Shown here: positions 1 to 58,314 of the stretch, piece by piece
How the letters are laid out: every line of letters begins with the position of its first letter
Numbering within the stretch: the first letter of the stretch is position 1
Source: Candidatus Micrarchaeota archaeon
GTDB taxonomy: Archaea > Micrarchaeota > Micrarchaeia > Anstonellales > Bilamarchaeaceae
Assembly: GCA_040754495.1 (NCBI GenBank)
Contig: JBFMCO010000014.1
Location: 1-58,314, forward strand
Direction of reading: 5' to 3'
Length of the DNA stretch: 58,314 bases
The notes under the pieces: model-generated
What the model was told of the DNA's origin: nothing
Seen by the model: the letters and a program-made list of their open reading frames with translations, nothing else
Databases searched by the model: none
Program-made: the position numbers and the translations under genes

Positions 1-65
1 TGCCTTAACTCTTCAACGGATATTTTGGGGAGGAATTCATCTCCTTTTGGTAGATGCCAGACCAT
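1..65 (-). CDS. 5' fragment of a CDS running off the window (MVWHLPKGDEFLPKISVEELR...), function unknown
   Basis: ATG at 65, open to window edge, TTTATAAA TATA-like box about 25 nt upstream; too short to assign. Confidence 0.35.
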   Translation of the reverse strand, partial: MVWHLPKGDEFLPKISVEELR

Positions 66-187
66 AGATAGTATCTACGGAGGACAATTTATAAAAGTTC
101 GTCTAATTTTGTCCTAGACTATAAATAGAAGCAAGCATGATGCTTCCAGTTAAGCCGTGAAGATAATGCGCCTTCAGAGAAATCCCG

Positions 188-328
188 CTACTTCAGGAAC
201 TGCCCCGGGTTCTCTCTGAAAGCCCATTGGCAGCTGGGAGAACAGAAAAAATACGCTTTGCCCTTGTAGCTCTCTTTTACCGCCTTCTTTTCGTCAACTT
301 CCATACCGCAAACTACGTCCTTTGCCAA
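188..328 (-). CDS. YHS-domain metal-binding microprotein (46 aa; not in ORF track)
   Basis: Manual translation from TTG: MAKDVVCGMEVDEKKAVKESYKGKAYFFCSPSCQWAFRENPGQFLK, matching YHS D-x-VCGM...Y-x-FCS-x-x-C...F...P; abuts upstream stop. Confidence 0.85.
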   Translation of the reverse strand: MAKDVVCGMEVDEKKAVKESYKGKAYFFCSPSCQWAFRENPGQFLK

Positions 329-329
329 T

Positions 330-1451
330 TCAACCACCTTCACCGAACAGCATCTCGTGGGCATTGAGTCCGAGATTGAAGAGCAGTACGCTCCATAAGA
401 GGAATACGGCGGCTGCTATCAAAGCCTCTTTGCGCTGGCCGTCCGTTTTTGCCTTCCTGTAGAAGACCCCAGCCACGCCTGCCGTGAGCAGCAGGTTCAT
501 AAGGACAGCATATTCGCTCAACGGTATTTTCCCTTCTATCTCTTCTATCCCTTCGATATCCGCCTCGCCTATCATCTGTCCGCCAAGTCTCATGAAGGCG
601 TAGTTCAGGCCTTCATGGAAGCCTCCGCCCTCATACCAGAGGTGGCCGAAAACGCCGTTGAAAAATATGAACGCCCCGAGCAAGATGAGTGCCCATGCGG
701 TTGCCCTCTCGACGCGGTCCCTGCCCATTCTTATTATGTCGACCGAATTGACCCCTATCACGCCAAGTATTACCATGAAGATTATGGGCGTTATCCTGCC
801 GATGGCGTTCATCGCCATGAGGACTGCCCCCTGGACCGCGTCCCCGCTCGTCGCCGCGAATGTAAGCAGCACATACGTCACGGGATTGGGGCACCCTATG
901 CCGGCATTCCCGAGAAGGAGGCCAAGCACGAAGACTTTTATGTACTCCGACCGCTCCTGCACGAATTTAGGCATGCTTACGTAGACAGGCGCGAGTTCGA
1001 ATCCTATGAGCTTGAGTTCGGATAATCCGAAGATGAATGCTGCCACGCCTGCAAGAGAATACATCACCCGTGTTGCCGTGTCAAGGCCGAGAAACTCCCC
1101 CACGACCGCGATTGCCGCGCCATAGATGGAAAGCGTTATGGTGAGTCCGAGGCCGAAGACGAGCGCCATCTTTATCCCCTTGCGCCATCCGACCAGTATG
1201 CTCATCGGTACGATGACGAAGACCAGCGGGAGGGTGCACGGAAGAAGAATGTTGGAGACGCCGCCAGCGTAAGATAACGCAAGCGTCGCGGTCGCTTCGG
1301 GCGTTGTCGCCAGATAGACGAGCGAAATGAGTATTATGGAAAAAAGGACGAAGGCTGCGGCTACGAGATAGACCCTTGCCCTCTTTTCGCTCTCGCTGAG
1401 TCCGGCAGAGCGCTCCGGAGCTGCAGCCTCTTTCTGCCTTCGCGCAGCCAT
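330..1451 (-). CDS. CcdA/DsbD transmembrane-domain protein
   Basis: Multi-TM; two membrane Cys-Pro motifs LLPCTLP and GIGCPNP. Confidence 0.8.
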   Translation of the reverse strand: MAARRQKEAAAPERSAGLSESEKRARVYLVAAAFVLFSIILISLVYLATTPEATATLALSYAGGVSNILLPCTLPLVFVIVPMSILVGWRKGIKMALVFGLGLTITLSIYGAAIAVVGEFLGLDTATRVMYSLAGVAAFIFGLSELKLIGFELAPVYVSMPKFVQERSEYIKVFVLGLLLGNAGIGCPNPVTYVLLTFAATSGDAVQGAVLMAMNAIGRITPIIFMVILGVIGVNSVDIIRMGRDRVERATAWALILLGAFIFFNGVFGHLWYEGGGFHEGLNYAFMRLGGQMIGEADIEGIEEIEGKIPLSEYAVLMNLLLTAGVAGVFYRKAKTDGQRKEALIAAAVFLLWSVLLFNLGLNAHEMLFGEGG

Positions 1452-1452
1452 T

Positions 1453-1728
1453 TTACCTCTCCTTGCCGAGCGTGTTCCATATCAGCGCGAACAGGGCCCC
1501 GAAGAACGCTCCTGAAACGAAGGCGAGCACGGTTCCCACGACAAGATTGGCTGCGTCGAGAGGCAGAGCCGTGGCCGCCACGCCGCCTATGTGGTGCACC
1601 GTCAGGGCATACCCTATAATCCCCCCTCCGGTCAGGGCCACAAGGACATTCCACGCAAGATGTCCTGTTGCAAAGGTAAGGCCAAGCGCAACCGCAGCCT
1701 GCTTCACGTCTAATCTCAAATCCATCAC
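1453..1728 (-). CDS. Small membrane protein with intramembrane His (DUF5676-like)
   Basis: 91 aa, hydrophobic helices, GHLAW and HH motifs, tightly packed in operon. Confidence 0.65.
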   Translation of the reverse strand: MMDLRLDVKQAAVALGLTFATGHLAWNVLVALTGGGIIGYALTVHHIGGVAATALPLDAANLVVGTVLAFVSGAFFGALFALIWNTLGKER

Positions 1729-1759
1729 CCCACACGGTCTTCTTCATCTATCCTTATTA

Positions 1760-2989
1760 TCAAACCCCGCAGCCTCCGCCCGGAATGAGTACCGGAGGGA
1801 AGCCCTCCAGCTTCTTCCTCGTGTTCTGGTAGCCGGTGTAGCTCGAATAATTCGCGGAAAGAAGTTCCCTCGCGCCTACGCTCTCCCAGCTCACGTTCTG
1901 ATATCCGAGATAAGCAGCCGTCTCTATATACGACTGGGGGAACCAGTAGCTGTTGGCTGTCAGCAAGGCATCGTACATCTCGTCCTCGCTCGCGTTCTGG
2001 TATGCCATCCACTCGAGGAGGCCGAGGGCCGCCATGCCGTGGTTGCAGTCCGGGAAGGAAGTCGGGTTGTTGCAGCAGGGGCGGTAGGTGCTGTTCGCGA
2101 CGCTTTCCACGAACTCCTGCTGCCTCGCGTCGAGCACGAGCAGGTCCGCGCCGTTATACAGCTCCCGGCCCCTTTTCTCGCCAAGCGGCCATCCTGCCGT
2201 GCTTGCCATGTTGTTCACGGACGCATCGCCGATTTTGCCCGACACGCCGCCCAGCACCGGGTTCCTGTTAGCCAGGCCGAAGGCCCAGAAGACGTTGAGG
2301 ACGAAGTAGGAGTTGTTCCTGTCCATCATGATGGCGGAATCGCTCCCATTCACGAGTATCCCCATCTGTTCCGGGGTGAGCGGCCTGCCGTTGAACGCCA
2401 TGCGCTCCTCGAATTTCGACAGGTTTATTGCCCCGCTGGCAAGCGTCCTCGGGCCGACGTCGTTCCACCGCACCGGCAGGACAATGCCCCCGGAGGGTAT
2501 TATCTTTTCGGCAAGCGCGTTGGCAGAAGCGTTCGCGTCATCCGCCGGAGCCGCGGGCGATGCGTTCTGCGAGGCGTTTTGGGGCTGCGGTCCAGTCTGG
2601 ATGCCGGCGCCCTCCGTATCACGGTATGAGCCGATGCCGTCCATCACGTTGTACACGTTCGTATATCCGAGGTCGGCGAGCTTCTGGGAAGCATCCGCGC
2701 TCATCCTTCCGGTCCTGCAATAGACGACTATCTTCGCGTCCCGCTGCTGCGGCAGCTTGTCGAGGTTCTGCCCTATCGCGTCATATGGTATGAAGGCGTC
2801 CGTGCCGTTCAGGTGCTCCTGAACCTCCGGCACGTGGACGTCGAGGAGGAAAAAGTCCTTCTCTTCCATCATTCCCTGCAGCGTGGACTCGGTGATATTC
2901 GTGTATGTGGCGTTCCCAGGGCCCGGCTCTTTCGCCGTGCAACCCAAGACCGTAAGAAGCAATAGCATTGCCGCAATCGGGGCTTTCAT
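1760..2989 (-). CDS. Lipoprotein: rhodanese domain fused to Cys/His-rich domain, ends GGGCGV
   Basis: Lipobox VLGC; rhodanese LLDV..P.E and active-site loop YCRTGRMS; PCCNN...DCNHGMA. Confidence 0.8.
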   Translation of the reverse strand: MKAPIAAMLLLLTVLGCTAKEPGPGNATYTNITESTLQGMMEEKDFFLLDVHVPEVQEHLNGTDAFIPYDAIGQNLDKLPQQRDAKIVVYCRTGRMSADASQKLADLGYTNVYNVMDGIGSYRDTEGAGIQTGPQPQNASQNASPAAPADDANASANALAEKIIPSGGIVLPVRWNDVGPRTLASGAINLSKFEERMAFNGRPLTPEQMGILVNGSDSAIMMDRNNSYFVLNVFWAFGLANRNPVLGGVSGKIGDASVNNMASTAGWPLGEKRGRELYNGADLLVLDARQQEFVESVANSTYRPCCNNPTSFPDCNHGMAALGLLEWMAYQNASEDEMYDALLTANSYWFPQSYIETAAYLGYQNVSWESVGARELLSANYSSYTGYQNTRKKLEGFPPVLIPGGGCGV

Positions 2990-2990
2990 G

Positions 2991-3116
2991 TCATCTTCCC
3001 AATATGAAACCTACGGCAAGCAATATCAACATTCCGAATGCGACAACCTGGACCCAGTTGATGCCTCCGCCCTCCTGTTTTCCTTTTCCATGCCCGCTAT
3101 CTCCGCAACAACCCAT
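2991..3116 (-). CDS. 41-aa membrane microprotein MGCCGDSGHG... (not in ORF track)
   Basis: GAGGTGA RBS, ATG 3116, stop abuts next ATG; CC motif then one TM helix. Confidence 0.7.
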   Translation of the reverse strand: MGCCGDSGHGKGKQEGGGINWVQVVAFGMLILLAVGFILGR

Positions 3117-3134
3117 GTAATCACCTCTTTTGGC

Positions 3135-3293
3135 CTATATCCCGAAGAAAGTGAAGCCCGGGTGCATCACCTTCATCATCGCTATGTAGGCCGCGATGAA
3201 GACCCCTATCCAGAAAATGTTCTCTATCCACGGCCACCACCAGCGGGTTGCCGGTTTCCGGCCTCCGGTTTCCGGTTTAGGTTCTAATGGCAT
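3135..3293 (-). CDS. 52-aa membrane microprotein with heptamer-repeat-encoded N-terminus
   Basis: ATG 3293 overlaps end of upstream gene; MPLEPKPETGGRKPATRWWWPW then TM helix. Confidence 0.5.
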   Translation of the reverse strand: MPLEPKPETGGRKPATRWWWPWIENIFWIGVFIAAYIAMMKVMHPGFTFFGI

Positions 3294-3481
3294 TTTTTCC
3301 CTCCGAAGGCCATCATGGCCACATGGCTCCCGACGCAGATGAGCGTCGCGAGCGGAAAGAGCCACCAGCCGCTTATCCCGGCAAGCTGGAAGGCCAGTAT
3401 CACCAGCACCGGCAGCGCGCAGCACACCGCCATCATGGCGAAATGGTTTTTCCTAATCGAGTCCCATAGTTTGGATAGCAA
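3284..3481 (-). CDS. Small 2-TM Cys/His protein (DUF2933-like)
   Basis: NH..MM..CC..P and C..SH..MM..GGKKCH motifs. Confidence 0.7.
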   Translation of the reverse strand: MLSKLWDSIRKNHFAMMAVCCALPVLVILAFQLAGISGWWLFPLATLICVGSHVAMMAFGGKKCH

Positions 3482-3485
3482 TCCA

Positions 3486-4091
3486 TCACCCGAAATTTCT
3501 CTCTACCAGCGCGTAGATATAGACGGACGCGGCCGCCCCTGCAAGCATGCCGGTTGCAAAGCGCACCGGATTCGTGCTCTCCCAGAACTCAAGAAGCTGG
3601 CCCGTCCCATCGACCGCAAGCGGCAGTATCGCGAGCAGAAGGAAGGCGACGTGGGGGACGAATGGCTTCTTCCATACGAAAGGCAGGGCAAGGCCGGCCA
3701 GCAGCATGGACAGATATATCCCGATGTTCCTCGTGTCGTTCGGGAACTTGTAGCCGGCAACATCCCCATAGAGCACCTTTTCAGCCCGGTTCAGGCCTAT
3801 CTGCTCGCGCGAGTAGGCGAAGACACCGTCCCAGGCGCGCCTCGCATTGGTGAACTCCGTGCTTATCACGGCACCCTCCCCTTTCTGTATGCAGTCCCCG
3901 ACCCAGTGCTCCGTGCCGTCGTAGAAGACACAGCTCGAGCGGTATATCCACTGGTGGCAGGTCGGTGCGTAGAGGTTGTAGCTCAGGGATGCCAGCTCCC
4001 GTGGCCCGTGGAAGGCGAGGAGCGGCGTCATTGCTATCGTTCCGACAATCGCAAGCATGACGGATAGGTAGAGCAGATAAACCTTGTTCAC
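3486..4091 (-). CDS. DUF2085-family membrane protein
   Basis: CHQ...RS, R..GIY, LP...DG..Q and N..RF.TG motifs. Confidence 0.75.
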   Translation of the reverse strand: MNKVYLLYLSVMLAIVGTIAMTPLLAFHGPRELASLSYNLYAPTCHQWIYRSSCVFYDGTEHWVGDCIQKGEGAVISTEFTNARRAWDGVFAYSREQIGLNRAEKVLYGDVAGYKFPNDTRNIGIYLSMLLAGLALPFVWKKPFVPHVAFLLLAILPLAVDGTGQLLEFWESTNPVRFATGMLAGAAASVYIYALVERNFG

Positions 4092-4095
4092 CGCT

Positions 4096-4389
4096 TCACC
4101 TTTGGAAGTTGGACAGGTCCTGGCCGACCGCCTGCTTGAATTTCACCGGGTTCACGTACTTGTAGCATTCCTGGAACCTGTCAGGGTGGTGGCTCAGGTG
4201 CTGGAGGTTGCTCGGGTCGTTGATATCCCCGCACTCCGGCGGCGGCGAGCCCAAGGCAATCGCCGGCCCTGGCTGCCCTGCGCCCTGGTTCTGCGCCGCA
4301 GCCGGCGGTGCCAGGAACGAAAGGAAGGCCAACGACAGCAGCGCCCCTGCCGCCACGAGGACGGCTCCGTACAATATTTTTTCATCCAT
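4096..4389 (-). CDS. Secreted/membrane-anchored hypothetical with C...HLSHHP...C motif
   Basis: N-terminal hydrophobic helix; operon spacing of 4 nt on both sides. Confidence 0.7.
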   Translation of the reverse strand: MDEKILYGAVLVAAGALLSLAFLSFLAPPAAAQNQGAGQPGPAIALGSPPPECGDINDPSNLQHLSHHPDRFQECYKYVNPVKFKQAVGQDLSNFQR

Positions 4390-4393
4390 GTTA

Positions 4394-5158
4394 TCACATC
4401 CCGATGCCCCTCCAGGGAATCGCCCGATAGAGAAGGCTTACGAACGAAAGGTACTGGCCGCTCAAAAGGAGCAGGCCCATCACTATGAATATCGCGCCGA
4501 CCGCGAGGCGGACCGCCCGCTGGTGGCGCTGGAGCAGCTTCAGGCTTTCCATAGTGCGCGAGAAGAACAGCGATGCCAGAAGGAAGGAAAGCCCGAGGCC
4601 TGCCGAGAACGCCAGCATGATGAGCCCGCCCGCAAAGGTGTCCTGCGTTGAGGCCGCGAGCATGAGCGTGGGGAAGAGCGTCGGGGATATGCAGTGCGAA
4701 CAGACGAGGGCGAAGATGGCCCCGACCAGGAAGACGCCTGCGTAGGAGAGCGCGCCGTCCTCCCCGCGCCACCTTTCCGTGGCCTTCTGCAGCTTCTCAT
4801 CATCCATCATGCCGCCAAAGCGCCACAGGACGTCCTTGAGCAGGCCTAGATAATGCAGCCCGAGTATGACGAACAGGACCCCTGCGAGCAGCGACGTTAT
4901 GCCGAAAAACGCCGGCATTGCCCCGGCAAGGGCCGCGGCCGCCGCTCCCACTGCCGTGAAGACCAGCGTGAAGGCCAGCACGAAGACGAGCGTCTTAGCA
5001 AAAAGCTGGCGCCTGACCGGCGCAGAGCCGCCGTCGCGCAGCAGCGCATCGAAGCTGAAGCCCGTGATAGTCGTAAGATAGACTATTATCATGGGTATGA
5101 TGCAGGGCGATATGAACGAAACGACGCCGGTCAGGAACGGCAGCGCAAGCTCCATCAC
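4394..5158 (-). CDS. ccdA: Cytochrome c biogenesis CcdA-family protein
   Basis: GVVSFISPCIIP and CSHCISPTL motifs, about 6-7 TM. Confidence 0.85.
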   Translation of the reverse strand: MMELALPFLTGVVSFISPCIIPMIIVYLTTITGFSFDALLRDGGSAPVRRQLFAKTLVFVLAFTLVFTAVGAAAAALAGAMPAFFGITSLLAGVLFVILGLHYLGLLKDVLWRFGGMMDDEKLQKATERWRGEDGALSYAGVFLVGAIFALVCSHCISPTLFPTLMLAASTQDTFAGGLIMLAFSAGLGLSFLLASLFFSRTMESLKLLQRHQRAVRLAVGAIFIVMGLLLLSGQYLSFVSLLYRAIPWRGIGM

Positions 5159-5886
5159 ATCGTCCCTCCGAACAGTATGTAGAGCGCGAAGAGCACCATG
5201 AGCAGGCCCATTCCGAGCTTGAAGTTGCGCCGGTTGTCCTTCTCGGCCTTCTCGAGCCTCTCGAGAACCCGCTCGTCAGACGAGACCACGAGCGCCAGGA
5301 TGAGGGGCAGCACGAACATGAGGTTATAAAGTCCCAGGAGCCCCAGTCCTGCCACGTCCAGCCCCTTCGAGCTAATCAGCGTGATTATCGCCACGTAGAG
5401 CCCCCCTACGCACGGGAAGGCGCAGAGGCCGACGAGTATGCCCGCGATGAACGTGGCGAACATGGTTCCTTTCTCCAGGAAACGCGAGAGATACGGCTTG
5501 CTGAACTCCGGGATTTTGAGCGTGCTCGTGCCCATCAGCCCGTCCTTGACGGAAACGGCCCCCACCGCAAGCAAAAGAACCGCGCCGGCTTTCGCCATGA
5601 AGTGCGGCTCGAAGACCGAGACGGCCTTCATTATCCCGAGCCCTATCCCGAAATAGGCGATGAACACGCCCAGGATGTAGAGGAGGCCGAATGCCAGTAT
5701 CTGCGTCCTCGTGCGCTTGACCGAGAGCAGGAACGCGATGAAGAAAAGGAGCACGGTGAAGCCGCAGGGATGTATGCCGTCGAGGAATCCCGTCACTATG
5801 ACCAGGCCGACCATGTTCTGCGAAAGATACAGATATGCCGCTGCTACGATAAGGAAAAGGAAAAGAAGCAGGTGGGACGCTTTCAT
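5155..5886 (-). CDS. CcdA-like membrane protein
   Basis: GFLDGIHPCGF and FPCVGGLY motifs, multi-TM. Confidence 0.8.
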   Translation of the reverse strand: MKASHLLLFLFLIVAAAYLYLSQNMVGLVIVTGFLDGIHPCGFTVLLFFIAFLLSVKRTRTQILAFGLLYILGVFIAYFGIGLGIMKAVSVFEPHFMAKAGAVLLLAVGAVSVKDGLMGTSTLKIPEFSKPYLSRFLEKGTMFATFIAGILVGLCAFPCVGGLYVAIITLISSKGLDVAGLGLLGLYNLMFVLPLILALVVSSDERVLERLEKAEKDNRRNFKLGMGLLMVLFALYILFGGTM

Positions 5887-6441
5887 TCAGTTCCCTCTGA
5901 GCGAGTAGGCCACGAAGCCTCCTGCAAGGACCAGCAATGAGAGCGGGAGGATGAGGCCGAGCGAGCCGGCTCCGCTTCCCGCGCCCCCTCCAGCCGCCGC
6001 GCAGTCCGCAATCGGCTGGTCTATGGGGCAGGCGTGCTCCTTCCCGTCCATGAGCATCTTGTAGCCAGTAGGCTTGTCCATGCTGTCCTGCGTCACCACC
6101 ACCTGGCCGCCCGGGGCCTTCAGGTAACCCTCAATAAGCTCCGGCGGCACGTGGCCCTCGAAGAGGTACTTGTCGTCCACAAGCACGAGGAGGTGGCCCT
6201 GCATCCCCAGCGGGACTCCGAAGCGCTCCTGTATGGCTGCGACTTCGGTGCGGGCCTGCGCGTCGGACATGTAATCCTTTATGGCCACGTCGCTGTAGCC
6301 GTTGCGCTCAAGCATATCCATGAGGTCGTCCATGTACATCACGCAGTGCCCGCATCCCTCGTTCTTGTAGATGAGCACCCCTCCGGCGAAAACGCCGGGA
6401 AGCAGGAGGAGCAGAAGGAGCGCTGCCGCCCTCCTCAGCAT
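5887..6441 (-). CDS. Exported CxxC thioredoxin-fold/DUF411-like protein with C-terminal TM anchor
   Basis: Signal peptide, GCGHC, YLFEGHVP, C-terminal hydrophobic helix. Confidence 0.7.
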   Translation of the reverse strand: MLRRAAALLLLLLLPGVFAGGVLIYKNEGCGHCVMYMDDLMDMLERNGYSDVAIKDYMSDAQARTEVAAIQERFGVPLGMQGHLLVLVDDKYLFEGHVPPELIEGYLKAPGGQVVVTQDSMDKPTGYKMLMDGKEHACPIDQPIADCAAAGGGAGSGAGSLGLILPLSLLVLAGGFVAYSLRGN

Positions 6442-6638
6442 CCTCCCACCATCCCGGCGCCGCTGCCTGCAGATTTTGGTGGGATCGCAGGCTGCGCGTT
6501 CTGGCCATTTGCTGGCGCGTTAGTCTGTGCCGGCGCATTCTGGGCGAGCTTCACCAGCCCGTACAGCTGGAACGCCTGCACAAGGGTGACGATGACGAGT
6601 ATGGCGGCCACCAGCACCATGAGCATCTCCCTGTTCAT
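6435..6638 (-). CDS. Membrane-anchored MVGGC-terminal protein 1
   Basis: TM helix, Q-A-F-Q-L, A/P/Q/N linker, ends GMVGGC. Confidence 0.8.
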   Translation of the reverse strand: MNREMLMVLVAAILVIVTLVQAFQLYGLVKLAQNAPAQTNAPANGQNAQPAIPPKSAGSGAGMVGGC

Positions 6639-6775
6639 GCCGCATCACCCTCGCCGTCGCCGGCACCTTTGCCTTTCTTGTCGTCCATTCTCTCCTCGCA
6701 ATGATAGCAGTAGTCGCCCGGCTCGTTGCCGCAGCAGGCGAACACTATCTTGCCGCAATCCTTGCATTTCTTCAT
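6635..6775 (-). CDS. 46-aa Cys-rich putative Zn-binding microprotein (not in ORF track)
   Basis: MKKCKDCGKIVFACCGNEPGDYCYHCEERMDDKK...; GAGG RBS; ATGA overlap with downstream gene. Confidence 0.75.
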   Translation of the reverse strand: MKKCKDCGKIVFACCGNEPGDYCYHCEERMDDKKGKGAGDGEGDAA

Positions 6776-6776
6776 T

Positions 6777-6989
6777 CTAACAACCTCCTACCATTCCGCT
6801 GCCTGCCGGCTTCGCGGCTGCTGTGGCGGGCTGGTCGTGGTGGCCTGCCATCGGGTCAACCGCCTGTGCCAGCGCCCCGGCTTGCGGACCAGACACCTGT
6901 CCAACCAGGCCGGAAAGCTGGTAAGCCTGCACGACCGCGACTACGAGCAGTATTGACACGACTGCCAATACCAGGAATTCCTTGTCCAT
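6777..6989 (-). CDS. Membrane-anchored MVGGC-terminal protein 2
   Basis: Paralog of 6435-6638; ends GMVGGC. Confidence 0.8.
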   Translation of the reverse strand: MDKEFLVLAVVSILLVVAVVQAYQLSGLVGQVSGPQAGALAQAVDPMAGHHDQPATAAAKPAGSGMVGGC

Positions 6990-7005
6990 CCTTCATCACC
7001 TCTCC

Positions 7006-7788
7006 CTAGCATCCTCCTACCATCGCACCGCCGCTACCGCCAGCCGAGGCTGCGCTCTCTATGCCGCGGTACTTGTTGGAGGCGAGATTGACGTAGTTCA
7101 GCTCGACGCCCTGCGACTTGAGGACGGCCGCCTTCTGGGCATGGACGCCCGGGAAGAACAGCACCTTCCACTTGCCGAGCTCCTCGAGGATCTGGTCATC
7201 CGTGTACTCGGAGCCGTGGTTCTTGATGAGGTACTTGGCAAGCCCCCTCATGGCGTAGCTGTGCGAGCATCCGCAGGCCGGCGCGCCGGTCGCGAACACA
7301 AGCGTCTTCGCGCCGCAGCAGTATTCGCACGCTATGCTCGTCCCTATCTTCACGTAGCGCTGCAGGTCGGCGCCCTGCAGGTCTATCTGCTGGTCGTATA
7401 TGGCGAGCTTGTCTATCGTGCTGTCCGCAAGCTGCGGGTTCGTCTCGGAGACATCGTCGTACCTGATGCCGAGCTCTGAGCCGTATATGGCCGGGACGCC
7501 GGTTGGGCGGACATCCACCGCCTGCAGCGAAGCCCCTGACGGCTGCGCCTGGGTTGAAGGCGCCGCCTGCGCGGCCGCCACTCCCCCGGCCTTCACCAGC
7601 GGCATCGAGTATAGGGTCGCAATCTGGAACTGGTTGAACGCGGCCACGACCACCAGCACGGCAAGAAGCCCTATCAGTATCGTATGGTACTGGGGCCCTT
7701 CCGGAGCCGTCCCCCCTGCCTGCGCGGCCGGCCCCTCGCCGGCCTGCCTTTTCCGGGAATCCTCCACGGTCCTCCTTTCATCCATCAT
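7006..7788 (-). CDS. Membrane-anchored Cys-rich protein, MVGGC-terminal protein 3
   Basis: Same TM/FNQFQ start as the small paralogs; CEYCC...CGCSH..AMRGL domain; ends AMVGGC. Confidence 0.8.
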   Translation of the reverse strand: MMDERRTVEDSRKRQAGEGPAAQAGGTAPEGPQYHTILIGLLAVLVVVAAFNQFQIATLYSMPLVKAGGVAAAQAAPSTQAQPSGASLQAVDVRPTGVPAIYGSELGIRYDDVSETNPQLADSTIDKLAIYDQQIDLQGADLQRYVKIGTSIACEYCCGAKTLVFATGAPACGCSHSYAMRGLAKYLIKNHGSEYTDDQILEELGKWKVLFFPGVHAQKAAVLKSQGVELNYVNLASNKYRGIESAASAGGSGGAMVGGC

Positions 7789-7804
7789 GTCACCTTTTTC
7801 TTTT

Positions 7805-7878
7805 TTGTAAGTTTTACAATGCGTGTAATACTAAACCAATCTATTTTTAAACATTTGTAAGCCTTACATTTATTGTAA
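7805..7878. promoter_or_regulatory. Divergent promoter with two TGTAA-N3-TTACA-N5-TGTAA operator-like sites
   Basis: TTGTAAGTTTTACAATGCGTGTAA (7805-7828) and TTGTAAGCCTTACATTTATTGTAA (7855-7878) between operon and repressor; TACA/TGTA half-sites typical of BlaI/MecI/CopY. Confidence 0.65.
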
Positions 7879-7885
7879 AGGTTGA

Positions 7886-8245
7886 TTGGTTATGATTGCA
7901 AAGGGAGTTCTGGAGGAGCTGAGCCCGCTGGAAGCCGAGGTCCTCAAAGCCCTGCTTCCGGGCAGGAAGATGAAGGTGAGGGACGTCCATGCCTCGGTCT
8001 CGAAGAGGCAGAAGGTAGTCCTCACCAGCGTCGCGGTCATGCTGGACCGGCTTCATGGGAAGCGGCTCGTTGACCGCGAGATAGAGACGTGCCGCGGAGG
8101 CACGAGGTACATATACTTCCTGAGGAAAAGCCCGGCGGAAATAGAAGAGGAGTATCTGAAGGGCCAGGTGGACGGTATTATAAGCAAGTTCGGGGATAAG
8201 GCTATAGCGTACTTCCACAAGAGGTTCAGCGAAGGGAAAGCATGA
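7886..8245 (+). CDS. BlaI/MecI/CopY-family transcriptional repressor
   Basis: LSPLEAEVLK.L, TSV..MLDRL..K.LV.R winged helix, ...FGD.A.AYF dimerisation tail. Confidence 0.85.
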   Translation: MVMIAKGVLEELSPLEAEVLKALLPGRKMKVRDVHASVSKRQKVVLTSVAVMLDRLHGKRLVDREIETCRGGTRYIYFLRKSPAEIEEEYLKGQVDGIISKFGDKAIAYFHKRFSEGKA

Positions 8246-8961
8246 AGGAGCTCGAATGCGTCCTCGGGCCGTGCCTTGAGGCATTCCTGAAGAATCCGCT
8301 CGGGCTAGCCTCGCTCCTCATCTTCGGCGCCCTCGCCGCTGTCTCGCTGTTCGTCATAATCCGGCGGGAGGGCATGAGGTCAAGGATACGCTGGTCATAC
8401 CCCCTTGTCTTCAGCCTCCTCTTCATGGTGGCCTATTTCGCATTCACCATGATGTGCCATGACAATCTGCCCTTCTGCACCGAGCATGCGCTCATGTACG
8501 CCATACCAGCCGCAGTAATGGGCTCGTTCCTTTTCGGCTACATATTAATGCCGAACCTTTATCTGGCGTGGAACAAAGCCGTCATTTCGGAGGCACTTTC
8601 CGCGAAGCTTCCCTCCCGCGTCCCGGTATATCTCGCTGACAAGGGCAAGCCCTTCGCATTCTCCTACGGGGGCTATAGGAAATGGATAGTCATCTCCCAG
8701 GGGATGCTGGACATACTGAGCGAGAAGGAGCTCGAGGCGGTGCTCCTGCACGAATACGGCCACCTCGCGAACAACTCCTCCTTCTACAAGACGAGCGGCT
8801 GGATATACTCCAAGATCCCCCTCCTCCATGCCTTCCTCGACGGACGCTCCCTCGAGGATGAGGAGGAGCTGAAGGCGGACATGTTCGCGGCCAAACAGCA
8901 GGGGACAAGGAGATTCCTGAACTCCGCGAAGAGGAAAATGGAGAGATACTACTCCTCCTAG
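8242..8961 (+). CDS. BlaR1-like M56/M48 membrane metallopeptidase
   Basis: N-terminal TMs, AVLLHEYGH (HEXXH), EELKAD; overlaps repressor stop. Confidence 0.85.
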   Translation: MKELECVLGPCLEAFLKNPLGLASLLIFGALAAVSLFVIIRREGMRSRIRWSYPLVFSLLFMVAYFAFTMMCHDNLPFCTEHALMYAIPAAVMGSFLFGYILMPNLYLAWNKAVISEALSAKLPSRVPVYLADKGKPFAFSYGGYRKWIVISQGMLDILSEKELEAVLLHEYGHLANNSSFYKTSGWIYSKIPLLHAFLDGRSLEDEEELKADMFAAKQQGTRRFLNSAKRKMERYYSS

Positions 8962-10148
8962 GCCCCGAAAAGGTTCTTCTTCAGCGTTTCCATGACCGAA
9001 TCCGGGTTGGGCCCGATTTTTATCAGCGTGGTCTGCCCCCGGACGCCCTTCCCGCTCGGGGTGGTCACAATCAGGCCGAGCGTCTCCAAATCGTTCAGGT
9101 ACTCCTTGTACCAGCGCGAGCTGCGCGGCCTCTTGCGCGCCATCCTGCAGGATTTCTCGTATTCCTCGTAGACCTCGCCCGAGAACAGGAATCCGCCATC
9201 CACCCCTTCCAGCCTCGAATACCTGCTTCCCTGCTTGGTGATGCTGGCAATCGAATAGAGGACGAGCTGGTGCATCTCCGGAAGGGTGCTGATGGTCTCG
9301 ACCGTGAGGTCCCGCTCCACCATCTTCCTCGCCGCCTCGACGTCCTCGTCGCTCACCTTGCTCTTGCCGGACTGCTGGGCCATCTCGCCGGCCTTGTTGA
9401 GGAGCTTGAGCGCATAGCGCGCGTCCCCGCTCTCCTGGCTCGTAATCGCCGCGGCCAAATTTATCGCGGAAGGCTCGACCACGCCGGCCGCGAATCCCTC
9501 GGCCGCCCTCTGCTCGAGAATCCTCTGGAGCTGCTCGGCGGTATATGGCTGGAATATCATCTCGGTCTCATACAGGCTGCTCTTGCTGCGGGGGTCGAGC
9601 GAGTCCTTGAACGAGAGCTTGTTCGATATGCCAATCATGCTCACGCCGCCCTTCTTCATCTCGTCGTTCGAGCGGGTGAGGGTATAGACCAGCTCGTCCA
9701 GGTCCTTCACCATGTCCACTTCGTCGAGGACTACTATCAGCTGCTCGCCCATACCGGCAACCTCGACCAGCTTCTCGTAAAGGAACGGCAGGCCGAATCC
9801 CGCCTTCTCCAGCTCCGGCACATATCCCTTCAGTATCCTCTGCAGTATCCTGTACCTTGAATTGTATATCCTGCAATTAACGTAGTGGATGCTCGCAGGG
9901 CCGGCCTTCTGGGCGGCTACGAACTCCTCCATCACGCGCTTTGTGGTGCAGGTCTTTCCGGTCCCGGTCTTGCCGTAGATTATCAGGTTGCGCGGCTTCT
10001 GCCCCTTGAGGGCCGGGAATATCACGGACATTATCTCGTGCATCTGCCCCTCGCGGTAGGGGAGGTCCTTGGGAACATAATGCGGTGAGAGGACCGAGAG
10101 GTCCCGGAAGATGGATTTCTCTGAAAGGATTTTGTCAAAAGAAGCCAT
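8958..10148 (-). CDS. cdc6: Orc1/Cdc6 replication initiator
   Basis: Walker A GKTGTGKT, Walker B VLDEVD, GDARYAL, C-terminal wHTH; start moved to MASFDK. Confidence 0.95.
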   Translation of the reverse strand: MASFDKILSEKSIFRDLSVLSPHYVPKDLPYREGQMHEIMSVIFPALKGQKPRNLIIYGKTGTGKTCTTKRVMEEFVAAQKAGPASIHYVNCRIYNSRYRILQRILKGYVPELEKAGFGLPFLYEKLVEVAGMGEQLIVVLDEVDMVKDLDELVYTLTRSNDEMKKGGVSMIGISNKLSFKDSLDPRSKSSLYETEMIFQPYTAEQLQRILEQRAAEGFAAGVVEPSAINLAAAITSQESGDARYALKLLNKAGEMAQQSGKSKVSDEDVEAARKMVERDLTVETISTLPEMHQLVLYSIASITKQGSRYSRLEGVDGGFLFSGEVYEEYEKSCRMARKRPRSSRWYKEYLNDLETLGLIVTTPSGKGVRGQTTLIKIGPNPDSVMETLKKNLFGA

Positions 10149-10278
10149 GGGCAGAATTAGCCAGCAAATGTTTATATGAATAGTGGAAGTTTGGGCTGCC
10201 ACGGCGGCACGGAAAGGAATTAGGCTTTAAAACTTTCCCGTCCAGAATGGAAAATACTACTTTATAGGAGGCGAAAAA

Positions 10279-10695
10279 ATGATTGTCGGTGAAAGGATAC
10301 TCGAAGTCAGCGGGAACAAAGTGCCCAAGGGAAGCATCAAGGGCCTGAACATCAACATAAGCCTCGAGGACGTCAAGGTGTCGGAAGACAACAAGGACAA
10401 CATCGAAATCACCTACGTCTACACGGCCAACTACCAGGACAGCGTCGGCATGATAAAGATAAAGGGCGTCCTTCTCGCGAAGGAGGAAGCCAGGCTCAGC
10501 AAGGACATCGTGGAGTCCTGGAAGAAGAGCAAGAAGGTCCCGGACGAATACGCGACGGTCGTCCTCAGCGCGGTCAATTACAGCGGCAGCGCGAACGGCA
10601 CGCTCCTCGCGCGCGTCCTCAACCTCACCGCCCCGCTCATCCCGCCGAAAATCCAGCTCTCGAAGGCCACGGACGGCGGAAAGAAGTCGTCCTGA
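10279..10695 (+). CDS. Conserved archaeal hypothetical protein (possible SecB-like fold)
   Basis: GGAGG RBS, typical codon usage, beta-rich N-terminus and P-rich end; family by recollection only. Confidence 0.6.
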   Translation: MIVGERILEVSGNKVPKGSIKGLNINISLEDVKVSEDNKDNIEITYVYTANYQDSVGMIKIKGVLLAKEEARLSKDIVESWKKSKKVPDEYATVVLSAVNYSGSANGTLLARVLNLTAPLIPPKIQLSKATDGGKKSS

Positions 10696-10697
10696 GC

Positions 10698-11780
10698 TTA
10701 CGGCACAATATCCGCGCTTCCCTTGAGGGCGAAGAACACCGCCTGGTGGCGGGGAAGCTCTTTTATCTCATCCTTTTTGAACGGCCCCACCGTCTCTTCC
10801 ATCCCTATTGCAGGCACGTCTTCGGTGAATCTCACCTTCAGCCCGCCGCCCCCGGCGAGCGGGGCATCCTTCCACGGGTCGAAGGAGGAGATGTCGTCCG
10901 CGATTTTCGCGACAAGCCCGGTTTCTCCGTGGATGGAGTTCGGCACCCGGATCAGCTTGCTCAAGTCCTGCGTCACGCCGACGTCCGTATTCACCGAGCC
11001 TACGGGCAGGCTTTTCGCGACGAGCGACAGCCTCTCCCGGAGGTCGTTCAGGTTGAGCGACGTCTTGCTCCAGTTGCCCTCGTTTATGCCGCCGATGAAG
11101 AACTCCCTCTCCTTCCCGTTCGTGAATTTCCTCGAGAGGGCGGAGGGCTTCTCCTGCAGGAGCCTGATGGCGCCTCTTGCGAACCGGCCCCGGTAGCCGC
11201 CCTCGTCGGGGCGGGGCCCGAGCAGCTTCTTTCCTTCGAAAGCGAGGAACTGGAGGTAGTCCAGCCCCTGGCCCATCACGTAATCCACGAGCTCGCGCCT
11301 CTCGTCCCCCCCCAGCGGAAGATACGCCGGGTCCCGCACGTGCACGTGGTAGCCCCTGTTGCCCGAGAACACCACGGCCACGTGCTCCTTCCTTATCCCG
11401 AAATCGTTCAGGATGAAGTCCTCGACGAGCCGCACGGCGTCCTCCTTGACCTCGCCAAGCTTCGCGTAAGCCCCGTATTTTCCCTCGGCGTGTATGTCCA
11501 GGTCGAAGACGAGGTCGGCCCCCTTCCATGCCTTCTTCTGCATAGGCGTCGCGCCGGGGAACTCGTAGTATGCCGTCGAGTGCGAGACGAAGAGGGGGGT
11601 GTTCGTGACAAGATATGCCCTGAACTCCCCGAGGCTCGCGAAATTCAGGTGCCTCGCGTCTATCTTCTTCTGGTTGCCTATCCCGAATTCCCTGCGCTCC
11701 ACGTTCGGGATGCGGAACTCCGCCCTCTCGTAGTATGATGCGAAGATTTTCTTCACGAAAGACAGCCCTGCCAGGTCCAT
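10698..11780 (-). CDS. priS: DNA primase small (catalytic) subunit
   Basis: DLVFDLD, SGNRGYHVH, D.....KLIRVP.SIH. Confidence 0.95.
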   Translation of the reverse strand: MDLAGLSFVKKIFASYYERAEFRIPNVERREFGIGNQKKIDARHLNFASLGEFRAYLVTNTPLFVSHSTAYYEFPGATPMQKKAWKGADLVFDLDIHAEGKYGAYAKLGEVKEDAVRLVEDFILNDFGIRKEHVAVVFSGNRGYHVHVRDPAYLPLGGDERRELVDYVMGQGLDYLQFLAFEGKKLLGPRPDEGGYRGRFARGAIRLLQEKPSALSRKFTNGKEREFFIGGINEGNWSKTSLNLNDLRERLSLVAKSLPVGSVNTDVGVTQDLSKLIRVPNSIHGETGLVAKIADDISSFDPWKDAPLAGGGGLKVRFTEDVPAIGMEETVGPFKKDEIKELPRHQAVFFALKGSADIVP

Positions 11781-11784
11781 GCGC

Positions 11785-12726
11785 TCACCTTGCCTTTATC
11801 GCCTTCTTCCTCGCCTCGTCCAGCGTGTGCCAGTTCATCGGGTGGCCTATCCTGCAGACGGCGCAGCAGAGGCCGTAGGTCATCACCGTAGCGCAGGAGG
11901 GCACGTTGTAGCCTTTCTTCCTGATGTGGCTCACCTGGTAGGCGGTTATCTTTTCGCTGAAATCGGGCAGGTCCGAGTAGAGCTTCACTACGTCCTCCTC
12001 GCTCATCCCGGCTGCAAGCAGGTACGTGGCAAGATACCATCTAGCATGGTGCGGCAGGTTCTCGTGCTTCTTCATCTCATCCAGCAGCCTTGCGACGCAC
12101 GGCGGGTGGTCTCCTGCCTTCACCGTTATCTTCACGCTGCTTTTCGGCATCTGGGCGAGCAGCCTCGCCCCGGCCGCCTTTATCAGCTCGGGCGGGTCCT
12201 TCACCAGCGGGATGGCCTCTATGTGCTTCTTCACGGCCTCCTCTATGAGCCTCCTCTTCTCGCTGGCCTTAATCTCGACCATGCCGCGGTATATCCTGCG
12301 GTTTATGAGGCGGTAATCCGGGTTCCTCAGGCTGTACCGGACGTACGTAGGGATGTTGACGAAAAGGGTGCCGTTCCTCGTTGCCGTCGCTATCCCGAAC
12401 TGCGCGGCCACCCTGTCCACGGCCGCCTCGTCATCGCGGTCCAGGCAGTCCCTCACCCTCTTGGATTCGTTGACCGCGAACGTGTTCGTGAGGAAGTTGT
12501 TGCGCATGTGGCCGAGTATCATCCTCGCCGCTGCGAACGAGGCGATGTCCTCCAACTTGTCGGACTCGTGGAGGAGCATCTTCGCCGTCTTGTCCCCGTT
12601 CAGGGCCTTTTTTATGCGCTCGAGCCCCATCTCCACCATCCTCTCGGTGAGGCTCATCCCTTCCAGGGCGGCCCTCGCGCTGTCGCTGAAAGGATACTTC
12701 ATGGCGAAATCTAGGCCCTCTCCCAT
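11785..12726 (-). CDS. priL: DNA primase large subunit
   Basis: YPF start, HPPC, L.H.ARWYL, YQV.HI, PSC...GLC Fe-S cysteines. Confidence 0.9.
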   Translation of the reverse strand: MGEGLDFAMKYPFSDSARAALEGMSLTERMVEMGLERIKKALNGDKTAKMLLHESDKLEDIASFAAARMILGHMRNNFLTNTFAVNESKRVRDCLDRDDEAAVDRVAAQFGIATATRNGTLFVNIPTYVRYSLRNPDYRLINRRIYRGMVEIKASEKRRLIEEAVKKHIEAIPLVKDPPELIKAAGARLLAQMPKSSVKITVKAGDHPPCVARLLDEMKKHENLPHHARWYLATYLLAAGMSEEDVVKLYSDLPDFSEKITAYQVSHIRKKGYNVPSCATVMTYGLCCAVCRIGHPMNWHTLDEARKKAIKAR

Positions 12727-12808
12727 GCAGCTATATCCGCCGGCATTCTATAAAATTGCTACGGGTTCGAGGCCTCCCGCGTCCGGCCTCCGGTTCCGGG
12801 TTTTGAGT

Positions 12809-13447
12809 TCAGGGTTTTTGCGTTTTGGGGCCCGCCTTCTTCTTTTTCCGGGGGGCCTTAGGTTTCGCTTCCTGCGGAACCTCCGCCTGCGCGCCCTCGG
12901 GTGCCGGCGGGGGCGCCACCAGCACCACTTTCGGAACAGGCCTTGACGCCGCCTCGCTTCTTGCATAAGACCTTGCCGCCCTGCCCGCCAGCTCATATCC
13001 TATGTCGAAGGCGGCTATGGCTATGAAGAAGTCCCAGATGCCGACGATTGCCGGGACAAGGGCGCCGAGCTTGAGGAACGGCCTCGTCTCGGTTATCCAC
13101 CTGTAGCGGCCGATGTAATCCAGCTCGTCGAGGAAGGCGAGCACCAGGAATATCGCGAGGAGCAGCAGGTCGAGCTGGGGAAAGCCGAAATATACCAGGG
13201 ACAGCCCGGCCACGAGGAACCCGGCCCTGTGGGCGGGCGTGTCCACCTTGCGCGCGAAGACCTGCGCGAGAAGGGCGGCCAGGAACAGCACAGAGAACGT
13301 GCTCGAGCTGATGAGATAGCCTATGATGAGCCCGTAGGCGAGCGCGAGAGGGAGCTTCCGCGCGAGGGACGTCTTCCTCTCGTCGTCCATCCAGTCCACG
13401 AGCTTCACAAGGGCGCCGGCTATGAAAGCAAGGGCATACTCGAGCAT
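12809..13447 (-). CDS. Multi-pass membrane protein with Pro/Lys-rich tail
   Basis: Several TM helices, host-like codon usage. Confidence 0.65.
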   Translation of the reverse strand: MLEYALAFIAGALVKLVDWMDDERKTSLARKLPLALAYGLIIGYLISSSTFSVLFLAALLAQVFARKVDTPAHRAGFLVAGLSLVYFGFPQLDLLLLAIFLVLAFLDELDYIGRYRWITETRPFLKLGALVPAIVGIWDFFIAIAAFDIGYELAGRAARSYARSEAASRPVPKVVLVAPPPAPEGAQAEVPQEAKPKAPRKKKKAGPKTQKP

Positions 13448-13451
13448 AAGG

Positions 13452-14348
13452 TCACCTTAGGAAGCGCGCGATTATAAGGGGGAACGCTATGGTCGCGTCC
13501 GCATCGACTGTCACGTGGTTGGCGTTCTCCTTTATCTTTCCCCACGAGATGCCCTCGTTCGTCCGGGCGCCGCTCAGCGAGCCGTCCCACGGGGAGGACG
13601 TCGTGACATATACCGCGTAGTCGAAGCCTCCGCGGAGGAGGTTCACCCCTATGGCATGGTGCTTCGATATCCCCCCGCCGAGCACGATCCCGCCGGTCCT
13701 CTCGGCGTTCAGCGAAATCTGCGCAAGCTCGTTCATGTCCATGGTCACGTCTATCGCGAAATCCCTCCTTGCCTGCCTGAAGAAATACGCCTGGAGGCCT
13801 ATTGCCGAGTCAGTGATGCCAGGGCAGAACACCGGAATCCTGTTTTTCGTGCACCAGTGGAGGAAGGAGTCCGGCCCGGTCCTTTCCCCTATCTTCCTTG
13901 CGATGGCCGAGGGGCACGTCGTCCTGCCGCTCTGGTAAAGCTCCCCGAAGACGGTCTTCATGAACCCTTCGAGGTAGGCGTAGCGGTCGTTCTTCACGAG
14001 GATGTTCCCTATCCTGTTCGTGCCCTTCCGGTGAAGCGCCGCATCGTCCATCATGAAGTCGCCGAGCTCGTAGGGCTTGGCGGATTTTATGAGGTCGTGG
14101 TCCAGGCTGCCGCCTGCGGTTATTATGGCGTCCACGAACTTTTTCCTGCACATCTCCTTAATCAGGCCGCGGAGGCCGGAAGCGACCATGTTGGACGTGA
14201 ACGTCAGGAACACGGCGGCCTTCTCCTTCTTCATCCTCGCGATTATCTCTGTGGCGCGGCCCACGTTCGTGGCCTGGAACCCGCAATCAGCCAGCACCGA
14301 CCCATCCAAGGCCGCCAGGTCTTTTTGCCCAAGGTCCCGTATCCTCAT
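13452..14348 (-). CDS. dys: Deoxyhypusine synthase
   Basis: GFQA..VG.A, FTSNMVASGLR, GGGISKHH, DGSLSGAR..E..SWGK. Confidence 0.95.
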   Translation of the reverse strand: MRIRDLGQKDLAALDGSVLADCGFQATNVGRATEIIARMKKEKAAVFLTFTSNMVASGLRGLIKEMCRKKFVDAIITAGGSLDHDLIKSAKPYELGDFMMDDAALHRKGTNRIGNILVKNDRYAYLEGFMKTVFGELYQSGRTTCPSAIARKIGERTGPDSFLHWCTKNRIPVFCPGITDSAIGLQAYFFRQARRDFAIDVTMDMNELAQISLNAERTGGIVLGGGISKHHAIGVNLLRGGFDYAVYVTTSSPWDGSLSGARTNEGISWGKIKENANHVTVDADATIAFPLIIARFLR

Positions 14349-14349
14349 G

Positions 14350-15108
14350 TCATATCCTCCGTGCCGCCAGGGCGAGCGTGTCCGCGAGGTCCGAGGCGCA
14401 GAAATTGTATCCGTATCTTTTCATTAGGATGTTCCCGGCCATTCCGTTGATTTTGGCCGCCGCCACGGCAGCCGTGAACGAGTCGTTCTTGCATGCGAGC
14501 GCGGCCACAAGGCCCGAGAGCACGTCCCCGGTGCCTCCCTTGGTCATGCCGGGATTGTGGACGGCGTTCCTCGCCACTTTTTTCCCGTCGCTTATTATGT
14601 CAACCGGCCCCTTCTTGAGTATGACGCACCTGTGCTTCGCCGCCATCCTCTTCACGTTGGCCGCGGTCCCTTCCATGTCGAATAGCGCCCTGAACTCGCC
14701 TTCATGCGGCGTGAGTATCGAGCCGGCGGGCACATGGGCCTTTACCCTCTTAAGGCCGTCCCCGTCGATCACCAGCTTCCACCGCCTCGCGTCAGGCACC
14801 CTGAAAATGATGTGGGCCTCGCCCATGCCTACGCCGAAGAGCACGCAATCCGCCTTTCCGACCAGGTCATAGCCGTCCACGACGATGACCTCGGGGATGC
14901 TCTTGACGGCCTGCATGAGATGCGGCCCCCTTTCCGCGGGATAGAAATACACGAGGTCCACGAACCTGCGCGCGGCGAGTATAGAAAGCGCCGGGGCCCC
15001 GTGGTAGCGCCTGCTCCCGCCCAGGATGAACAGCCTCCCGTTTTCCCCCTTGTGCGAGCCCGCAGGCGGCCGATAAAGCCTCATCGGATTCCATGCCCCT
15101 CTCAGCAT
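14350..15108 (-). CDS. nnrD: ADP-dependent NAD(P)H-hydrate dehydratase (YjeF C-terminal domain)
   Basis: SHKGENG, IDGDG, LTPHEGEF, MTKGGTGDVLSG. Confidence 0.9.
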   Translation of the reverse strand: MLRGAWNPMRLYRPPAGSHKGENGRLFILGGSRRYHGAPALSILAARRFVDLVYFYPAERGPHLMQAVKSIPEVIVVDGYDLVGKADCVLFGVGMGEAHIIFRVPDARRWKLVIDGDGLKRVKAHVPAGSILTPHEGEFRALFDMEGTAANVKRMAAKHRCVILKKGPVDIISDGKKVARNAVHNPGMTKGGTGDVLSGLVAALACKNDSFTAAVAAAKINGMAGNILMKRYGYNFCASDLADTLALAARRI

Positions 15109-15152
15109 TTTAACCCTTTCTGAACCCCGGCCCGTCCATGCAAGCGTTATAA

Positions 15153-16874
15153 ATGATGAGCAAAGAATCGTTTGAAGTGGACCAGATAGCGCTCGGCGAA
15201 TGCGGGGGGGAGGTTGCCGGGATACCCATCAGGTACCTCACCCGCCACGGCATAATAGCGGGAAGCACAGGGACCGGGAAGAGCCGGGCCATGCAGGTGC
15301 TCGCGGAGCAGCTTGCGGAGGCCGGCGCGCACGTCTTCGTGTCTGATGTGAAGGGCGACGCCTCCGGGTTCTGCGTCCCGGCCTTCGAGCAGGCGGAAGT
15401 GCCGGCCGAGGCCGAGAAGAAGTGGGGCGAGCGCAACCGCCTCGCCCCGTTCGAGCCCTCATCATTCGGCGCGAACTACTGGAGCGTCTCGGACCGGTTC
15501 GCGAGGATGCGCTTCTCAATAAGCAAGGCCGGGAGCGTGCTTTTCTCCAGGCTGCTGTCCCTGAATCCGACGCAGGAGAGCCACCTCGCGATAGCGTTCT
15601 CCTACGCAAAGAAGCAGGGCATCGGCCTCGACACCCCGGACCAGCTCCTTGACGTCCTTGACGAGCTTGTCAAGACCAACCAGCGCGGCATCAGTCCCTC
15701 CAGCGTGTCGGTCATACAGCGGAAAATCATAGCCCTCCAGGAGTCGGGCCTCGGCCGGATGTTCGGAAGCCCGGACGTGCGCCTTGAGGATTTGGGCGGG
15801 CTGAACGTCCTCAACCTCAGCGACGCCCGCAACGACATGGCCGTCACGATGGCCCCTGCGTTCGTGCTGAAAAAGCTGTTCGACCTGCTTCCGGAAGTGG
15901 GCGAAGTGGAGAAGCCGAAGTTCGCGGTATTCTTCGACGAGGCGCACTACCTTTTCAAGGACTCGAACAAGTCGCTCCGGGACCTGATGGCGACCATCCT
16001 GAAGCAGATACGCTCGAAGGGCGTCGCGGTCTTCTTCGTGACGCAGGATGTCGGCGACATCCCGGACGAGATTCTCAGCCAGCTTTCGACCAAGATAATA
16101 TTCTCGCAGAAGGCCATGACCGAGAAGGGGAACGCGCGCCTGCGCGCCCTCGTGAAGTCATTCCCGAACCCAAAACCCGGCGCAAGGCTTGGCTCTTCAG
16201 CGGAGCCAAACCTTGCGGAAACCGGAAACCGGCTGCTGGAAACCATCAAGACCATGCCTCCGGGCGTCGCCCTGCTCTCCACGCTGGACGAGTCCGGCAA
16301 CCAGACCGAGCCGGCGCAAGTGCGCGTTTTCGCTCCTGCGACGACCATGGCGGTCGTTCCGGACGAAGCGCTGAGGAAGGCGACGGATGCGGAGCTGATT
16401 AAGAAATACGCGGCCGTGCAGAAGCCGAAGGCGCAGGAGAGGCCGAAAGCCCCGGAGCCAGGCCTTCAGGCAGAAACTCCGCGGCCGAAGGCCGAGGCAA
16501 AAAAACCAGCAAAATCCGAAACCCAAAAAACAGGACCCAAAACCCCAAAACCCGCACCTGCCGCCCCGCCTCCGGTCCGCGAAGAGGTCCGGATAAAGGA
16601 AGTTGTCGTAGAGAAAAAAGTCGTCAAAAAGAGCGGGCCGCCCATCCTTGATGGCGTGCTGGGTGGCCTCCTCAAGCTCCTGCGGTTCTTCCTGAAGGCC
16701 GGAGGCATGGTCTTCGACGCGTTCATGGCGAAGCCTCTCAGGGCGCTCTTCAAGTATCTCACGAAGAAGCCCATCCGGCTGCTCTACTTCGTCCTGCTGC
16801 TCATACTCCTTTACGCCCTGTACGTGAACTGGGCGAAGCTCCAGGCGCTGCTGGAAGCGATAAAACTCACCTAG
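15153..16874 (+). CDS. DUF853/HerA-like P-loop ATPase with low-complexity linker and C-terminal TM
   Basis: RHG.IAGSTGTGKS, FFDEAHYLF, IRSKGV..FFVTQ...DIP. Confidence 0.85.
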   Translation: MMSKESFEVDQIALGECGGEVAGIPIRYLTRHGIIAGSTGTGKSRAMQVLAEQLAEAGAHVFVSDVKGDASGFCVPAFEQAEVPAEAEKKWGERNRLAPFEPSSFGANYWSVSDRFARMRFSISKAGSVLFSRLLSLNPTQESHLAIAFSYAKKQGIGLDTPDQLLDVLDELVKTNQRGISPSSVSVIQRKIIALQESGLGRMFGSPDVRLEDLGGLNVLNLSDARNDMAVTMAPAFVLKKLFDLLPEVGEVEKPKFAVFFDEAHYLFKDSNKSLRDLMATILKQIRSKGVAVFFVTQDVGDIPDEILSQLSTKIIFSQKAMTEKGNARLRALVKSFPNPKPGARLGSSAEPNLAETGNRLLETIKTMPPGVALLSTLDESGNQTEPAQVRVFAPATTMAVVPDEALRKATDAELIKKYAAVQKPKAQERPKAPEPGLQAETPRPKAEAKKPAKSETQKTGPKTPKPAPAAPPPVREEVRIKEVVVEKKVVKKSGPPILDGVLGGLLKLLRFFLKAGGMVFDAFMAKPLRALFKYLTKKPIRLLYFVLLLILLYALYVNWAKLQALLEAIKLT

Positions 16875-17698
16875 AAATAGCCGCGTATCTCCCTGTTCAG
16901 ATTCTCCGCTTCCTTGAGCGCGGCATCCGCAGGCTTCCCCCCGTGCTTCTCGAAGGCATAGGCGAGCGATGAGGAGACGTTTATCCTGTGTATGGGTATG
17001 TTTCCCTTCACGGCCTTTAGGACCATGCCGAGGTCGCCGCCCTGCGCCCCGATTCCGGGGATGAGGAGCGGAACCTCGTTTTTGGTCAGCTTCGCAATCT
17101 TTTTTATCGCATCGCTCGTCGCCCCGGCCACAAGCCCTGTTTTCCACTCCAACGCCTTCTTCGCTACGTGTTCATAAAGTGTTACTCCCCGTTTTGGGGC
17201 GCCTTTTCCTAAAAGGCGCAACTCCTGGAAATCGGCAGCCCCCTTGTTCGATGTCCGGCAAAGAAGATACGCCAGCTTCCCCTCGCGCAAAAACGGCGAA
17301 ACCGAGTCATGCCCCATGTACGGGCTGAGCGTGATTGCGTCGGCCCCCCAGAAATCGTATGCCTCCCTCGCATAGGCCTCGCTCGTCTTCCCGATGTCCC
17401 CCCTCTTCGCGTCAAGGATGATAGGCACCTTTCCCTTATACCTCTGTATCAGCTCTTCCAGCACGAACAGCCCGTCGAAGCCGTACTGTGCGAAAAAAGC
17501 GTAGTTGGGCTTGAGCGCGGAAATCGCGTTCTCGGCAAGCAGCCTGTCTATTATATCATGGAAGAACGGGGTTATGGCGCCCTCGACCGTAGTGCCGGTC
17601 GCTATGCCGCTCACGCGCACGATGTCCGGGTCCACGCCGAAGCAGAGGATGGTCCTGCTCTCCTGCGCGGACTTTTCAAGCCGCTCCCTCATGTCCAT
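16871..17698 (-). CDS. pyrF: Orotidine-5'-phosphate decarboxylase
   Basis: LCFGVDP, KPNYAFF, DAKRGDIGKT, LIPGIGAQGG. Confidence 0.95.
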   Translation of the reverse strand: MDMRERLEKSAQESRTILCFGVDPDIVRVSGIATGTTVEGAITPFFHDIIDRLLAENAISALKPNYAFFAQYGFDGLFVLEELIQRYKGKVPIILDAKRGDIGKTSEAYAREAYDFWGADAITLSPYMGHDSVSPFLREGKLAYLLCRTSNKGAADFQELRLLGKGAPKRGVTLYEHVAKKALEWKTGLVAGATSDAIKKIAKLTKNEVPLLIPGIGAQGGDLGMVLKAVKGNIPIHRINVSSSLAYAFEKHGGKPADAALKEAENLNREIRGYF

Positions 17699-17816
17699 GG
17701 ATTGAGAACCGCTTTTCGCTTTATATGCCTTAGCTGCAGCCCGCACGTTTCAGAAATCAATAAAAAGCCGGAGGAGGCAAGTATAGTGCTCGGACCCTCA
17801 GCGGGCCCGGCATTGC

Positions 17817-18008
17817 GGGGTTATGGCGTAAGCGTGGTTTCCGGTCTCCAGTTTCCTGTTTCCGGAATGATTGCCGGAAACCGGATGCGGGCAACCGGAA
17901 ACCGTGTGCGCGACCTGGCAGCGCGGCAGTCTCCAGATCCCGCCTTTCTGAGGAAAGGCACCAGAGCCGTGATAACTGTACGTCGGAGTTCAAATCTCCG
18001 TGACCCCA
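17817..18008 (+). tRNA. tRNA-Trp(CCA) with introns at 15/16 (17832-17913) and about 37/38 (17937-17973)
   Basis: Acceptor GGGGTTA/TGACCCC, D-stem GCGT/GCGC, anticodon stem GCAGT/ACTGT, T-arm CGGAG-TTCAAAT-CTCCG; D-loop intron BHB-like; anticodon-intron BHB poor. Confidence 0.85.
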
Positions 18009-18064
18009 TCCAAAGGAGGGCGGGCCGAAGGCCCGTTCCTCAATATTCACGAGGTAGATACACG

Positions 18065-18934
18065 ATGCGTTTGCTGATAATCGCGGCCCTCATGGGCCTG
18101 CTGATAGCCGGCTGCGTCAATCCGCCGCAGCAGAACCAGACCAACAGGACCGGTCCGCCGGTACTCACCGTACCGAACGGGACCGGGCAGCCTGACGTTA
18201 CTGGCCAGCAGAACGCATCAACAGCCCTCCCGCCTGACTATTCGGTGTCCCTTGGCGACTACGTCTCGGTCATATACTCCCTCCGGGTGGATGGGGAAGT
18301 AATAGACACCAACAACGCCACACTCGCCAACGAATCCGGCATATACAGCCCAGCCAGGAAGTACCAGCCCTTCAACTTCACGGTCCAGTTCAACGAGGGG
18401 GTGATTGACGGCTTCATAATAAACGTCGTCGGCATGCGCATGAACGAGACCATCACGTTCAGCGTGCCTCCGGAAAGGGGCTACGGCCCCTACGACCCCA
18501 AGAAGGTCGTCGTGGTGCCGCGCTATTATAACAAGAGCCTTTACGAGACGGTCCCGCGCTCCTATTTCGAGGCGCAGGGACTCGCGGTGGAGAACGGCAC
18601 GAGCTTCGAGACCGCCTACGGCCCGGTCTTCGTGAGCGACCTCAACGACGAGAATGTCACGATATTCTACGTCCTCAAGCCCAATAGCGGCTTCATCGTG
18701 AACGGCCTGCCGCAGAAGGTGGCGTCCCTGGACAACCTGACGGCCACGATAGAGTACATGCTCGCGGTCAACGAGACTTACCGCCTTCCGGACCCTTCAA
18801 CAGGCGCGCAGACGACCTTCACCGTCGTGGACAAGACCGACCAGAACATCACTATCGACTCCAACCACCCGCTTGCGAACAAGACGCTGGATTTCAAGGT
18901 GACCCTCATAGGCGCGGTGCCGGCAAAGCGCTAG
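18065..18934 (+). CDS. FKBP-type peptidyl-prolyl isomerase lipoprotein (SlyD/long archaeal type)
   Basis: GAGGT RBS, lipobox IAGC, GD.VSV.Y....DGEVIDT, VPPERGYG, D.NHPLA.KTL.F.V. Confidence 0.9.
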   Translation: MRLLIIAALMGLLIAGCVNPPQQNQTNRTGPPVLTVPNGTGQPDVTGQQNASTALPPDYSVSLGDYVSVIYSLRVDGEVIDTNNATLANESGIYSPARKYQPFNFTVQFNEGVIDGFIINVVGMRMNETITFSVPPERGYGPYDPKKVVVVPRYYNKSLYETVPRSYFEAQGLAVENGTSFETAYGPVFVSDLNDENVTIFYVLKPNSGFIVNGLPQKVASLDNLTATIEYMLAVNETYRLPDPSTGAQTTFTVVDKTDQNITIDSNHPLANKTLDFKVTLIGAVPAKR

Positions 18935-18950
18935 TTTTTTTTGCATTCGC

Positions 18951-21626
18951 TTGATAGTGGTTCAGATGGAATGGCACTCACCCCGCACTGAAGAGGTATT
19001 CAAGGAGCTGAAGTGCGGCCCGGGCGGGCTCAGCGCGCAGGAGGCGCAGAGGCGCCTAGATGCGCACGGGAAAAACAGCATCGCCATAAAGAAGGAAATC
19101 TCCCCGCTCGCCATCTTCGTCAATCAGTTCAAGAACATGCTCGTCATGCTGCTCCTCCTTGCCGCGCTCGTATCCTTCGGCATAAGCCTCCTCCGCCCCG
19201 AGGAGGCAGAGTTCATAGATTCCATCCTCATCTTCGCGATTGTGATAGCGAACGCCGTGTTCGGCTTCGTCCAGGAATACAAGGCCGAGAAAAGCATCGA
19301 GGCGCTGACAAAGATGGCCGCGCCGCGGGCCCGCGTCATAAGGGACGGAAAGGAGCGGGTGGTGGACTCCGAGGACGTCGTGCCAGGCGACCTGCTGGTG
19401 CTCAGGGAAGGAGACAAGGTGGCCGCGGACGCACGCCTGGTCGAATCCTTCTCCATGTACGCGGACGAGTCCTCCCTGACGGGGGAGAGCGTGCCGGCCC
19501 TCAAGAAAATCGTGGAGCTGCCGGAGGCGACGCCCCTTGCCGAGCGGACCAACATGGCCTACATGAACTCGGTCATCACGCGGGGCCGGGGCCTGGGCCT
19601 GGTGGTCCAGACCGGGCTGAAGTCGGAAGTCGGCAAAATCGCGAAGGAAATAGCCGAGGCGCCGGAGAAGGTCACGCAGTTCCAGATAGAAATCGAGGAC
19701 GTGGGCAGGAAGGTGTCCGTCCTGACGCTCGGAATCCTGGTGGTGATAGCCGTATCCGAGTTCCTCCTGCGCACCGGCGACATACTGTTCATATTCATCA
19801 CTGCGGTGGCCCTCGGCGTCGCGGCCATACCCGAAGGGCTGCCTGCGGTAGTTACGCTCTCGCTCTCGATAGCGACCACCCGCATGCTGAAGAAGAACGC
19901 GCTCATGCGCAGGCTCTCGACAGTGCAGGATCTGGGCTCGGTGGACATCATATGCACCGACAAGACCGGCACCCTCACCGAGAACATAATGACCGTGACG
20001 CGCATTTTCCTCGACGGCGAGGCTTTCGATGTCACTGGCAAGGGCCTGGACAAGCAGGGGCAGTTCATTGCGGTCAGGGGCGGGGAGCAGAAAGACACCG
20101 AAATGCTGCTCCGGTGCGCCGTCCTCTGCAACGATGCCGAGGAGAACGATGAGGGCTTCCGGGGGGACCCGACCGAGATAGCCGTGCTGATTCCGGCATA
20201 CAAGGCGGGCGTGGACGTGGAGGGGACGAGGAAGGCGCTGCGGCGCGTTGGCGAGGTCTCTTTCAGCGCCGAGCGCAAGCTCATGTCAACCGCGAACAGC
20301 GACGGCAAGGATGAATGGGCGTTCGTCAAGGGCGCGCCGGAAATAGTGCTCTCCCGCTGCACGAAAATCATGGAAGGCGGGCGCGTCCGCCAGCTTACGC
20401 AGGAGGACCGGGAAGAAATCGAGGAGCACAACCGCGGGATGGCCTCGTCGGCCCTGCGCGTCCTCGGCTTCGCCTTCAAGAAGGGCCCGAAATCTTACGA
20501 TGAGGCGGACATGGAGAACGACCTCGTGTTCCTCGGCCTCATGGGAATGATAGACCCGCCGAGGGCCGGGGTGAAGGAGGCAGTCGGGGACTGCCGCAAG
20601 GCCGGGATACGCGTAATCATGATTACAGGGGACAACAAATACACCGCTGAAGCCATAGGCAAGGAGCTCGGCTTCCGGGGCGGGGCCCTCAACGGCGAGG
20701 AGCTTGACAGGATGGATGAGCGGGAACTTGCCCGTGCCGTGGAAAAAGTCGACGTATACGCCCGCACCAGCCCCAAGCACAAGGTCATGCTCCTAAAGGC
20801 CCTGAAAAGCGGCGGCCATATCGTGTGCATGACCGGCGACGGGGTGAACGACGCGGCGGCCATAAAGAATTCCGACGTCGGCATAGCGATGGGCATCCGG
20901 GGGACGGAGGTGACCAAGCAGGCCAGCGACATAATCATAGTGGACGACAACTTCATCACCATCCGCGACGCGATATCCGAAGGGAGGGGCACGTTCGACA
21001 ACATACGCAAGTTCGTCGTCTACCTGCTCGGGGCCAACATAGCCGAAGTGCTCATCGTCTTCCTTGCCACGATAACCGGCCTCGGGATATCGCCGAAGAT
21101 AGCCATCCAGCTTCTCTGGATAAACCTGGTGACAGACGGCCTGCCCGCGCTCGCCCTCGGAGTCGACCCCCCCGCCAAGGACATAATGAGCCGCAAGCCC
21201 AGGAAGAAGGGGGCGAGGATGGTGGACAAGGACACGGTGTATTTCCTCGGGGCCATAGGGTTCAGCGCCACAATCTCCATACTCGCGGTGTATGCCCACA
21301 TGCTTTCGCTGGGGGACGCGGTCAGGGCGCAGGCCGTGCTCTTCACGACCTTCGTGCTCCTCGAGATGCTGACCGTCTATGCGGTGCGGTGGCGCTACCG
21401 GACCGGCGTCATGGCCAACATGTGGCTTCATTTCGCGGTCGCCCTCTCGGTCCTGCTGCAGTTCGCGGTCCTGTACTCCCCCCTCTCCCCCATGTTCGGC
21501 GTCGTGCCGCTCGGATTCGGCGAGATAGAGGAGATAGCGGCAGGGATGCTCGGGTTCCTCGTACTCCTTGCGCTCGCGATGAAGGCCGAGCCCCTGCTCC
21601 TCGGCGGGCGGGATGGCGGCCCATGA
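18951..21626 (+). CDS. P-type IIA cation (Ca2+-like) transporting ATPase
   Basis: TGES, PEGL, DKTGTLT, KGAPE, TGDN, TGDGVND; start may be 18966. Confidence 0.95.
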   Translation: MIVVQMEWHSPRTEEVFKELKCGPGGLSAQEAQRRLDAHGKNSIAIKKEISPLAIFVNQFKNMLVMLLLLAALVSFGISLLRPEEAEFIDSILIFAIVIANAVFGFVQEYKAEKSIEALTKMAAPRARVIRDGKERVVDSEDVVPGDLLVLREGDKVAADARLVESFSMYADESSLTGESVPALKKIVELPEATPLAERTNMAYMNSVITRGRGLGLVVQTGLKSEVGKIAKEIAEAPEKVTQFQIEIEDVGRKVSVLTLGILVVIAVSEFLLRTGDILFIFITAVALGVAAIPEGLPAVVTLSLSIATTRMLKKNALMRRLSTVQDLGSVDIICTDKTGTLTENIMTVTRIFLDGEAFDVTGKGLDKQGQFIAVRGGEQKDTEMLLRCAVLCNDAEENDEGFRGDPTEIAVLIPAYKAGVDVEGTRKALRRVGEVSFSAERKLMSTANSDGKDEWAFVKGAPEIVLSRCTKIMEGGRVRQLTQEDREEIEEHNRGMASSALRVLGFAFKKGPKSYDEADMENDLVFLGLMGMIDPPRAGVKEAVGDCRKAGIRVIMITGDNKYTAEAIGKELGFRGGALNGEELDRMDERELARAVEKVDVYARTSPKHKVMLLKALKSGGHIVCMTGDGVNDAAAIKNSDVGIAMGIRGTEVTKQASDIIIVDDNFITIRDAISEGRGTFDNIRKFVVYLLGANIAEVLIVFLATITGLGISPKIAIQLLWINLVTDGLPALALGVDPPAKDIMSRKPRKKGARMVDKDTVYFLGAIGFSATISILAVYAHMLSLGDAVRAQAVLFTTFVLLEMLTVYAVRWRYRTGVMANMWLHFAVALSVLLQFAVLYSPLSPMFGVVPLGFGEIEEIAAGMLGFLVLLALAMKAEPLLLGGRDGGP

Positions 21627-21751
21627 GGTGCATTTATAAATACTTTCATACACCATCTATAACAGCTCAAACTCTACGCATTTTTTCATACATCGCTTTA
21701 TAAAAGTTGTTATGGAGAATAGAGCATAGCTTGTTCTCCCAAGTGGTTTTG

Positions 21752-22384
21752 ATGGATAATTCCAGATATCAGGAAGCAAGGCACACGGGAACCACGACAG
21801 TGGGGCTCGTGTGCAAGGACGGTGTGGTGCTGGCCAGCGACCGCAGGGCCACGATGGGCTACCTCATAGCCAGCAAGGACATAGACAAGATATATCCCGT
21901 AAGCGACCGCATCGCAATGACGATCGCAGGCGGGGTGGGAGACGCGCAGACGCTCGTCCGGTGGATGACCGCGGAGCTGAAGCTCTACGAGCTGAAGCAC
22001 GAGAAGCCCGCCACCGTCGAAGCAGCCGCAACGCTGCTGGCCAACATCCTGGCCCAGTACAAGTTCTATCCCTTCTTCGTGCAATTGCTCATAGGCGGGA
22101 TAGACGAGAGGCCGAGGCTCTTTTCCGTGGATATGCTGGGTGGCATAACCGAGGAGAAGTTCACCTCAACAGGAAGCGGCTCCCCGATAGCATACGGTGT
22201 CCTCGAGGAGCTCTTCACCCCGGATAAGGACATCACGGTGAACCTGCCAGTAGCCGCCAAGGCCGTTGGCGCCGCGATGAGGCGCGACGCGGCGAGCGGC
22301 GAGAGGGTGGACCTCGTGGTCGTCACGAAGTTCGGCTTCAAGAGGATGGACAAAGAGGACGTCGCAAGGCTCCTCAACGCCTGA
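21752..22384 (+). CDS. psmB: Proteasome beta subunit
   Basis: Propeptide then G/TTTVG, ASD.RAT, TGSGS, RD..SG. Confidence 0.95.
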   Translation: MDNSRYQEARHTGTTTVGLVCKDGVVLASDRRATMGYLIASKDIDKIYPVSDRIAMTIAGGVGDAQTLVRWMTAELKLYELKHEKPATVEAAATLLANILAQYKFYPFFVQLLIGGIDERPRLFSVDMLGGITEEKFTSTGSGSPIAYGVLEELFTPDKDITVNLPVAAKAVGAAMRRDAASGERVDLVVVTKFGFKRMDKEDVARLLNA

Positions 22385-22456
22385 GAATATCAAGTTTAAT
22401 CCGTTTTTCCCCGCCCGTTGGGCCACAATCATACTGCTTTACCAGAGGTGTTTCCA

Positions 22457-24352
22457 TTGCACTATAAGGACATAGTCAAGAAAATCAGCGAGATAATGCC
22501 TCCAGACTGCGAGGTCACGAAAGTCGAGCCTGAAGGACTCTCCACTGTCATTTACATAAAGAACATAAAGGCGTTCTACTCCAACGACCGGCTGATAAAG
22601 GAGCTCGCGAGCGCGCTCAAGAAGAAGGTCACCATCCGCGTGGACCCGGCCAGCCTGACCAACATGGACGAGGCGAAAGCGGCCATAGAGTCGCTGGTCC
22701 CGAAGGAGGCCGATATCAAGGACATCACGTTCGTCCCGGAGATGTGCGAGGTGCGCATCGAGGCCATAAAGCCCGGCCTCGTGATAGGAAAGGGCGGCTC
22801 CATCCTGAAAGAGATCATGCTCCGCACCAACTGGGCGCCGGTGACGCTTCGCGCGCCCACCATGCCCTCGGCCACGCTCGAAGGGGTAAGGAAGATAAAC
22901 GCCCTCGAGGCGTCCGAGAGGAAGAAGTTCCTGGTCAATATAGGCAAGAAGATATGCCAGCCCTCGCCTCCCGGCGACTGGATACGCGTGATGGCCCTCG
23001 GCGGCTTCCGCGAGGTCGGCCGCTCGTGCCTGCTCGTCCAGACGCCGAATAGCAAGGTGCTGATAGACGTCGGCGTCAACCCCGCAACCGGGGACCAGAC
23101 ACGGGCATACCCGTACCTGAACATGATGGGCTTCTCCCTCGAGGACATAGATGCCGTGGTGATAAGCCACGGGCACATGGACCACATGGGCTTCCTGCCA
23201 TATCTCTTCGCGTACGGCTACGACGGGCCCGTCTACTGCACGCCTCCGACGCGCGACTTCATGGTGCTGCTCCAGCAGGACTACCTGAACCTGTGCAAGA
23301 AGGCATTCGACGTCGAGCCGCCCTACACGAAAAAGGACATCTACAAGGAGCTGCGCAACCTCATCACGGTCGATTACGAAGAGGTCGTGGACATCACGCC
23401 AGAGATAAAGATGACGCTCTACAACGCCGGCCACATGCTCGGCAGTTCGAGCGTGCACCTGCACATCGGCGAGGGCGCGCACAACCTCGTCTATTCGGGC
23501 GACATCAAGTTCGGCTTCACCCGCCTCTTCGACCCGGCGACGACGCACTTCCCGAGGCTCGAGACGCTCTTCATCGAGAGCACCTACGGAGGCAGGAACG
23601 ACATATCCGTAAACCGGTTCGACAGCGAAAAACGGCTCTTCCAGATGATTAAGGAGACTGCCGCCAAGAGGGGCAAGGTCCTGATACCTGTCTTCGCGGT
23701 CGGCCGCGCCCAGGAGATGCTCCTCGTGCTCGAGGAGATGTCGCGCAGGGAGCCAGACTTCAACATCCCGATATACATAGACGGCATGATCATGGAAGCA
23801 TCGGCCATCCATACGGCCTACCCGGAGTACATGCGCGAGCAGCTCCAGAGGCGCATCCTCTCGGACAGGAGCCCCTTCGAGTCCCCCCTCATCAAGGTGG
23901 CCAAGGGAATGTCCAGGGAGGAAATCGTGAACGGCGAGCCGGCCATAATCCTGGCCCCCTCCGGCATGCTGACCGGCGGGCCTTCCTACGAGTACCTCAA
24001 GCTCATGGCCGACGAGCCCAACAACGCCCTGCTTTTCGTCGGCTACCAGAGCGCACTGTCGCTCGGCAGCAAGATACAGCGCGGGATGAGGGAGCTTCCC
24101 ATCCTCGGCGACGACGGCAAGATGAAGACGCTCAAAATCAACATGCGCGTCGAGACCTGCGAAGGCTTCTCAGGCCACTCGGACAGGGCCCAGCTCATGG
24201 CTTATCTCAAGAACCTGCGGCCGGGGCCCGAGCGCGTGCTGACCATGCACGGCGACTGGGGCAAGACCGAGGAGTTCGCCCGCTCGATAGGGATGATGCT
24301 GAGGAAGGACTCCCGGGCGCTTGCGGACCTCGAAGCTGTCAGGCTGAAATGA
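22457..24352 (+). CDS. fttA: aCPSF1/FttA KH-domain beta-CASP ribonuclease
   Basis: Two KH domains, HGHMDH, AGHMLGS, FSGHSD; TTG start after GAGGTG; next to psmB. Confidence 0.95.
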   Translation: MHYKDIVKKISEIMPPDCEVTKVEPEGLSTVIYIKNIKAFYSNDRLIKELASALKKKVTIRVDPASLTNMDEAKAAIESLVPKEADIKDITFVPEMCEVRIEAIKPGLVIGKGGSILKEIMLRTNWAPVTLRAPTMPSATLEGVRKINALEASERKKFLVNIGKKICQPSPPGDWIRVMALGGFREVGRSCLLVQTPNSKVLIDVGVNPATGDQTRAYPYLNMMGFSLEDIDAVVISHGHMDHMGFLPYLFAYGYDGPVYCTPPTRDFMVLLQQDYLNLCKKAFDVEPPYTKKDIYKELRNLITVDYEEVVDITPEIKMTLYNAGHMLGSSSVHLHIGEGAHNLVYSGDIKFGFTRLFDPATTHFPRLETLFIESTYGGRNDISVNRFDSEKRLFQMIKETAAKRGKVLIPVFAVGRAQEMLLVLEEMSRREPDFNIPIYIDGMIMEASAIHTAYPEYMREQLQRRILSDRSPFESPLIKVAKGMSREEIVNGEPAIILAPSGMLTGGPSYEYLKLMADEPNNALLFVGYQSALSLGSKIQRGMRELPILGDDGKMKTLKINMRVETCEGFSGHSDRAQLMAYLKNLRPGPERVLTMHGDWGKTEEFARSIGMMLRKDSRALADLEAVRLK

Positions 24353-24356
24353 GCAA

Positions 24357-24833
24357 TCAGCCGCTTTTCTGCGACAGCTCCCGCTCTATCTCGTATCTTT
24401 CCCACGGATACACTATCCAGGAGCTTGTCGAAGCGACGAAATAGTCCGGCTTGAACATGGAATTAGGCTTGTAGTGGATGGTCGCAATCCTCACGTCCCC
24501 GGCGCCCTTCCTTTGCAGGTAGTCCTTGGCGACCGCAAGGCTCCTCCCGGTGTCGGCGACATCATCTACTATCAGGATGCGCTTTCCTGAGAGGTCCATT
24601 GTGAGCTCCTGGGTGATCCTCGGGAAATCCGACGGCCTGCCGAGGGCCTTGTAGAAGGATATCCCGAGTATGCCGACCTCCTGGACGCCGAGCATGTCGG
24701 ACATTATGCGCGTCGGCACCAGACCTCCGCGTGAGAGGCCGACTATGATGTCCGGCCGGAAATCACCCACCATGCGCGCGAGCCTCTCGCAGTATTCTAT
24801 GGTCGCGTCCCAGCTCATCCTCATCAGGTCCAT
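24357..24833 (-). CDS. Purine phosphoribosyltransferase (type I PRT)
   Basis: GLSRGGLVP, LIVDDVADTGRSL, W.VYPWE. Confidence 0.9.
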   Translation of the reverse strand: MDLMRMSWDATIEYCERLARMVGDFRPDIIVGLSRGGLVPTRIMSDMLGVQEVGILGISFYKALGRPSDFPRITQELTMDLSGKRILIVDDVADTGRSLAVAKDYLQRKGAGDVRIATIHYKPNSMFKPDYFVASTSSWIVYPWERYEIERELSQKSG

Positions 24834-24936
24834 GGGCGGCTTGCTCGTCGCAGATTTTTAAGGCTTTTAGCCGGAGCATTTCGGGAATCTTTAAAAGCCT
24901 TTCTTCGTTATAGGTTCAACCCCCAAGGTGCATGAC

Positions 24937-25026
24937 ATGAATCCACTGAGGATTGACGAAGAGGAAGACTGGGAAGACGAAGACACCGAAGAGGAAGAAT
25001 GGGAAGAGGAAGAGGAAGAAGAGTAG
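24937..25026 (+). CDS. Acidic micropeptide 1 (MNPLRIDEEEDWEDEDTEEEEWEEEEEEE)
   Basis: AAGGTG RBS, TTTAAAAG upstream, paralogous to next ORF. Confidence 0.55.
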   Translation: MNPLRIDEEEDWEDEDTEEEEWEEEEEEE

Positions 25027-25040
25027 CCCCAGGGGTATCC

Positions 25041-25121
25041 ATGCGCCCGGTCCGGCTCGATGAGGAGGAAGAGTGGGAAGAGGACGATTTCGAGGACGAG
25101 GACTGGAGCGAGGAGGAATGA
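25041..25121 (+). CDS. Acidic micropeptide 2 (MRPVRLDEEEEWEEDDFEDEDWSEEE)
   Basis: AGGGGT RBS; same MxPxR[IL]DEEE[DE]WE pattern with synonymous differences. Confidence 0.55.
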   Translation: MRPVRLDEEEEWEEDDFEDEDWSEEE

Positions 25122-25164
25122 CTTTCGGTTTATTTTTAATTTGAACCAATTCTCTAATCTTTAA

Positions 25165-25407
25165 GGGCTCGTAGCTCAGTCCGCCTTTTGGGAAAAGGCG
25201 GCCCAAAACCGACTGATGAAAAACGCTTCGCGTTTTTGGCCGAATCCAATCAAAAGGCGGGAGCAGCTTGGATAGAGCGGCAGCCTTCTATGCCCCCGGC
25301 ATCCGGTTTCCGGTTTCCAGTCCCGCGTTTCGGGTACTGGTTGCCGGCTGCAGGATGCCGGATGCGCAGGCAGCTGTAGGTCGGGGGTTCAAATCCCCCC
25401 GGGCCCG
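25165..25407 (+). tRNA. tRNA-Arg(TCT) with introns at 15/16 (25180-25266) and 37/38 (25291-25371)
   Basis: GGGCTCG/CGGGCCC, GCTC/GAGC, A20, GCAGC-CTTCTAA-GCTGT, GGGGG-TTCAAAT-CCCCC; near-perfect BHB for the D-loop intron. Confidence 0.95.
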
Positions 25408-25694
25408 TATCCGCTTCCGGTTTCCCGTTTCCCGTCTTGAGTTTGACTCAGGCGGATACGGGACGTCCATGTTCCGCCGAACATGGTGCGCCTCCCTACT
25501 GTTCCTTGAACAATGGGGCACCGCGACGCCGTGCGTCGCGATTGTGTTCGGGGCGCCGGACAAGTGCGCGGAAGTGAAATCATCAGATTTCACAACGGGC
25601 CCGATTTTGTTTCACGTCCAGCGAATCAAATATAAACCCCTTTCGCTATAGATTGGATGTTAATTCTGGAGAATCCGAGCCGCCAGGTGGGAGT

Positions 25695-25946
25695 ATGATG
25701 GACATCAAGCAGATAAGCGACATGATAGACGACCTCGTCAACGACACGAGCATCCCGAAAAACATACGGCGCGCCCTCTCAGAGGCGAAGACGAGGCTGG
25801 ATAGCAACGAGGAGAACAACGTCAAGATAAGCGCTGCAATCTACGTCATAGAGTCCATAACCGAGGACATAAACATGCCCGCCCACGCCCGGACCCAGAT
25901 ATGGGCGATAATGAGCGCGCTCGAGACGCTCAACGAGCGCCCCTGA
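25695..25946 (+). CDS. UPF0147 family protein
   Basis: ND.SIPKNIRRA, DINMPAHARTQIW. Confidence 0.9.
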   Translation: MMDIKQISDMIDDLVNDTSIPKNIRRALSEAKTRLDSNEENNVKISAAIYVIESITEDINMPAHARTQIWAIMSALETLNERP

Positions 25947-25951
25947 TTAGC

Positions 25952-27382
25952 ATGATAGAGCTTGCCGAGAACGGGATAAGGCTTACCGTCGAGGCAGAGG
26001 GATTTTTGAAAGAGAACGGCTCTGACGAATTGCTCCGCAAGATACTACTCCTGAAGAAGCCCCTGGTGTCGAAAGAAGACATAGAGGCCCTTGTCCGGCC
26101 CCCGGAGCCGGAGCCCGCGGTCGAAGTGGTAATGCCTGCCGAGTTCAATCCGGCCGCGAAGGAATACTCCCCGAACATCAAGCTCGACCACTCGCTGGAT
26201 GTCACGGGCAAGTCCCGCACGAAAGGCGAGGTGGATAATTTCATCGCCAATTTCAGGAACCGCTTCGAGCGCATCTCGAAGATGCTCCGGAGGAGCGGGC
26301 CGGTCCCGAACGCGGACCTCGGGGACATCAAGCGCCATCTGAACGAGAGGGTCCGCGTCATCGTATTCGTATCCGAGAAAAGGGAGACGAAGAAGGGCAA
26401 TCTGCTCTTCGAAGTGGAGGACATGACCGGAACCTTCAAGGTTGTCATATCCCACTCCCGCTTCAACGAGAAAATCGTGGACAAGGCGAAGCAGGTGCTC
26501 AGGGACGACATCGTGGCGATATCTGGAAAGGTCCTCGAGCCGTACATCATAGCCGAGGATATCGAATGGCCAGAGCTTCCGGTCATCCGCGAGAAGAAAC
26601 GGGCCGAGGTGGATGTCGCCTGCGTGTATCTCTCCGACCTGCATTTCGGGAGCCGCTATTTCCTCGGCAAATACCTGAAATCATTCTCCGAATGGCTCCA
26701 CGGAAGGGGCGAGGCCAGGGAGCTTGCCGGCAAGGTGAAATACGCCTGCATAGCCGGCGACATCGTAGATGGCATAGGCATCTACCCCAACCAGGAGAAG
26801 GAGCTCGTGGTCAAGGACATCTACCAGCAATACAAGATGTTCGACGATTTCATAAACGACCTTCCGGATTATATAGAGGTGATAGTCGCCCCGGGCAATC
26901 ATGATGCCGTCCGGAGGGGCGAGCCGCAGCCGGCCATCGGCAAGGACCTCACATCGGCCGACATCATACGGGTGGGGAACCCCTCCTCGCTCGCCATAGA
27001 GGGCATAAAGCACCTCATGTACCACGGCACCTCCATGGATTCGATGATAGCGAGCATCCCGGGCGCGACTTACATGCATCCGGAAAAAGTCATGGTCGAG
27101 TATCTGCGGCGCAGGCACCTTTCCCCGATATACGGGGGCAACCTCATAATCCCGGAGAACGTCGACTACATGGTGATAGAGGACCCGCCGGACATATTCC
27201 ACTCCGGCCATGTTCACAAGAACGGCTACACGCAGTATCGGGGCACACTCGTGATAAACTCCGGAACGTTCCAGGACAGGACGGACTTCCAGGTGAAACA
27301 GGGCCACGTGCCCACCCCCGCCCTCGTCCCGGTGTATGAGATGCAGTCCGGGCGGCTCCACACCCTCGATTTCAAGTCATAA
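25952..27382 (+). CDS. polD1: DNA polymerase D small (proofreading) subunit DP1
   Basis: F.NRF, OB fold, SDLHFGS, GDIVDGIG.YP.Q, PGNHD, YHG.S.D, GHVH, NSGTFQ..T.FQ. Confidence 0.95.
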   Translation: MIELAENGIRLTVEAEGFLKENGSDELLRKILLLKKPLVSKEDIEALVRPPEPEPAVEVVMPAEFNPAAKEYSPNIKLDHSLDVTGKSRTKGEVDNFIANFRNRFERISKMLRRSGPVPNADLGDIKRHLNERVRVIVFVSEKRETKKGNLLFEVEDMTGTFKVVISHSRFNEKIVDKAKQVLRDDIVAISGKVLEPYIIAEDIEWPELPVIREKKRAEVDVACVYLSDLHFGSRYFLGKYLKSFSEWLHGRGEARELAGKVKYACIAGDIVDGIGIYPNQEKELVVKDIYQQYKMFDDFINDLPDYIEVIVAPGNHDAVRRGEPQPAIGKDLTSADIIRVGNPSSLAIEGIKHLMYHGTSMDSMIASIPGATYMHPEKVMVEYLRRRHLSPIYGGNLIIPENVDYMVIEDPPDIFHSGHVHKNGYTQYRGTLVINSGTFQDRTDFQVKQGHVPTPALVPVYEMQSGRLHTLDFKS

Positions 27383-27444
27383 CAATGTTTATAAATTTAG
27401 ACTGACAATCCGGGGTTAGAAAAACATTTACCGATGGTGGTTTG

Positions 27445-27702
27445 ATGGCCAAGTATCTGATAGCCAGGCAGCTCTCCGGGAAAAAGCTTGTGACCAACGA
27501 AGGCGACGACTTCGGAAGGCTCGTTGACATAGACGTAAACGAAGTAAGCGGAAAGATAGAAAGCCTGATTGTGGAGCCGAATCCGGACAGCGAAGTTGCC
27601 GGGAAGCTCAAGAAGGAGGATGGCATGGTGCACATCCCGTACGAGAGCGTCCTCGCAGTCGGCGATTTCATTATCGTAGAGAAAAGGAACATGTCATATT
27701 GA
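27445..27702 (+). CDS. PRC-barrel domain protein
   Basis: L.GK..VT..G...G...DI.V....GKI, IPY..V.AVGD.IIV. Confidence 0.85.
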   Translation: MAKYLIARQLSGKKLVTNEGDDFGRLVDIDVNEVSGKIESLIVEPNPDSEVAGKLKKEDGMVHIPYESVLAVGDFIIVEKRNMSY

Positions 27703-27799
27703 AGGGGCAGCCCTTCAGTATCTTAAATTTTATCCGCTTTTTGTCAGTTTTTTCCTCCGCTCCTCCCCCGTTTTAAACCCGTCTTAATATAGGGACTAC

Positions 27800-28438
27800 A
27801 TGCAGTCGTCCATAGCCGGCATAGACGAGGCCGGAAGAGGGCCGGTCATAGGCCCCCTTGTCATCTGCTGCGCCTCGTGCAGGAGGGAGGACGAGAAGGC
27901 CCTCCGGAAGCTGGCATCGAAAGACTCCAAGGCGCTCACAGCAGCCCAGCGGGAGGAGAACTACGCGAAGCTGAAGGGCTTCGTGACGTTCCGCTGGCAC
28001 GAAATCAGCGCGGCGGACCTGAACCGGCTCATGGAAAGCATGACGCTCAACGACATAGAGGCCAAGTACATGGCCGACCTGATAAAGAAGGCCGGGGACG
28101 GGGACGTCATGATAGACATGCCCGACCGCTACTCGTGGACCTTCCGCAGGAGGATGGAGCGCTTCGGGGTGGACAAATTCGAGGCGGAGCACAAGGCGGA
28201 CGAGAATTACCCTATCGTGGCCGCCGCCTCGATATGCGCGAAAATCATCCGCGACGCGAAAATAGAGGAGATACGGAAGGCGACATGCGATTTCGGGAGC
28301 GGCTATCCGGGCGACCCGAAGACAGTGGCCGCCCTGAAGGACAAGGCGAAGCGCGCCATGCTCGAGCCGTTCATCCGGCAGAAGTGGAAGACGCTCGAAA
28401 ACATAAAGCAGACGAAGCTGTTCGATTCAAGTGATTAG
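27800..28438 (+). CDS. rnhB: Ribonuclease HII
   Basis: GIDEAGRGPVIGPL, DSK.L, EHKAD..YP.VAAASI.AK, GSGYP.DP. Confidence 0.95.
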   Translation: MQSSIAGIDEAGRGPVIGPLVICCASCRREDEKALRKLASKDSKALTAAQREENYAKLKGFVTFRWHEISAADLNRLMESMTLNDIEAKYMADLIKKAGDGDVMIDMPDRYSWTFRRRMERFGVDKFEAEHKADENYPIVAAASICAKIIRDAKIEEIRKATCDFGSGYPGDPKTVAALKDKAKRAMLEPFIRQKWKTLENIKQTKLFDSSD

Positions 28439-28720
28439 ATGGCAAAGGTCAGGGTCAGGAACGACAATGTCACGCTCGAGATTCCGGACGGGGGCTTCCT
28501 CCTCCCCTACCTGTGGGAGAAAACCTCCTTCCCCCAGGGCTGCGAGGACGGCACCACGCCGATTTGCGCGTGCGTCATCCTGAAGGGCGAGGAGAACGTG
28601 AGCCACAAGACGCAGCGCGAAATCGAGACCCTGCACAACGCGAGGCTCCCGAATTCCCATAAGAACCGCCTCGCGTGCCAGATGTACATAAAGAAAGGGG
28701 AAGTCGAAATAGAATACTGA
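28439..28720 (+). CDS. 2Fe-2S ferredoxin-like protein with atypical Cys spacing
   Basis: GCEDGTTPICAC...G.EN...RLACQ. Confidence 0.75.
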   Translation: MAKVRVRNDNVTLEIPDGGFLLPYLWEKTSFPQGCEDGTTPICACVILKGEENVSHKTQREIETLHNARLPNSHKNRLACQMYIKKGEVEIEY

Positions 28721-28758
28721 GTGAAGGGAACCAAGGTTCCCATCCACCCTCCTTTTTT

Positions 28759-29496
28759 TCAGCCGCCGGTGCCGTTGCTCTCAACCGTAATGGTGCCGGT
28801 CAGCGCCCTGAAGAGCTGCGAGTAGTATTCGCACTCGCCGAGCTCGGTCATGGCGATTGTGGCGTTCTTGCCCGAGGCTATGGAGCCGGTGTCGAATATC
28901 TTCGCGCCCCCGATGAAGCACGTCGCGGTCTGGGGCATCTGGCCCTCGTTCACCCACGTCACGCGGTCCCCGAGCTTCACCGTGAGCGATTCAGGCTCGA
29001 AGCCATCGCCCGTTATCTTTACCGTGTAGTCGACCGGCACGTACTCGGCAGGCCTCTCCCTCTCTATCGTGAAGGTGACCGTCTTGGAGACGGTTGGCGA
29101 GTACGGCGTCCTGTCGTTGTTGAGCAGCTCCACCTTTATGGTGTGCGTCCCGAGGGACATCCCGCTTATGAGATAATTCTTCGTGGTCACGGTCTGGGGC
29201 ACGCCGTCGTCGACGGTCACCCGGAAGTGGCCTTCCCCTTTCTTCGCCGCGCCGCCGGGCGAGCGGAGTATCAGGTTCTGCGTTGTGATGCTCAGCGTGA
29301 TGTCCGCGGTATCGCCCTGCGTCAGCACGACCTCGCCTTCCGCGGGGCTCGCGATGCTCATGGCCACCGGCTTTGCAGGCGGCGGTGGCGGAGGCGGTGG
29401 AGGCGTCTCATTGGTCAGGTTCTGCTCCTGAGGAAACAGGAAGCAGCCCGAAATCACTAGCGAAACCAGTATCAGGCCCAAGAACAGCGCTCTCAT
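28759..29496 (-). CDS. Lipoprotein with Ig-like (DUF4399-like) domain and cupredoxin-like domain
   Basis: Lipobox ISGC, poly-Pro linker, GHFRVTVD, F.P..LTVK.GD.VTWVN. Confidence 0.75.
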   Translation of the reverse strand: MRALFLGLILVSLVISGCFLFPQEQNLTNETPPPPPPPPPAKPVAMSIASPAEGEVVLTQGDTADITLSITTQNLILRSPGGAAKKGEGHFRVTVDDGVPQTVTTKNYLISGMSLGTHTIKVELLNNDRTPYSPTVSKTVTFTIERERPAEYVPVDYTVKITGDGFEPESLTVKLGDRVTWVNEGQMPQTATCFIGGAKIFDTGSIASGKNATIAMTELGECEYYSQLFRALTGTITVESNGTGG

Positions 29497-29551
29497 GAGG
29501 AGATTCTTCCCCCGAAAGTCATTTTAAAGCGTTGCCCCAGCGTTCATTCCG

Positions 29552-30190
29552 ATGACAAAGGCGGTATTATTCGATTTCGACGGCGTCATAGTGGACTCCG
29601 AGCCGCTGCACATGAAGACGTTCCTGGAACTCCTCGCTCCCTACGGAGTGGAAGTTGGCACCGAGCGATGGTACCGGGAATTCGCGGGGACGGGCTCAAG
29701 GCACATCTTCGAGGTCCTCGTGAAGGAGCACGGCATCCAGGAGGACGTCGACGGGCTGGTGGCCAGGAGGAAGGCGCTCTACGAGTCCAGGGTGCGCGCA
29801 GGCGCCCTGAAGGAGATGCCCGGCGTGCGTGATTTCCTGCGCCTTCTCCGCGAGCGCGGCATCAAGGCCGCGATAGTTTCCGGCAGCCACAGGACCAACG
29901 TGCAGGCAGCCCTCGAGATGCTCTCGCTTGGCCAATTCGACCTCATCGTGAGCGGGGACGACCTGAAGGAGAGGAAGCCCGAGCCGGGCCCTTTCCTTTT
30001 CGCCGCAAAGAGGCTCGGCCTGAAGCCGGGCGAATGCCTGGTCATCGAGGATTCGATATCCGGGTGCGTCGCCGCGCGCAGGGCCGGGATGCGCCTTGTC
30101 TGGATGAAGCCACCGGTCGGCTTGGCGCAGCAGGAAGCCGACCTCGTGGTCTCTGATTTCCGGGACAAGGGCCTGCTTGGCCTCCTATGA
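29552..30190 (+). CDS. HAD-family phosphatase (beta-PGM-like)
   Basis: FDFDGVIVDSE, KPEP, IEDS..G..AA..AGM. Confidence 0.9.
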   Translation: MTKAVLFDFDGVIVDSEPLHMKTFLELLAPYGVEVGTERWYREFAGTGSRHIFEVLVKEHGIQEDVDGLVARRKALYESRVRAGALKEMPGVRDFLRLLRERGIKAAIVSGSHRTNVQAALEMLSLGQFDLIVSGDDLKERKPEPGPFLFAAKRLGLKPGECLVIEDSISGCVAARRAGMRLVWMKPPVGLAQQEADLVVSDFRDKGLLGLL

Positions 30191-31039
30191 TTCCAGGCTC
30201 TGGACCGCCGCGAGCGCGGCCCTCATCTCCACGGCCGACTGGTACCTTTTCCCGGGCTCATTCTCGGTCGCCTTGGCTATTATCGTCCCTATCCTGGAAG
30301 GGAGGCGGATGCGCTGTACCTTGTCTCCCGGGTTTGGCGGCATGCCCGTCAGCATGTACGACGCCAGCATGCCTGCGGCGTAGAGGTCCGTCCTCCCGTC
30401 CACCCCCGCCCCGAACATCTCCGGGGCGGCGAACATCCCGTTTCCAGGGACGAAGGAGAGCGTGAAGAACGAGCGCCAGCCCATCCTCTCCGAAACCCCG
30501 AAGTCTATCAGGGTCGGGGCGTTTCCGTCAAGCATTACGTTTTCGGGCTTCACGTCGCGGTGCACGAATCCCGCTCCGTGCGCCGCTTCCAGGGCTGACA
30601 GCACGCCATCGAGTATGGCCCGGGACTCTCCCCACGGCAGGCTCCCGAGCCTCATGATGCGCTCGTGCAGGGACTCGCCTGCCAAATGCCCGAGAACCAG
30701 AAATGGGGCGCCTTCGAACGGCCCGTCCCTGAAAACCCCGGAGTCGAGGAGGGCGATTACATTCGGATGGATTATGCAGCGCAGTGCCTTCTCTTCCTTG
30801 CGCAATGCCGTGCGGGCATTGTCCGTCCCGGCCGCTATCTTGATGGCGACCTCGTCCCCGCTCTTCCTGTCGAGCGCCCGGTATACCGTCGCCATGCACT
30901 CGCTTCCCTCCCTCTCGGCAAGCTCGAAGCGGGCCATGCTCTCGGGCTGGCTCCGGAACGGCCGAAGCTCGCGCAGGATGCAGGCGAGGCCCCTCGCCTT
31001 CGCCTCGCTCATGGCGGGCTCTGGGCGCTCTTTCTTCAT
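30185..31039 (-). CDS. Hanks-type Ser/Thr protein kinase (kinase domain only)
   Basis: VAIK, HRDVKPEN, DFG, APE, D.YA.G. Confidence 0.85.
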   Translation of the reverse strand: MKKERPEPAMSEAKARGLACILRELRPFRSQPESMARFELAEREGSECMATVYRALDRKSGDEVAIKIAAGTDNARTALRKEEKALRCIIHPNVIALLDSGVFRDGPFEGAPFLVLGHLAGESLHERIMRLGSLPWGESRAILDGVLSALEAAHGAGFVHRDVKPENVMLDGNAPTLIDFGVSERMGWRSFFTLSFVPGNGMFAAPEMFGAGVDGRTDLYAAGMLASYMLTGMPPNPGDKVQRIRLPSRIGTIIAKATENEPGKRYQSAVEMRAALAAVQSLES

Positions 31040-31065
31040 GTGATAATTAGTGGATGAACGTTATT

Positions 31066-32058
31066 TTAAAGTGATGCGATTGCCTCCCTCATTTCGGCAG
31101 CGGTCTGGAACCGCTTCTCCGGGTCCTTTTCGAGGGCGCGCATCATGACCGCATTAGCTCCCCCTGGGATTATGACTCCCAGCTCGCTTAATGGGAGGGG
31201 GCGCGCCTTTCTTATCTGCTCTACAATCGCGTAGGCACTGAAAGAACCGGCATCATACGGCCTCCTGCCGCTCAGCATCTCGTACATGATAACGCCGGCC
31301 GCATGGATGTCCGCCTTGCGGTCGAAGTCTTTTCCGGCCAGCTGCTCGGGTGCCATGTAAGCGATGGTACCGGCTATGACGCCCGGGGGTGTACGTTCGG
31401 CATCCCCGTCCGGGGCGTCCGTGAATTTCGCAAGGCCGAAGTCGATGAGTTTCAGGATGCGCCTCCCCTCATCGTCCAGCACGAGTATATTGCCCGGTTT
31501 CAGGTCACCATGGACGACAGCCGCATTATGCGCCGCCTCAAGGGCGTTGCATAACTGCGTCAGAAAAGGCTTCGCATATTCCCACGGGAGCCCCGGACCG
31601 ATAATCCGTTCGAGTTGCATTCCTTCGAGATACTCCATCACGAGGAACTCCATGCCTTCTGCAAAGCCTACATCTACGAACCCGACGACATTCTCCTGGC
31701 TTATTCTTGAGAGCGCTTCAATCTCCCTTCTGAGGAACCGCGATGACTCCTCGATGGGCGTTGCCAGCCGGTCGGCCGCAAACTTCAGGGCGACTTTCCT
31801 GCCGCTTTCATCAATTGCCGAATAGACATCGCACATGTTGCCGGAACCGATAACGGTCCCGATTCGATAGCGGCCATCAACTATCCTGCCCTCCAGGTTG
31901 GCCGGCCCATCCAGTCTGTCGAAGAAGGCAGCGAACTCGTTTTGAGTCGGGACCTGCATTTTCGGCGTGGCGGCCCCCGTCATGGCCCGTCCCGGGTGGA
32001 GCATGGTCATGTTATAATTAGTGGTGGATTGTTCTTTTAAAGCTTGGTAAAAGCTCAT
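31066..32058 (-). CDS. Hanks-type Ser/Thr protein kinase (non-RD)
   Basis: IGSGNMCDVY, VALK, HGDLKPGN, DFG, GTIAYMAPEQ, RPY, DP.KRF. Confidence 0.9.
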   Translation of the reverse strand: MSFYQALKEQSTTNYNMTMLHPGRAMTGAATPKMQVPTQNEFAAFFDRLDGPANLEGRIVDGRYRIGTVIGSGNMCDVYSAIDESGRKVALKFAADRLATPIEESSRFLRREIEALSRISQENVVGFVDVGFAEGMEFLVMEYLEGMQLERIIGPGLPWEYAKPFLTQLCNALEAAHNAAVVHGDLKPGNILVLDDEGRRILKLIDFGLAKFTDAPDGDAERTPPGVIAGTIAYMAPEQLAGKDFDRKADIHAAGVIMYEMLSGRRPYDAGSFSAYAIVEQIRKARPLPLSELGVIIPGGANAVMMRALEKDPEKRFQTAAEMREAIASL

Positions 32059-32089
32059 TTTTATACTTATCTCGCCACAATTACTCCCA

Positions 32090-33832
32090 ATGACAAGACG
32101 CCTCGCCGCCGCATTCGCCGTTTCGGCAGCCGTGCATGTGCCCCTCTGGGGAGGATACGCCTATCACAATTCCCCGCGCGTGCGCGAATACTTCGACCGC
32201 ACCGAGAAAGCGGCCGAATCCGCCAAATTCTACTGGAAACGGGAATCCCTCAAGAGGGAAGCCAGGGCCGGAAAAATCGGGATGGGGGAATTCATTCTCA
32301 GGGCAAACGAGATAGATTCAGAGGCCGGCAATCTCCCGTTCGATTATGCGAAATCCGAGAAGGCGTACTCCGAGCGCCTCAACAATATCCGGATGCTTCT
32401 CGCTCTTGGCGCGCCCCTCGAGGACGCGGTGCCGGCGGTCCTTAAAGACATGAACTATCACGGGGCGGGCGGAATTCTCATGGGGACGGCGCTCATCGAA
32501 AAAGGCGGCTCTTGCGAGCAGATGTCCCACCTGATTGCGGCGCTCGCCGCAGACTCGGATCACGAAACGAGCTTGCGGTATTACGGCCCAAATAGCGCAG
32601 GGGTGAGCCATATCACCGCGATAGCGAAAATAGGCGGCCGGGAGCACGACCTGATGGCTGGCCGAGATGCAGTCCGGAAGGGCTCAATTTTCCGTGCGCA
32701 GGAGCTGATAAGCATGTACGACAGCGGAAAAGGCGGCTTTGCATATCCCGAAGCGAAAGAGTCGTATAGCGAGGCGCCCGTGCCGCTTTTCGAATCGAAG
32801 GCCGTGCACCCTCCGGGAGAAGGCAGGGACGTGGACGTCCGCAGCGAGCGGATGCAGTCGGATCCCCTTACCACGCCGCCACACGAGATATCCGGCGAGG
32901 CCTTCCACAATTTTCTAGCGGGAAAGCCGCTATGCGGAGGAAACGGCAACTGCTCCACGCTTGAGGGGCAGCTCATGCGCGGTCCCCTCAACTTTGATTT
33001 TCTTGCGGGTAAAGACGCCCTTCTCGGTCTGTCCTCAGGCAAGGCGGTCTCGTTCTCCATCTACGACAGCGGCGAGGCCGAGCGCTTCCTCCCGGAGCTG
33101 TCGCGCATCATGCTGAGCGTCGAGGCGGCGATAGGGAAAAGCACGCGTAAAGGCGAGCGGGTAGTGCTGTACGGCACCCTTGCCGGCCTCTACAACAAAT
33201 CCGAGCTGCTCCTTGCGATTGCCGGGAAAGGCTCCCTTTCGAAGCACGCCGCCTCGATGAAAGAAAAAGCAATCAGGGATGGCGAAAAAGAGCTTGAAGG
33301 CGTGACCGCCCGGGAAGTTCTCGAGGCGCTTGAGCAAGCGGAAGCGGGCCCGATGCTGGACCCGCGGAACGTCCTTTTCCTGGGGAAGAAGGGACGCGCC
33401 CTCGCCCTGGAAATCGTCCGCCGCCATGCCGATGCCTACGCAAGATATCTTAACGCCCCAATTGATGCCCGCCCCAATACCACCGGGCAGCTCCTTCCCC
33501 CTACGGTCCCGATGTTGTCCTTCCTGGAGTCCGAGACTATCCGTGGCGACGTGCATGACATCCTGGAAAGCCATCCGGACAGCCGCCGGCTCATAATCAC
33601 CCTCGTCATCGCTACCCGCTATTCGCCCGATGACGCAGACTGCCGGAGGCTTCTCTGCAAGGCAGGCCGGGCATACCATGGCTTCCTGTCCTCCAGGGCT
33701 GCATCCTCATCGTCCTTTTCGGACTCTACCCCGCTAGCTGGAGCCTTCGCGGCAGAGGGCCTTGGCATTGAATGGCAAAACGAGTTTATGGCACTATGGA
33801 AAAGGATATCCGTAAATTACACAACCTTCTGA
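32090..33832 (+). CDS. Membrane-anchored hypothetical protein, possible transglutaminase-like Cys-His-Asp domain
   Basis: N-terminal hydrophobic helix; GGSCEQ...SHI...HDL order. Confidence 0.5.
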   Translation: MTRRLAAAFAVSAAVHVPLWGGYAYHNSPRVREYFDRTEKAAESAKFYWKRESLKREARAGKIGMGEFILRANEIDSEAGNLPFDYAKSEKAYSERLNNIRMLLALGAPLEDAVPAVLKDMNYHGAGGILMGTALIEKGGSCEQMSHLIAALAADSDHETSLRYYGPNSAGVSHITAIAKIGGREHDLMAGRDAVRKGSIFRAQELISMYDSGKGGFAYPEAKESYSEAPVPLFESKAVHPPGEGRDVDVRSERMQSDPLTTPPHEISGEAFHNFLAGKPLCGGNGNCSTLEGQLMRGPLNFDFLAGKDALLGLSSGKAVSFSIYDSGEAERFLPELSRIMLSVEAAIGKSTRKGERVVLYGTLAGLYNKSELLLAIAGKGSLSKHAASMKEKAIRDGEKELEGVTAREVLEALEQAEAGPMLDPRNVLFLGKKGRALALEIVRRHADAYARYLNAPIDARPNTTGQLLPPTVPMLSFLESETIRGDVHDILESHPDSRRLIITLVIATRYSPDDADCRRLLCKAGRAYHGFLSSRAASSSSFSDSTPLAGAFAAEGLGIEWQNEFMALWKRISVNYTTF

Positions 33833-33905
33833 AAGCCCGGAAGGCATCGGCATTAAATGTTTTGGTGGCATTAATTCTTATTCGGAAATCCGCTCGAGGT
33901 CATTC

Positions 33906-35081
33906 ATGATAAAGCTTGAGCTGGACCGGAAAAAGCGTTCACTGCGCGTGAAGGAGCCGGCCGACGTCTCCTCGCTGCAGAACGGGTTTTACGGCCAGAT
34001 GAAAAGGGGCATAATATACCTCTCCCCAGAGGAAGCGCTGTACGTGATGGACATACGCAACGGCCGCTGCTACGACGGGGCGGGCAACGAATACACGTTC
34101 AACGACGTGGCGTCACTGTTCCTGAAGAACAGGAAGCTCCTCGCCCGCTACCTCACCTACAAGGACTACCGCGACAAGGGCCTGATACTCCGCAACGCCT
34201 CCGAGGCGGACGGGGCCTACGGGCGGAGCATCTCCATCCGCTACCAGAGCTCCGAGCTCTCGCTCGACTCGTTCTCGTTCCAGGGGCTCTTCTTCCCGAA
34301 CGACCTCATAACGCTTGTCGACGACGAGAGGGTGGGAAAGGAGCTCTATGAGCGCTTCTGGCTCGGCCAGTTCGGGACTTACAAGGCCGCGCACAGGGGC
34401 CGTATCTCCAAACTTGACATTTACGAGACAATCTTCCTGCTCAAGCATGGCGACCTCCGCCTGCGGAACGCGAAGCTCGGGGATGTAGAAAAGGCCGCCC
34501 GCAAGCGCATCAAGTTCTTCAGCGACATGTACCTTGTCTATGAGGACTGGCGCAAGCGCGGCTACGTAGTGAAGACCGGGTTCAAGTTCGGCACGCATTT
34601 CCGCATCTACTTCCCGGGCGCGTCGCCGGTCCGCAGCGAGGAGGAATGGATGCACTCGAAGCACGTCATCCACGTGTTCCCGAGGAAGCACAAGCTTATC
34701 ATCTCGGAGTGGGCAAGGGCCATCCGCGTCGCGCACAGCGTGAAGAAGACGTTCATCCTCGCCATCCCGGGCAAGAAGACGCCAATCGAGGTCAATCCGA
34801 AAAAGCGCAGGCTCGATTTCCTGCTCTATCACCGGAAGAAGGGCGGCATAGAGACGCCCAAGGACGGCACTCCGCGCTATTTCATGTACTCGCTGACCGA
34901 GGACGAGTATATCGGGGGCGAGGGGCTTGCAGAAGCCCTCGCCGAGTGCTCGCAGTCGGGCCTTGAGATGATGATGGCCATCTCGGACCGGGAGAGCAGC
35001 GTCACCTACTACGTGATAAAGGCCATAGACCTGCCCGGCAGCGAATACGAGTATTACGAAATCGAGTGGCTTCAGCCTTGA
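33906..35081 (+). CDS. endA: tRNA-intron lyase, epsilon2 (three-unit, ARMAN-type)
   Basis: 391 aa; KTGFKFGTHFRIY(Y235), H250, K281, and GQFGTYK(K160) loop. Confidence 0.92.
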   Translation: MIKLELDRKKRSLRVKEPADVSSLQNGFYGQMKRGIIYLSPEEALYVMDIRNGRCYDGAGNEYTFNDVASLFLKNRKLLARYLTYKDYRDKGLILRNASEADGAYGRSISIRYQSSELSLDSFSFQGLFFPNDLITLVDDERVGKELYERFWLGQFGTYKAAHRGRISKLDIYETIFLLKHGDLRLRNAKLGDVEKAARKRIKFFSDMYLVYEDWRKRGYVVKTGFKFGTHFRIYFPGASPVRSEEEWMHSKHVIHVFPRKHKLIISEWARAIRVAHSVKKTFILAIPGKKTPIEVNPKKRRLDFLLYHRKKGGIETPKDGTPRYFMYSLTEDEYIGGEGLAEALAECSQSGLEMMMAISDRESSVTYYVIKAIDLPGSEYEYYEIEWLQP

Positions 35082-35683
35082 AGCTCCGGCCCTGCGCCCC
35101 GCTCCAGGGGCACCTGCATTGATTTCCTGTCGAAGAGGATATCCACGCGCGTCTTTATGCTGAACGTGAGCCCCCTCGCCGCCGCGCCTTCGAAGACCGA
35201 GTGGAGGAGCTCGTTCGCGAAATTCGGGTCTTCCATCAGCCGCTCCGCCATCTGCCCTAGAAGCCTCTCCGGCATCCTGAGCGCGAGCGTTCCCGCCCCG
35301 CACCCCTCTTCCCCCTGGAGCATCAGGCCGTGTATCGCGAAAAATGAGGTATCTCCCCCGGACTTCGCCATCACGAACGGGTCCCCGGTCCCGAGCGCCT
35401 CGCGCGTTATGTCGAACTTCAGGATTAGCAGCTCCATCGACACTGCTTTAGCCTCCTGCTCCGGTTCGCGCGGGCCGCAAAGGTGCGCCCGGATGGCCGC
35501 CTCCGGGGCATTCCCGCCCTGGACCTCCAGCGCAACCGCGCGGCATTTCATCATGCCGACAGACTCATCGCAGACGGAACGGAGGAGCAGGTCTTTCGTT
35601 ACCGGCCCCTCTGAGATGGGCGAGCGGGGCGCCGCCCTGCCTCTCGCAGTATCCACTCTGGTTTGGACAAGTCCGTGGCTCAT
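35072..35683 (-). CDS. Hypothetical protein
   Basis: 203-aa ORF filling gap between endA and parvulin. Confidence 0.5.
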   Translation of the reverse strand: MSHGLVQTRVDTARGRAAPRSPISEGPVTKDLLLRSVCDESVGMMKCRAVALEVQGGNAPEAAIRAHLCGPREPEQEAKAVSMELLILKFDITREALGTGDPFVMAKSGGDTSFFAIHGLMLQGEEGCGAGTLALRMPERLLGQMAERLMEDPNFANELLHSVFEGAAARGLTFSIKTRVDILFDRKSMQVPLERGAGPELQG

Positions 35684-35741
35684 GATGGGGATTGGGCGGC
35701 TAGGTTATTAAATGTTCAATCCGGTATACTTATGTGGTATT

Positions 35742-36014
35742 ATGATCAGAGCCAGCCATATCCTTGTGGAAGACGAGAAGACTGCAAAAAAGCTGAAGGC
35801 CGAACTGGACAAGGGGGCGGATTTTGCCAAACTGGCGAAGAAGCACTCCAAGTGCCCTAGCAATGAATCCGGAGGGGACCTGGGGTTCTTCGGCAAGGGG
35901 CAGATGGTGAAGCAATTCGAGGATGCTGCATTCTCACTTCCAGTCGGCGTCGCCTCCGGGCCGGTCAAAACGGAATTCGGGTGGCACCTCATACTGGTGA
36001 CCGCCAGAAGGTAG
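35742..36014 (+). CDS. ppiC: Parvulin-type peptidyl-prolyl isomerase
   Basis: RASHILV, FA.LAK.HS.CPS...[23 protein letters not shown]. Confidence 0.95.
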
Positions 36015-36049
36015 CTTTTTAATCTATTTGTTTCATTATTTGTATTGGT

Positions 36050-36697
36050 GTGTATATGGGGTGGGTTGGGTATCTCGCAGCGTTACTCATTTTCATAAGC
36101 GTCAGCTTCGCCTACATAATCGAGTCGGGCGATGCCGGTACGCAGTTCGTCCAGGAAACCTCGGCGATAAAGTGCCAGGAGCCTGACGTACAGGCGGTCT
36201 ACGAGTGCCTCGGCAACGTGGTGAGGGTGGTCTCGTCCGTTCCTGGCGAAGGCAGCACGTTCTACAAGCCTGACGGCAAGGTCGTCCGCTGCCCGGTCGT
36301 CCCGCCCTCGGAGATGGGGGCAGAATGCCTGCAGATGATGACCCCCAATTACTGCCCCATCCAGGCAGAGTGCGGCTATTCGCCAGCCCCGGAAGTGTTC
36401 CCGGGCCAGAACGACACCCCGGAGCAGACCGGCGACATCGACTATTACGTGGTCGAGGGCATGGCAGCTACGGGCAACGTGAGCCAAGAGCCCGAGCCGC
36501 TTGAGGCGCCGGAGCCGTACGTTCCGAAGAAAAAGAACGCCACCCCGCGAAACGACTTCGATGCCCCTGCAGCGTCAACCGGCAACCTTGACTGGGCCTT
36601 CGGCTACCTGGTTTACGTCGTTCTTCTCCTCGGAGTCGGTGCCGTGGGCGTGCTTTTCATGCTCTTCAGGAACAGCCTTTCAGAGGAAGAGGCCTAA
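36050..36697 (+). CDS. Exported Cys-containing protein with C-terminal TM anchor
   Basis: Signal peptide, six Cys, C-terminal hydrophobic helix. Confidence 0.6.
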   Translation: MYMGWVGYLAALLIFISVSFAYIIESGDAGTQFVQETSAIKCQEPDVQAVYECLGNVVRVVSSVPGEGSTFYKPDGKVVRCPVVPPSEMGAECLQMMTPNYCPIQAECGYSPAPEVFPGQNDTPEQTGDIDYYVVEGMAATGNVSQEPEPLEAPEPYVPKKKNATPRNDFDAPAASTGNLDWAFGYLVYVVLLLGVGAVGVLFMLFRNSLSEEEA

Positions 36698-38076
36698 AGC
36701 AGCCTGCTGAAGGCGGCCTCTATTTTCGCCCTTTCTCTGTCTGCAAAATCAAGGCTCTCGTGCCTGAATTTGGCCTTCAGGCGAGGGCGCGAGAGCGATT
36801 TGAGCGCGGCCCAGTTCTCCTCTCCTATTTTCATGCCGAGCAGCTTTGATGCTTCCCCCGCCTTGATAGCCGATATCGTCCTGCCGTCCTTTTCGCAGTG
36901 CTTTACAAGCCTGCCTGCCATCTCGTGGGCTTCCCGGAAAGGCATGCCGTGCATCGCAAGGTAATCGGCGATTTCGGTCGCCTGCGCGAAACCCCCGTCC
37001 AGTTCCTCCTCTATCCTCTTCCTGTCGAATTTCAGGCCCCGGACCACCATGGCCATCGCGTCCAGGCAGGCCTCGGCCGTGTCAAGGCCGCCCATCATTG
37101 CCGCTTTCGTCTCCTGCATATCGGAGTTGTAGCCGCTCATCAGGCCCTTGAGGGCGGTGAGGCAGTGGTTAAGGTTGCCGTACACCCTCCCGGTCCTCCC
37201 CCGCACCAGCTCGAGCACATCCGGGTTCTTCTTGTTCGGCATGATGCTGCTCCCTGTGGTGTGCTCCTCGGCAATCCCGACCAGGCCCTTCTGGGAGAGC
37301 CATATGAGCTCCTCGCTGAGCCTCGAGAGCTTGCACATAAGCAGCGAGAGGGCGGCAAGGAGCTCGGTTTCGCATTCGCCCCTGCTATTTATCGTGTCGA
37401 AGGCGTTCTCCTGCACGGCAGGGAATGCAAGAAGCGCCGCGGTCTCTTTCCGGTCTATCTTCCAAGCCGTGCCAGCGACGGCGCACGCCCCGAGCGGGCT
37501 CTGGTTTATCCTTTTATAAGCATCCTGCAGGCGTTCGATGTCCCGCGATAAGGAGTCATGCCATCCCTGGCACCAGAAAGAGACGGTTATCGGCTGGGCT
37601 ACCCGGGTGTGCGTATAAGCCGCCATCGGGCCGTCGTTTTTGGCAAGGCCCGCAAACGCCTCCCGCAGCGATTCCACCTCCTCTATGACATCGAGCGTCC
37701 GGTCCCGCATGAACAATCTCATGTCCAGCAGGACCTGGTCGTTCCTGGAGCGGGCGGTGTGCAGCTTCTTCCCGGCCCCGGTCATGCGGGTGACCGCGCT
37801 CTCCACGTTCATGTGCACGTCCTCGAGCCTGGGTTCGAGGCCGAAGCGTCCCTCCTTCCAGTAGCCGTACAGTCTCTTTAGCGCCGTGGCGATGGATTCG
37901 TAATCCGCGGTCGGGATTATCTCCTGCGAATAGAGCATGCGCGCGTGCGCCAGGCTGCCGAGGATGTCGTACGGTATGAGCCTCTCGTCGAGCGCTATGT
38001 TCTCGGCGCTGTTGAACAGAACGGCCTTCTCCGACGGCCCCTTCCCGAAGCGTCCGCCCCAGAGCATCTTCTTCAT
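36694..38076 (-). CDS. argH: Argininosuccinate lyase
   Basis: LWGGRF, EDVH..VE, HTARSRNDQ, TGSSIMPNKKNPD. Confidence 0.95.
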   Translation of the reverse strand: MKKMLWGGRFGKGPSEKAVLFNSAENIALDERLIPYDILGSLAHARMLYSQEIIPTADYESIATALKRLYGYWKEGRFGLEPRLEDVHMNVESAVTRMTGAGKKLHTARSRNDQVLLDMRLFMRDRTLDVIEEVESLREAFAGLAKNDGPMAAYTHTRVAQPITVSFWCQGWHDSLSRDIERLQDAYKRINQSPLGACAVAGTAWKIDRKETAALLAFPAVQENAFDTINSRGECETELLAALSLLMCKLSRLSEELIWLSQKGLVGIAEEHTTGSSIMPNKKNPDVLELVRGRTGRVYGNLNHCLTALKGLMSGYNSDMQETKAAMMGGLDTAEACLDAMAMVVRGLKFDRKRIEEELDGGFAQATEIADYLAMHGMPFREAHEMAGRLVKHCEKDGRTISAIKAGEASKLLGMKIGEENWAALKSLSRPRLKAKFRHESLDFADRERAKIEAAFSRLL

Positions 38077-38106
38077 GCTTACACCTGACCGCCAAGGCTT
38101 ATGAGG

Positions 38107-38166
38107 TTTTCAGTTTCCGGTTTCCTGTCTTGGGCGCTGGACCCGAAACCGGGAACCGGAAACCGC
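38107..38166. repeat. Intergenic heptamer (GGTTTCC/GGAAACC) inverted-repeat hairpin
   Basis: GGTTTTCAGTTTCCGGTTTCC ... GAAACCGGGAACCGGAAACC between argG and argH. Confidence 0.75.
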
Positions 38167-38178
38167 AGTCGCCGCCCG

Positions 38179-39411
38179 TCACGGCTTTTTTTTCCTGTGC
38201 ATGATGGCATGGTGGGCCATGAGCCGGATGGCGTTTATCTTGATGAACCCGACCGAGTCGGTCTGGTTGAACCCGCCCTCTATGTTCATGCTCGAGAGCT
38301 CCTTGTCGTAGAGCGAGCTGGGGGATTCCCTGCCCTTTATCGTGATGTTGCCCTTGTACAGGGACAGCCGGACTACGCCGTCTATGACCTCCTGGCTCTT
38401 GTTTATCGCGGCCATGAGGAAATCCATCTCAGGGCTGAACCAGAAGCCGTTGTAGACGAGCTCCGAGAACTTGGGCTCCAGCATGTCGCGCAGGCTCATC
38501 ACCTCGCGGTCCATGGCGACGGCTTCTATGTCCATGTGCGCAGCGCGCAGGATTGTGGCCGCGGGCGTCTCATATACGCCGCGCGACTTGATGCCGACGA
38601 AACGGTTCTCCACGATGTCTATCCTGCCGATGCCGTTTTGCGCCCCGAGCTCGTTCAGGTACACGAACAGCTCGAGCGCGTCCGTCTTCACAGTCCCGTC
38701 GTCCTTGTTCAGGACCTTGACCGGGATGCCGTCCTTGAAATGGACCTCTATGTCCGTCTCTTTGTCAGGCGCATCCTTTGGCGACTTGGTCCATTCGTAT
38801 ATGTCGTCCGGCGGAGCAGCGGCCGGGTCCTCGAGTATGCCCGATTCATAAGAGATGTGCATCAGGTTCGCGTCCGTGCTGTACGGCTTCTCGTGCGTGG
38901 CCTTGATGGGTATCCCCTTCTCCTTCGCGTAGTTTATCAGGTCCGTCCTGCCCCTGAACCTGGAGAGGAACTCCGGGTCCTTCCACGGGGAGATGACATT
39001 TATCCTCGGGTTAAGCGCGTAATACGTGAGCTCGAAGCGCACCTGGTCGTTCCCCTTGCCGGTCGCGCCGTGGGAAACGTACTCCGCTTTCTCCATCTCC
39101 GCTATCTCCATCTGCCTCTTCGCGATGATGGGCCTCGCAAGGGACGTGCCGAGCAGGTACCTGCCCTCGTATATGGCGTTCGCCTTTATTGCCGGGAAGA
39201 TGAAGTCCGTCACGAACTCCCTTTTCAGGTCCTCGACATAGACTTTTGATGCGCCCACCTTGAGCGCCTTCTCCTTCGCGGCCTTGAAATCCTCCTGCTG
39301 CCCGACGTCGGCGATGTAAGCCACGACGTCGTAGCCCTTCTCGACAAGCCACTTCAAAATGCACGACGTGTCAAGCCCTCCAGAGTACGCCAGTACGACC
39401 TTGCCTTTCAT
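38179..39411 (-). CDS. argG: Argininosuccinate synthase
   Basis: [45 protein letters not shown]; true start MKGKVV. Confidence 0.97.
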
Positions 39412-39995
39412 GTGCCCAATCCTCCGTTCCGTAATATTGTTTCCGGCATGGCGGCGACAAGCGGCACCAGCCTGGCAACCTCTTCCGGGGGCAGGTTGTT
39501 CCAGAACACGAGCCATTTTCCGCTCTCTACGGAGCCGTCGCTCCTGTACCATCCCTTGTGCTCGTTCACGAGGGATGTCCGCCATATCAAGGAATCATAA
39601 GCGTCTTTAATGCATTCCCAGAGCGCCTTCCCGACTCCCGTTCCCTGGGCATGGGGGGCCACCGCGAGCTTGTCCAGGTACGGGGCGCCGCCGACCCTCT
39701 TCACGACCGCTATGCCATCATAGTGGCCTGCGAGCATGACCAACTCGGCATGCGTCTCGAAATAGCCCTGCGCAAGGGGCTTTGCGAAGCTCGACTCTAT
39801 GAGTTCCCGGGCCCGGCCCGTATCTATAGCCCCGAAGCCGCGGCTGATGGCAATCGGGCATTTTTTCAGGATGCCCTCCGCGAGCGGAGCCGCCTGCATC
39901 GCCCCAACGGCCATCCTGCGCTCGTCCGCCCGCGCGATAGCCGCCCTTTCCAGCACGACCATCAGCCTTCCCTCCATAGCGGCGCGGTGCAGCAT
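39408..39995 (-). CDS. Stand-alone DUF619-type N-acetyltransferase domain (NAGS NAT-like)
   Basis: YLDKLAV...AQG.GVG..LW, L.WR....N....WY, W.VFW. Confidence 0.7.
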
Positions 39996-40900
39996 CTCGG
40001 CGCGCCCTCTCCGGTGAGTATCCCCTCGAACGGGATGTCAATGACCTTGAAGCCGATTTTGCGGAGCTGCTCGTTCACGGCACGGGCCGATGTCGTCGAT
40101 ATCACGGTCTCGGGGTTCACGAAGAACAGGTTGGTCCAGCCGCCCAGGTGCTCCTTCTCCGGGACGCCGATGACATTGCGGACATGCAGCCGCTTCTTCA
40201 GGGCCCCTATCTGCCCCTGGTCCGCGTAGAGGTCGTGGCAGACCACCATAGTGCGCATCTTCCCCCGCCCGCCGACCGTCGTGGCATAATCGAGGTGCAG
40301 CGTGCCTGCACGGAGAGGCACCGGTATCACCTCCCGGCCGCTGAGTGCCTGCCGGAGCGTCTCGACCGCCGGCATGTTGGTCCGGTCCCCGAGGCCGACA
40401 AGCACAGCGTCCGGGAATACGAGCACGTCTCCGAATTCCAGAACGTCGTTTCCCTTCCATGGCGCCTTCGCCCCGCATATGAGCGACACCTCTCGCGAGC
40501 GCACCGGATACTTGAACTTGGCCGCGAACGCATTGTCGCCTATCACGCCTAGCGAATCCCGCTGGTAAACCCCTTCCGGCAGGTCCGGCCGGGGCATGAC
40601 ATAAACCACCTGCGCGCCCTCGTTCTGCAGCGCTTCCACGAGCATCCCGTGCTCCTTCTTCACCTGCTCCTGCGACGGCGGAAGGTTGGACCGCTGCACG
40701 TCGTTTATGGCGCTCTCATTGGTCCATGCGAGGTAATCCGGCGGATGGACCAGGACTGCCTTGAGTTCACCGTCCTCCGAGTCGCACTTGACCTTCCGGC
40801 CGATGAGGTTTATGCCTTCTACCTGAAGCTTCGCGCCTCTCCCGAAAGGCTTAACGCACTCCCGCTCGTGGGGCTTTGCAGATACGGCCTGGCCCGGCAT
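39962..40900 (-). CDS. Arginine deiminase/amidinotransferase (pentein) family protein; start uncertain
   Basis: SE.GELK.VLVH, EH..LV..L, YQRD, EFGDV, LHLD, C-terminal G.PRCCT.PL.R. Confidence 0.8.
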   Translation of the reverse strand: MPGQAVSAKPHERECVKPFGRGAKLQVEGINLIGRKVKCDSEDGELKAVLVHPPDYLAWTNESAINDVQRSNLPPSQEQVKKEHGMLVEALQNEGAQVVYVMPRPDLPEGVYQRDSLGVIGDNAFAAKFKYPVRSREVSLICGAKAPWKGNDVLEFGDVLVFPDAVLVGLGDRTNMPAVETLRQALSGREVIPVPLRAGTLHLDYATTVGGRGKMRTMVVCHDLYADQGQIGALKKRLHVRNVIGVPEKEHLGGWTNLFFVNPETVISTTSARAVNEQLRKIGFKVIDIPFEGILTGEGAPRCCTAPLWREG

Positions 40901-40904
40901 GCTT

Positions 40905-41501
40905 TCACCTGGTCAGGGTCGCAGCCCTTCCGCGGGCCGGCCTTTCCTTCCTGGTCGGGCCCTTCAGGCAGCCGTCGTTCTCGGACGCCATCAGCGAATA
41001 TATCCGCGCATCCGCCTTTTTCAGCAGCGTCGCAGCCGCCATCTGCGTCTCTTCCCTGTTCTTTCCGTGCGCGGTCTCGAGGACATGCCTGAGGTGCACC
41101 TTGATGGACTCCAGGTGCATGGTCGCCTTGCACGACTTTATCAAGCCGCAAAGGTTGGTATAGGAGTATGAGCGCACGAAGCGGCTCTCGTCCTTGAGGG
41201 CTTCGGTCAGGGCCGGGACTGCCTTGTGGTCCTTCGTCTTCCCGAGGGCTATCGCGGCAGGGCACTTGACCACCACCTCATCGTGCATAAGCGCATCGGA
41301 CAAGGCCCCGATGGCCTCCGGCGCCCCGATTTTGCCAAGCGCCTTGGCCGCCGAGGCCCGGACGTACGGGACAGGGTGCTTCAGCGCCTGGAGCAGGGGC
41401 TGGACTGCCTCCTTTCCCGCGGAAGCAACGGCCAGGATGGCTTCCTTGCGAACGAGCGCATCCTCGCTCTCGAATGAGGAAATATGATATTGGACCTGCA
41501 T
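40905..41501 (-). CDS. HEAT/PBS-lyase repeat protein
   Basis: Repeated VR..AA.ALGKIG...A...L. Confidence 0.8.
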   Translation of the reverse strand: MQVQYHISSFESEDALVRKEAILAVASAGKEAVQPLLQALKHPVPYVRASAAKALGKIGAPEAIGALSDALMHDEVVVKCPAAIALGKTKDHKAVPALTEALKDESRFVRSYSYTNLCGLIKSCKATMHLESIKVHLRHVLETAHGKNREETQMAAATLLKKADARIYSLMASENDGCLKGPTRKERPARGRAATLTR

Positions 41502-41608
41502 GTTATCGCACGACTAGCTGCGGAATACGCTTATAAAGTTTCCGTAAAATATGTTACAAATATGAATATCGACGTTACAAATGGAACAAATTAAGCAAGG
41601 TGCGGCAT

Positions 41609-42205
41609 ATGGAAAGCACGTCCCAGCTCGTCTGGCTGTATGTGAAGCAGAGGCCCTTCCTCAAGGAGGTCCTCAGGCAGGGCGTCGTCAATTATTCGGC
41701 CCTCGCGAGGAAGATATCCATCGAGGCCTTCGGAAGCGCGAGGAAGCAGAACGCGGTCAAGATGTCCCTCATCCGGCTCAGCGCACGGATGAGCGAGGTG
41801 GAATCGGACCTGGAAGGGAAGATACTGTCCGTGCTCAGGAAAAGCTCCATGGTCCTCAAAAGCAAGGTCGCGGTCGTGATAGCGAAAAGGGAGCTGGAGG
41901 GCCTGCATCCCCTCTCGCAGGTGAAATCCGGGCGCCACCTGACGTATATCCTCGAGCAGCGAGAGCTGGAGCGGATATCACGCAAGCTCATATGGAAGTG
42001 CGAGGAGAACCTCAACCTGATAACCATAGAGAGCCCGGAGGACGTGGAGGAAGTCCCCGGCGTCATCTCCCACCTGCTTGGCGCCCTTGCCGGGGAAGGC
42101 GTGAACGTGGTGGAGTTCATCTCGTGCTACACGGACACGCTCCTTGTCGTGCGGGCCGCAGACACCGAGAAGACATATCGCGTCCTCTCGGGCATAATGG
42201 GCTAG
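41609..42205 (+). CDS. ACT-domain regulatory protein (archaeal type)
   Basis: VNYSALAR N-terminus; C-terminal ACT PGV...L...LA..G.NVVE..SCYTD. Confidence 0.8.
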   Translation: MESTSQLVWLYVKQRPFLKEVLRQGVVNYSALARKISIEAFGSARKQNAVKMSLIRLSARMSEVESDLEGKILSVLRKSSMVLKSKVAVVIAKRELEGLHPLSQVKSGRHLTYILEQRELERISRKLIWKCEENLNLITIESPEDVEEVPGVISHLLGALAGEGVNVVEFISCYTDTLLVVRAADTEKTYRVLSGIMG

Positions 42206-42234
42206 CGGGCAGCAGGCCCTTCAGTTTTTTTGCA

Positions 42235-43920
42235 TCAGGGACTGAAGGATATCTCGTAGTCGAGCGTCTTGACGCTGTCCCCCTCGATGACTCTCAGGGT
42301 GAGGTATAGCGTGGCCGAGCTGCCGAGGTCGTCCACGTAGTAGAACACGAGGTCCTGGTCCTCCGCTGCATCCGGGTATATGGTGCCGAGGTCGCCCGTG
42401 TAATACATGGATGCGTCGTACTGCTTCCCGCCGCTGACAAGGACCGCTTCCTTTATCTCGACCTCCTTTTTCTTGGAGCCGGTGTTCTTCACCTCTATCG
42501 CCAGCGTGTAATCGTCATAGTACGAGCTTGAGATGCCGCCCTCGACCAGCGTGACCTGCACGCCGCCGTTCGTCTGGCTCTTCCCTATCGGCTCGAGGTC
42601 AGGGCCGTAATCGTAGTCGTAGCCGGAGCCCGAGTAGGCCTCTATCAGCGATGTCGGCAGGTATACCTTCTTGGTGCGGTTCATCCTCGTGCCGTTCGAT
42701 TCGAGCTCGATGACGACATCCGCATAATCGCTGTTCTCGGACTTGTTCATATCGCTGAAATAGATGTCCGTCGTGAAGGCGCTCTTGCCGTAGAAAGGAT
42801 ACCCCTCGACCTGCTCGAAATCGTTCTTGATAAAGTCCAGCTTGCCGGAGTACATAATCTTGCCGGCATCGTCCCTTATGGTTATGTTCCCCTTCCCGTC
42901 CGCCACGGTCACGTCCCCGTTCTTGTCGACCAGGGTGAATGAGACCTCGTACCAGTCCCCCTCATCTGAATAGTAGTCGTACTGCTCATAGACGTCGAGC
43001 GCGCCTATCGCCGCCGGCGGAAGCTGGCTCGGGGCGGTCTTCGCGCCGCCTGCGCCGGCGAACGGGGAGCCGGAAAAGCCGTCCTTCATGGCGGTGAAAT
43101 CCGTGGCGGCTATGGCGAAATTCAAGCCCTCGACGCCGTACCCGGCGTATTTCCACGTGTTTATCCCGACGAGCCTGCCGTCCTTGCCGAACATGCCTCC
43201 GCCGCTGTTGCCTTCGTTCACAGCCGCATCCGTCTGGATGGCCGTGTACTTCTCGCCGAGGGCGCTCTCGGTCTCGAATTCCCTAATCCCCGAGACGATG
43301 CCCTTCGAGACGCTCCACTCGAGCTGCTCCGGCATCCCTATGATATAGACGTCCTCCCCGGTGCCAGGCACCGCGGCAGCAATCTGCGCGCTCTCAAGCT
43401 CCTCCGCACCCTTGGTGAACGTGACTATCGCCAGGTCTATCCCGCCGGGGGCATAGAGCCTCTCGTCCGCGAAATAAGTCGCGTTGCCATATGTCCTTAT
43501 CATGACCTGCTCGTTCTTCACGTCGTAATAGCCGTCCGGATAATTAAGGTCCACGACATGCCTGTTCGTGAGGACATATGCCTTGTCGCCCTGTATGTCG
43601 TAGATGACGCCCGACCCGATGAGGCTGAAGCCATCATCGTAGCTGTATCCGTACCAGTCGTAGTAGTCCTCGCTCTCGCCGCTGTAATTGAGATGCACCA
43701 CGCTCATCTTCATATTCTCGATGAGCGACGTCACATCCGCCTGCCCGGCCTTCACGGCGGATTGCCCGGTTGCGTTCCCGGGAGACGGCAATCCCCTCGT
43801 GAGATTGCTCATATTCTTGCCGGCAAGCTCCTTCCCCGCGACTGAAGCTATGTCCATGCAGCCCGCGCTGAAGATGGCCAGAACCAGGAACGCTGCCCAT
43901 ATCCCCCTCATAAGCACCAC
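42235..43920 (-). CDS. Trypsin-like (S1C) serine protease lipoprotein with acidic Ig-like C-terminal domains
   Basis: Lipobox SAGC; LTNRHVV, DLAI, QTDAAVNEGNSGG. Confidence 0.9.
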   Translation of the reverse strand: MVLMRGIWAAFLVLAIFSAGCMDIASVAGKELAGKNMSNLTRGLPSPGNATGQSAVKAGQADVTSLIENMKMSVVHLNYSGESEDYYDWYGYSYDDGFSLIGSGVIYDIQGDKAYVLTNRHVVDLNYPDGYYDVKNEQVMIRTYGNATYFADERLYAPGGIDLAIVTFTKGAEELESAQIAAAVPGTGEDVYIIGMPEQLEWSVSKGIVSGIREFETESALGEKYTAIQTDAAVNEGNSGGGMFGKDGRLVGINTWKYAGYGVEGLNFAIAATDFTAMKDGFSGSPFAGAGGAKTAPSQLPPAAIGALDVYEQYDYYSDEGDWYEVSFTLVDKNGDVTVADGKGNITIRDDAGKIMYSGKLDFIKNDFEQVEGYPFYGKSAFTTDIYFSDMNKSENSDYADVVIELESNGTRMNRTKKVYLPTSLIEAYSGSGYDYDYGPDLEPIGKSQTNGGVQVTLVEGGISSSYYDDYTLAIEVKNTGSKKKEVEIKEAVLVSGGKQYDASMYYTGDLGTIYPDAAEDQDLVFYYVDDLGSSATLYLTLRVIEGDSVKTLDYEISFSP

Positions 43921-44095
43921 AAAAGAACTTATAGAGAAACATTTGGTACGAAATCCTTATAAAATGGGATTCGGACGGCCTGCGCGAGGGCCGCTTGGCT
44001 GTGAGAAGCCGCCACGTGAACTCCTGGTCTGGTTGTCAATCCGAAGGATTGGCAAACGATTAGTTTTTTGGCCCCTTTTTTTCTAAAAAAGGGGA

Positions 44096-44254
44096 CGGGC
44101 CAGGTGAGATTTGAACTCACGACCTTCACCTTCCGCCTTTTAGGAAAAGGCGGCCAAAACGGCCTCTCCATTTCCCGAAATTAGGACGGTGCCGCTCAAG
44201 ACTCAGGGAAGCAGAACTGCTTGCCCCAATCTATCCAAGCTGAGCTACAGGCCC
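44096..44254 (-). tRNA. tRNA-Arg(CCT) with introns at 22/23 (44197-44230) and 37/38 (44132-44181)
   Basis: GGGCCTG/CTGGCCC, GCTC/GAGC, A20, GTGAG-TTCAAAT-CTCAC; good BHB at 22/23; U6-U67, G27-A43 and G32 are atypical. Confidence 0.75.
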
Positions 44255-44308
44255 ATGGCCAATCATTGCTGGCATGAATTTAAAAACCGTTTTCAGCATC
44301 TTCCAGCC

Positions 44309-45070
44309 ATGATTCTGCCGCTATCCGAGCTCATCAGCCGTGGCGTCGAACAGACGCTCGAGGACCGGGTGGCGGTCTCGTTCTCGGGCGGCCTTGATTC
44401 CACTGTCATAGCATCAATCGCGCGCAGGCATGCGCAGGTCGAGCTTTTCACAGCCGGCGTTGAAGGCAGCGAGGACCTGGAATACGCAGGCAAGGCTGCA
44501 GCGGCCCTCGGCCTTCCCCTCCACCGCATCATCATAGACGAGCAGAAGGCCATGGAGGCGTACGCCAGGTGCCACTCGATGCTCCCCCTTGATTTCCTCA
44601 AGCTCGAAATCCTGGTCCCGGTCTATTTCGTGGCCGAGGCGGCCGCCGCGAAAGGCCACAGCGTAGTGCTTTTCGGCTCGGCAGCAGAGGAGCTTTTCGC
44701 GGGCTACGAGCGCTATTACGTTTGCCGGGACGAGGGCAAGGACGTCGAGAAGCTCCTGAAGGAGGAGTTCCGCACCCTGCCCCAGCGCGATTTGGCCTGG
44801 GTGAAAAGGGTGTGCCGCTGCTTCTCCATAGACGCACGCTTCCCGTTCTACTCCAAGGATGTCGCAGACATAATGTTCTCGGTGCCGCTCGAGGACCGCA
44901 TGGACGACCGCGTGCTCAAGAAAGGCATACTCCGCGAGGCAGCAAAGGTTCTCGGGGCTCCGGACATCGTGCTCAAGAGGAAGAAAAAGGCCATGCAGTA
45001 CGGCTCCGGCGTCCACAAGATGCTGATTCGCCGCGTGGAAGAGATAAACCGCTCTTACCCGAGCTCATGA
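44309..45070 (+). CDS. Asparagine-synthase-like C-terminal domain protein (no glutaminase domain)
   Basis: VSFSGGLDS, GSAAEELFAGY, RFPF, K.ILR.AA, RKKKAMQYGSG. Confidence 0.85.
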   Translation: MILPLSELISRGVEQTLEDRVAVSFSGGLDSTVIASIARRHAQVELFTAGVEGSEDLEYAGKAAAALGLPLHRIIIDEQKAMEAYARCHSMLPLDFLKLEILVPVYFVAEAAAAKGHSVVLFGSAAEELFAGYERYYVCRDEGKDVEKLLKEEFRTLPQRDLAWVKRVCRCFSIDARFPFYSKDVADIMFSVPLEDRMDDRVLKKGILREAAKVLGAPDIVLKRKKKAMQYGSGVHKMLIRRVEEINRSYPSS

Positions 45071-45904
45071 GCGGCGCATCGCAGCCTCTATCACGTTGCT
45101 TATCAGCATGGCGACGGTCATCGGCCCGACCCCGCCCGGGACCGGGCTGCAGTTCGCTTTCTTTATTACGTTTGGGAAATCCACGTCGCCCACTGTCTTG
45201 TCGCCCACCCGGCTGGTGCCGACGTCTATCACATGCGCGCCTTCCCTGACCATGTCCGCCTTCACGAGGCCCGGCCTGCCCGCCGCGGCGATGAGGATAT
45301 CCGCGTTCCGGGTGTGCTCGGCCAGGTTCCTGGTCCTGGAGTGGCATATCGTGACCGTCGCGTCCCGCTCGAGAAGCATGAAGGCGAGCGGCTTGCCGAC
45401 CACGTTGCCGCGCCCTATCACCGTCGCATTCGCGCCGGCGATTTTCACGCCGTAGAAATCGAGCATCTTGATTATCCCCATCGGAGTTGCCGGCATGAAC
45501 GTTTCGGATATCCCGAGGAACATCCTTCCCATGTTCGTCGAAGTCCAGCCATCGACATCCTTCCGCGGGTCTATCGCCTCGACCACATTCGGGTAATTGA
45601 TGTGCTTCGGAAGGGGCGACTGCACTATGAAGCCGTCTATGGAATCGTCTTTGTTGAGGCCCCCCACCAGCTCAAGGAGCTTATCCTCGCTCGTGTTCTC
45701 GTCCATGGCTTTGAGGCTTGTCATCACCCCGACTGATTCTGCCTTCTCCATCTTCTTGCGCACATATAGCTGCGAGGCCGGGTCGCTGCCGACAAGGACG
45801 ATGGCAAGGTGAGGGGCTCGCTTCATGGTTCTCACTATGTTTTTCGCGTTCTCGAGGATTCCCGCGGCCGGCTCGCGGCCGGACAGTGTCTTATACGCCG
45901 TCAT
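45065..45904 (-). CDS. folD: Bifunctional methylene-THF dehydrogenase/cyclohydrolase
   Basis: P.LA.VLVG.DPAS..YV..K, KDVDG, P.TP.GI, GRG..VGKP, VGDVDF, PVPGGVGPMT. Confidence 0.95.
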   Translation of the reverse strand: MTAYKTLSGREPAAGILENAKNIVRTMKRAPHLAIVLVGSDPASQLYVRKKMEKAESVGVMTSLKAMDENTSEDKLLELVGGLNKDDSIDGFIVQSPLPKHINYPNVVEAIDPRKDVDGWTSTNMGRMFLGISETFMPATPMGIIKMLDFYGVKIAGANATVIGRGNVVGKPLAFMLLERDATVTICHSRTRNLAEHTRNADILIAAAGRPGLVKADMVREGAHVIDVGTSRVGDKTVGDVDFPNVIKKANCSPVPGGVGPMTVAMLISNVIEAAMRRS

Positions 45905-46036
45905 AACGGTCTGGCTCCTGGTGTCCCCAGTTTCCTGAACACTGACCTTCTCGCAGTGAAGGGTTTTAAAAACGTTTATCGGTTTAATAGTCTCGAACAT
46001 ACGACAGCGCCGGCACATGGCGATGGGGTGTGTTTT

Positions 46037-46278
46037 GGGCCTGTAGCTCAGCTCGGTTAGAGCGACGGTCTTATACGACACGTTCTAGCACAGTTGTCTA
46101 TACGACTGAGTGCCTATGAAAGCCGTAGGTCCGGAGTTGCGCTTTTTGGGAAAAAGCGCCCAAAAACGTGTTGATGAAAAACGTTTCGCGTTTTTGGGAA
46201 TTTCCATCTGAAAGGCGCAACGGAATTCAAAAGAGTCGAAGGTCTCGACCTGCGATTCTGCGGCTCTCCGCAGGCCCA
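46037..46278 (+). tRNA. tRNA-Ile(TAT) with three introns: 37/38 (46076-46120), 53/54 (46137-46225), 59/60 (46232-46264)
   Basis: GGGCCTG/CAGGCCC-A73, ACGGT-CTTATAA-GCCGT, CGGAG-TTCAAAT-CTCCG after splicing; BHB-like motifs at each junction. Confidence 0.85.
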
Positions 46279-46457
46279 ATTTTATTTTCCTGGTGTTCAG
46301 TGTCGGGTGTTCGGTGTCCAGTATTTACGTCTGATTTTACTGCTTTCTTACTGCTGCTTTTCCAGCCGATTTTCTTTGAAATAAGATTTGATGGCTTCTG
46401 GGCCTCGGAAAAACTTATATCTTCGGCATTCATACGTATCATTCCTCCATTTTGCAT
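46264..46457 (-). CDS. Integrase N-terminal fragment (intN)
   Basis: GGAGGT RBS, ATG 46457; 58 codons then att read as KIGPAE, same frame as in intC. Confidence 0.65.
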
Positions 46458-46603
46458 TTTTCTTTACCTCCAGCTCGCGCTAGCCCTTCCGAATCGGAAA
46501 AAGCGCGGGCGGAGCCGACCGAACGGTTTCCAGCAGCCGGTGTCCGGTTGCCAGTAACGTTCAGCCTTCAATGTTTCCCATCTCAAATTCTCCTTTTTTC
46601 ATC

Positions 46604-46965
46604 TCATTTTGCCTCACCTCTCGCCTCGACCGATGCCTTGAGCTTGCACAGCATCGACCGGATTCGTACGAGCGTTGTCATGTAGTTCAGATGTTCCCGC
46701 TGGGGAATTATCTGCAAGGAGTGGCACAGGTCCAGCCAGAATTCGGCTTCGTTCGCCTCTCCGACGCAGCAGACTAGTTTTTGCTTCTGGGCTGGGATGG
46801 AACCATCGCTCCCATCTCCGCCAGGTTGGCACAGATGGAGGAAACCGAAGCCAGAAGCTGCTCCTTGGCCCGGCTGCTCATCCTCTTGTCCTCCATGAAC
46901 TGGAAGACGTCCTTCGACAGCCGAAACGCCTCCTCATAAACCCTTAACTTCTTGAAGTCCTGCAT
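46604..46965 (-). pseudogene. Four-helix-bundle (IVS/S23-like) gene with a -1 frameshift near 46806
   Basis: MQDFKKLRVYEEA...QL..S..SI.ANLAE; other frame continues DGSIPAQKQKLVCCVGEANEAEFWLDLC...KLKASVEARGEAK*. Confidence 0.8.
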
Positions 46966-47344
46966 GATTTCACCTTTTTTATGCCTAATAAATTCCTTGT
47001 CGGGGTGCATTTCCGCGGAACCCTTACCCCGGCTTCTCTATGCGTCCGGGATTTATCTCGCGAGCGTCATTGCGGCGCCCGCAATGTTTCTTCCACGGGC
47101 GGGAAGCAATGACGCGAGGCAAAAATCAGTTTCCGTATGCGTGAGATGAGGGCAACCGTGCGGAGTTTTTATTCATTTAGCAGTTTGCGTGAAGGCAGAG
47201 AGTTGGGATTAGCAAACTGCGACCTGAGCGAGGGCGAAAACGCACATTAAATCTTTCGGTGCGCCAGCACCGAACCCGAAGGGCTTGAGGTTTAAGTGCT
47301 TTTCTGCCCGAGCGAAGGGAAATGATTAAAACGGAGCACAAAGG

Positions 47345-47542
47345 TCATTCCTTTCTACGGATGGGAGCACGCCTTACTTCTATCCCATCCCCGTCTTTAT
47401 CTCTAAAAGCCGTTATTACGACCTGATCTTTTTCGGTCCAACCAAGCGTTCTGGCCTCTTTGGTGATGAAGATAGCTAATCCTGTAGCCCATGGAATTAT
47501 CTTTTTGACATTCATGGCGAGGGTTTCTCTTTTTTCCTCCAT
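47345..47542 (-). CDS. Small AbrB/MazE-like DNA-binding protein
   Basis: KIIPW..GLAIFI.KE...LGW...D.V.I pattern. Confidence 0.55.
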   Translation of the reverse strand: MEEKRETLAMNVKKIIPWATGLAIFITKEARTLGWTEKDQVVITAFRDKDGDGIEVRRAPIRRKE

Positions 47543-47611
47543 GTCGCTTAAGTTTTTAAACTGAGTATTAATAGTAAATACTTAGTTTCATAAGTAGTGA
47601 AGGGGAATACG

Positions 47612-48475
47612 ATGTCTGACATAAAATTCGTCTTAACCGGTCTGGTTGTTGTCTGCTTGCTTCTTTTTGTCGGATGCACTTCGAAAGAGTCTGGCCCGCA
47701 GTTTGCAAAACCTGCTACGGATTCACAACCAACTGCTCCGACAAGTGCTCAGCCACAAGCTATAAACTGCGGGAATGGAGCCGTGGATTCGGGTGAAACG
47801 TGCTCTTCTTGCCCGACGGACGTACAATGTTCTGCTGGAATGGTTTGCTGCTCTGGGACATGTGCCAGACCTGTCTGTAATTCATCCGCTGACTGCGACG
47901 ACAACGACAAATCAACAGTGGATACCTGCCAAAATGCGGATAGTTGCGATGCAACGTGCTCACACAGTCAAATTACCTCATGCACGGATTCTGACGGAGT
48001 GTGCCCAGATGGCTGCAATGTTTTCAATGATAACGATTGCAAAGCACTGAGCCCAGGCACAGCGGCGGATTCGGGCAATTTGCAAATTAGCGTCTCCAAT
48101 CCGTATGTTCAAGTGTGCACGAGCGATTATTCAGAGGATAAGGACACGTATCTCGTTTTCGAAGTAAACGTGGAGAACAGAGGGACCAAAAAGGAGTATA
48201 TTTCCTCTATGGAGTTTTCAGCAGTTGATCCGAACCGAAAGCAATTCGATGGCTCAATACTATCGTACCCAACAGTATTCGGAGGGAACTGTGCAGACGC
48301 TAAAAACGACGCATTTAGCGGAGGGAATTTGCTCCCGGGTTCAAAGGATAATGGCAAGATATGGATTGAGTTGAGCAATACGGGCTCTTATTCCAAAGGC
48401 AAGTGGTATATCGTATACAAGCAAACATTCAGCCTGAAGGACTTGTACACAGTATACGAAACTCAGCTCAACTGA
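47612..48475 (+). CDS. Cys-rich surface lipoprotein with C-terminal DUF4352-like Ig domain
   Basis: Lipobox FVGC; CGNG...GETC, CDDND...VDTC, GVCP.GC...DNDC repeats; V.V.N.G...F..VD...KQF. Confidence 0.75.
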   Translation: MSDIKFVLTGLVVVCLLLFVGCTSKESGPQFAKPATDSQPTAPTSAQPQAINCGNGAVDSGETCSSCPTDVQCSAGMVCCSGTCARPVCNSSADCDDNDKSTVDTCQNADSCDATCSHSQITSCTDSDGVCPDGCNVFNDNDCKALSPGTAADSGNLQISVSNPYVQVCTSDYSEDKDTYLVFEVNVENRGTKKEYISSMEFSAVDPNRKQFDGSILSYPTVFGGNCADAKNDAFSGGNLLPGSKDNGKIWIELSNTGSYSKGKWYIVYKQTFSLKDLYTVYETQLN

Positions 48476-48497
48476 TTTTTCTTTTCATTTTCATTTC

Positions 48498-49442
48498 TTA
48501 CATTTTTTCCTGCATCCCCCTCACTTTTTCCAGAAGCCGCTCATCCTGCGCCCTCTCAATGCCCCCATAAAGCTCCTCCTTCTTCGTATGGATGTAAATC
48601 ATCGTTGTCTGGATGTTGGTATGCCGGGCAAACCTGCCAGCCAGCATGACGTTGCCGCCGTTCTTCCGGCAGAAGTTCGTGATGGCATAGTGCCTCAGGC
48701 TATGCGGACTGAGGCGAAACAGGGGTTTCGGATGAGCGCCTGCGCTGTAACCATAAATCTCAGCCAGCCCTGCCTTCTCTGCGTATCCGTGGAAAACGTT
48801 TCTCGCTGTTTCACGGGTTAAGTGGGATTCTATTTTCCGGGTCCTCCATCCATAAGCGAACGAAAAGAAAAGGAAGCCTTCTGCTTTGGCGATTTCCATC
48901 TCATAGGCAGCGATATACTGCAAGGTGGCATCGAACAGCTTTTCTGGAATCAGAAGATAGTCCGTTTTCCCGCTCTTTTCCGAGAAGATGCGCAGCTCGT
49001 GGGTTTTCAGGTTCAGGTCCTTGATGTTCATCCGTATGGCTTCCCCAATCCTGAGGCCGAGGATTGCCTGGAAGCTGAAAAGCAGGTGCGCTTTTGGATC
49101 GTCTATAACGCTGAAAAACCGCTCCAATTCTTCATCCGTAAATCCTTTGTTCATTGAGCCGTACTTCGGTCTTTTTGAGCGAAGGAAGCGCCTTTTCCTC
49201 GCTTCTGACAGGATAGTGATTGCCTTTACCAGATTCCACTTTGTGAGATGACGCCCGTAGTGTTCCAGTTCCTGCCTGATTTCCGGCCAATTCCGGGTTA
49301 ACTCCTTGGAGATTTCCCTTGCTGTTTTAACTAATTGTGCTTCGCCACAATCCAGAAACTGGGCACCCGACACGGAACACTGACGGGAAACCGGACACTG
49401 GCCACTGGAAACCGCTTCACCCCTCTCCGCAGGCCCAATTTT
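48498..49442 (-). CDS. Tyrosine recombinase/integrase C-terminal fragment (intC)
   Basis: GLRIGE (R), K, HSLRH (HxxR), ARHTN (H), TTMIY (Y). Confidence 0.92.
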   Translation of the reverse strand, partial: KIGPAERGEAVSSGQCPVSRQCSVSGAQFLDCGEAQLVKTAREISKELTRNWPEIRQELEHYGRHLTKWNLVKAITILSEARKRRFLRSKRPKYGSMNKGFTDEELERFFSVIDDPKAHLLFSFQAILGLRIGEAIRMNIKDLNLKTHELRIFSEKSGKTDYLLIPEKLFDATLQYIAAYEMEIAKAEGFLFFSFAYGWRTRKIESHLTRETARNVFHGYAEKAGLAEIYGYSAGAHPKPLFRLSPHSLRHYAITNFCRKNGGNVMLAGRFARHTNIQTTMIYIHTKKEELYGGIERAQDERLLEKVRGMQEKM

Positions 49443-49568
49443 CCTTCTTTTACCAGGTGCCAGCCCAAGCAAAGGCCCAGGGAAATTGGGAATAAAGTGA
49501 AATCGCCGCACGATTTCACGACAGGCCCAATTTTCCTTCTTTTACCAGGTGCCAGCCCAAGCAAAGGC
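49430..49568 (+). repeat. 47-bp direct repeat (49430-49476, 49522-49568), 92-bp period, starting with tRNA-Ile 3' end
   Basis: CAGGCCCAATTTTCCTTCTTTTACCAGGTGCCAGCCCAAGCAAAGGC twice. Confidence 0.9.
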
Positions 49569-49654
49569 TCAGGGAACTCTGGCCCCGGCAATACCTGCCC
49601 AACCACCCGTTGATTCACACCAAGGCTTAAATTCCCAGCCTCCACGTTCTATCC

Positions 49655-51271
49655 GTGTGCGGGATAAGTGCCGTCTTCGGCTATGGCTTAAAAGATGGCG
49701 GCTCACTCGTCATGAAAAGCCTCGAAGCGGTGAGGCACCGGGGCCACAGCCTCTTCGAGACGGCGGTATTCGACAACTGCGCACTCGGGGCGAACCGGCT
49801 GGAGATAGTCGACCGGGACAGTGCTAAGCAGCCCCAGCCCAACGAGGACGGGACGCTGTTCGCAGTCCTGAACGGCGAAATCTACAACCACGATGCGCTC
49901 CGGGCGGAACTGGGGAAAAAAGGGCATATATTCCGGACCGTTTCTGATACTGAAGTCCTCGCCCACCTGTACGAGGAGCACGGGCCGGGCATGGTGAAGA
50001 TGCTCGACTCCGAGATGTTCGCGTTCTTCATCTACGACAAGGGAAGAAATTCGTTTTTCTCGGCAAGGGACAGGTATGGCGTGAAGCCGCTGTACTATGC
50101 CCGCGACTCGTCCGGGAACTGGCATTTCGCCTCGGAGATGAAACAGCTCGTCCAATTCGCGGATATACCGGAGATCCACGATTTTCCGCCGGGCCATTAC
50201 ATGCTCGGCGGGAAGCTCGAGCGGTATCATACGATGCCGGCCCCGGAAGACGTTATGGATGACAGCGTCGCCAGCATCGTACAGAACCTCAGGCGCCTTT
50301 TCGATGAAGCCGTAAGAAAACGGCTGGACACGGACCTGCCGGTGGCCGTCTTCTTCAGCGGCGGGCTCGACAGCGCAGCGGTCCTGACGAGCGCCCGGAA
50401 GTACAAGGAGGTCACGGCCATAACCGTCGGGCGTCCGGACTCACCGGACATGCTCGCGGCGCGGAGATACTGCGACGAGTCCGGCGTGCCTATCATCCGC
50501 TTCCATCCGCCTGATGCGGAAGAGCTGGCCGCGATGATACCGGAAGTCGTGCGCATCACGGAAAGCTTCGAGCCGAACCTGGTCCGGCACGGCGCGCTCT
50601 CCCTCTTCGCCGCGAAGCTCGCAAGGGAGAACGGGTTCAGGGTCGTTCTCTGCGGGGAGGGCTCGGACGAGCTTTTCGCCGGATATGAGGTTTTCGGGCA
50701 ATCCCGCGGCCTTCACCTCTCCTACCTGCTCCACCACGGGCTAAAGCGCCTGCCTTATGTGGTGTTCCAGCGCGTTGATAGGACCTCGATGTTCCATACG
50801 ATAGAGGTCCGGCTGCCGTTCTTCGACACGGAGTTCGCGGATTATGCGATGCGGATACCGGGCGAACTCAAGCTGCGCGATTCCGGCGGCAGGGGGGTTG
50901 CGAAGTGGGTCCTGAGGGAAGCCATGAAGGACAGGCTGCCAGGATACATCGTGGAGCGGCAGAAGATGCCGTTCACTTCCGGCGCTGGCTGCGACGTTGG
51001 AGGGGACGGGCGGCCGTTTTCGGAAATCATGAGCCGGATGCTCAGCGACGCTGAATTCGGGCGGATGAAAGCTGAATGCGCCTCCTGGAACATAGCCGGC
51101 AGGGAAGCCGCCTACTATTTCCGCCTCTTCGGCGAGTGCCTTTACACGAAGGCAGGGTTCGCCAGGAACCGGCCGACCTACGGAATACTCCGGCATCCGA
51201 TGAGGGCGGTCGCCGGCTACATCATCCCTCATCTGGGATGGCGGATATCTTCTATGCGCCGCCCGGCCTGA
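49655..51271 (+). CDS. asnB: Asparagine synthase (glutamine-hydrolysing)
   Basis: MCGI Ntn Cys, NGEIYN, SDTEV, ARD.YG.KPL, SGGLDS, GEGSDELFAGY, EVRLPFFD. Confidence 0.92.
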   Translation: MCGISAVFGYGLKDGGSLVMKSLEAVRHRGHSLFETAVFDNCALGANRLEIVDRDSAKQPQPNEDGTLFAVLNGEIYNHDALRAELGKKGHIFRTVSDTEVLAHLYEEHGPGMVKMLDSEMFAFFIYDKGRNSFFSARDRYGVKPLYYARDSSGNWHFASEMKQLVQFADIPEIHDFPPGHYMLGGKLERYHTMPAPEDVMDDSVASIVQNLRRLFDEAVRKRLDTDLPVAVFFSGGLDSAAVLTSARKYKEVTAITVGRPDSPDMLAARRYCDESGVPIIRFHPPDAEELAAMIPEVVRITESFEPNLVRHGALSLFAAKLARENGFRVVLCGEGSDELFAGYEVFGQSRGLHLSYLLHHGLKRLPYVVFQRVDRTSMFHTIEVRLPFFDTEFADYAMRIPGELKLRDSGGRGVAKWVLREAMKDRLPGYIVERQKMPFTSGAGCDVGGDGRPFSEIMSRMLSDAEFGRMKAECASWNIAGREAAYYFRLFGECLYTKAGFARNRPTYGILRHPMRAVAGYIIPHLGWRISSMRRPA

Positions 51272-51348
51272 CCCCGCAGCTTATCTTCGTGCTCCCGCCA
51301 TCTTTAAATACCCCTTTACACTAATTACGACATGAGAGGTGGGTGTGC

Positions 51349-52190
51349 ATGAGTGAGCTGAGACCCGGACAGAGCCTTGCGCGCTACGAGGTCGTCCGCA
51401 AAATAGGGGAAGGCGGGTTCGCGAAAGTTTACCAGGTGAACGACCATATGAGCGGCAAATCATTCGCCGCGAAGGTTCTCGTGGACGGCCTCGCCCAGGA
51501 CTCGGAGCGGCGCGAGCATTTCTTCCGGGTGGCAAAAGCATGGATGAACGTCCGCCACGATAATATCGTCGCGCTGCATGACGCCGGCATCTCAGACCAG
51601 GGGGTATACCTCGTCATGGAGCTCCTCCGGGGCAGCGAACTCGGCAAAGTCCTGGCTGCGGGGGAAGCATGGAGTGGCAGGATGCGCTGCCGCTTTTCCG
51701 GAGCCTGTGCTCAGGTATGAGGGCGCTTCACGAAGAAGGCATAATCCACCGGACGCTCGGCCTGCAGAGCATGTTCCTGCACGAAACCCCGGGCGGCATC
51801 GTGCCTAAAATCATGGAATCCCCGCTTTCCGGAATCCATGGCAGGGACGCGTATCTGAGGGCGGGCACAATGGTGGGCGTCCCTGACCATATGGCCCCCG
51901 AGCAGGTGCGGCTCGCGATGGGCATGGGTGCCACGCATGACGAGCGCATCGATGTATATTCCATGGGCTCGGTATTGTACAGGACGCTCGCAGGGAGGAG
52001 CCTCTTCCCCAGCGTGGAGCCCACTGAGGCCATCGTCGCGCGCATACACGAGATGCCCGCGGATTTGCGCTCAATCAACTCGGCCGTCCCGGCGGCGCTC
52101 GGAGCCGCAGTCATGAAAGCCGTCGCTGCAGAGCCTGAGTTCCGCTACCAGAGCATACGCGAGATGGGAGAGGCGCTGTCCTCCATATGA
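51349..52190 (+). pseudogene. Frameshifted Ser/Thr kinase-like gene with degenerate catalytic motifs
   Basis: N-lobe IGEGGFAKVY/AAK in 51349-51720; C-lobe from 51669 with HRT for HRD, ESP for DFG, APEQ retained; frameshift near 51668. Confidence 0.75.
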
Positions 52191-52284
52191 ATCAGGAAGC
52201 GGCTGCCGCGGGTGGCCCTCGGGGCCGGGTCCTGCGGCTACATGAGCACGCAGGAGAATGTTTGAAGAGATGCGAAGGCACAGT

Positions 52285-53325
52285 TCAGGTCTTTATCTTT
52301 CCCCTGTACTTTATGTAAGTCGCGTAGTCTATGTACTTCTTCTTCGCTATGTAGTCCTTCGTCTTCGGGGCCCTCTCGCGGCCGGCTTCTATGCGGTCCG
52401 TCACGGTTATTGCGAAGGAATCGCTTCCGGCGCCCGAGCCGTATGATGTCACGAGGATGCGGTTTCCTGCCTTGGCCTCGTCAAGCACCGCAGAGAGGCC
52501 GAGCATGGATGCCCCGGAATACGTGTTGCCCACAATCGGCGTCAGGAGGCCCGCCTTCATCTTTTCCATCGGCACGCCGAGCTTCTTTGCGGCTTCCAGC
52601 GGGAACCTGCCGTTCGGCTGGTGGAACACGACATAATCGTAGTCCGCCACCTTAGTGCCGGTCTTCTGGAGCAGCCCCTCGGTGGCGCTTATGACGTGCT
52701 TGAAATATGCCGGCTTTCCGGTGAACCTTCCGCCGTGCGAGGGGTAGTCCGCATGCTGCCTGCGCCAGAAGTCCGGCGTGTCTGTCGTGAAAGAGAACGT
52801 GGCCTGGACCGTCGCGAGGGACTCGCTGTCCGGCCCGGTTATGAACGCGGCGCCTCCTGAGGCAGCCGAGTATTCAAGCGCATCCCCGGGCCTTCCCTGC
52901 GCGGTGTCCGCGCCGATGGCCATCCCGTACTCAATCATCTTGGCGTCCACCATCGCGAGCACTATCTGGAGGCCGGCCGTCCCTGCCTTGCACGCGAACT
53001 CGAGGTCCGCGCTCGTGAGGTTGGGCGTCGCTCCTATCGCCTCGGCCACGATGGTTCCGGTCGGCTTCACCGCATAGGGGTGCGATTCGCTGCCCACATA
53101 CAGCGCTCCCATCCTCTTCGGGTCGATGGATGCGCGTGCGACCGCGTTCCTCGCGGCCTCGACCGAGATGGTGGCCGTGTCCTCGTCCACGCCGCCGACC
53201 GCCTTCTCGGTTATCCCGAGCCCCTTCTCGATGCGGTCGGCCTCCTCGCCCCATACGCGGGCGATTTCGCCCGTCCTGATGCGATAGACCGGAACGTAAG
53301 CCCCATAACCGACTATGCCTGCCAT
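52285..53325 (-). CDS. mvaS: Hydroxymethylglutaryl-CoA synthase (archaeal type)
   Basis: [52 protein letters not shown]. Confidence 0.93.
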
Positions 53326-53343
53326 AAGAATCGACCTTCTATC

Positions 53344-54084
53344 TCATCCCGTTTTTTTAAGCCTGCCTTTCCTGGCCGGCTTGCTCCTGAAGAATGCGAG
53401 CGCTAGCGCCGCGACCACGACGATGCCGGCTATCGCGACCATGTACCCGAGGTTGAGCTCCCTGCTCCTGACCACCATGGGCTTGCCGGCCTCCATGACG
53501 CCGATGAGGTCGAATTCGGCCCTGTCCCCGTCCACCCTGACAGGCGCCTCTCCGGCCGAAGCCTCCGCGACAGGGAGCGGCATGACAACCGCGTAAGTAA
53601 GGTTGGCATCAAGCCTGCGGAGTATCTCGACGTTCGGGCCGTTCTCCTCGGCATCGAGAAGGTCTATGGGGTTCACGGAGCCGCCGCCCGCCGCCGGCGC
53701 GGTGGCGTTGGCCAGCACGAGAAGCCGTCCAAGCGCCCTGCTGAACCTGTCGGTAGGCACCTTGCTTATGGAGATGGTATGCGTAACGAATGGCAAGCCG
53801 TATTCGGTGGAATAAGAGTAATAGGTGCCCGGGAGATAGTCCTCCCTCATGGTCACTTTCTTCGCATCCACGTCAACGCTGCAGTCTACGACGCTCGATG
53901 TCTTGCAGACCTGCTCCATCCTCAGAAGCGCATCGGCAGCCAGCTGGTCAGAGAATATCGCCACCTCAGTGGTCTTCTCGATGGCCGAGCTTCCGTTTCT
54001 GGCCACGACCTGGATGTACTCCTGGTCTATGGCCGCAAAGGCCATCGCGGAAAGAATCAGCAAACCTAGGAACTCCCTTCTCAT
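53344..54084 (-). CDS. Exported protein with C-terminal TM anchor and basic tail
   Basis: Signal peptide, C-terminal hydrophobic helix plus RSKPARKGRLKK. Confidence 0.65.
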   Translation of the reverse strand: MRREFLGLLILSAMAFAAIDQEYIQVVARNGSSAIEKTTEVAIFSDQLAADALLRMEQVCKTSSVVDCSVDVDAKKVTMREDYLPGTYYSYSTEYGLPFVTHTISISKVPTDRFSRALGRLLVLANATAPAAGGGSVNPIDLLDAEENGPNVEILRRLDANLTYAVVMPLPVAEASAGEAPVRVDGDRAEFDLIGVMEAGKPMVVRSRELNLGYMVAIAGIVVVAALALAFFRSKPARKGRLKKTG

Positions 54085-54120
54085 GGCTACCTCTAGGCAT
54101 GCAACAAATAAAAGATGATG

Positions 54121-54618
54121 CTAGAGGTCGATTCCCCTTCCGCTTTGGGGCACGAAGGGCAGCCGGTAGCTCCCGGCCGGGGGCACCTTGAGGCTCATGT
54201 AGATGTCGCATTCCCGGCCCCCATCCCCTACCGTCCATTCTTCGGAAAGAAGGATGCCTATCATCATGGGAAGCTCGCCGTCCGTCCTGCAGCGCGAGGC
54301 GCCGCAGGTAGCGAGCACGTCCTGGACCCTCACCCTCCCTGTTTCCTCGACATGGAAGTAGAAGTCGAGCGTAACCTCTTCGGACGGGGACGCACCCAAA
54401 TCGCGCCTGATTGGGGCCGCATTCTCCCTCACCGCCCTCCCAGCTATCACGCCAAGAAGCTGGACAGGCGGGCTTTCGTTGAGGGATTCGCAGGATTGCG
54501 CCGGGCCGGCCCTGGCAATCCCTTCGGAGAGGGGCTGGCAGGCCCTGCCGGCCATCATCCCGGCGGCTGCCGAGACGAGAGCCGCAGCGGCCATCTGCCT
54601 GAAAGTGAAAGTCCTCAT
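54121..54618 (-). CDS. Hypothetical exported protein
   Basis: Signal-like N-terminus, several Cys; fills intergenic gap. Confidence 0.45.
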   Translation of the reverse strand: MRTFTFRQMAAAALVSAAAGMMAGRACQPLSEGIARAGPAQSCESLNESPPVQLLGVIAGRAVRENAAPIRRDLGASPSEEVTLDFYFHVEETGRVRVQDVLATCGASRCRTDGELPMMIGILLSEEWTVGDGGRECDIYMSLKVPPAGSYRLPFVPQSGRGIDL

Positions 54619-54667
54619 GTCGGGGCCCGGTATTGTTTTAATAATTAGATAATTATGGCTTCAATTC

Positions 54668-55588
54668 TTAAACTTTTGCGCTTTTCGCCGTTTCCCGATA
54701 AGCCCGGACCATCTCCCTGATCCCATCCTCGAGGGGCCGGGGCGAGAAACCGAGCTCTTCCCGCGCCTTTCTGCAGTCGAATGCGCGGTCGCTCGCGAGG
54801 ACGGCTATGTGCTCCCGCGTCGTGGGGGACATCTTCAGCTTTTCGGAAAACAGCGCGGCCAGCATCGCAAGCCCGCTTCCTATGTGCTTTGCGGGCGCAT
54901 TGACTCCGAGCTCCCTTGCCGCTATCTCGTAAATCCTCTGCTGGGTGAGGGGCTCGCCAGCAAGCACGTATATCCCGCTCCCCCTCTCCACCGCGTTTGC
55001 TATCGCGCCGGCCACGTCATCGACATGCGCGAAAGGTATCCTGTTGCTGCCATTCCCGATTATCTTCATCTTCCCCCGCTCGATTTTCCGCAGGATTAGG
55101 AAATAATCGTCGAACTGCGGCCCGTACAGCGTGCCTATGCGGAGTATGCAGTGTTTCGGGTGCCTTGCGACTATCTTCTCGGCATCGAGCTTCGTGCGCG
55201 CATACGCGGAATCAGGGGCGGTCCGGGTTTTTTCGCTGGCCGGGATTTCTGCGGGCTTCTTTCCATACACCGAGATTGAGCTTGCGAATACCGCCTTCGA
55301 GCCCCTGGGGAGCGAATCCACGATTCGCCAGGTGAGGCTGACATTGGCATCCTTCATCCTTTTCTCATCCGCAGGCCCGATTAGCCCGGCAAGGTGGATG
55401 ACCGCTTTCGCGTCCCTGAGGATGCCGCGCAGCGAATCGGGCGAGAAATCCGTGATGAGCTCGCCCCTCAGCCCGGAGGCCTTCCTGACGAGAGGAACGG
55501 CATCAGGCAGCCTGGCGAGGACGGAGCGGCCGAGCCTCCCGCTCGCCCCGGTCACGTACACCCTTCCGGATTCATCCTTTGTCGCCAT
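54668..55588 (-). CDS. NAD-dependent epimerase/dehydratase (extended SDR)
   Basis: VTGASGRLG, VIHLAG, SS.SVYG, YARTK, HVDDVA. Confidence 0.9.
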   Translation of the reverse strand: MATKDESGRVYVTGASGRLGRSVLARLPDAVPLVRKASGLRGELITDFSPDSLRGILRDAKAVIHLAGLIGPADEKRMKDANVSLTWRIVDSLPRGSKAVFASSISVYGKKPAEIPASEKTRTAPDSAYARTKLDAEKIVARHPKHCILRIGTLYGPQFDDYFLILRKIERGKMKIIGNGSNRIPFAHVDDVAGAIANAVERGSGIYVLAGEPLTQQRIYEIAARELGVNAPAKHIGSGLAMLAALFSEKLKMSPTTREHIAVLASDRAFDCRKAREELGFSPRPLEDGIREMVRAYRETAKSAKV

Positions 55589-57197
55589 ACTTTTTCTCTA
55601 TCTCCGCCATCTTCCTGTCTATGCGCTTCTCGGCCTCGAGCCGCTCGAGCGCGTATTCTTTCATGTCCATGAACTTCATGCCGGATGCGAGGAGCGGGTG
55701 GGCCCTCTGTATCTGCCTGAACATCTCCTGCGCAACGTGCCGGTAGTCCGGGTGGCCCTGCATGGAGCTCCGGAGCTCGAGCATGTGGTACGCCTCCCGC
55801 AGGTTGAACGTCATATACCAGCGGACGTTGTAGGCGAGCGGCAGGACGTACTGCGCTTCCGCCGGATGCTTCTTCGATATCTTTTCGTAGGCCTCTTTCG
55901 CGGCGTCCATAGCAGCCCTGAATTCCCTGTCGTATTCCGCATCGACCAGCTCCTGCGGAAGCTTGTAGCCGAGGGAAGGGTTCAGGAGCTGCCTCTGCTG
56001 GGTGAGCACCCTGTGCCTGTGGATGTCGCGATAGGCCCCGAAGTTGGCCACCACGTCGAACGTATAGAAGACGTGCTCGAAGGCTCGCCCGGGCTTGTGC
56101 CTCCGGTTCTCCCGCTCGTTTATGTAGGACCTGATTACTGTCTCCTTCTCCTGCGCGCTCATCCTGTCCACGATGATTCCTATCTCGTCAAGGGGCTTCT
56201 GCATGTGCGGGAACAGCGCCGCGACGAGCGCCTTGCGCTCCGCGTCCCTGTCGTAGTCTATCAGCCTGACGCCCTCGGACCCGGAGGCTCCCGGATGCTT
56301 CGAGGCAGCGGCGGCCATGTCCCGCCTTGCGCGGCGGAAATAGCCCTGCATCGACTGGCCGTATCTGTCATTCGCCCTCTTCACGAAAGACGGTATCACA
56401 GCGGCAAGCTCGGTCTGCATGAGCCCTGCAAGCTCCCGCATCTCCGCAAGGTCGTCCGCATACATCTTCGTAATGAGATACTCGAAAGCGCGGCCGTCCC
56501 CGAAGAAGCCCATGTTCGTGAGCGTGGATGATGGCAGGAGGCCGCGCAGGATGTCGCACGTCTTGGCCCTTATCGTGGACTTGTAGGCCCGCTCGGACGT
56601 CTGTTCGTCCCTGGGCGTGCGCTCGATGACGTATGATGATACCTTCGGTATGAGGTCCGCGTACGTCTGGAAGCACAGGTCGCAGGTCTGCTCGTAGAGC
56701 TCCGCGAACCCGGACGACATCAGCGTCTTCTCCCTAAGATATCTCCATCTGCCGTCTTTCTTGTCGTCGAAATAGACGTACCTCGTGGATTTCTCCAGGG
56801 GCGACAGGCCAATCCTCGAGTCCTCTACCATCTTCGTGGCGATGATTGAGATTTCTTCGAGCGCGACATGGGCGCCGGCAAGCTCGGCAACCGAGTCGTC
56901 GCCGTATCCCACGAGCACCCTCTCGTAGAACTCCTCGGCCTTTTTCGTCTGGATTATGGACGAGCCCTTCGGGGCGGAATCCAGGAGCTCCCTGAGCCCG
57001 AGTTCCGGTGCCTGCATGAACTCCTCGAGCAGCACCCTGCGCAGGCTCTTTGCGCTCCTGCTGTAGCGCGAGAAAAGCGCGCCCTTGACTACTTCCGGAA
57101 GGTTCGTCAGGGCGAATACCGGCTTGTCAAGATTGCTGACAAAAGGGCGGAGGAGGCGCCTCTCCTCCTCGCTGAATTCCTCCATGGCCAACATCAT
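55572..57197 (-). CDS. thyX: Long two-domain ThyX-family flavin-dependent thymidylate synthase
   Basis: YGD.SVAEL, EKSTRYV in domain 1; DIHRHR..QQ, EAQYVLP, NLRE.YH..ELR in domain 2. Confidence 0.8.
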   Translation of the reverse strand: MMLAMEEFSEEERRLLRPFVSNLDKPVFALTNLPEVVKGALFSRYSRSAKSLRRVLLEEFMQAPELGLRELLDSAPKGSSIIQTKKAEEFYERVLVGYGDDSVAELAGAHVALEEISIIATKMVEDSRIGLSPLEKSTRYVYFDDKKDGRWRYLREKTLMSSGFAELYEQTCDLCFQTYADLIPKVSSYVIERTPRDEQTSERAYKSTIRAKTCDILRGLLPSSTLTNMGFFGDGRAFEYLITKMYADDLAEMRELAGLMQTELAAVIPSFVKRANDRYGQSMQGYFRRARRDMAAAASKHPGASGSEGVRLIDYDRDAERKALVAALFPHMQKPLDEIGIIVDRMSAQEKETVIRSYINERENRRHKPGRAFEHVFYTFDVVANFGAYRDIHRHRVLTQQRQLLNPSLGYKLPQELVDAEYDREFRAAMDAAKEAYEKISKKHPAEAQYVLPLAYNVRWYMTFNLREAYHMLELRSSMQGHPDYRHVAQEMFRQIQRAHPLLASGMKFMDMKEYALERLEAEKRIDRKMAEIEKKYGDKG

Positions 57198-57312
57198 GCC
57201 GATATAGGTTTTTATGGGCTTGGTTCGGCTTTTTAAATTGTCTTATTTAAAGACAACTAGTGGTTTGATGAGGGGGGCCCATTATCCTGATTTTGATAAG
57301 CCGCCCGGCCGC

Positions 57313-57855
57313 ATGAAGAGGCTCGCGGCTGCGGTGTTCTCAGCGTATCTCCTGTCATCGTGCGCCCATGCGCCCGATGCCTCCCTGAACCGGCCTGTGG
57401 CCGCAGCGGAGAAAATACAGCCCGGTGGCCTGCAGGGCCAATGGGAGCGCGGCGAGTGCAGTTTCAGCGGCAATTCTGTTTCCTACAGGGAACTGCCGGG
57501 CGGAAGGGAGGCAACGCTCCGGCTCGACGTCCAGGTGCGCGGGGCCGAATCAGTGCTCTGCTCGGACGGCTTCACGGTCGTAGTCAGCCCGGGCAGCATG
57601 GCCGTCGCAATCGGCGCTGAAGGCGTGCTTGATGGCCAGGAGATGCTCGGCATCCTGGGGGGCCGGTTCGTCGTCGCGAACTCCTACGAGATAAACACCG
57701 GCCGGCTGGAACGGAGCGGCGCGCTCACCCGCACGGGGCGGATCGTTGGCGGCCGGCTGGTCGTGCCGTCGGCCTCGGGAGGCAGCTGGAGCATAGACCT
57801 CGCGGACCCGTTCCGGGGATGGGACCGCTCGTCAGGCCGCTGGAGCATTTATTAG
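57313..57855 (+). CDS. Hypothetical lipoprotein
   Basis: MKRLAAAV...LLSSC lipobox. Confidence 0.6.
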   Translation: MKRLAAAVFSAYLLSSCAHAPDASLNRPVAAAEKIQPGGLQGQWERGECSFSGNSVSYRELPGGREATLRLDVQVRGAESVLCSDGFTVVVSPGSMAVAIGAEGVLDGQEMLGILGGRFVVANSYEINTGRLERSGALTRTGRIVGGRLVVPSASGGSWSIDLADPFRGWDRSSGRWSIY

Positions 57856-57887
57856 GGTTATGAAAGCATAGTGGAATTGGTGTATTT

Positions 57888-58314
57888 ATGACTGGACCGA
57901 GAACGAGGGAGCCCGAAGCGCAGGAGCAGAGGAGGCCGGCCGAGATTACCATACCGAGGCTGAGCCCTGAAGAGACCGCAAGGCGTGCCGGCACCGGCTA
58001 CGATGCGGCCGTGAACGCGGTCATGCGCCAGCACTTTGGCGCCGCCCCGCCCGCAGCCGAGATAACCGCCCTAAGGAACATGGTTAATGAGCGCGCAAGG
58101 GGCGGGCAGGACGTGGACTTCGGCGCGGTGCTTGATGACTATGTCGCCCAGAACCCCAATTCCCTCATCGCAAGATACTATCAGGCCGCAGGCGGGGCCA
58201 CCGACTGGCTTCTTGTCCGGGGGCAGGTCGGCTTCAACCGGAGCGTCTTCCAGGCCAACATCCGCTCCTCCTTCCAGGCCGGCAGGCAGCCATTCGTGAA
58301 TGCGCTTGTCGAGC
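57888..58314 (+). CDS. Hypothetical protein, truncated by window end
   Basis: ATG 57888, frame open to the end (MTGPRTREPEAQ...). Confidence 0.55.
   Translation, partial: MTGPRTREPEAQEQRRPAEITIPRLSPEETARRAGTGYDAAVNAVMRQHFGAAPPAAEITALRNMVNERARGGQDVDFGAVLDDYVAQNPNSLIARYYQAAGGATDWLLVRGQVGFNRSVFQANIRSSFQAGRQPFVNALVE

Follow-up and report, generated by a model that had tools for sequence, protein, structure and literature searches.

Escherichia coli has tRNA-linked repeats (TLRs; Egan and Landy 1978, Rudd 1999), which, in the account of Stenum et al. 2021 (PMC8144298), lie immediately 3' of a tRNA or rRNA gene, share its operon and number one to five per locus. Each TLR ends in 18-19 bp of the 3' end of the preceding gene; the function of TLRs is largely unknown, three of them are small RNAs that arise by read-through, and the authors suggested that the end copy is a processing signal (PMC8144298). 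In E. coli, repeats that copy a tRNA end were already known in 1978, and most of them have no explanation so far.

A partial tRNA copy downstream of a tRNA gene is also the classic footprint of an integrase, and the SSV-type and pNOB8-type integrases of archaea are associated with partial-tRNA attachment (att) repeats of integrated elements. Plant mitochondrial t-elements and mascRNA-type minihelices are tRNA-like processing signals, and REP/BIME sequences, MITEs and the Rickettsia palindromic elements are small palindromic repeats.

Here, we analysed a window of 58,314 nucleotides, which is contig C14 of a Micrarchaeota genome of 1.63 Mb (72 contigs, 59.5% GC, 80% complete), together with relatives that were collected with the PolD DP1 protein as the query and that are all Micrarchaeota MAGs. 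Two sites in the window, one behind tRNA-Arg and one behind tRNA-Ile, are both members of a family of units of about 92 nt. Like TLRs, these units lie directly 3' of tRNA genes in the same orientation and in arrays of 1.6 to 4 copies. Their end copy tracks the tRNA, such that a tRNA ending in GTCCA is followed by a GTCCA copy and the discriminator is matched. The end copy is 18-19 bp long in E. coli, whereas it is 7-8 nt long here and 10-12 nt long at tRNA-Trp. In addition, the units differ from TLRs by a conserved hairpin and by an inverted segment whose pairing partners are the tRNA end and the trailer, and they occur in an archaeal phylum with other RNA-processing machinery; the likeness is one of build, and homology is not expected. 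On balance of these comparisons, the units appear to resemble the E. coli TLRs more than the scars of integrated elements.

The hairpin sites behind tRNA-Arg and tRNA-Ile

The preliminary description of the window, made from its letters, had reported the same hairpin followed by a copy of the tRNA end behind two different tRNAs. The positions of both hairpins and both octamers proved exact on re-reading of the letters. At the Arg site, GTGAAATC-ATCA-GATTTCAC at 25574-25593 is followed by AA, CGGGCCCG (25596-25603) and ATTTT, and at the Ile site, GTGAAATC-GCCGCAC-GATTTCAC at 49497-49519 is followed by GA, CAGGCCCA (49522-49529) and ATTTT. The gapped palindrome is found twice in the window compared to 0.00 expected (100 shuffles), and an exact search of the whole 1.63 Mb returned the window pair and no third copy. 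Default ARAGORN and Rfam at the gathering score found zero tRNAs in the window because the genes carry several introns each, and standard tRNA finders overlook the tRNA genes of these genomes. The features of the tRNA-Arg locus are as follows.

25165-25407, plus strand: tRNA-Arg(TCT) gene (partial Rfam match, ARAGORN with introns, direct reading)
about 25180-25265, plus strand: D-loop intron of tRNA-Arg(TCT)
about 25290-25372, plus strand: 83-nt intron of tRNA-Arg(TCT) 3' of the anticodon
25400-25407, plus strand: segment A of the Arg unit, the 3'-terminal octamer of the gene, CGGGCCCG, 196 nt upstream of the copy
25404-25414, plus strand: 5' strand of helix P1, made of the final 3 nt of the acceptor strand, the discriminator and 7 trailer nt
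25452-25462, plus strand: segment A', the 3' strand of P1 (letters; centroid fold)
25466-25570, plus strand: insertion of about 105 nt with three or four hairpins, between A' and the GAA-hairpin
25574-25593, plus strand: conserved hairpin (HP) with an 8-bp stem and an ATCA loop (letters, shuffles, fold)
25596-25608, plus strand: segment A'', the copy of the acceptor 3' strand and discriminator, then a T-run

The octamer behind the hairpin equals the last 8 nt of tRNA-Arg, and the fit of each end copy to its own tRNA that had been claimed for the two sites is supported. Read from the letters, 25404-25414 is an 11-nt exact complement of 25452-25462. The description of the Arg interval as a chain of hairpins agrees with its fold (-108 kcal/mol, z = -6.8), and the interval has this appearance because of the insertion of about 105 nt at 25466-25570. 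This insertion is a member of a hairpin-module family that also fills tRNA introns of the genus; in the alignment of insertion-free units, A' runs straight into GAA. Homologues of the insertion with compensatory changes in their stems (L170, L178, L164 and L183) are present at the same point of units in other genomes as well as within a tRNA-Ile intron.

A look at relatives, which had been proposed as a check, showed that the orthologous tRNA-Arg/UPF0147/PolD locus contains a unit in some of them, while elsewhere no unit is present and the promoter lies directly 3' of the tRNA. The unit-less tRNA-Arg flanks (L006, L007, L010, L016 and L040) contain an unrelated GC-rich hairpin within 10-30 nt; a hairpin 3' of the tRNA may be a general trait of these genomes.

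The tRNA-Ile locus combines a unit with an integrated element. Its features are listed with matches to R1, a covariance model that was built from 21 units since the sequence and length of the hairpin vary.

46037-46278, plus strand: tRNA-Ile(TAT) gene with introns 3' of the anticodon and in the T-loop (reading; ARAGORN with introns; orthologues)
46264-46283, plus strand: attL core within tRNA-Ile (direct repeat)
46284-49422, no strand: integrated element of low GC, about 3.1-3.2 kb (context, outside the unit)
48498 to about 49400, minus strand: tyrosine integrase of the integrated element
49423-49442, plus strand: attR core, a 20-nt copy of the tRNA-Ile 3' end plus 5 nt (direct repeat)
49430-49537, plus strand: complete Ile unit (best R1 match in its own genome, 98.4 bits, E 4.9e-22; fold)
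49430-49437, plus strand: segment A of the Ile unit
49434-49444, plus strand: 5' strand of P1
49480-49490, plus strand: segment A'
49497-49519, plus strand: hairpin
49522-49529, plus strand: segment A'', then a T-run
49522-49576, plus strand: partial second Ile unit, reaching from A'' through the loop to where A' starts (R1 match 49522-49596, E 7.8e-9)

The repeat of the tRNA-Ile 3' end claimed for this site is present, but tRNA-Ile itself lies 3.2 kb upstream, and the adjacent sequence at 49423-49442 is the attR core, the last part of which doubles as segment A of the unit. The open frames across attL and attR share one frame, and no hairpin of this kind is found at the 3.2-kb element's own ends. 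We regard the element as a distinct insertion that entered later, between tRNA-Ile and the unit. The Ile hairpin is bracketed by a 55-nt direct repeat with 98% identity (49430-49484 and 49522-49576), which gives an array of 1.6 units whose period is 92 nt. Close relatives have different types of hairpin and loop at their orthologous tRNA-Ile locus, and some of these types match units behind tRNA-Val in other genomes, which suggests that units are exchanged between loci. A tRNA-Ile flank in another genome (L186, G399) was considered as an empty site and rejected, as it resembles the loop of Ile-type units and may be a truncated unit.

The genome of the window encodes six tyrosine integrases (on C58, C60, C44, C13, C14 and C46), and at least four of the six genes have a tRNA gene predicted by ARAGORN no more than 1 kb away, which suggests that tRNA genes are heavily used as integration sites. 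In a related genome (L190, G227:C82, 7541-9998), tRNA-Val(CAC) is separated from an 18-nt copy of its end by a 2.4-kb insert. The insert contains one 770-aa ORF with a Cys-rich end and no integrase, and directly 3' of it lies a unit with a hairpin-module insertion nearly equal to that of the Arg unit in the window.

Architecture and distribution of the units

The build of the unit was derived from an alignment of 21 insertion-free units. Each starts with A (the acceptor 3' strand and the discriminator), a trailer of 6-8 nt, a T-rich loop and A'; three variable bases, RAA, the hairpin (usually with a GTG/CAC foot), RA, A'' and a T-run follow. In 21 of the 21 units, A and A'' are 88-94 nt apart, and the unit is about 92 nt long. 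Stems of the hairpin vary in both sequence and length (GTGAAC, GTGACC, GTGGCG, TTGGCC, GGGAAC), such that the fold alone is kept, while GAA, the GTG/CAC foot and RA-C are constant across tRNAs and genomes in the aligned units. The T-rich loop was rejected as a mark of the unit, since a GGTTTCC-type sequence also occurs 3' of hairpin-less tRNA genes (on C9 and C28). No Rfam family or ribozyme was found for the units, and a hammerhead or other ribozyme was set aside as it had no Rfam match; a K-turn, a T-arm mimic for the hairpin loop and an ORB element of a replication origin were also considered and rejected.

Segment A' is exactly complementary to the trailer together with the 4 nt that end the tRNA. 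The perfect Watson-Crick runs in P1 have a mean length of 9.6 nt compared to 4.8 nt for shuffled A', and 13 of 20 units have a run of at least 10 nt. The trailers pair better with their own A' than with the A' of other units (permutation p<1e-4); at least eight distinct versions of the trailer exist, each with a fitting A', and in the tandem units of L178, and likewise of L182, differences in the trailer are compensated in A'. In A'', the consensus is C, three variable bases and CCCR. Conservation is limited to the final four bases, for which the YGGG end of A' is a possible pairing partner, and the first four decay; the Y of A' and the R of A'' covary, as UA in 11 units and CG in 7. The end copy is thus neither a faithful acceptor strand nor a uniform scar. 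Counting G-U against A-C on the sense strand of the stems showed no excess of G-U, on few events, and the pairs are almost purely Watson-Crick. The lack of a G-U bias means that the fold may matter in RNA or in single-stranded DNA, and that perfect complements could also be obtained by a templating process at the DNA level.

A second type of unit is present at five loci (L166, which is G389:C7, and L165, L167, L005 and L011). It is a full tRNA-like minihelix whose acceptor has 7 bp and whose T-stem has 4-5 bp; a CACATG...CATGGAA hairpin takes the place of the T-loop, and the end consists of the last 12 nt of the tRNA. These units stand in tandem with the hairpin units.

Of 30 genomes sampled from the genus, nine contain the exact palindrome, with one to three copies each, and the reversed pattern, used as a control, had no matches. 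All of these hairpins lie behind a tRNA end or a copy of it: they start 66-70 nt past the start of the acceptor 3' strand or its copy, and their orientation is that of the tRNA. No instance of the motif apart from a tRNA-end duplication was therefore found within the genus, and the layout shared by the Arg and Ile sites is, as proposed, a recurrent module tied to tRNA 3' ends. Outside the genus, the sampled genomes contained the palindrome in one case, in another family and with unrelated flanks. There (G359; L173 and L179), a 19-nt palindrome with an ATG loop is present twice, in inverted copies of a different repeat; we rejected both as units because their flanks are unrelated and they have no tRNA-end copy, and they may be chance convergence or an unrelated element. 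In the whole contig collection, the gapped palindrome gave just chance matches in unrelated bacteria.

With R1, units were detected in 30 of 40 genomes of the genus, at 0-27 units per genome and with more than 220 matches for the genus in total. Within the order, they are confined to the window's own family f1 (22 of 73 genomes), and 77 sampled genomes of 11 other families had none. The genome of the window has at least nine units, which R1 placed on C14, C13, C50, C51, C56, C70 and C22, each behind a tRNA gene or behind a tRNA-end copy, and a separate hairpin scan added a unit behind tRNA-Trp on C26. The host tRNAs are Arg(TCT), Arg(CCT), Ile, Val, Lys, Ala and Trp.

The units often stand in tandem, with four units at L166 (two of them of the second type), three near-identical units at L183 and two each at L164, L178, L182 and L185. 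Up to 27 units are present in one genome of 1.4 Mb. In the FttA tree, units occur in nearly all clades, and the counts of sister genomes differ (4 vs 0 and 15 vs 0), which indicates a fast turnover. One pair of sisters, G323 with a unit at tRNA-Lys and G325 with no R1 match and a different hairpin, was rejected as a filled and empty pair since the flanking DNA is only about 70% identical.

Origin and possible role of the units

Our preferred reading, which we hold tentatively, is that the units may well be lineage-specific tRNA-linked repeats, an independent and more elaborate variant of the E. coli kind that would form structured extensions of tRNA transcription units. The units would be transcribed by read-through as part of the tRNA precursor, in which the last 4 nt of the tRNA and the 6-8 nt of trailer would pair with the downstream A' in the long-range helix P1. 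In the same precursor, A', the hairpin and the end copy would make one long hairpin, with an outer 4 bp that mimic the acceptor stem at its top, and the trailer would thereby be folded away or cut off, with the shape of P1 and of the hairpin held by selection. Local multiplication would occur by tandem duplication or by unequal crossing-over between the direct tRNA-end copies, of which the 1.6-copy Ile array in the window may be a fresh example, and units would move between tRNA genes with similar 3' ends by recombination. What is observed directly is the build of the units, their confinement to tRNA 3' flanks, the covariation of trailer and A', the tandem arrays and the fast turnover; their transcription, their processing and any benefit to the host are inferred, and any function would be dispensable, since most tRNA genes and many genomes of the genus have no units. 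If this reading is correct, an independent and more regular version of such repeats in DPANN archaea would point to a general process at tRNA 3' flanks, and the P1 helix, the hairpin and the end copy offer structures that can be tested.

The putative precursor fold has a parallel in tRNA-like processing signals, since the outer helix of the unit hairpin imitates an acceptor stem and carries the 3' strand of the tRNA, and the second-type units (L165-L167, L005 and L011) are full mimics. The units in the window, however, mimic 3-4 bp of the acceptor only and have no T-loop, and a role as a processing signal is putative. With small palindromic repeats and with the tRNA-intron modules of Micrarchaeota, the units share that they are short, structured, multi-copy and patchy among relatives, and the Arg unit itself hosts an insertion of the intron-module family. 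In contrast to the small palindromic repeats, they are bound to tRNA 3' flanks, have one orientation and are partly tailored to the local tRNA.

The preliminary description had regarded the two sites as non-autonomous minielements that target tRNA 3' ends, or as scars, with the inverted repeat as the binding site of a recombinase. On this view, the units would be tiny integrative elements with the tRNA end as core, and a tyrosine integrase, or some other recombinase with the hairpin as its recognition site, would move them in trans. We consider this unlikely, though a live rival. What stood of the minielement claim is a recurrent module tied to tRNA ends; the core that it shares with the tRNA falls far below att sites of 18-20 nt. 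Direct tRNA-end copies do bound each unit, the arrays resemble serial insertions, and tRNA genes are much used by integrases, with several of the six integrase genes in this genome beside a tRNA gene. The true cores, though, are 20 nt (the Ile element in the window) and 18 nt (the tRNA-Val insert in G227), and both pairs enclose cargo, whereas the core of the units is 8 nt with 4 nt conserved and only about 84 nt of conserved non-coding architecture lies between the repeats. The swapping of hairpin and loop types among close relatives at the tRNA-Ile locus speaks for mobility; what is conserved, however, is the fold of the hairpin and neither its sequence nor its length, and a double-stranded circle of 92 bp would be physically unlikely.

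Integrase genes adjoin units at C14 and C13 and in G315, which would fit mobilisation in trans, but this adjacency can be explained by elements that insert into tRNA genes already carrying units. A tblastn search with the window's integrase against the other unit loci gave no match. The family of this integrase is present in 13 of 40 genomes of the genus and, at E<=1e-10, absent from the unit-rich genomes G389 (27 units), G281 (18), G164 (18) and G212 (15). The units are independent of the window's integrase family, the one family that this survey covered. Together with the varying stems, its absence from unit-rich genomes speaks against the inverted repeat as a recombinase binding site. A Y1 (HUH) transposase (PF01797) is absent from the 80% complete genome of the window, in which the units differ from IS200/IS605-type or REP/RAYT elements, and the unit hairpin is absent from the ends of the four TnpB-like genes of this genome. 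Non-autonomous mobility by a route other than an integrase scar or a hairpin site is possible.

Alternatively, the units could be a functionless by-product of replication or repair, in which template switching driven by the hairpin, together with slippage, makes the A' and A'' copies. We consider this improbable, though likewise a live rival: the complements are perfectly Watson-Crick without a G-U bias, partial tandem copies exist, and sister genomes show rapid gain and loss. A by-product of this kind would not be expected to hold the period steady at 88-94 nt or to leave GAA, the GTG/CAC foot and RA-C invariant over tRNAs and genomes. In the L018/L167 pair, P1 is still perfect beside an unpaired half of A'' that has decayed, and the compensatory changes in the tandem units of L178 and L182 keep the match between trailer and A'.

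Another reading starts from the position of A', which spans the junction of CCCR and trailer exactly, so that the 5' and 3' ends of a monomer would abut on it. The unit could then be a spliceable or circularising RNA, cut after each tRNA-end copy with its ends splinted on A', which would yield an intron-like alternative 3' end or a circle. Units would in that case be genes for, or DNA copies of, circular or end-clamped RNAs of about 92 nt that are released from the tRNA precursor by the host's tRNA-processing enzymes only, and the tandem DNA arrays, which look like multimers, would be their genomic counterpart. Many RNAs are circularised in archaea. We nevertheless consider this very unlikely: inspection of the aligned units gave no bulge-helix-bulge at their borders and showed instead a 4-bp helix flanked by a symmetric 3x3 loop and a continuous helix; the distal copies are unfit to replace the acceptor strand at several loci (for example CTGGCCAG in L018); and no enzyme is known that would cut after A''.

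That the units are decayed attR scars of full elements that lost their interior is, in our estimate, highly improbable. The units share with att repeats the direct repetition of the tRNA 3' end downstream of the tRNA gene, partial tRNA copies in this position are typical traces of integrases, and real elements exist at tRNA-Ile in the window and at tRNA-Val (C13 and G227). The units differ from att repeats in that they have no cargo and do not depend on the window's integrase family, and in their shorter repeat, fixed boundary, constant length and covarying A'. The copy boundary is constant at tRNA position 66, the ends of the 3.2-kb element show no such hairpin, and about 20 of some 26 inspected units lie directly 3' of the tRNA without intervening foreign DNA. 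An 8-nt repeat of which 4 nt are kept, a fixed build of 88-94 nt and a covarying inverted segment are not expected of scars. Both this reading, the scar part of the preliminary description, and that of an integrase binding site are poorly supported. Units can be taken for att sites when mobile elements are mapped, and they lie beside real ones.

Finally, both window loci have the palindrome, a perfect 8-bp inverted repeat, some 100-135 nt ahead of a gene in the same orientation. The idea that it serves the genes 3' of it, namely UPF0147 with PolD DP1 at one locus and the asparagine synthase gene at the other, as an operator or promoter can practically be dismissed, being largely refuted by gene orientation, as the gene 3' of the unit is convergent in other genomes; moreover, orthologous UPF0147 promoters (TTTAAAT box) exist without the hairpin, the window promoter lies downstream of the hairpin and beyond the unit, and a stem of variable length is ill-suited to a dimeric DNA-binding site.

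Neighbouring repeats in the window

Besides the units, the window contains repeats associated with tRNA introns. A 78-nt sequence in which a CCCAAAAC tail stands between two hairpins occurs in the tRNA-Arg D-loop intron (25182-25259) and in the T-loop intron of tRNA-Ile (46140-46217), with 77% identity between the two. A third, partial copy (44132-44159) lies in an intron of a tRNA on the minus strand. Since the host introns differ, the 78-nt sequence appears to be one intron module at different positions of different tRNAs. The minus-strand gene (about 44094-44255) is a third tRNA gene with multiple introns, missed by ARAGORN and Rfam, and is followed by an intron-type hairpin with a CCAAAAAAC tail and by no unit. 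Heptamer arrays of the CCGGTTTCC type occur in seven dispersed copies between 3066 and 46550, and also at 16217, 17880, 38141 and 49386; their settings include the tRNA-Arg intron, tRNA trailers and the side of the att core of the integrated element.

Follow-up and report, generated by a model that had tools for sequence, protein, structure and literature searches.

An integrated element in a Micrarchaeota genome with an integrase gene probably split at its tRNA attachment site

A 3,159-bp insert lies within the 58,314-nt stretch of a Candidatus Micrarchaeota contig that we analyzed (hereafter the window). It is very probably a small, site-specific mobile element of Micrarchaeota in integrated form, the integrase gene of which was split at the attachment site (att) on insertion. 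The insert is bounded by an exact 20-bp direct repeat, CTCTCCGCAGGCCCAATTTT. A scan of its own 1.63-Mb assembly found just two copies of this 20-mer, attL and attR, and there were 0 matches to it in 100 dinucleotide shuffles. The GC content is 0.44–0.53 within the insert vs. approximately 0.58–0.64 outside. Because the repeats are perfect (20/20), this copy looks recent. The exact repeats and a junction built in silico confirm the core of the original prediction, an att-bounded insert in a DPANN (Micrarchaeota) genome with an integrase that is rebuilt in frame. The element, the split, the conservation of the N-terminal piece and the lack of a Rep gene all held up; membership in the SSV1/pTN3 family and a satellite lifestyle did not.

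Table 1. Positions of the element, its target gene and the adjoining flank in the window.
Feature	Position	Strand	Remarks
tRNA-Ile(UAU), target gene, three inferred introns	46037..46278	+	final 14 nt inside attL
attL	46264..46283	+	1 nt of intron, final 14 nt of tRNA, 5 nt of trailer
IntN, integrase codons 1–58	46284..46457	-	integrated ORF continues through attL to 46227
Inverted repeat I2, left arm	46293..46318	.	partner 49355–49380; 26 nt, 81% complementary
Inverted repeat I1, left arm (intN upstream region)	46524..46555	.	partner 49383–49414; 32 nt, 84% complementary
Avd-like four-helix-bundle gene (PF05635)	46607..46965	-	PF05635 and TIGR02436 match N part
Structured non-coding element	47011..47344	-	core 47223–47339; upstream of Avd-like gene
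65-aa ORF, weakly AbrB/MazE-like	47345..47542	-	PF04014, E 0.055, below cut-off
Cys-rich lipoprotein, DUF4352	47612..48475	+	PF11611 at 3.9e-7, above cut-off; lipobox LLFVGC
IntC, 314 codons	48498..49442	-	all folded domains and all catalytic residues; PF00589 at 6e-19
attR	49423..49442	+	displaced tRNA 3′-end copy
Flank, outside element: hairpin mini-cassette	49443..49576	.	hairpin GTGAAATCG..CGATTTCAC, third tRNA-end copy, duplicated 42-nt flank

The att sequence is the 3′ end of a tRNA-Ile(UAU) gene. ARAGORN found no tRNA in the raw window, and removing three inferred introns in silico (46076–46120, 46139–46227 and 46232–46264) yielded a clean 75-nt tRNA-Ile(tat) cloverleaf. The whole gene, including its T-loop introns, is kept beside folD in genomes of the same genus, and the folD-tRNA-asnB synteny is kept in relatives. 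An empty site is found in one related genome (G018), with just 68 nt between the tRNA and asnB. The 122 nt that separate the two halves of the T-stem were also considered as a possible scar of an older element. That reading was rejected because the segment consists of two introns that are conserved in the orthologous tRNA of related genomes.

Beyond attR, a third and partial repeat copy at 49522–49576 is made up of 13 nt (49522–49534) plus 42 nt of flank. The module at 49443–49534 (flank, hairpin, then a second tRNA-end copy) is non-coding and approximately 90 bp long. It also occurs 3′ of tRNA-Ile in relatives without the element at this site (L029, L030, L034 and L036) and upstream of other IntC copies (C13, L009 and L039). 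This hairpin mini-cassette is a neighbor of the element and no part of it. Setting the right end at the third copy, which would give a 3,251-bp unit, is less likely because the match covers only 13 nt and the cassette exists element-free in relatives. Recombination between repeat copies 1 and 3 is possible.

On the minus strand, both att copies read K-I-G-P-A-E as predicted, one in the left-end ORF (46227–46457) and the other in the integrase ORF (48498–49511). The predicted 58-codon piece is there as well, starting at ATG 46457 with the ribosome-binding site GGAGGT upstream at 46466–46471. Joining the two ends of the element in silico produced an open frame of 372 aa, with 58 aa from IntN and 314 aa from IntC. 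This frame holds R189, K217, H305-x-x-R308, H332 and Y341, in agreement with the proposal that a 3,159-bp circle would encode a 372-aa recombinase with an intact R-K-HxxR-H-Y. Across 48 homologs, the R, K, H, R and H are invariant and Y341 is nearly so (≥90%). The IntC frame stays open upstream as far as GTG 49511, also as predicted, but this codon falls within the hairpin of the unrelated mini-cassette, and the suggested activity of intC in the integrated state is putative.

The motif TGHRTPDTEH at the C-terminus of IntN and the GGAGGT-ATG start are kept in L037 (two copies), L071, L072 and L073, and L011 has the motif as TGHRTPNTEH. The motif is followed by a Thr codon that may be ACT, ACC or ACG. 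At least five related elements beside other tRNA genes have a conserved IntN with GGAGGT-ATG. The original prediction had named the absence of circles together with a lack of intN conservation among homologous elements as grounds for giving it up; with the N-terminal half conserved in them, that refutation fails. The search for homologous elements, which had been proposed as a check, found the same architecture at other tRNA genes.

There are 191 integrase homologs at E ≤ 1e-20. The integrase family is present in 98 of the 401 Micrarchaeota genomes sampled, and its occurrence among the 99 family genomes is patchy (30 genomes, with a maximum of 5 copies in one genome). So far as sampled, the element family is restricted to a few Micrarchaeota families. 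Its members share a backbone in the order int, variable cargo, structured non-coding element, Avd-like four-helix gene and IntN/att. Related copies are located at tRNA-Val with a 14-bp repeat (L011), tRNA-Ser with a 13-bp repeat (L013) and tRNA-Ile with a 41-bp repeat (L037), and in L071 the order is IntC, Avd-like gene, then IntN abutting the tRNA gene. As in the window, att lies inside the integrase ORF of L011, L037 and L071, with the halves at opposite ends. Tandem or hybrid arrays were seen in L037 and L064, and within the integrated array of L037 an intact int gene is reconstituted. Cargo in the relatives includes RM systems, a reverse transcriptase (RT) and a methylase. The RT of L011 adjoins the Avd-like gene, and the P0002 contig, which has the same att as the window, also carries an RT gene.

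Among 5.8 billion proteins, we found only one contiguous IntN-IntC protein, P0021, and its source is an integrated array. The fold in an AF2 model of this homolog begins approximately 35 residues after att, and residues 1–87 have pLDDT values below 50, which predicts disorder for IntN and the stretch encoded by att. A search with the IntN tail of the window recovered no full-length protein carrying it, and one with residues 1–62 of P0021 recovered only P0021 itself, both of which are weak negatives because these searches depend on shared words. At least 14 of the 120 homologs listed start with M-G-P at att itself, which suggests that IntN may be dispensable. Given the predicted disorder of the detached piece and the many relatives in which translation begins at att, the split may be less ‘suicidal’ than that of SSV.

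Taken to its end, this line of thought makes the split irrelevant. IntC alone would be the working enzyme, with the flank providing its start codon (GTG 49511 or TTG 49472 here, ATG at att in many relatives), and the element would excise itself like an ordinary pNOB8 or lambda type. Every folded domain and catalytic residue does lie within IntC, the MGP starts point the same way, and the flank ORF is in frame in the window, in P0002 and in L039. Against this, IntN is conserved with its own ribosome-binding site and ATG in at least five elements. Chance alone could well place an in-frame start in a run of about 20 A-rich codons, the cassette ORF of the C13 paralog is out of frame with IntC, and the flank promoter is only putative. 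We consider an IntC that works alone somewhat unlikely.

We prefer a gene that is split at att on insertion. In the free circle, int would start at ATG 46457, cross attP and continue into what is now 49442–48498. Interleaved inverted repeats (I1 and I2) would flank attP and are candidate sites for the integrase, which probably binds them; both pair sequences drawn from the two ends of the element, and the I2 partner is on the other side of att in the circular form. A canonical two-domain Xer-like recombinase would recombine attP with the same 20 bp in the tRNA-Ile(UAU) 3′ end. Integration would rebuild the tRNA at attL, displace the old tRNA end to attR, and part the promoter, ribosome-binding site and codons 1–58 from the 314 codons of IntC. 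Excision would need full-length integrase. A second element or an IntN left behind upstream, as in relatives, might supply it, or perhaps translation starting in the flank. The element would persist mainly as an integrated islet, since it seems to be without a replication function of its own.

The cargo had been predicted to comprise three genes only. Those genes were seen, but a conserved structured non-coding segment is also present. The four-helix-bundle gene matches PF05635 as expected, and an intact homolog matches phrog_3206 (‘Avd protein of DGR’, E 2e-4), but the copy in the window is broken by a frameshift near 46792–46813. When intact homologs were used in tblastn, it was recovered as two pieces in frames -1 and -3 that are 80–85% identical. 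A diversity-generating retroelement was considered and rejected, as there is no RT and no TR/VR-like repeat pair here and the Avd-like gene is frameshifted. The non-coding element is 75–83% identical in 16 of the 99 family genomes, always co-oriented with the four-helix gene and approximately 270–400 nt upstream of it. Its long-range stem, GAAAAGCAC/GTGCATTTTC, has a compensatory GGAG/CTCC variant, and 10 of the 22 predicted pairs covary. An Rfam search of 45500–50000 gave no match, the non-coding element included. The gene described as AbrB-like does match PF04014, but weakly and below the cut-off, and it has no match in PHROG or NCBIfam. The predicted Cys-rich surface lipoprotein has a DUF4352 domain and a lipobox. 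It also matches phrog_806 (function not known). None of the five related elements in the comparison carries an equivalent, and the window copy alone has this cargo.

This copy appears to be starting to decay because the backbone four-helix gene is frameshifted. It might even be a fixed relic that is no longer mobile, with an in-frame junction that reflects history and not function. In keeping with this, an attP junction was not found in its own assembly or in JGI metagenome contigs, and terminal overlap was seen in 0 of 11 short related contigs. Decayed remnants also occupy the tRNA-Ile site in relatives, such as G011, in which arm-like debris of 855 nt separates the tRNA from asnB. The perfect repeats, the open reading frames of both integrase halves, the full set of catalytic residues and a GC content that is still 10 points under that of the host all argue against a relic, and the frameshift may stem from an error in the MAG consensus. 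We regard this explanation as unlikely.

A ‘satellite-like’ minimal element, as originally proposed, would depend on a virus or plasmid helper to be replicated, packaged and transferred. The small size of the element would fit, as would the absence of any recognizable Rep, capsid or conjugation gene in profile searches, which had been correctly predicted, and the conserved structured non-coding element could be a cis signal. However, no helper element or packaging signal was found, and IMG/VR holds no relatives of the element. Searches of phage and plasmid collections by tblastn gave distant matches only, and those listed were bacterial or metagenomic; no archaeal virus or plasmid was among them. 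The cargo of larger relatives consists of RM, RT and methylase genes, with no virion or replication genes. The term ‘satellite’ is unsupported because no Rep, circles or helper were found, and we consider such a lifestyle very improbable. The relatives look like small cargo-carrying integrative islets.

Judged by its sequence, the integrase is not a member of the SSV1/pTN3 family and appears to be an ordinary Xer-like PF00589 recombinase. The PF00589 catalytic domain and R-K-HxxR-H-Y, which define a tyrosine recombinase, are both present, as are an attP inside the integrase ORF and a tRNA target with an att direct repeat, which define type I topology. The SSV/pTN3/pT26-2 clade is marked by Phage_integr_3 (PF16795) and the catalytic signature R...KxxR...Y (Badel et al. 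2021, PMC8371274). Four members of the window family matched PF00589 alone, with no match to PF16795 even at E ≤ 10. BLASTP of the integrase against SSV1 Int gave an E value of 4.4 (no similarity), and no SSV1 Int chain was found among PDB matches at E ≤ 1 or in the listed Foldseek matches (top 50 ranks). The SSV1/pTN3-type split that had been proposed is right as to topology but not as to sequence family.

The SSV-type ‘suicidal’ archaeal integrases, reportedly described by She et al. in 2002, resemble the window integrase in several respects. In both, attP lies inside the int ORF, and after integration at a tRNA 3′ end the element has Int(N) at one end and Int(C) at the other. The gene is cut close to its 5′ end (190–233 nt into int at the annotated SSV1 site, and after codon 58 in the window), att encodes a Gly/Pro-rich stretch with alternate frames used in different relatives, and hybrid N/C halves occur, as described for pT26-2. 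Unlike SSV-type integrases, the window family lacks PF16795, has HxxR (H305-S-L-R308) instead of KxxR, uses an att of 13–41 bp vs. 40–50 bp, and detaches a predicted disordered tail; its hosts are, by their record titles, groundwater and sediment MAGs, not hyperthermophiles. According to Badel et al. (2020, PMC7253208), no intact int gene rebuilt in the integrated state had been seen among suicidal integrases, whereas the integrated array of L037 does hold one.

The best matches in both sequence and fold were XerA and integron integrase structures (PDB 5HXY, 4A8E and 2A3V), which share the two-domain architecture and R-K-HxxR-H-Y. However, the window integrase scores 74 bits vs. the XerA equivalog cut-off of 220, lies on an insert, is patchy (30/99) and multi-copy, and targets tRNA ends and not dif. 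With a score below the equivalog level and no single conserved chromosomal copy, it does not correspond to the XerA chromosome-dimer resolvase. The pNOB8-type (type II) islets are similar in being tRNA-targeting and tyrosine-recombinase-driven with variable defence-like cargo, but their att lies outside an intact int, while int in the window has lost its native start and 58 codons. Relatives with an ATG at att represent the boundary between type I and type II.

A 2021 review of archaeal tyrosine recombinases tied self-cutting integrases to hyperthermophiles, assigned all of them to PF16795, inferred a single origin and left DPANN unmentioned (PMC8371274). A 2026 survey reported no provirus in 1,356 Micrarchaeota genomes (PMC13573593). 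We found no paper linking ‘SSV-type integrase’ with DPANN, and the papers that bring together Micrarchaeota, integrases, tRNA and integration describe, by title and abstract, no such element. The element and its at least 191 relatives show type I topology on a different recombinase scaffold, in DPANN archaea of groundwater and sediment. Intermediates in the family range from genes that start at att to those with 58 codons detached, and some arrays rebuild the intact gene. The family thus offers a graded set of natural cases in which to ask how and why att enters an integrase gene. It also hints at a route by which accessory genes (RM, RT with an Avd-like gene, surface proteins) might move among genome-reduced symbionts. 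A more speculative reading, which we consider less likely than not, is that integrases of the self-partitioning kind evolved again in non-thermophilic DPANN, with ordinary Xer-like PF00589 recombinases as their source. The same family may also be the missing enzyme for the hairpin mini-cassettes, and for some of the unusual introns, that accumulate at tRNA genes of Micrarchaeota. GGTTTCC-type repeats that flank att inside integrase genes also occur in the mini-cassettes and in a tRNA-Arg intron of the window.

The insert is bounded by an exact 20-mer, CTCTCCGCAGGCCCAATTTT, whose two copies are spaced 3,159 bp apart. Shuffled versions of the window gave no repeat matches, and the 1.63-Mb assembly contains no copies beyond these two. 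GC content is 0.44-0.53 between the repeats versus about 0.58-0.64 in the flanks. Two inverted repeats link one end of the insert to the other; on circularization they would be interleaved around att, as expected of putative recombinase-binding sites. The low-complexity stretch directly after att is a translation of part of these inverted repeats.

The left repeat lies at the end of a tRNA-Ile(UAU) gene for which ARAGORN and Rfam returned no match. Removing its three introns in silico leaves a clean 75-nt cloverleaf. The repeat consists of the last intron base, the final 14 nt of the tRNA and five trailer bases, and because it spans the tRNA 3' end and trailer, an intact tRNA gene is rebuilt at attL. 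The relatives are Micrarchaeota from groundwater, sediment and deep-mine samples, and in related genomes, too, the intron-rich gene adjoins folD. One of them (G018) has a clean empty site, with 68 nt from tRNA to asnB, and in another (G019) the tRNA trailer matches the attR flank of the window. Together, the synteny, empty site and trailer indicate that the 3.16 kb were inserted into an ancestral folD-tRNA-asnB arrangement. In a further genome, G011, about 855 nt separate tRNA-Ile from asnB; this stretch opens with repeats like those of the IntN arm, has no integrase, and seems to be what is left of an element that decayed at this site.

Two minus-strand ORFs translate the repeat as K-I-G-P-A-E, and the left one has GGAGGT 8 nt upstream of its ATG. 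With the sequence upstream of attL fused to that downstream of attR, a frame of 372 aa stays open and has R189, K217, H305, R308, H332 and Y341. Across 48 aligned homologs these residues do not vary, except Y341, which is nearly invariant (90% or more). The repeat in both ORFs, the junction frame and the full catalytic set support an att-split integrase rebuilt in frame, and the original prediction of a split-integrase element is confirmed. That prediction also depended on conservation of IntN in homologous elements, and its start, frame and motif do recur: an ATG preceded by GGAGGT, 52-60 open codons with many Lys, Ser and Asn, and a closing TGHRTP(D/N)TEH are found in the window and in related loci L037 (twice), L071, L072 and L073, with the motif also in L011. 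The Thr codon following the motif varies (ACT, ACC or ACG), which fits coding constraint on IntN.

The detached part of the integrase is short and probably dispensable. Many homologs open with M-G-P, their ATG being the complement of the final tRNA bases plus one trailer base, and in these copies the detached part is a promoter and only a few codons. In the AlphaFold model of P0021 (366 aa), the one contiguous homolog, pLDDT is below 50 at residues 1-87 and the fold starts about 35 residues past att. Relatives translate the tRNA-derived GGGCC in two frames, and both yield Gly-Pro; pT26-2 integrases likewise read a tRNA-derived stretch in two frames (Badel et al.). The M-G-P starts, the low-confidence tail and the Gly-Pro from two frames therefore indicate that the split detaches a start signal and what is probably a flexible tail, not a folded domain.

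The expected likeness to SSV1 and pTN3 held for the split topology but not for lineage. All suicidal integrases were assigned domain PF16795 in a 2021 review (PMC8371274), whereas the integrase here matched only PF00589 in Pfam, with no PF16795 match even at E <= 10. Its second catalytic motif is HxxR rather than the KxxR of the SSV1 type, and BLASTP against SSV1 Int gave an E of 4.4. The closest solved structures are XerA 5HXY and 4A8E by sequence, and integron integrase, XerA, XerH and Tn1549 Int by fold. It is not XerA either, since it scored 74 bits against an equivalog cut-off of 220. Judged from its sequence, the integrase is type I in topology and of a protein lineage other than the SSV/pTN3 group. 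It is best viewed as a DPANN case of SSV-like topology built on a Xer-like scaffold, within a spectrum of related forms. No such DPANN element is described in the literature searched, and a recent survey reported zero proviruses in Micrarchaeota (PMC13573593).

The C-terminal part of the integrase has 191 homologs at E <= 1e-20. The family occurs in 30 of 99 host-family genomes (10 of 23 genera) and in 98 of 401 sampled phylum genomes, a tally that counts one match in an unpublished genome (G259) on which nothing else here depends; most are in three families, and single genomes carry as many as five copies. A second member, 70% identical, lies at the end of contig 13 of the same assembly, which stops inside the paralogous element. 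The search for homologous elements yielded four further loci with the same integrated architecture (L011, L013, L037 and L071).

Coordinates and properties of the features (window positions unless a locus or contig is named)
Feature	Position	Size	Details
tRNA-Arg gene	25166-25405		
Intron-module copies	25182-25239; 46138-46197	30-60 nt	97-100% identity
tRNA-Arg intron	repeats at 25296-25370		
tRNA-Arg mini-cassette	25406-25608		repeats at 25410-25440
tRNA-Ile(UAU) gene	46037-46278		three introns
Intron 1		45 nt	position 37/38
Intron 2		89 nt	T-loop
Intron 3		33 nt	T-loop
attL; attR	46264-46283; 49423-49442	20 bp	
Inverted repeat 1	46293-46318 with 49355-49380		
Inverted repeat 2	46524-46555 with 49383-49414		
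Left ORF (includes IntN)	from ATG 46457	76 codons	minus strand
Four-helix gene, frame division	near 46792-46813		
Non-coding structured core	47223-47339	about 115 nt	covarying stem
Right ORF (includes IntC)	ending 48498	337 codons	minus strand
tRNA-Ile mini-cassette	49443-49576		55 nt (tRNA end and flank) duplicated, 98% identity
Window cargo			DUF4352 lipoprotein; small, weakly AbrB-like ORF
Contig 13 integrase	L002, 302-1470		
L011 element		6.1 kb	tRNA-Val; 14-bp repeat; cargo reverse transcriptase
L011 reverse transcriptase and Avd-like gene	9811-11750		
L013 element		5.1 kb	intron-bearing tRNA-Ser; 13-bp repeat; cargo N6/N4 methylase with ScaI-type endonuclease
L037 element	array 8001-14304	6.1 kb	tRNA-Ile adjoining folD; 41-bp repeat; cargo 898-aa N6 methylase
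L071 element		about 8.5 kb	IntC, Avd-like gene, then IntN abutting tRNA gene
Tandem elements (L064)	G054:C37:41000-47402		
Stretch in G011 (L027)	G011:C15, about 1715-2571		

In DNA comparisons, the window and L037/L038 share the integrase, a non-coding segment, the four-helix-bundle (PF05635, Avd-like) gene and the IntN end. L013 shares the first three and not the IntN end; L011 has only the integrase and Avd-like region in common with the window. The non-coding segment is kept in 16 of 99 family genomes, in each case with the four-helix gene 270-400 nt downstream, and its long-range stem shows compensatory changes. Rfam has no family for it, and an integrase lies within about 1.5 kb at one locus only (L048). 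It could act as an RNA leader, serve as an origin or provide the four-helix protein with a site. Its structured core is found in relatives L041-L057, upstream of Avd-like genes.

Cargo between the integrase and the Avd module varies among elements. On the contig of P0002, the closest homolog, int is closely followed by a reverse transcriptase. In L011 the reverse transcriptase gene adjoins the Avd-like gene and seems split over two overlapping ORFs; the pair is a candidate DGR riding on the integrative backbone. No Rep, capsid or transfer genes were recognised in the five elements. Since several of their ORFs fit no family, "Rep-less" narrows to no recognisable Rep. Of the predicted cargo, the PF05635 gene is present but divided between two frames, and the AbrB likeness is weak. 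The satellite label was not supported.

Neither attP nor attB junctions were detected in the assembly or metagenome contigs; no circular contigs were found, nor relatives in viral and plasmid collections. The perfect repeats, intact integrase halves and low GC argue for recent insertion, and the four-helix frameshift for early decay or a MAG consensus error.

An additional IntN stands immediately 5' of att and IntC in L037 and completes an intact 366-aa gene with them within the integrated array; this gene occurs on four contigs. Two elements stand in tandem on contig 37 of G054, the IntN of one abutting the IntC of the next. An intact gene rebuilt in an integrated array was not observed for suicidal integrases (Badel 2020, PMC7253208), whereas L037 shows one.

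Upstream of IntC the window has no IntN; a hairpin module of roughly 90 bp stands there, after which come 13 nt repeated from the tRNA end and a second copy of 42 nt of flank. The module follows tRNA-Ile in L029, L030, L034 and L036, relatives without an element at the site, and precedes IntC in contig 13, L009 and L039. GTG 49511 is in the loop of the cassette hairpin, and the flank frame continues into IntC in the window and L039, but not in contig 13, where the ORF on the cassette, MKSLRRFHFFPNF..., is shifted by one base from the IntC frame. Expression of IntC from the flank start is possible.

Mini-cassettes ending in a second tRNA 3'-end copy trail both tRNA-Ile and tRNA-Arg and share the terminal hairpin GTGAAATC..GATTTCAC. 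ARAGORN found zero tRNAs in the 58-kb window, yet there are at least these two, each masked by several introns at non-canonical positions; the exon between the two T-loop introns of tRNA-Ile is 4-6 nt. An intron module (hairpin GCGCTTTTTGGGAAAAAGCGC, then CCCAAAAC..TGATGAAAAACG..CTGA) recurs in many places across the genus (G001-G098), including other tRNA genes, and, with its C/D-box-like motifs, resembles an intron cassette that is mobile or templated. The tRNA-Arg intron and trailing cassette contain CCGGTTTCC(C)G repeats resembling the att-flanking repeats inside family integrase genes (L006-L010 and contig 13), which hints that the integrase may act on, or have given rise to, the tRNA-Arg insertions.
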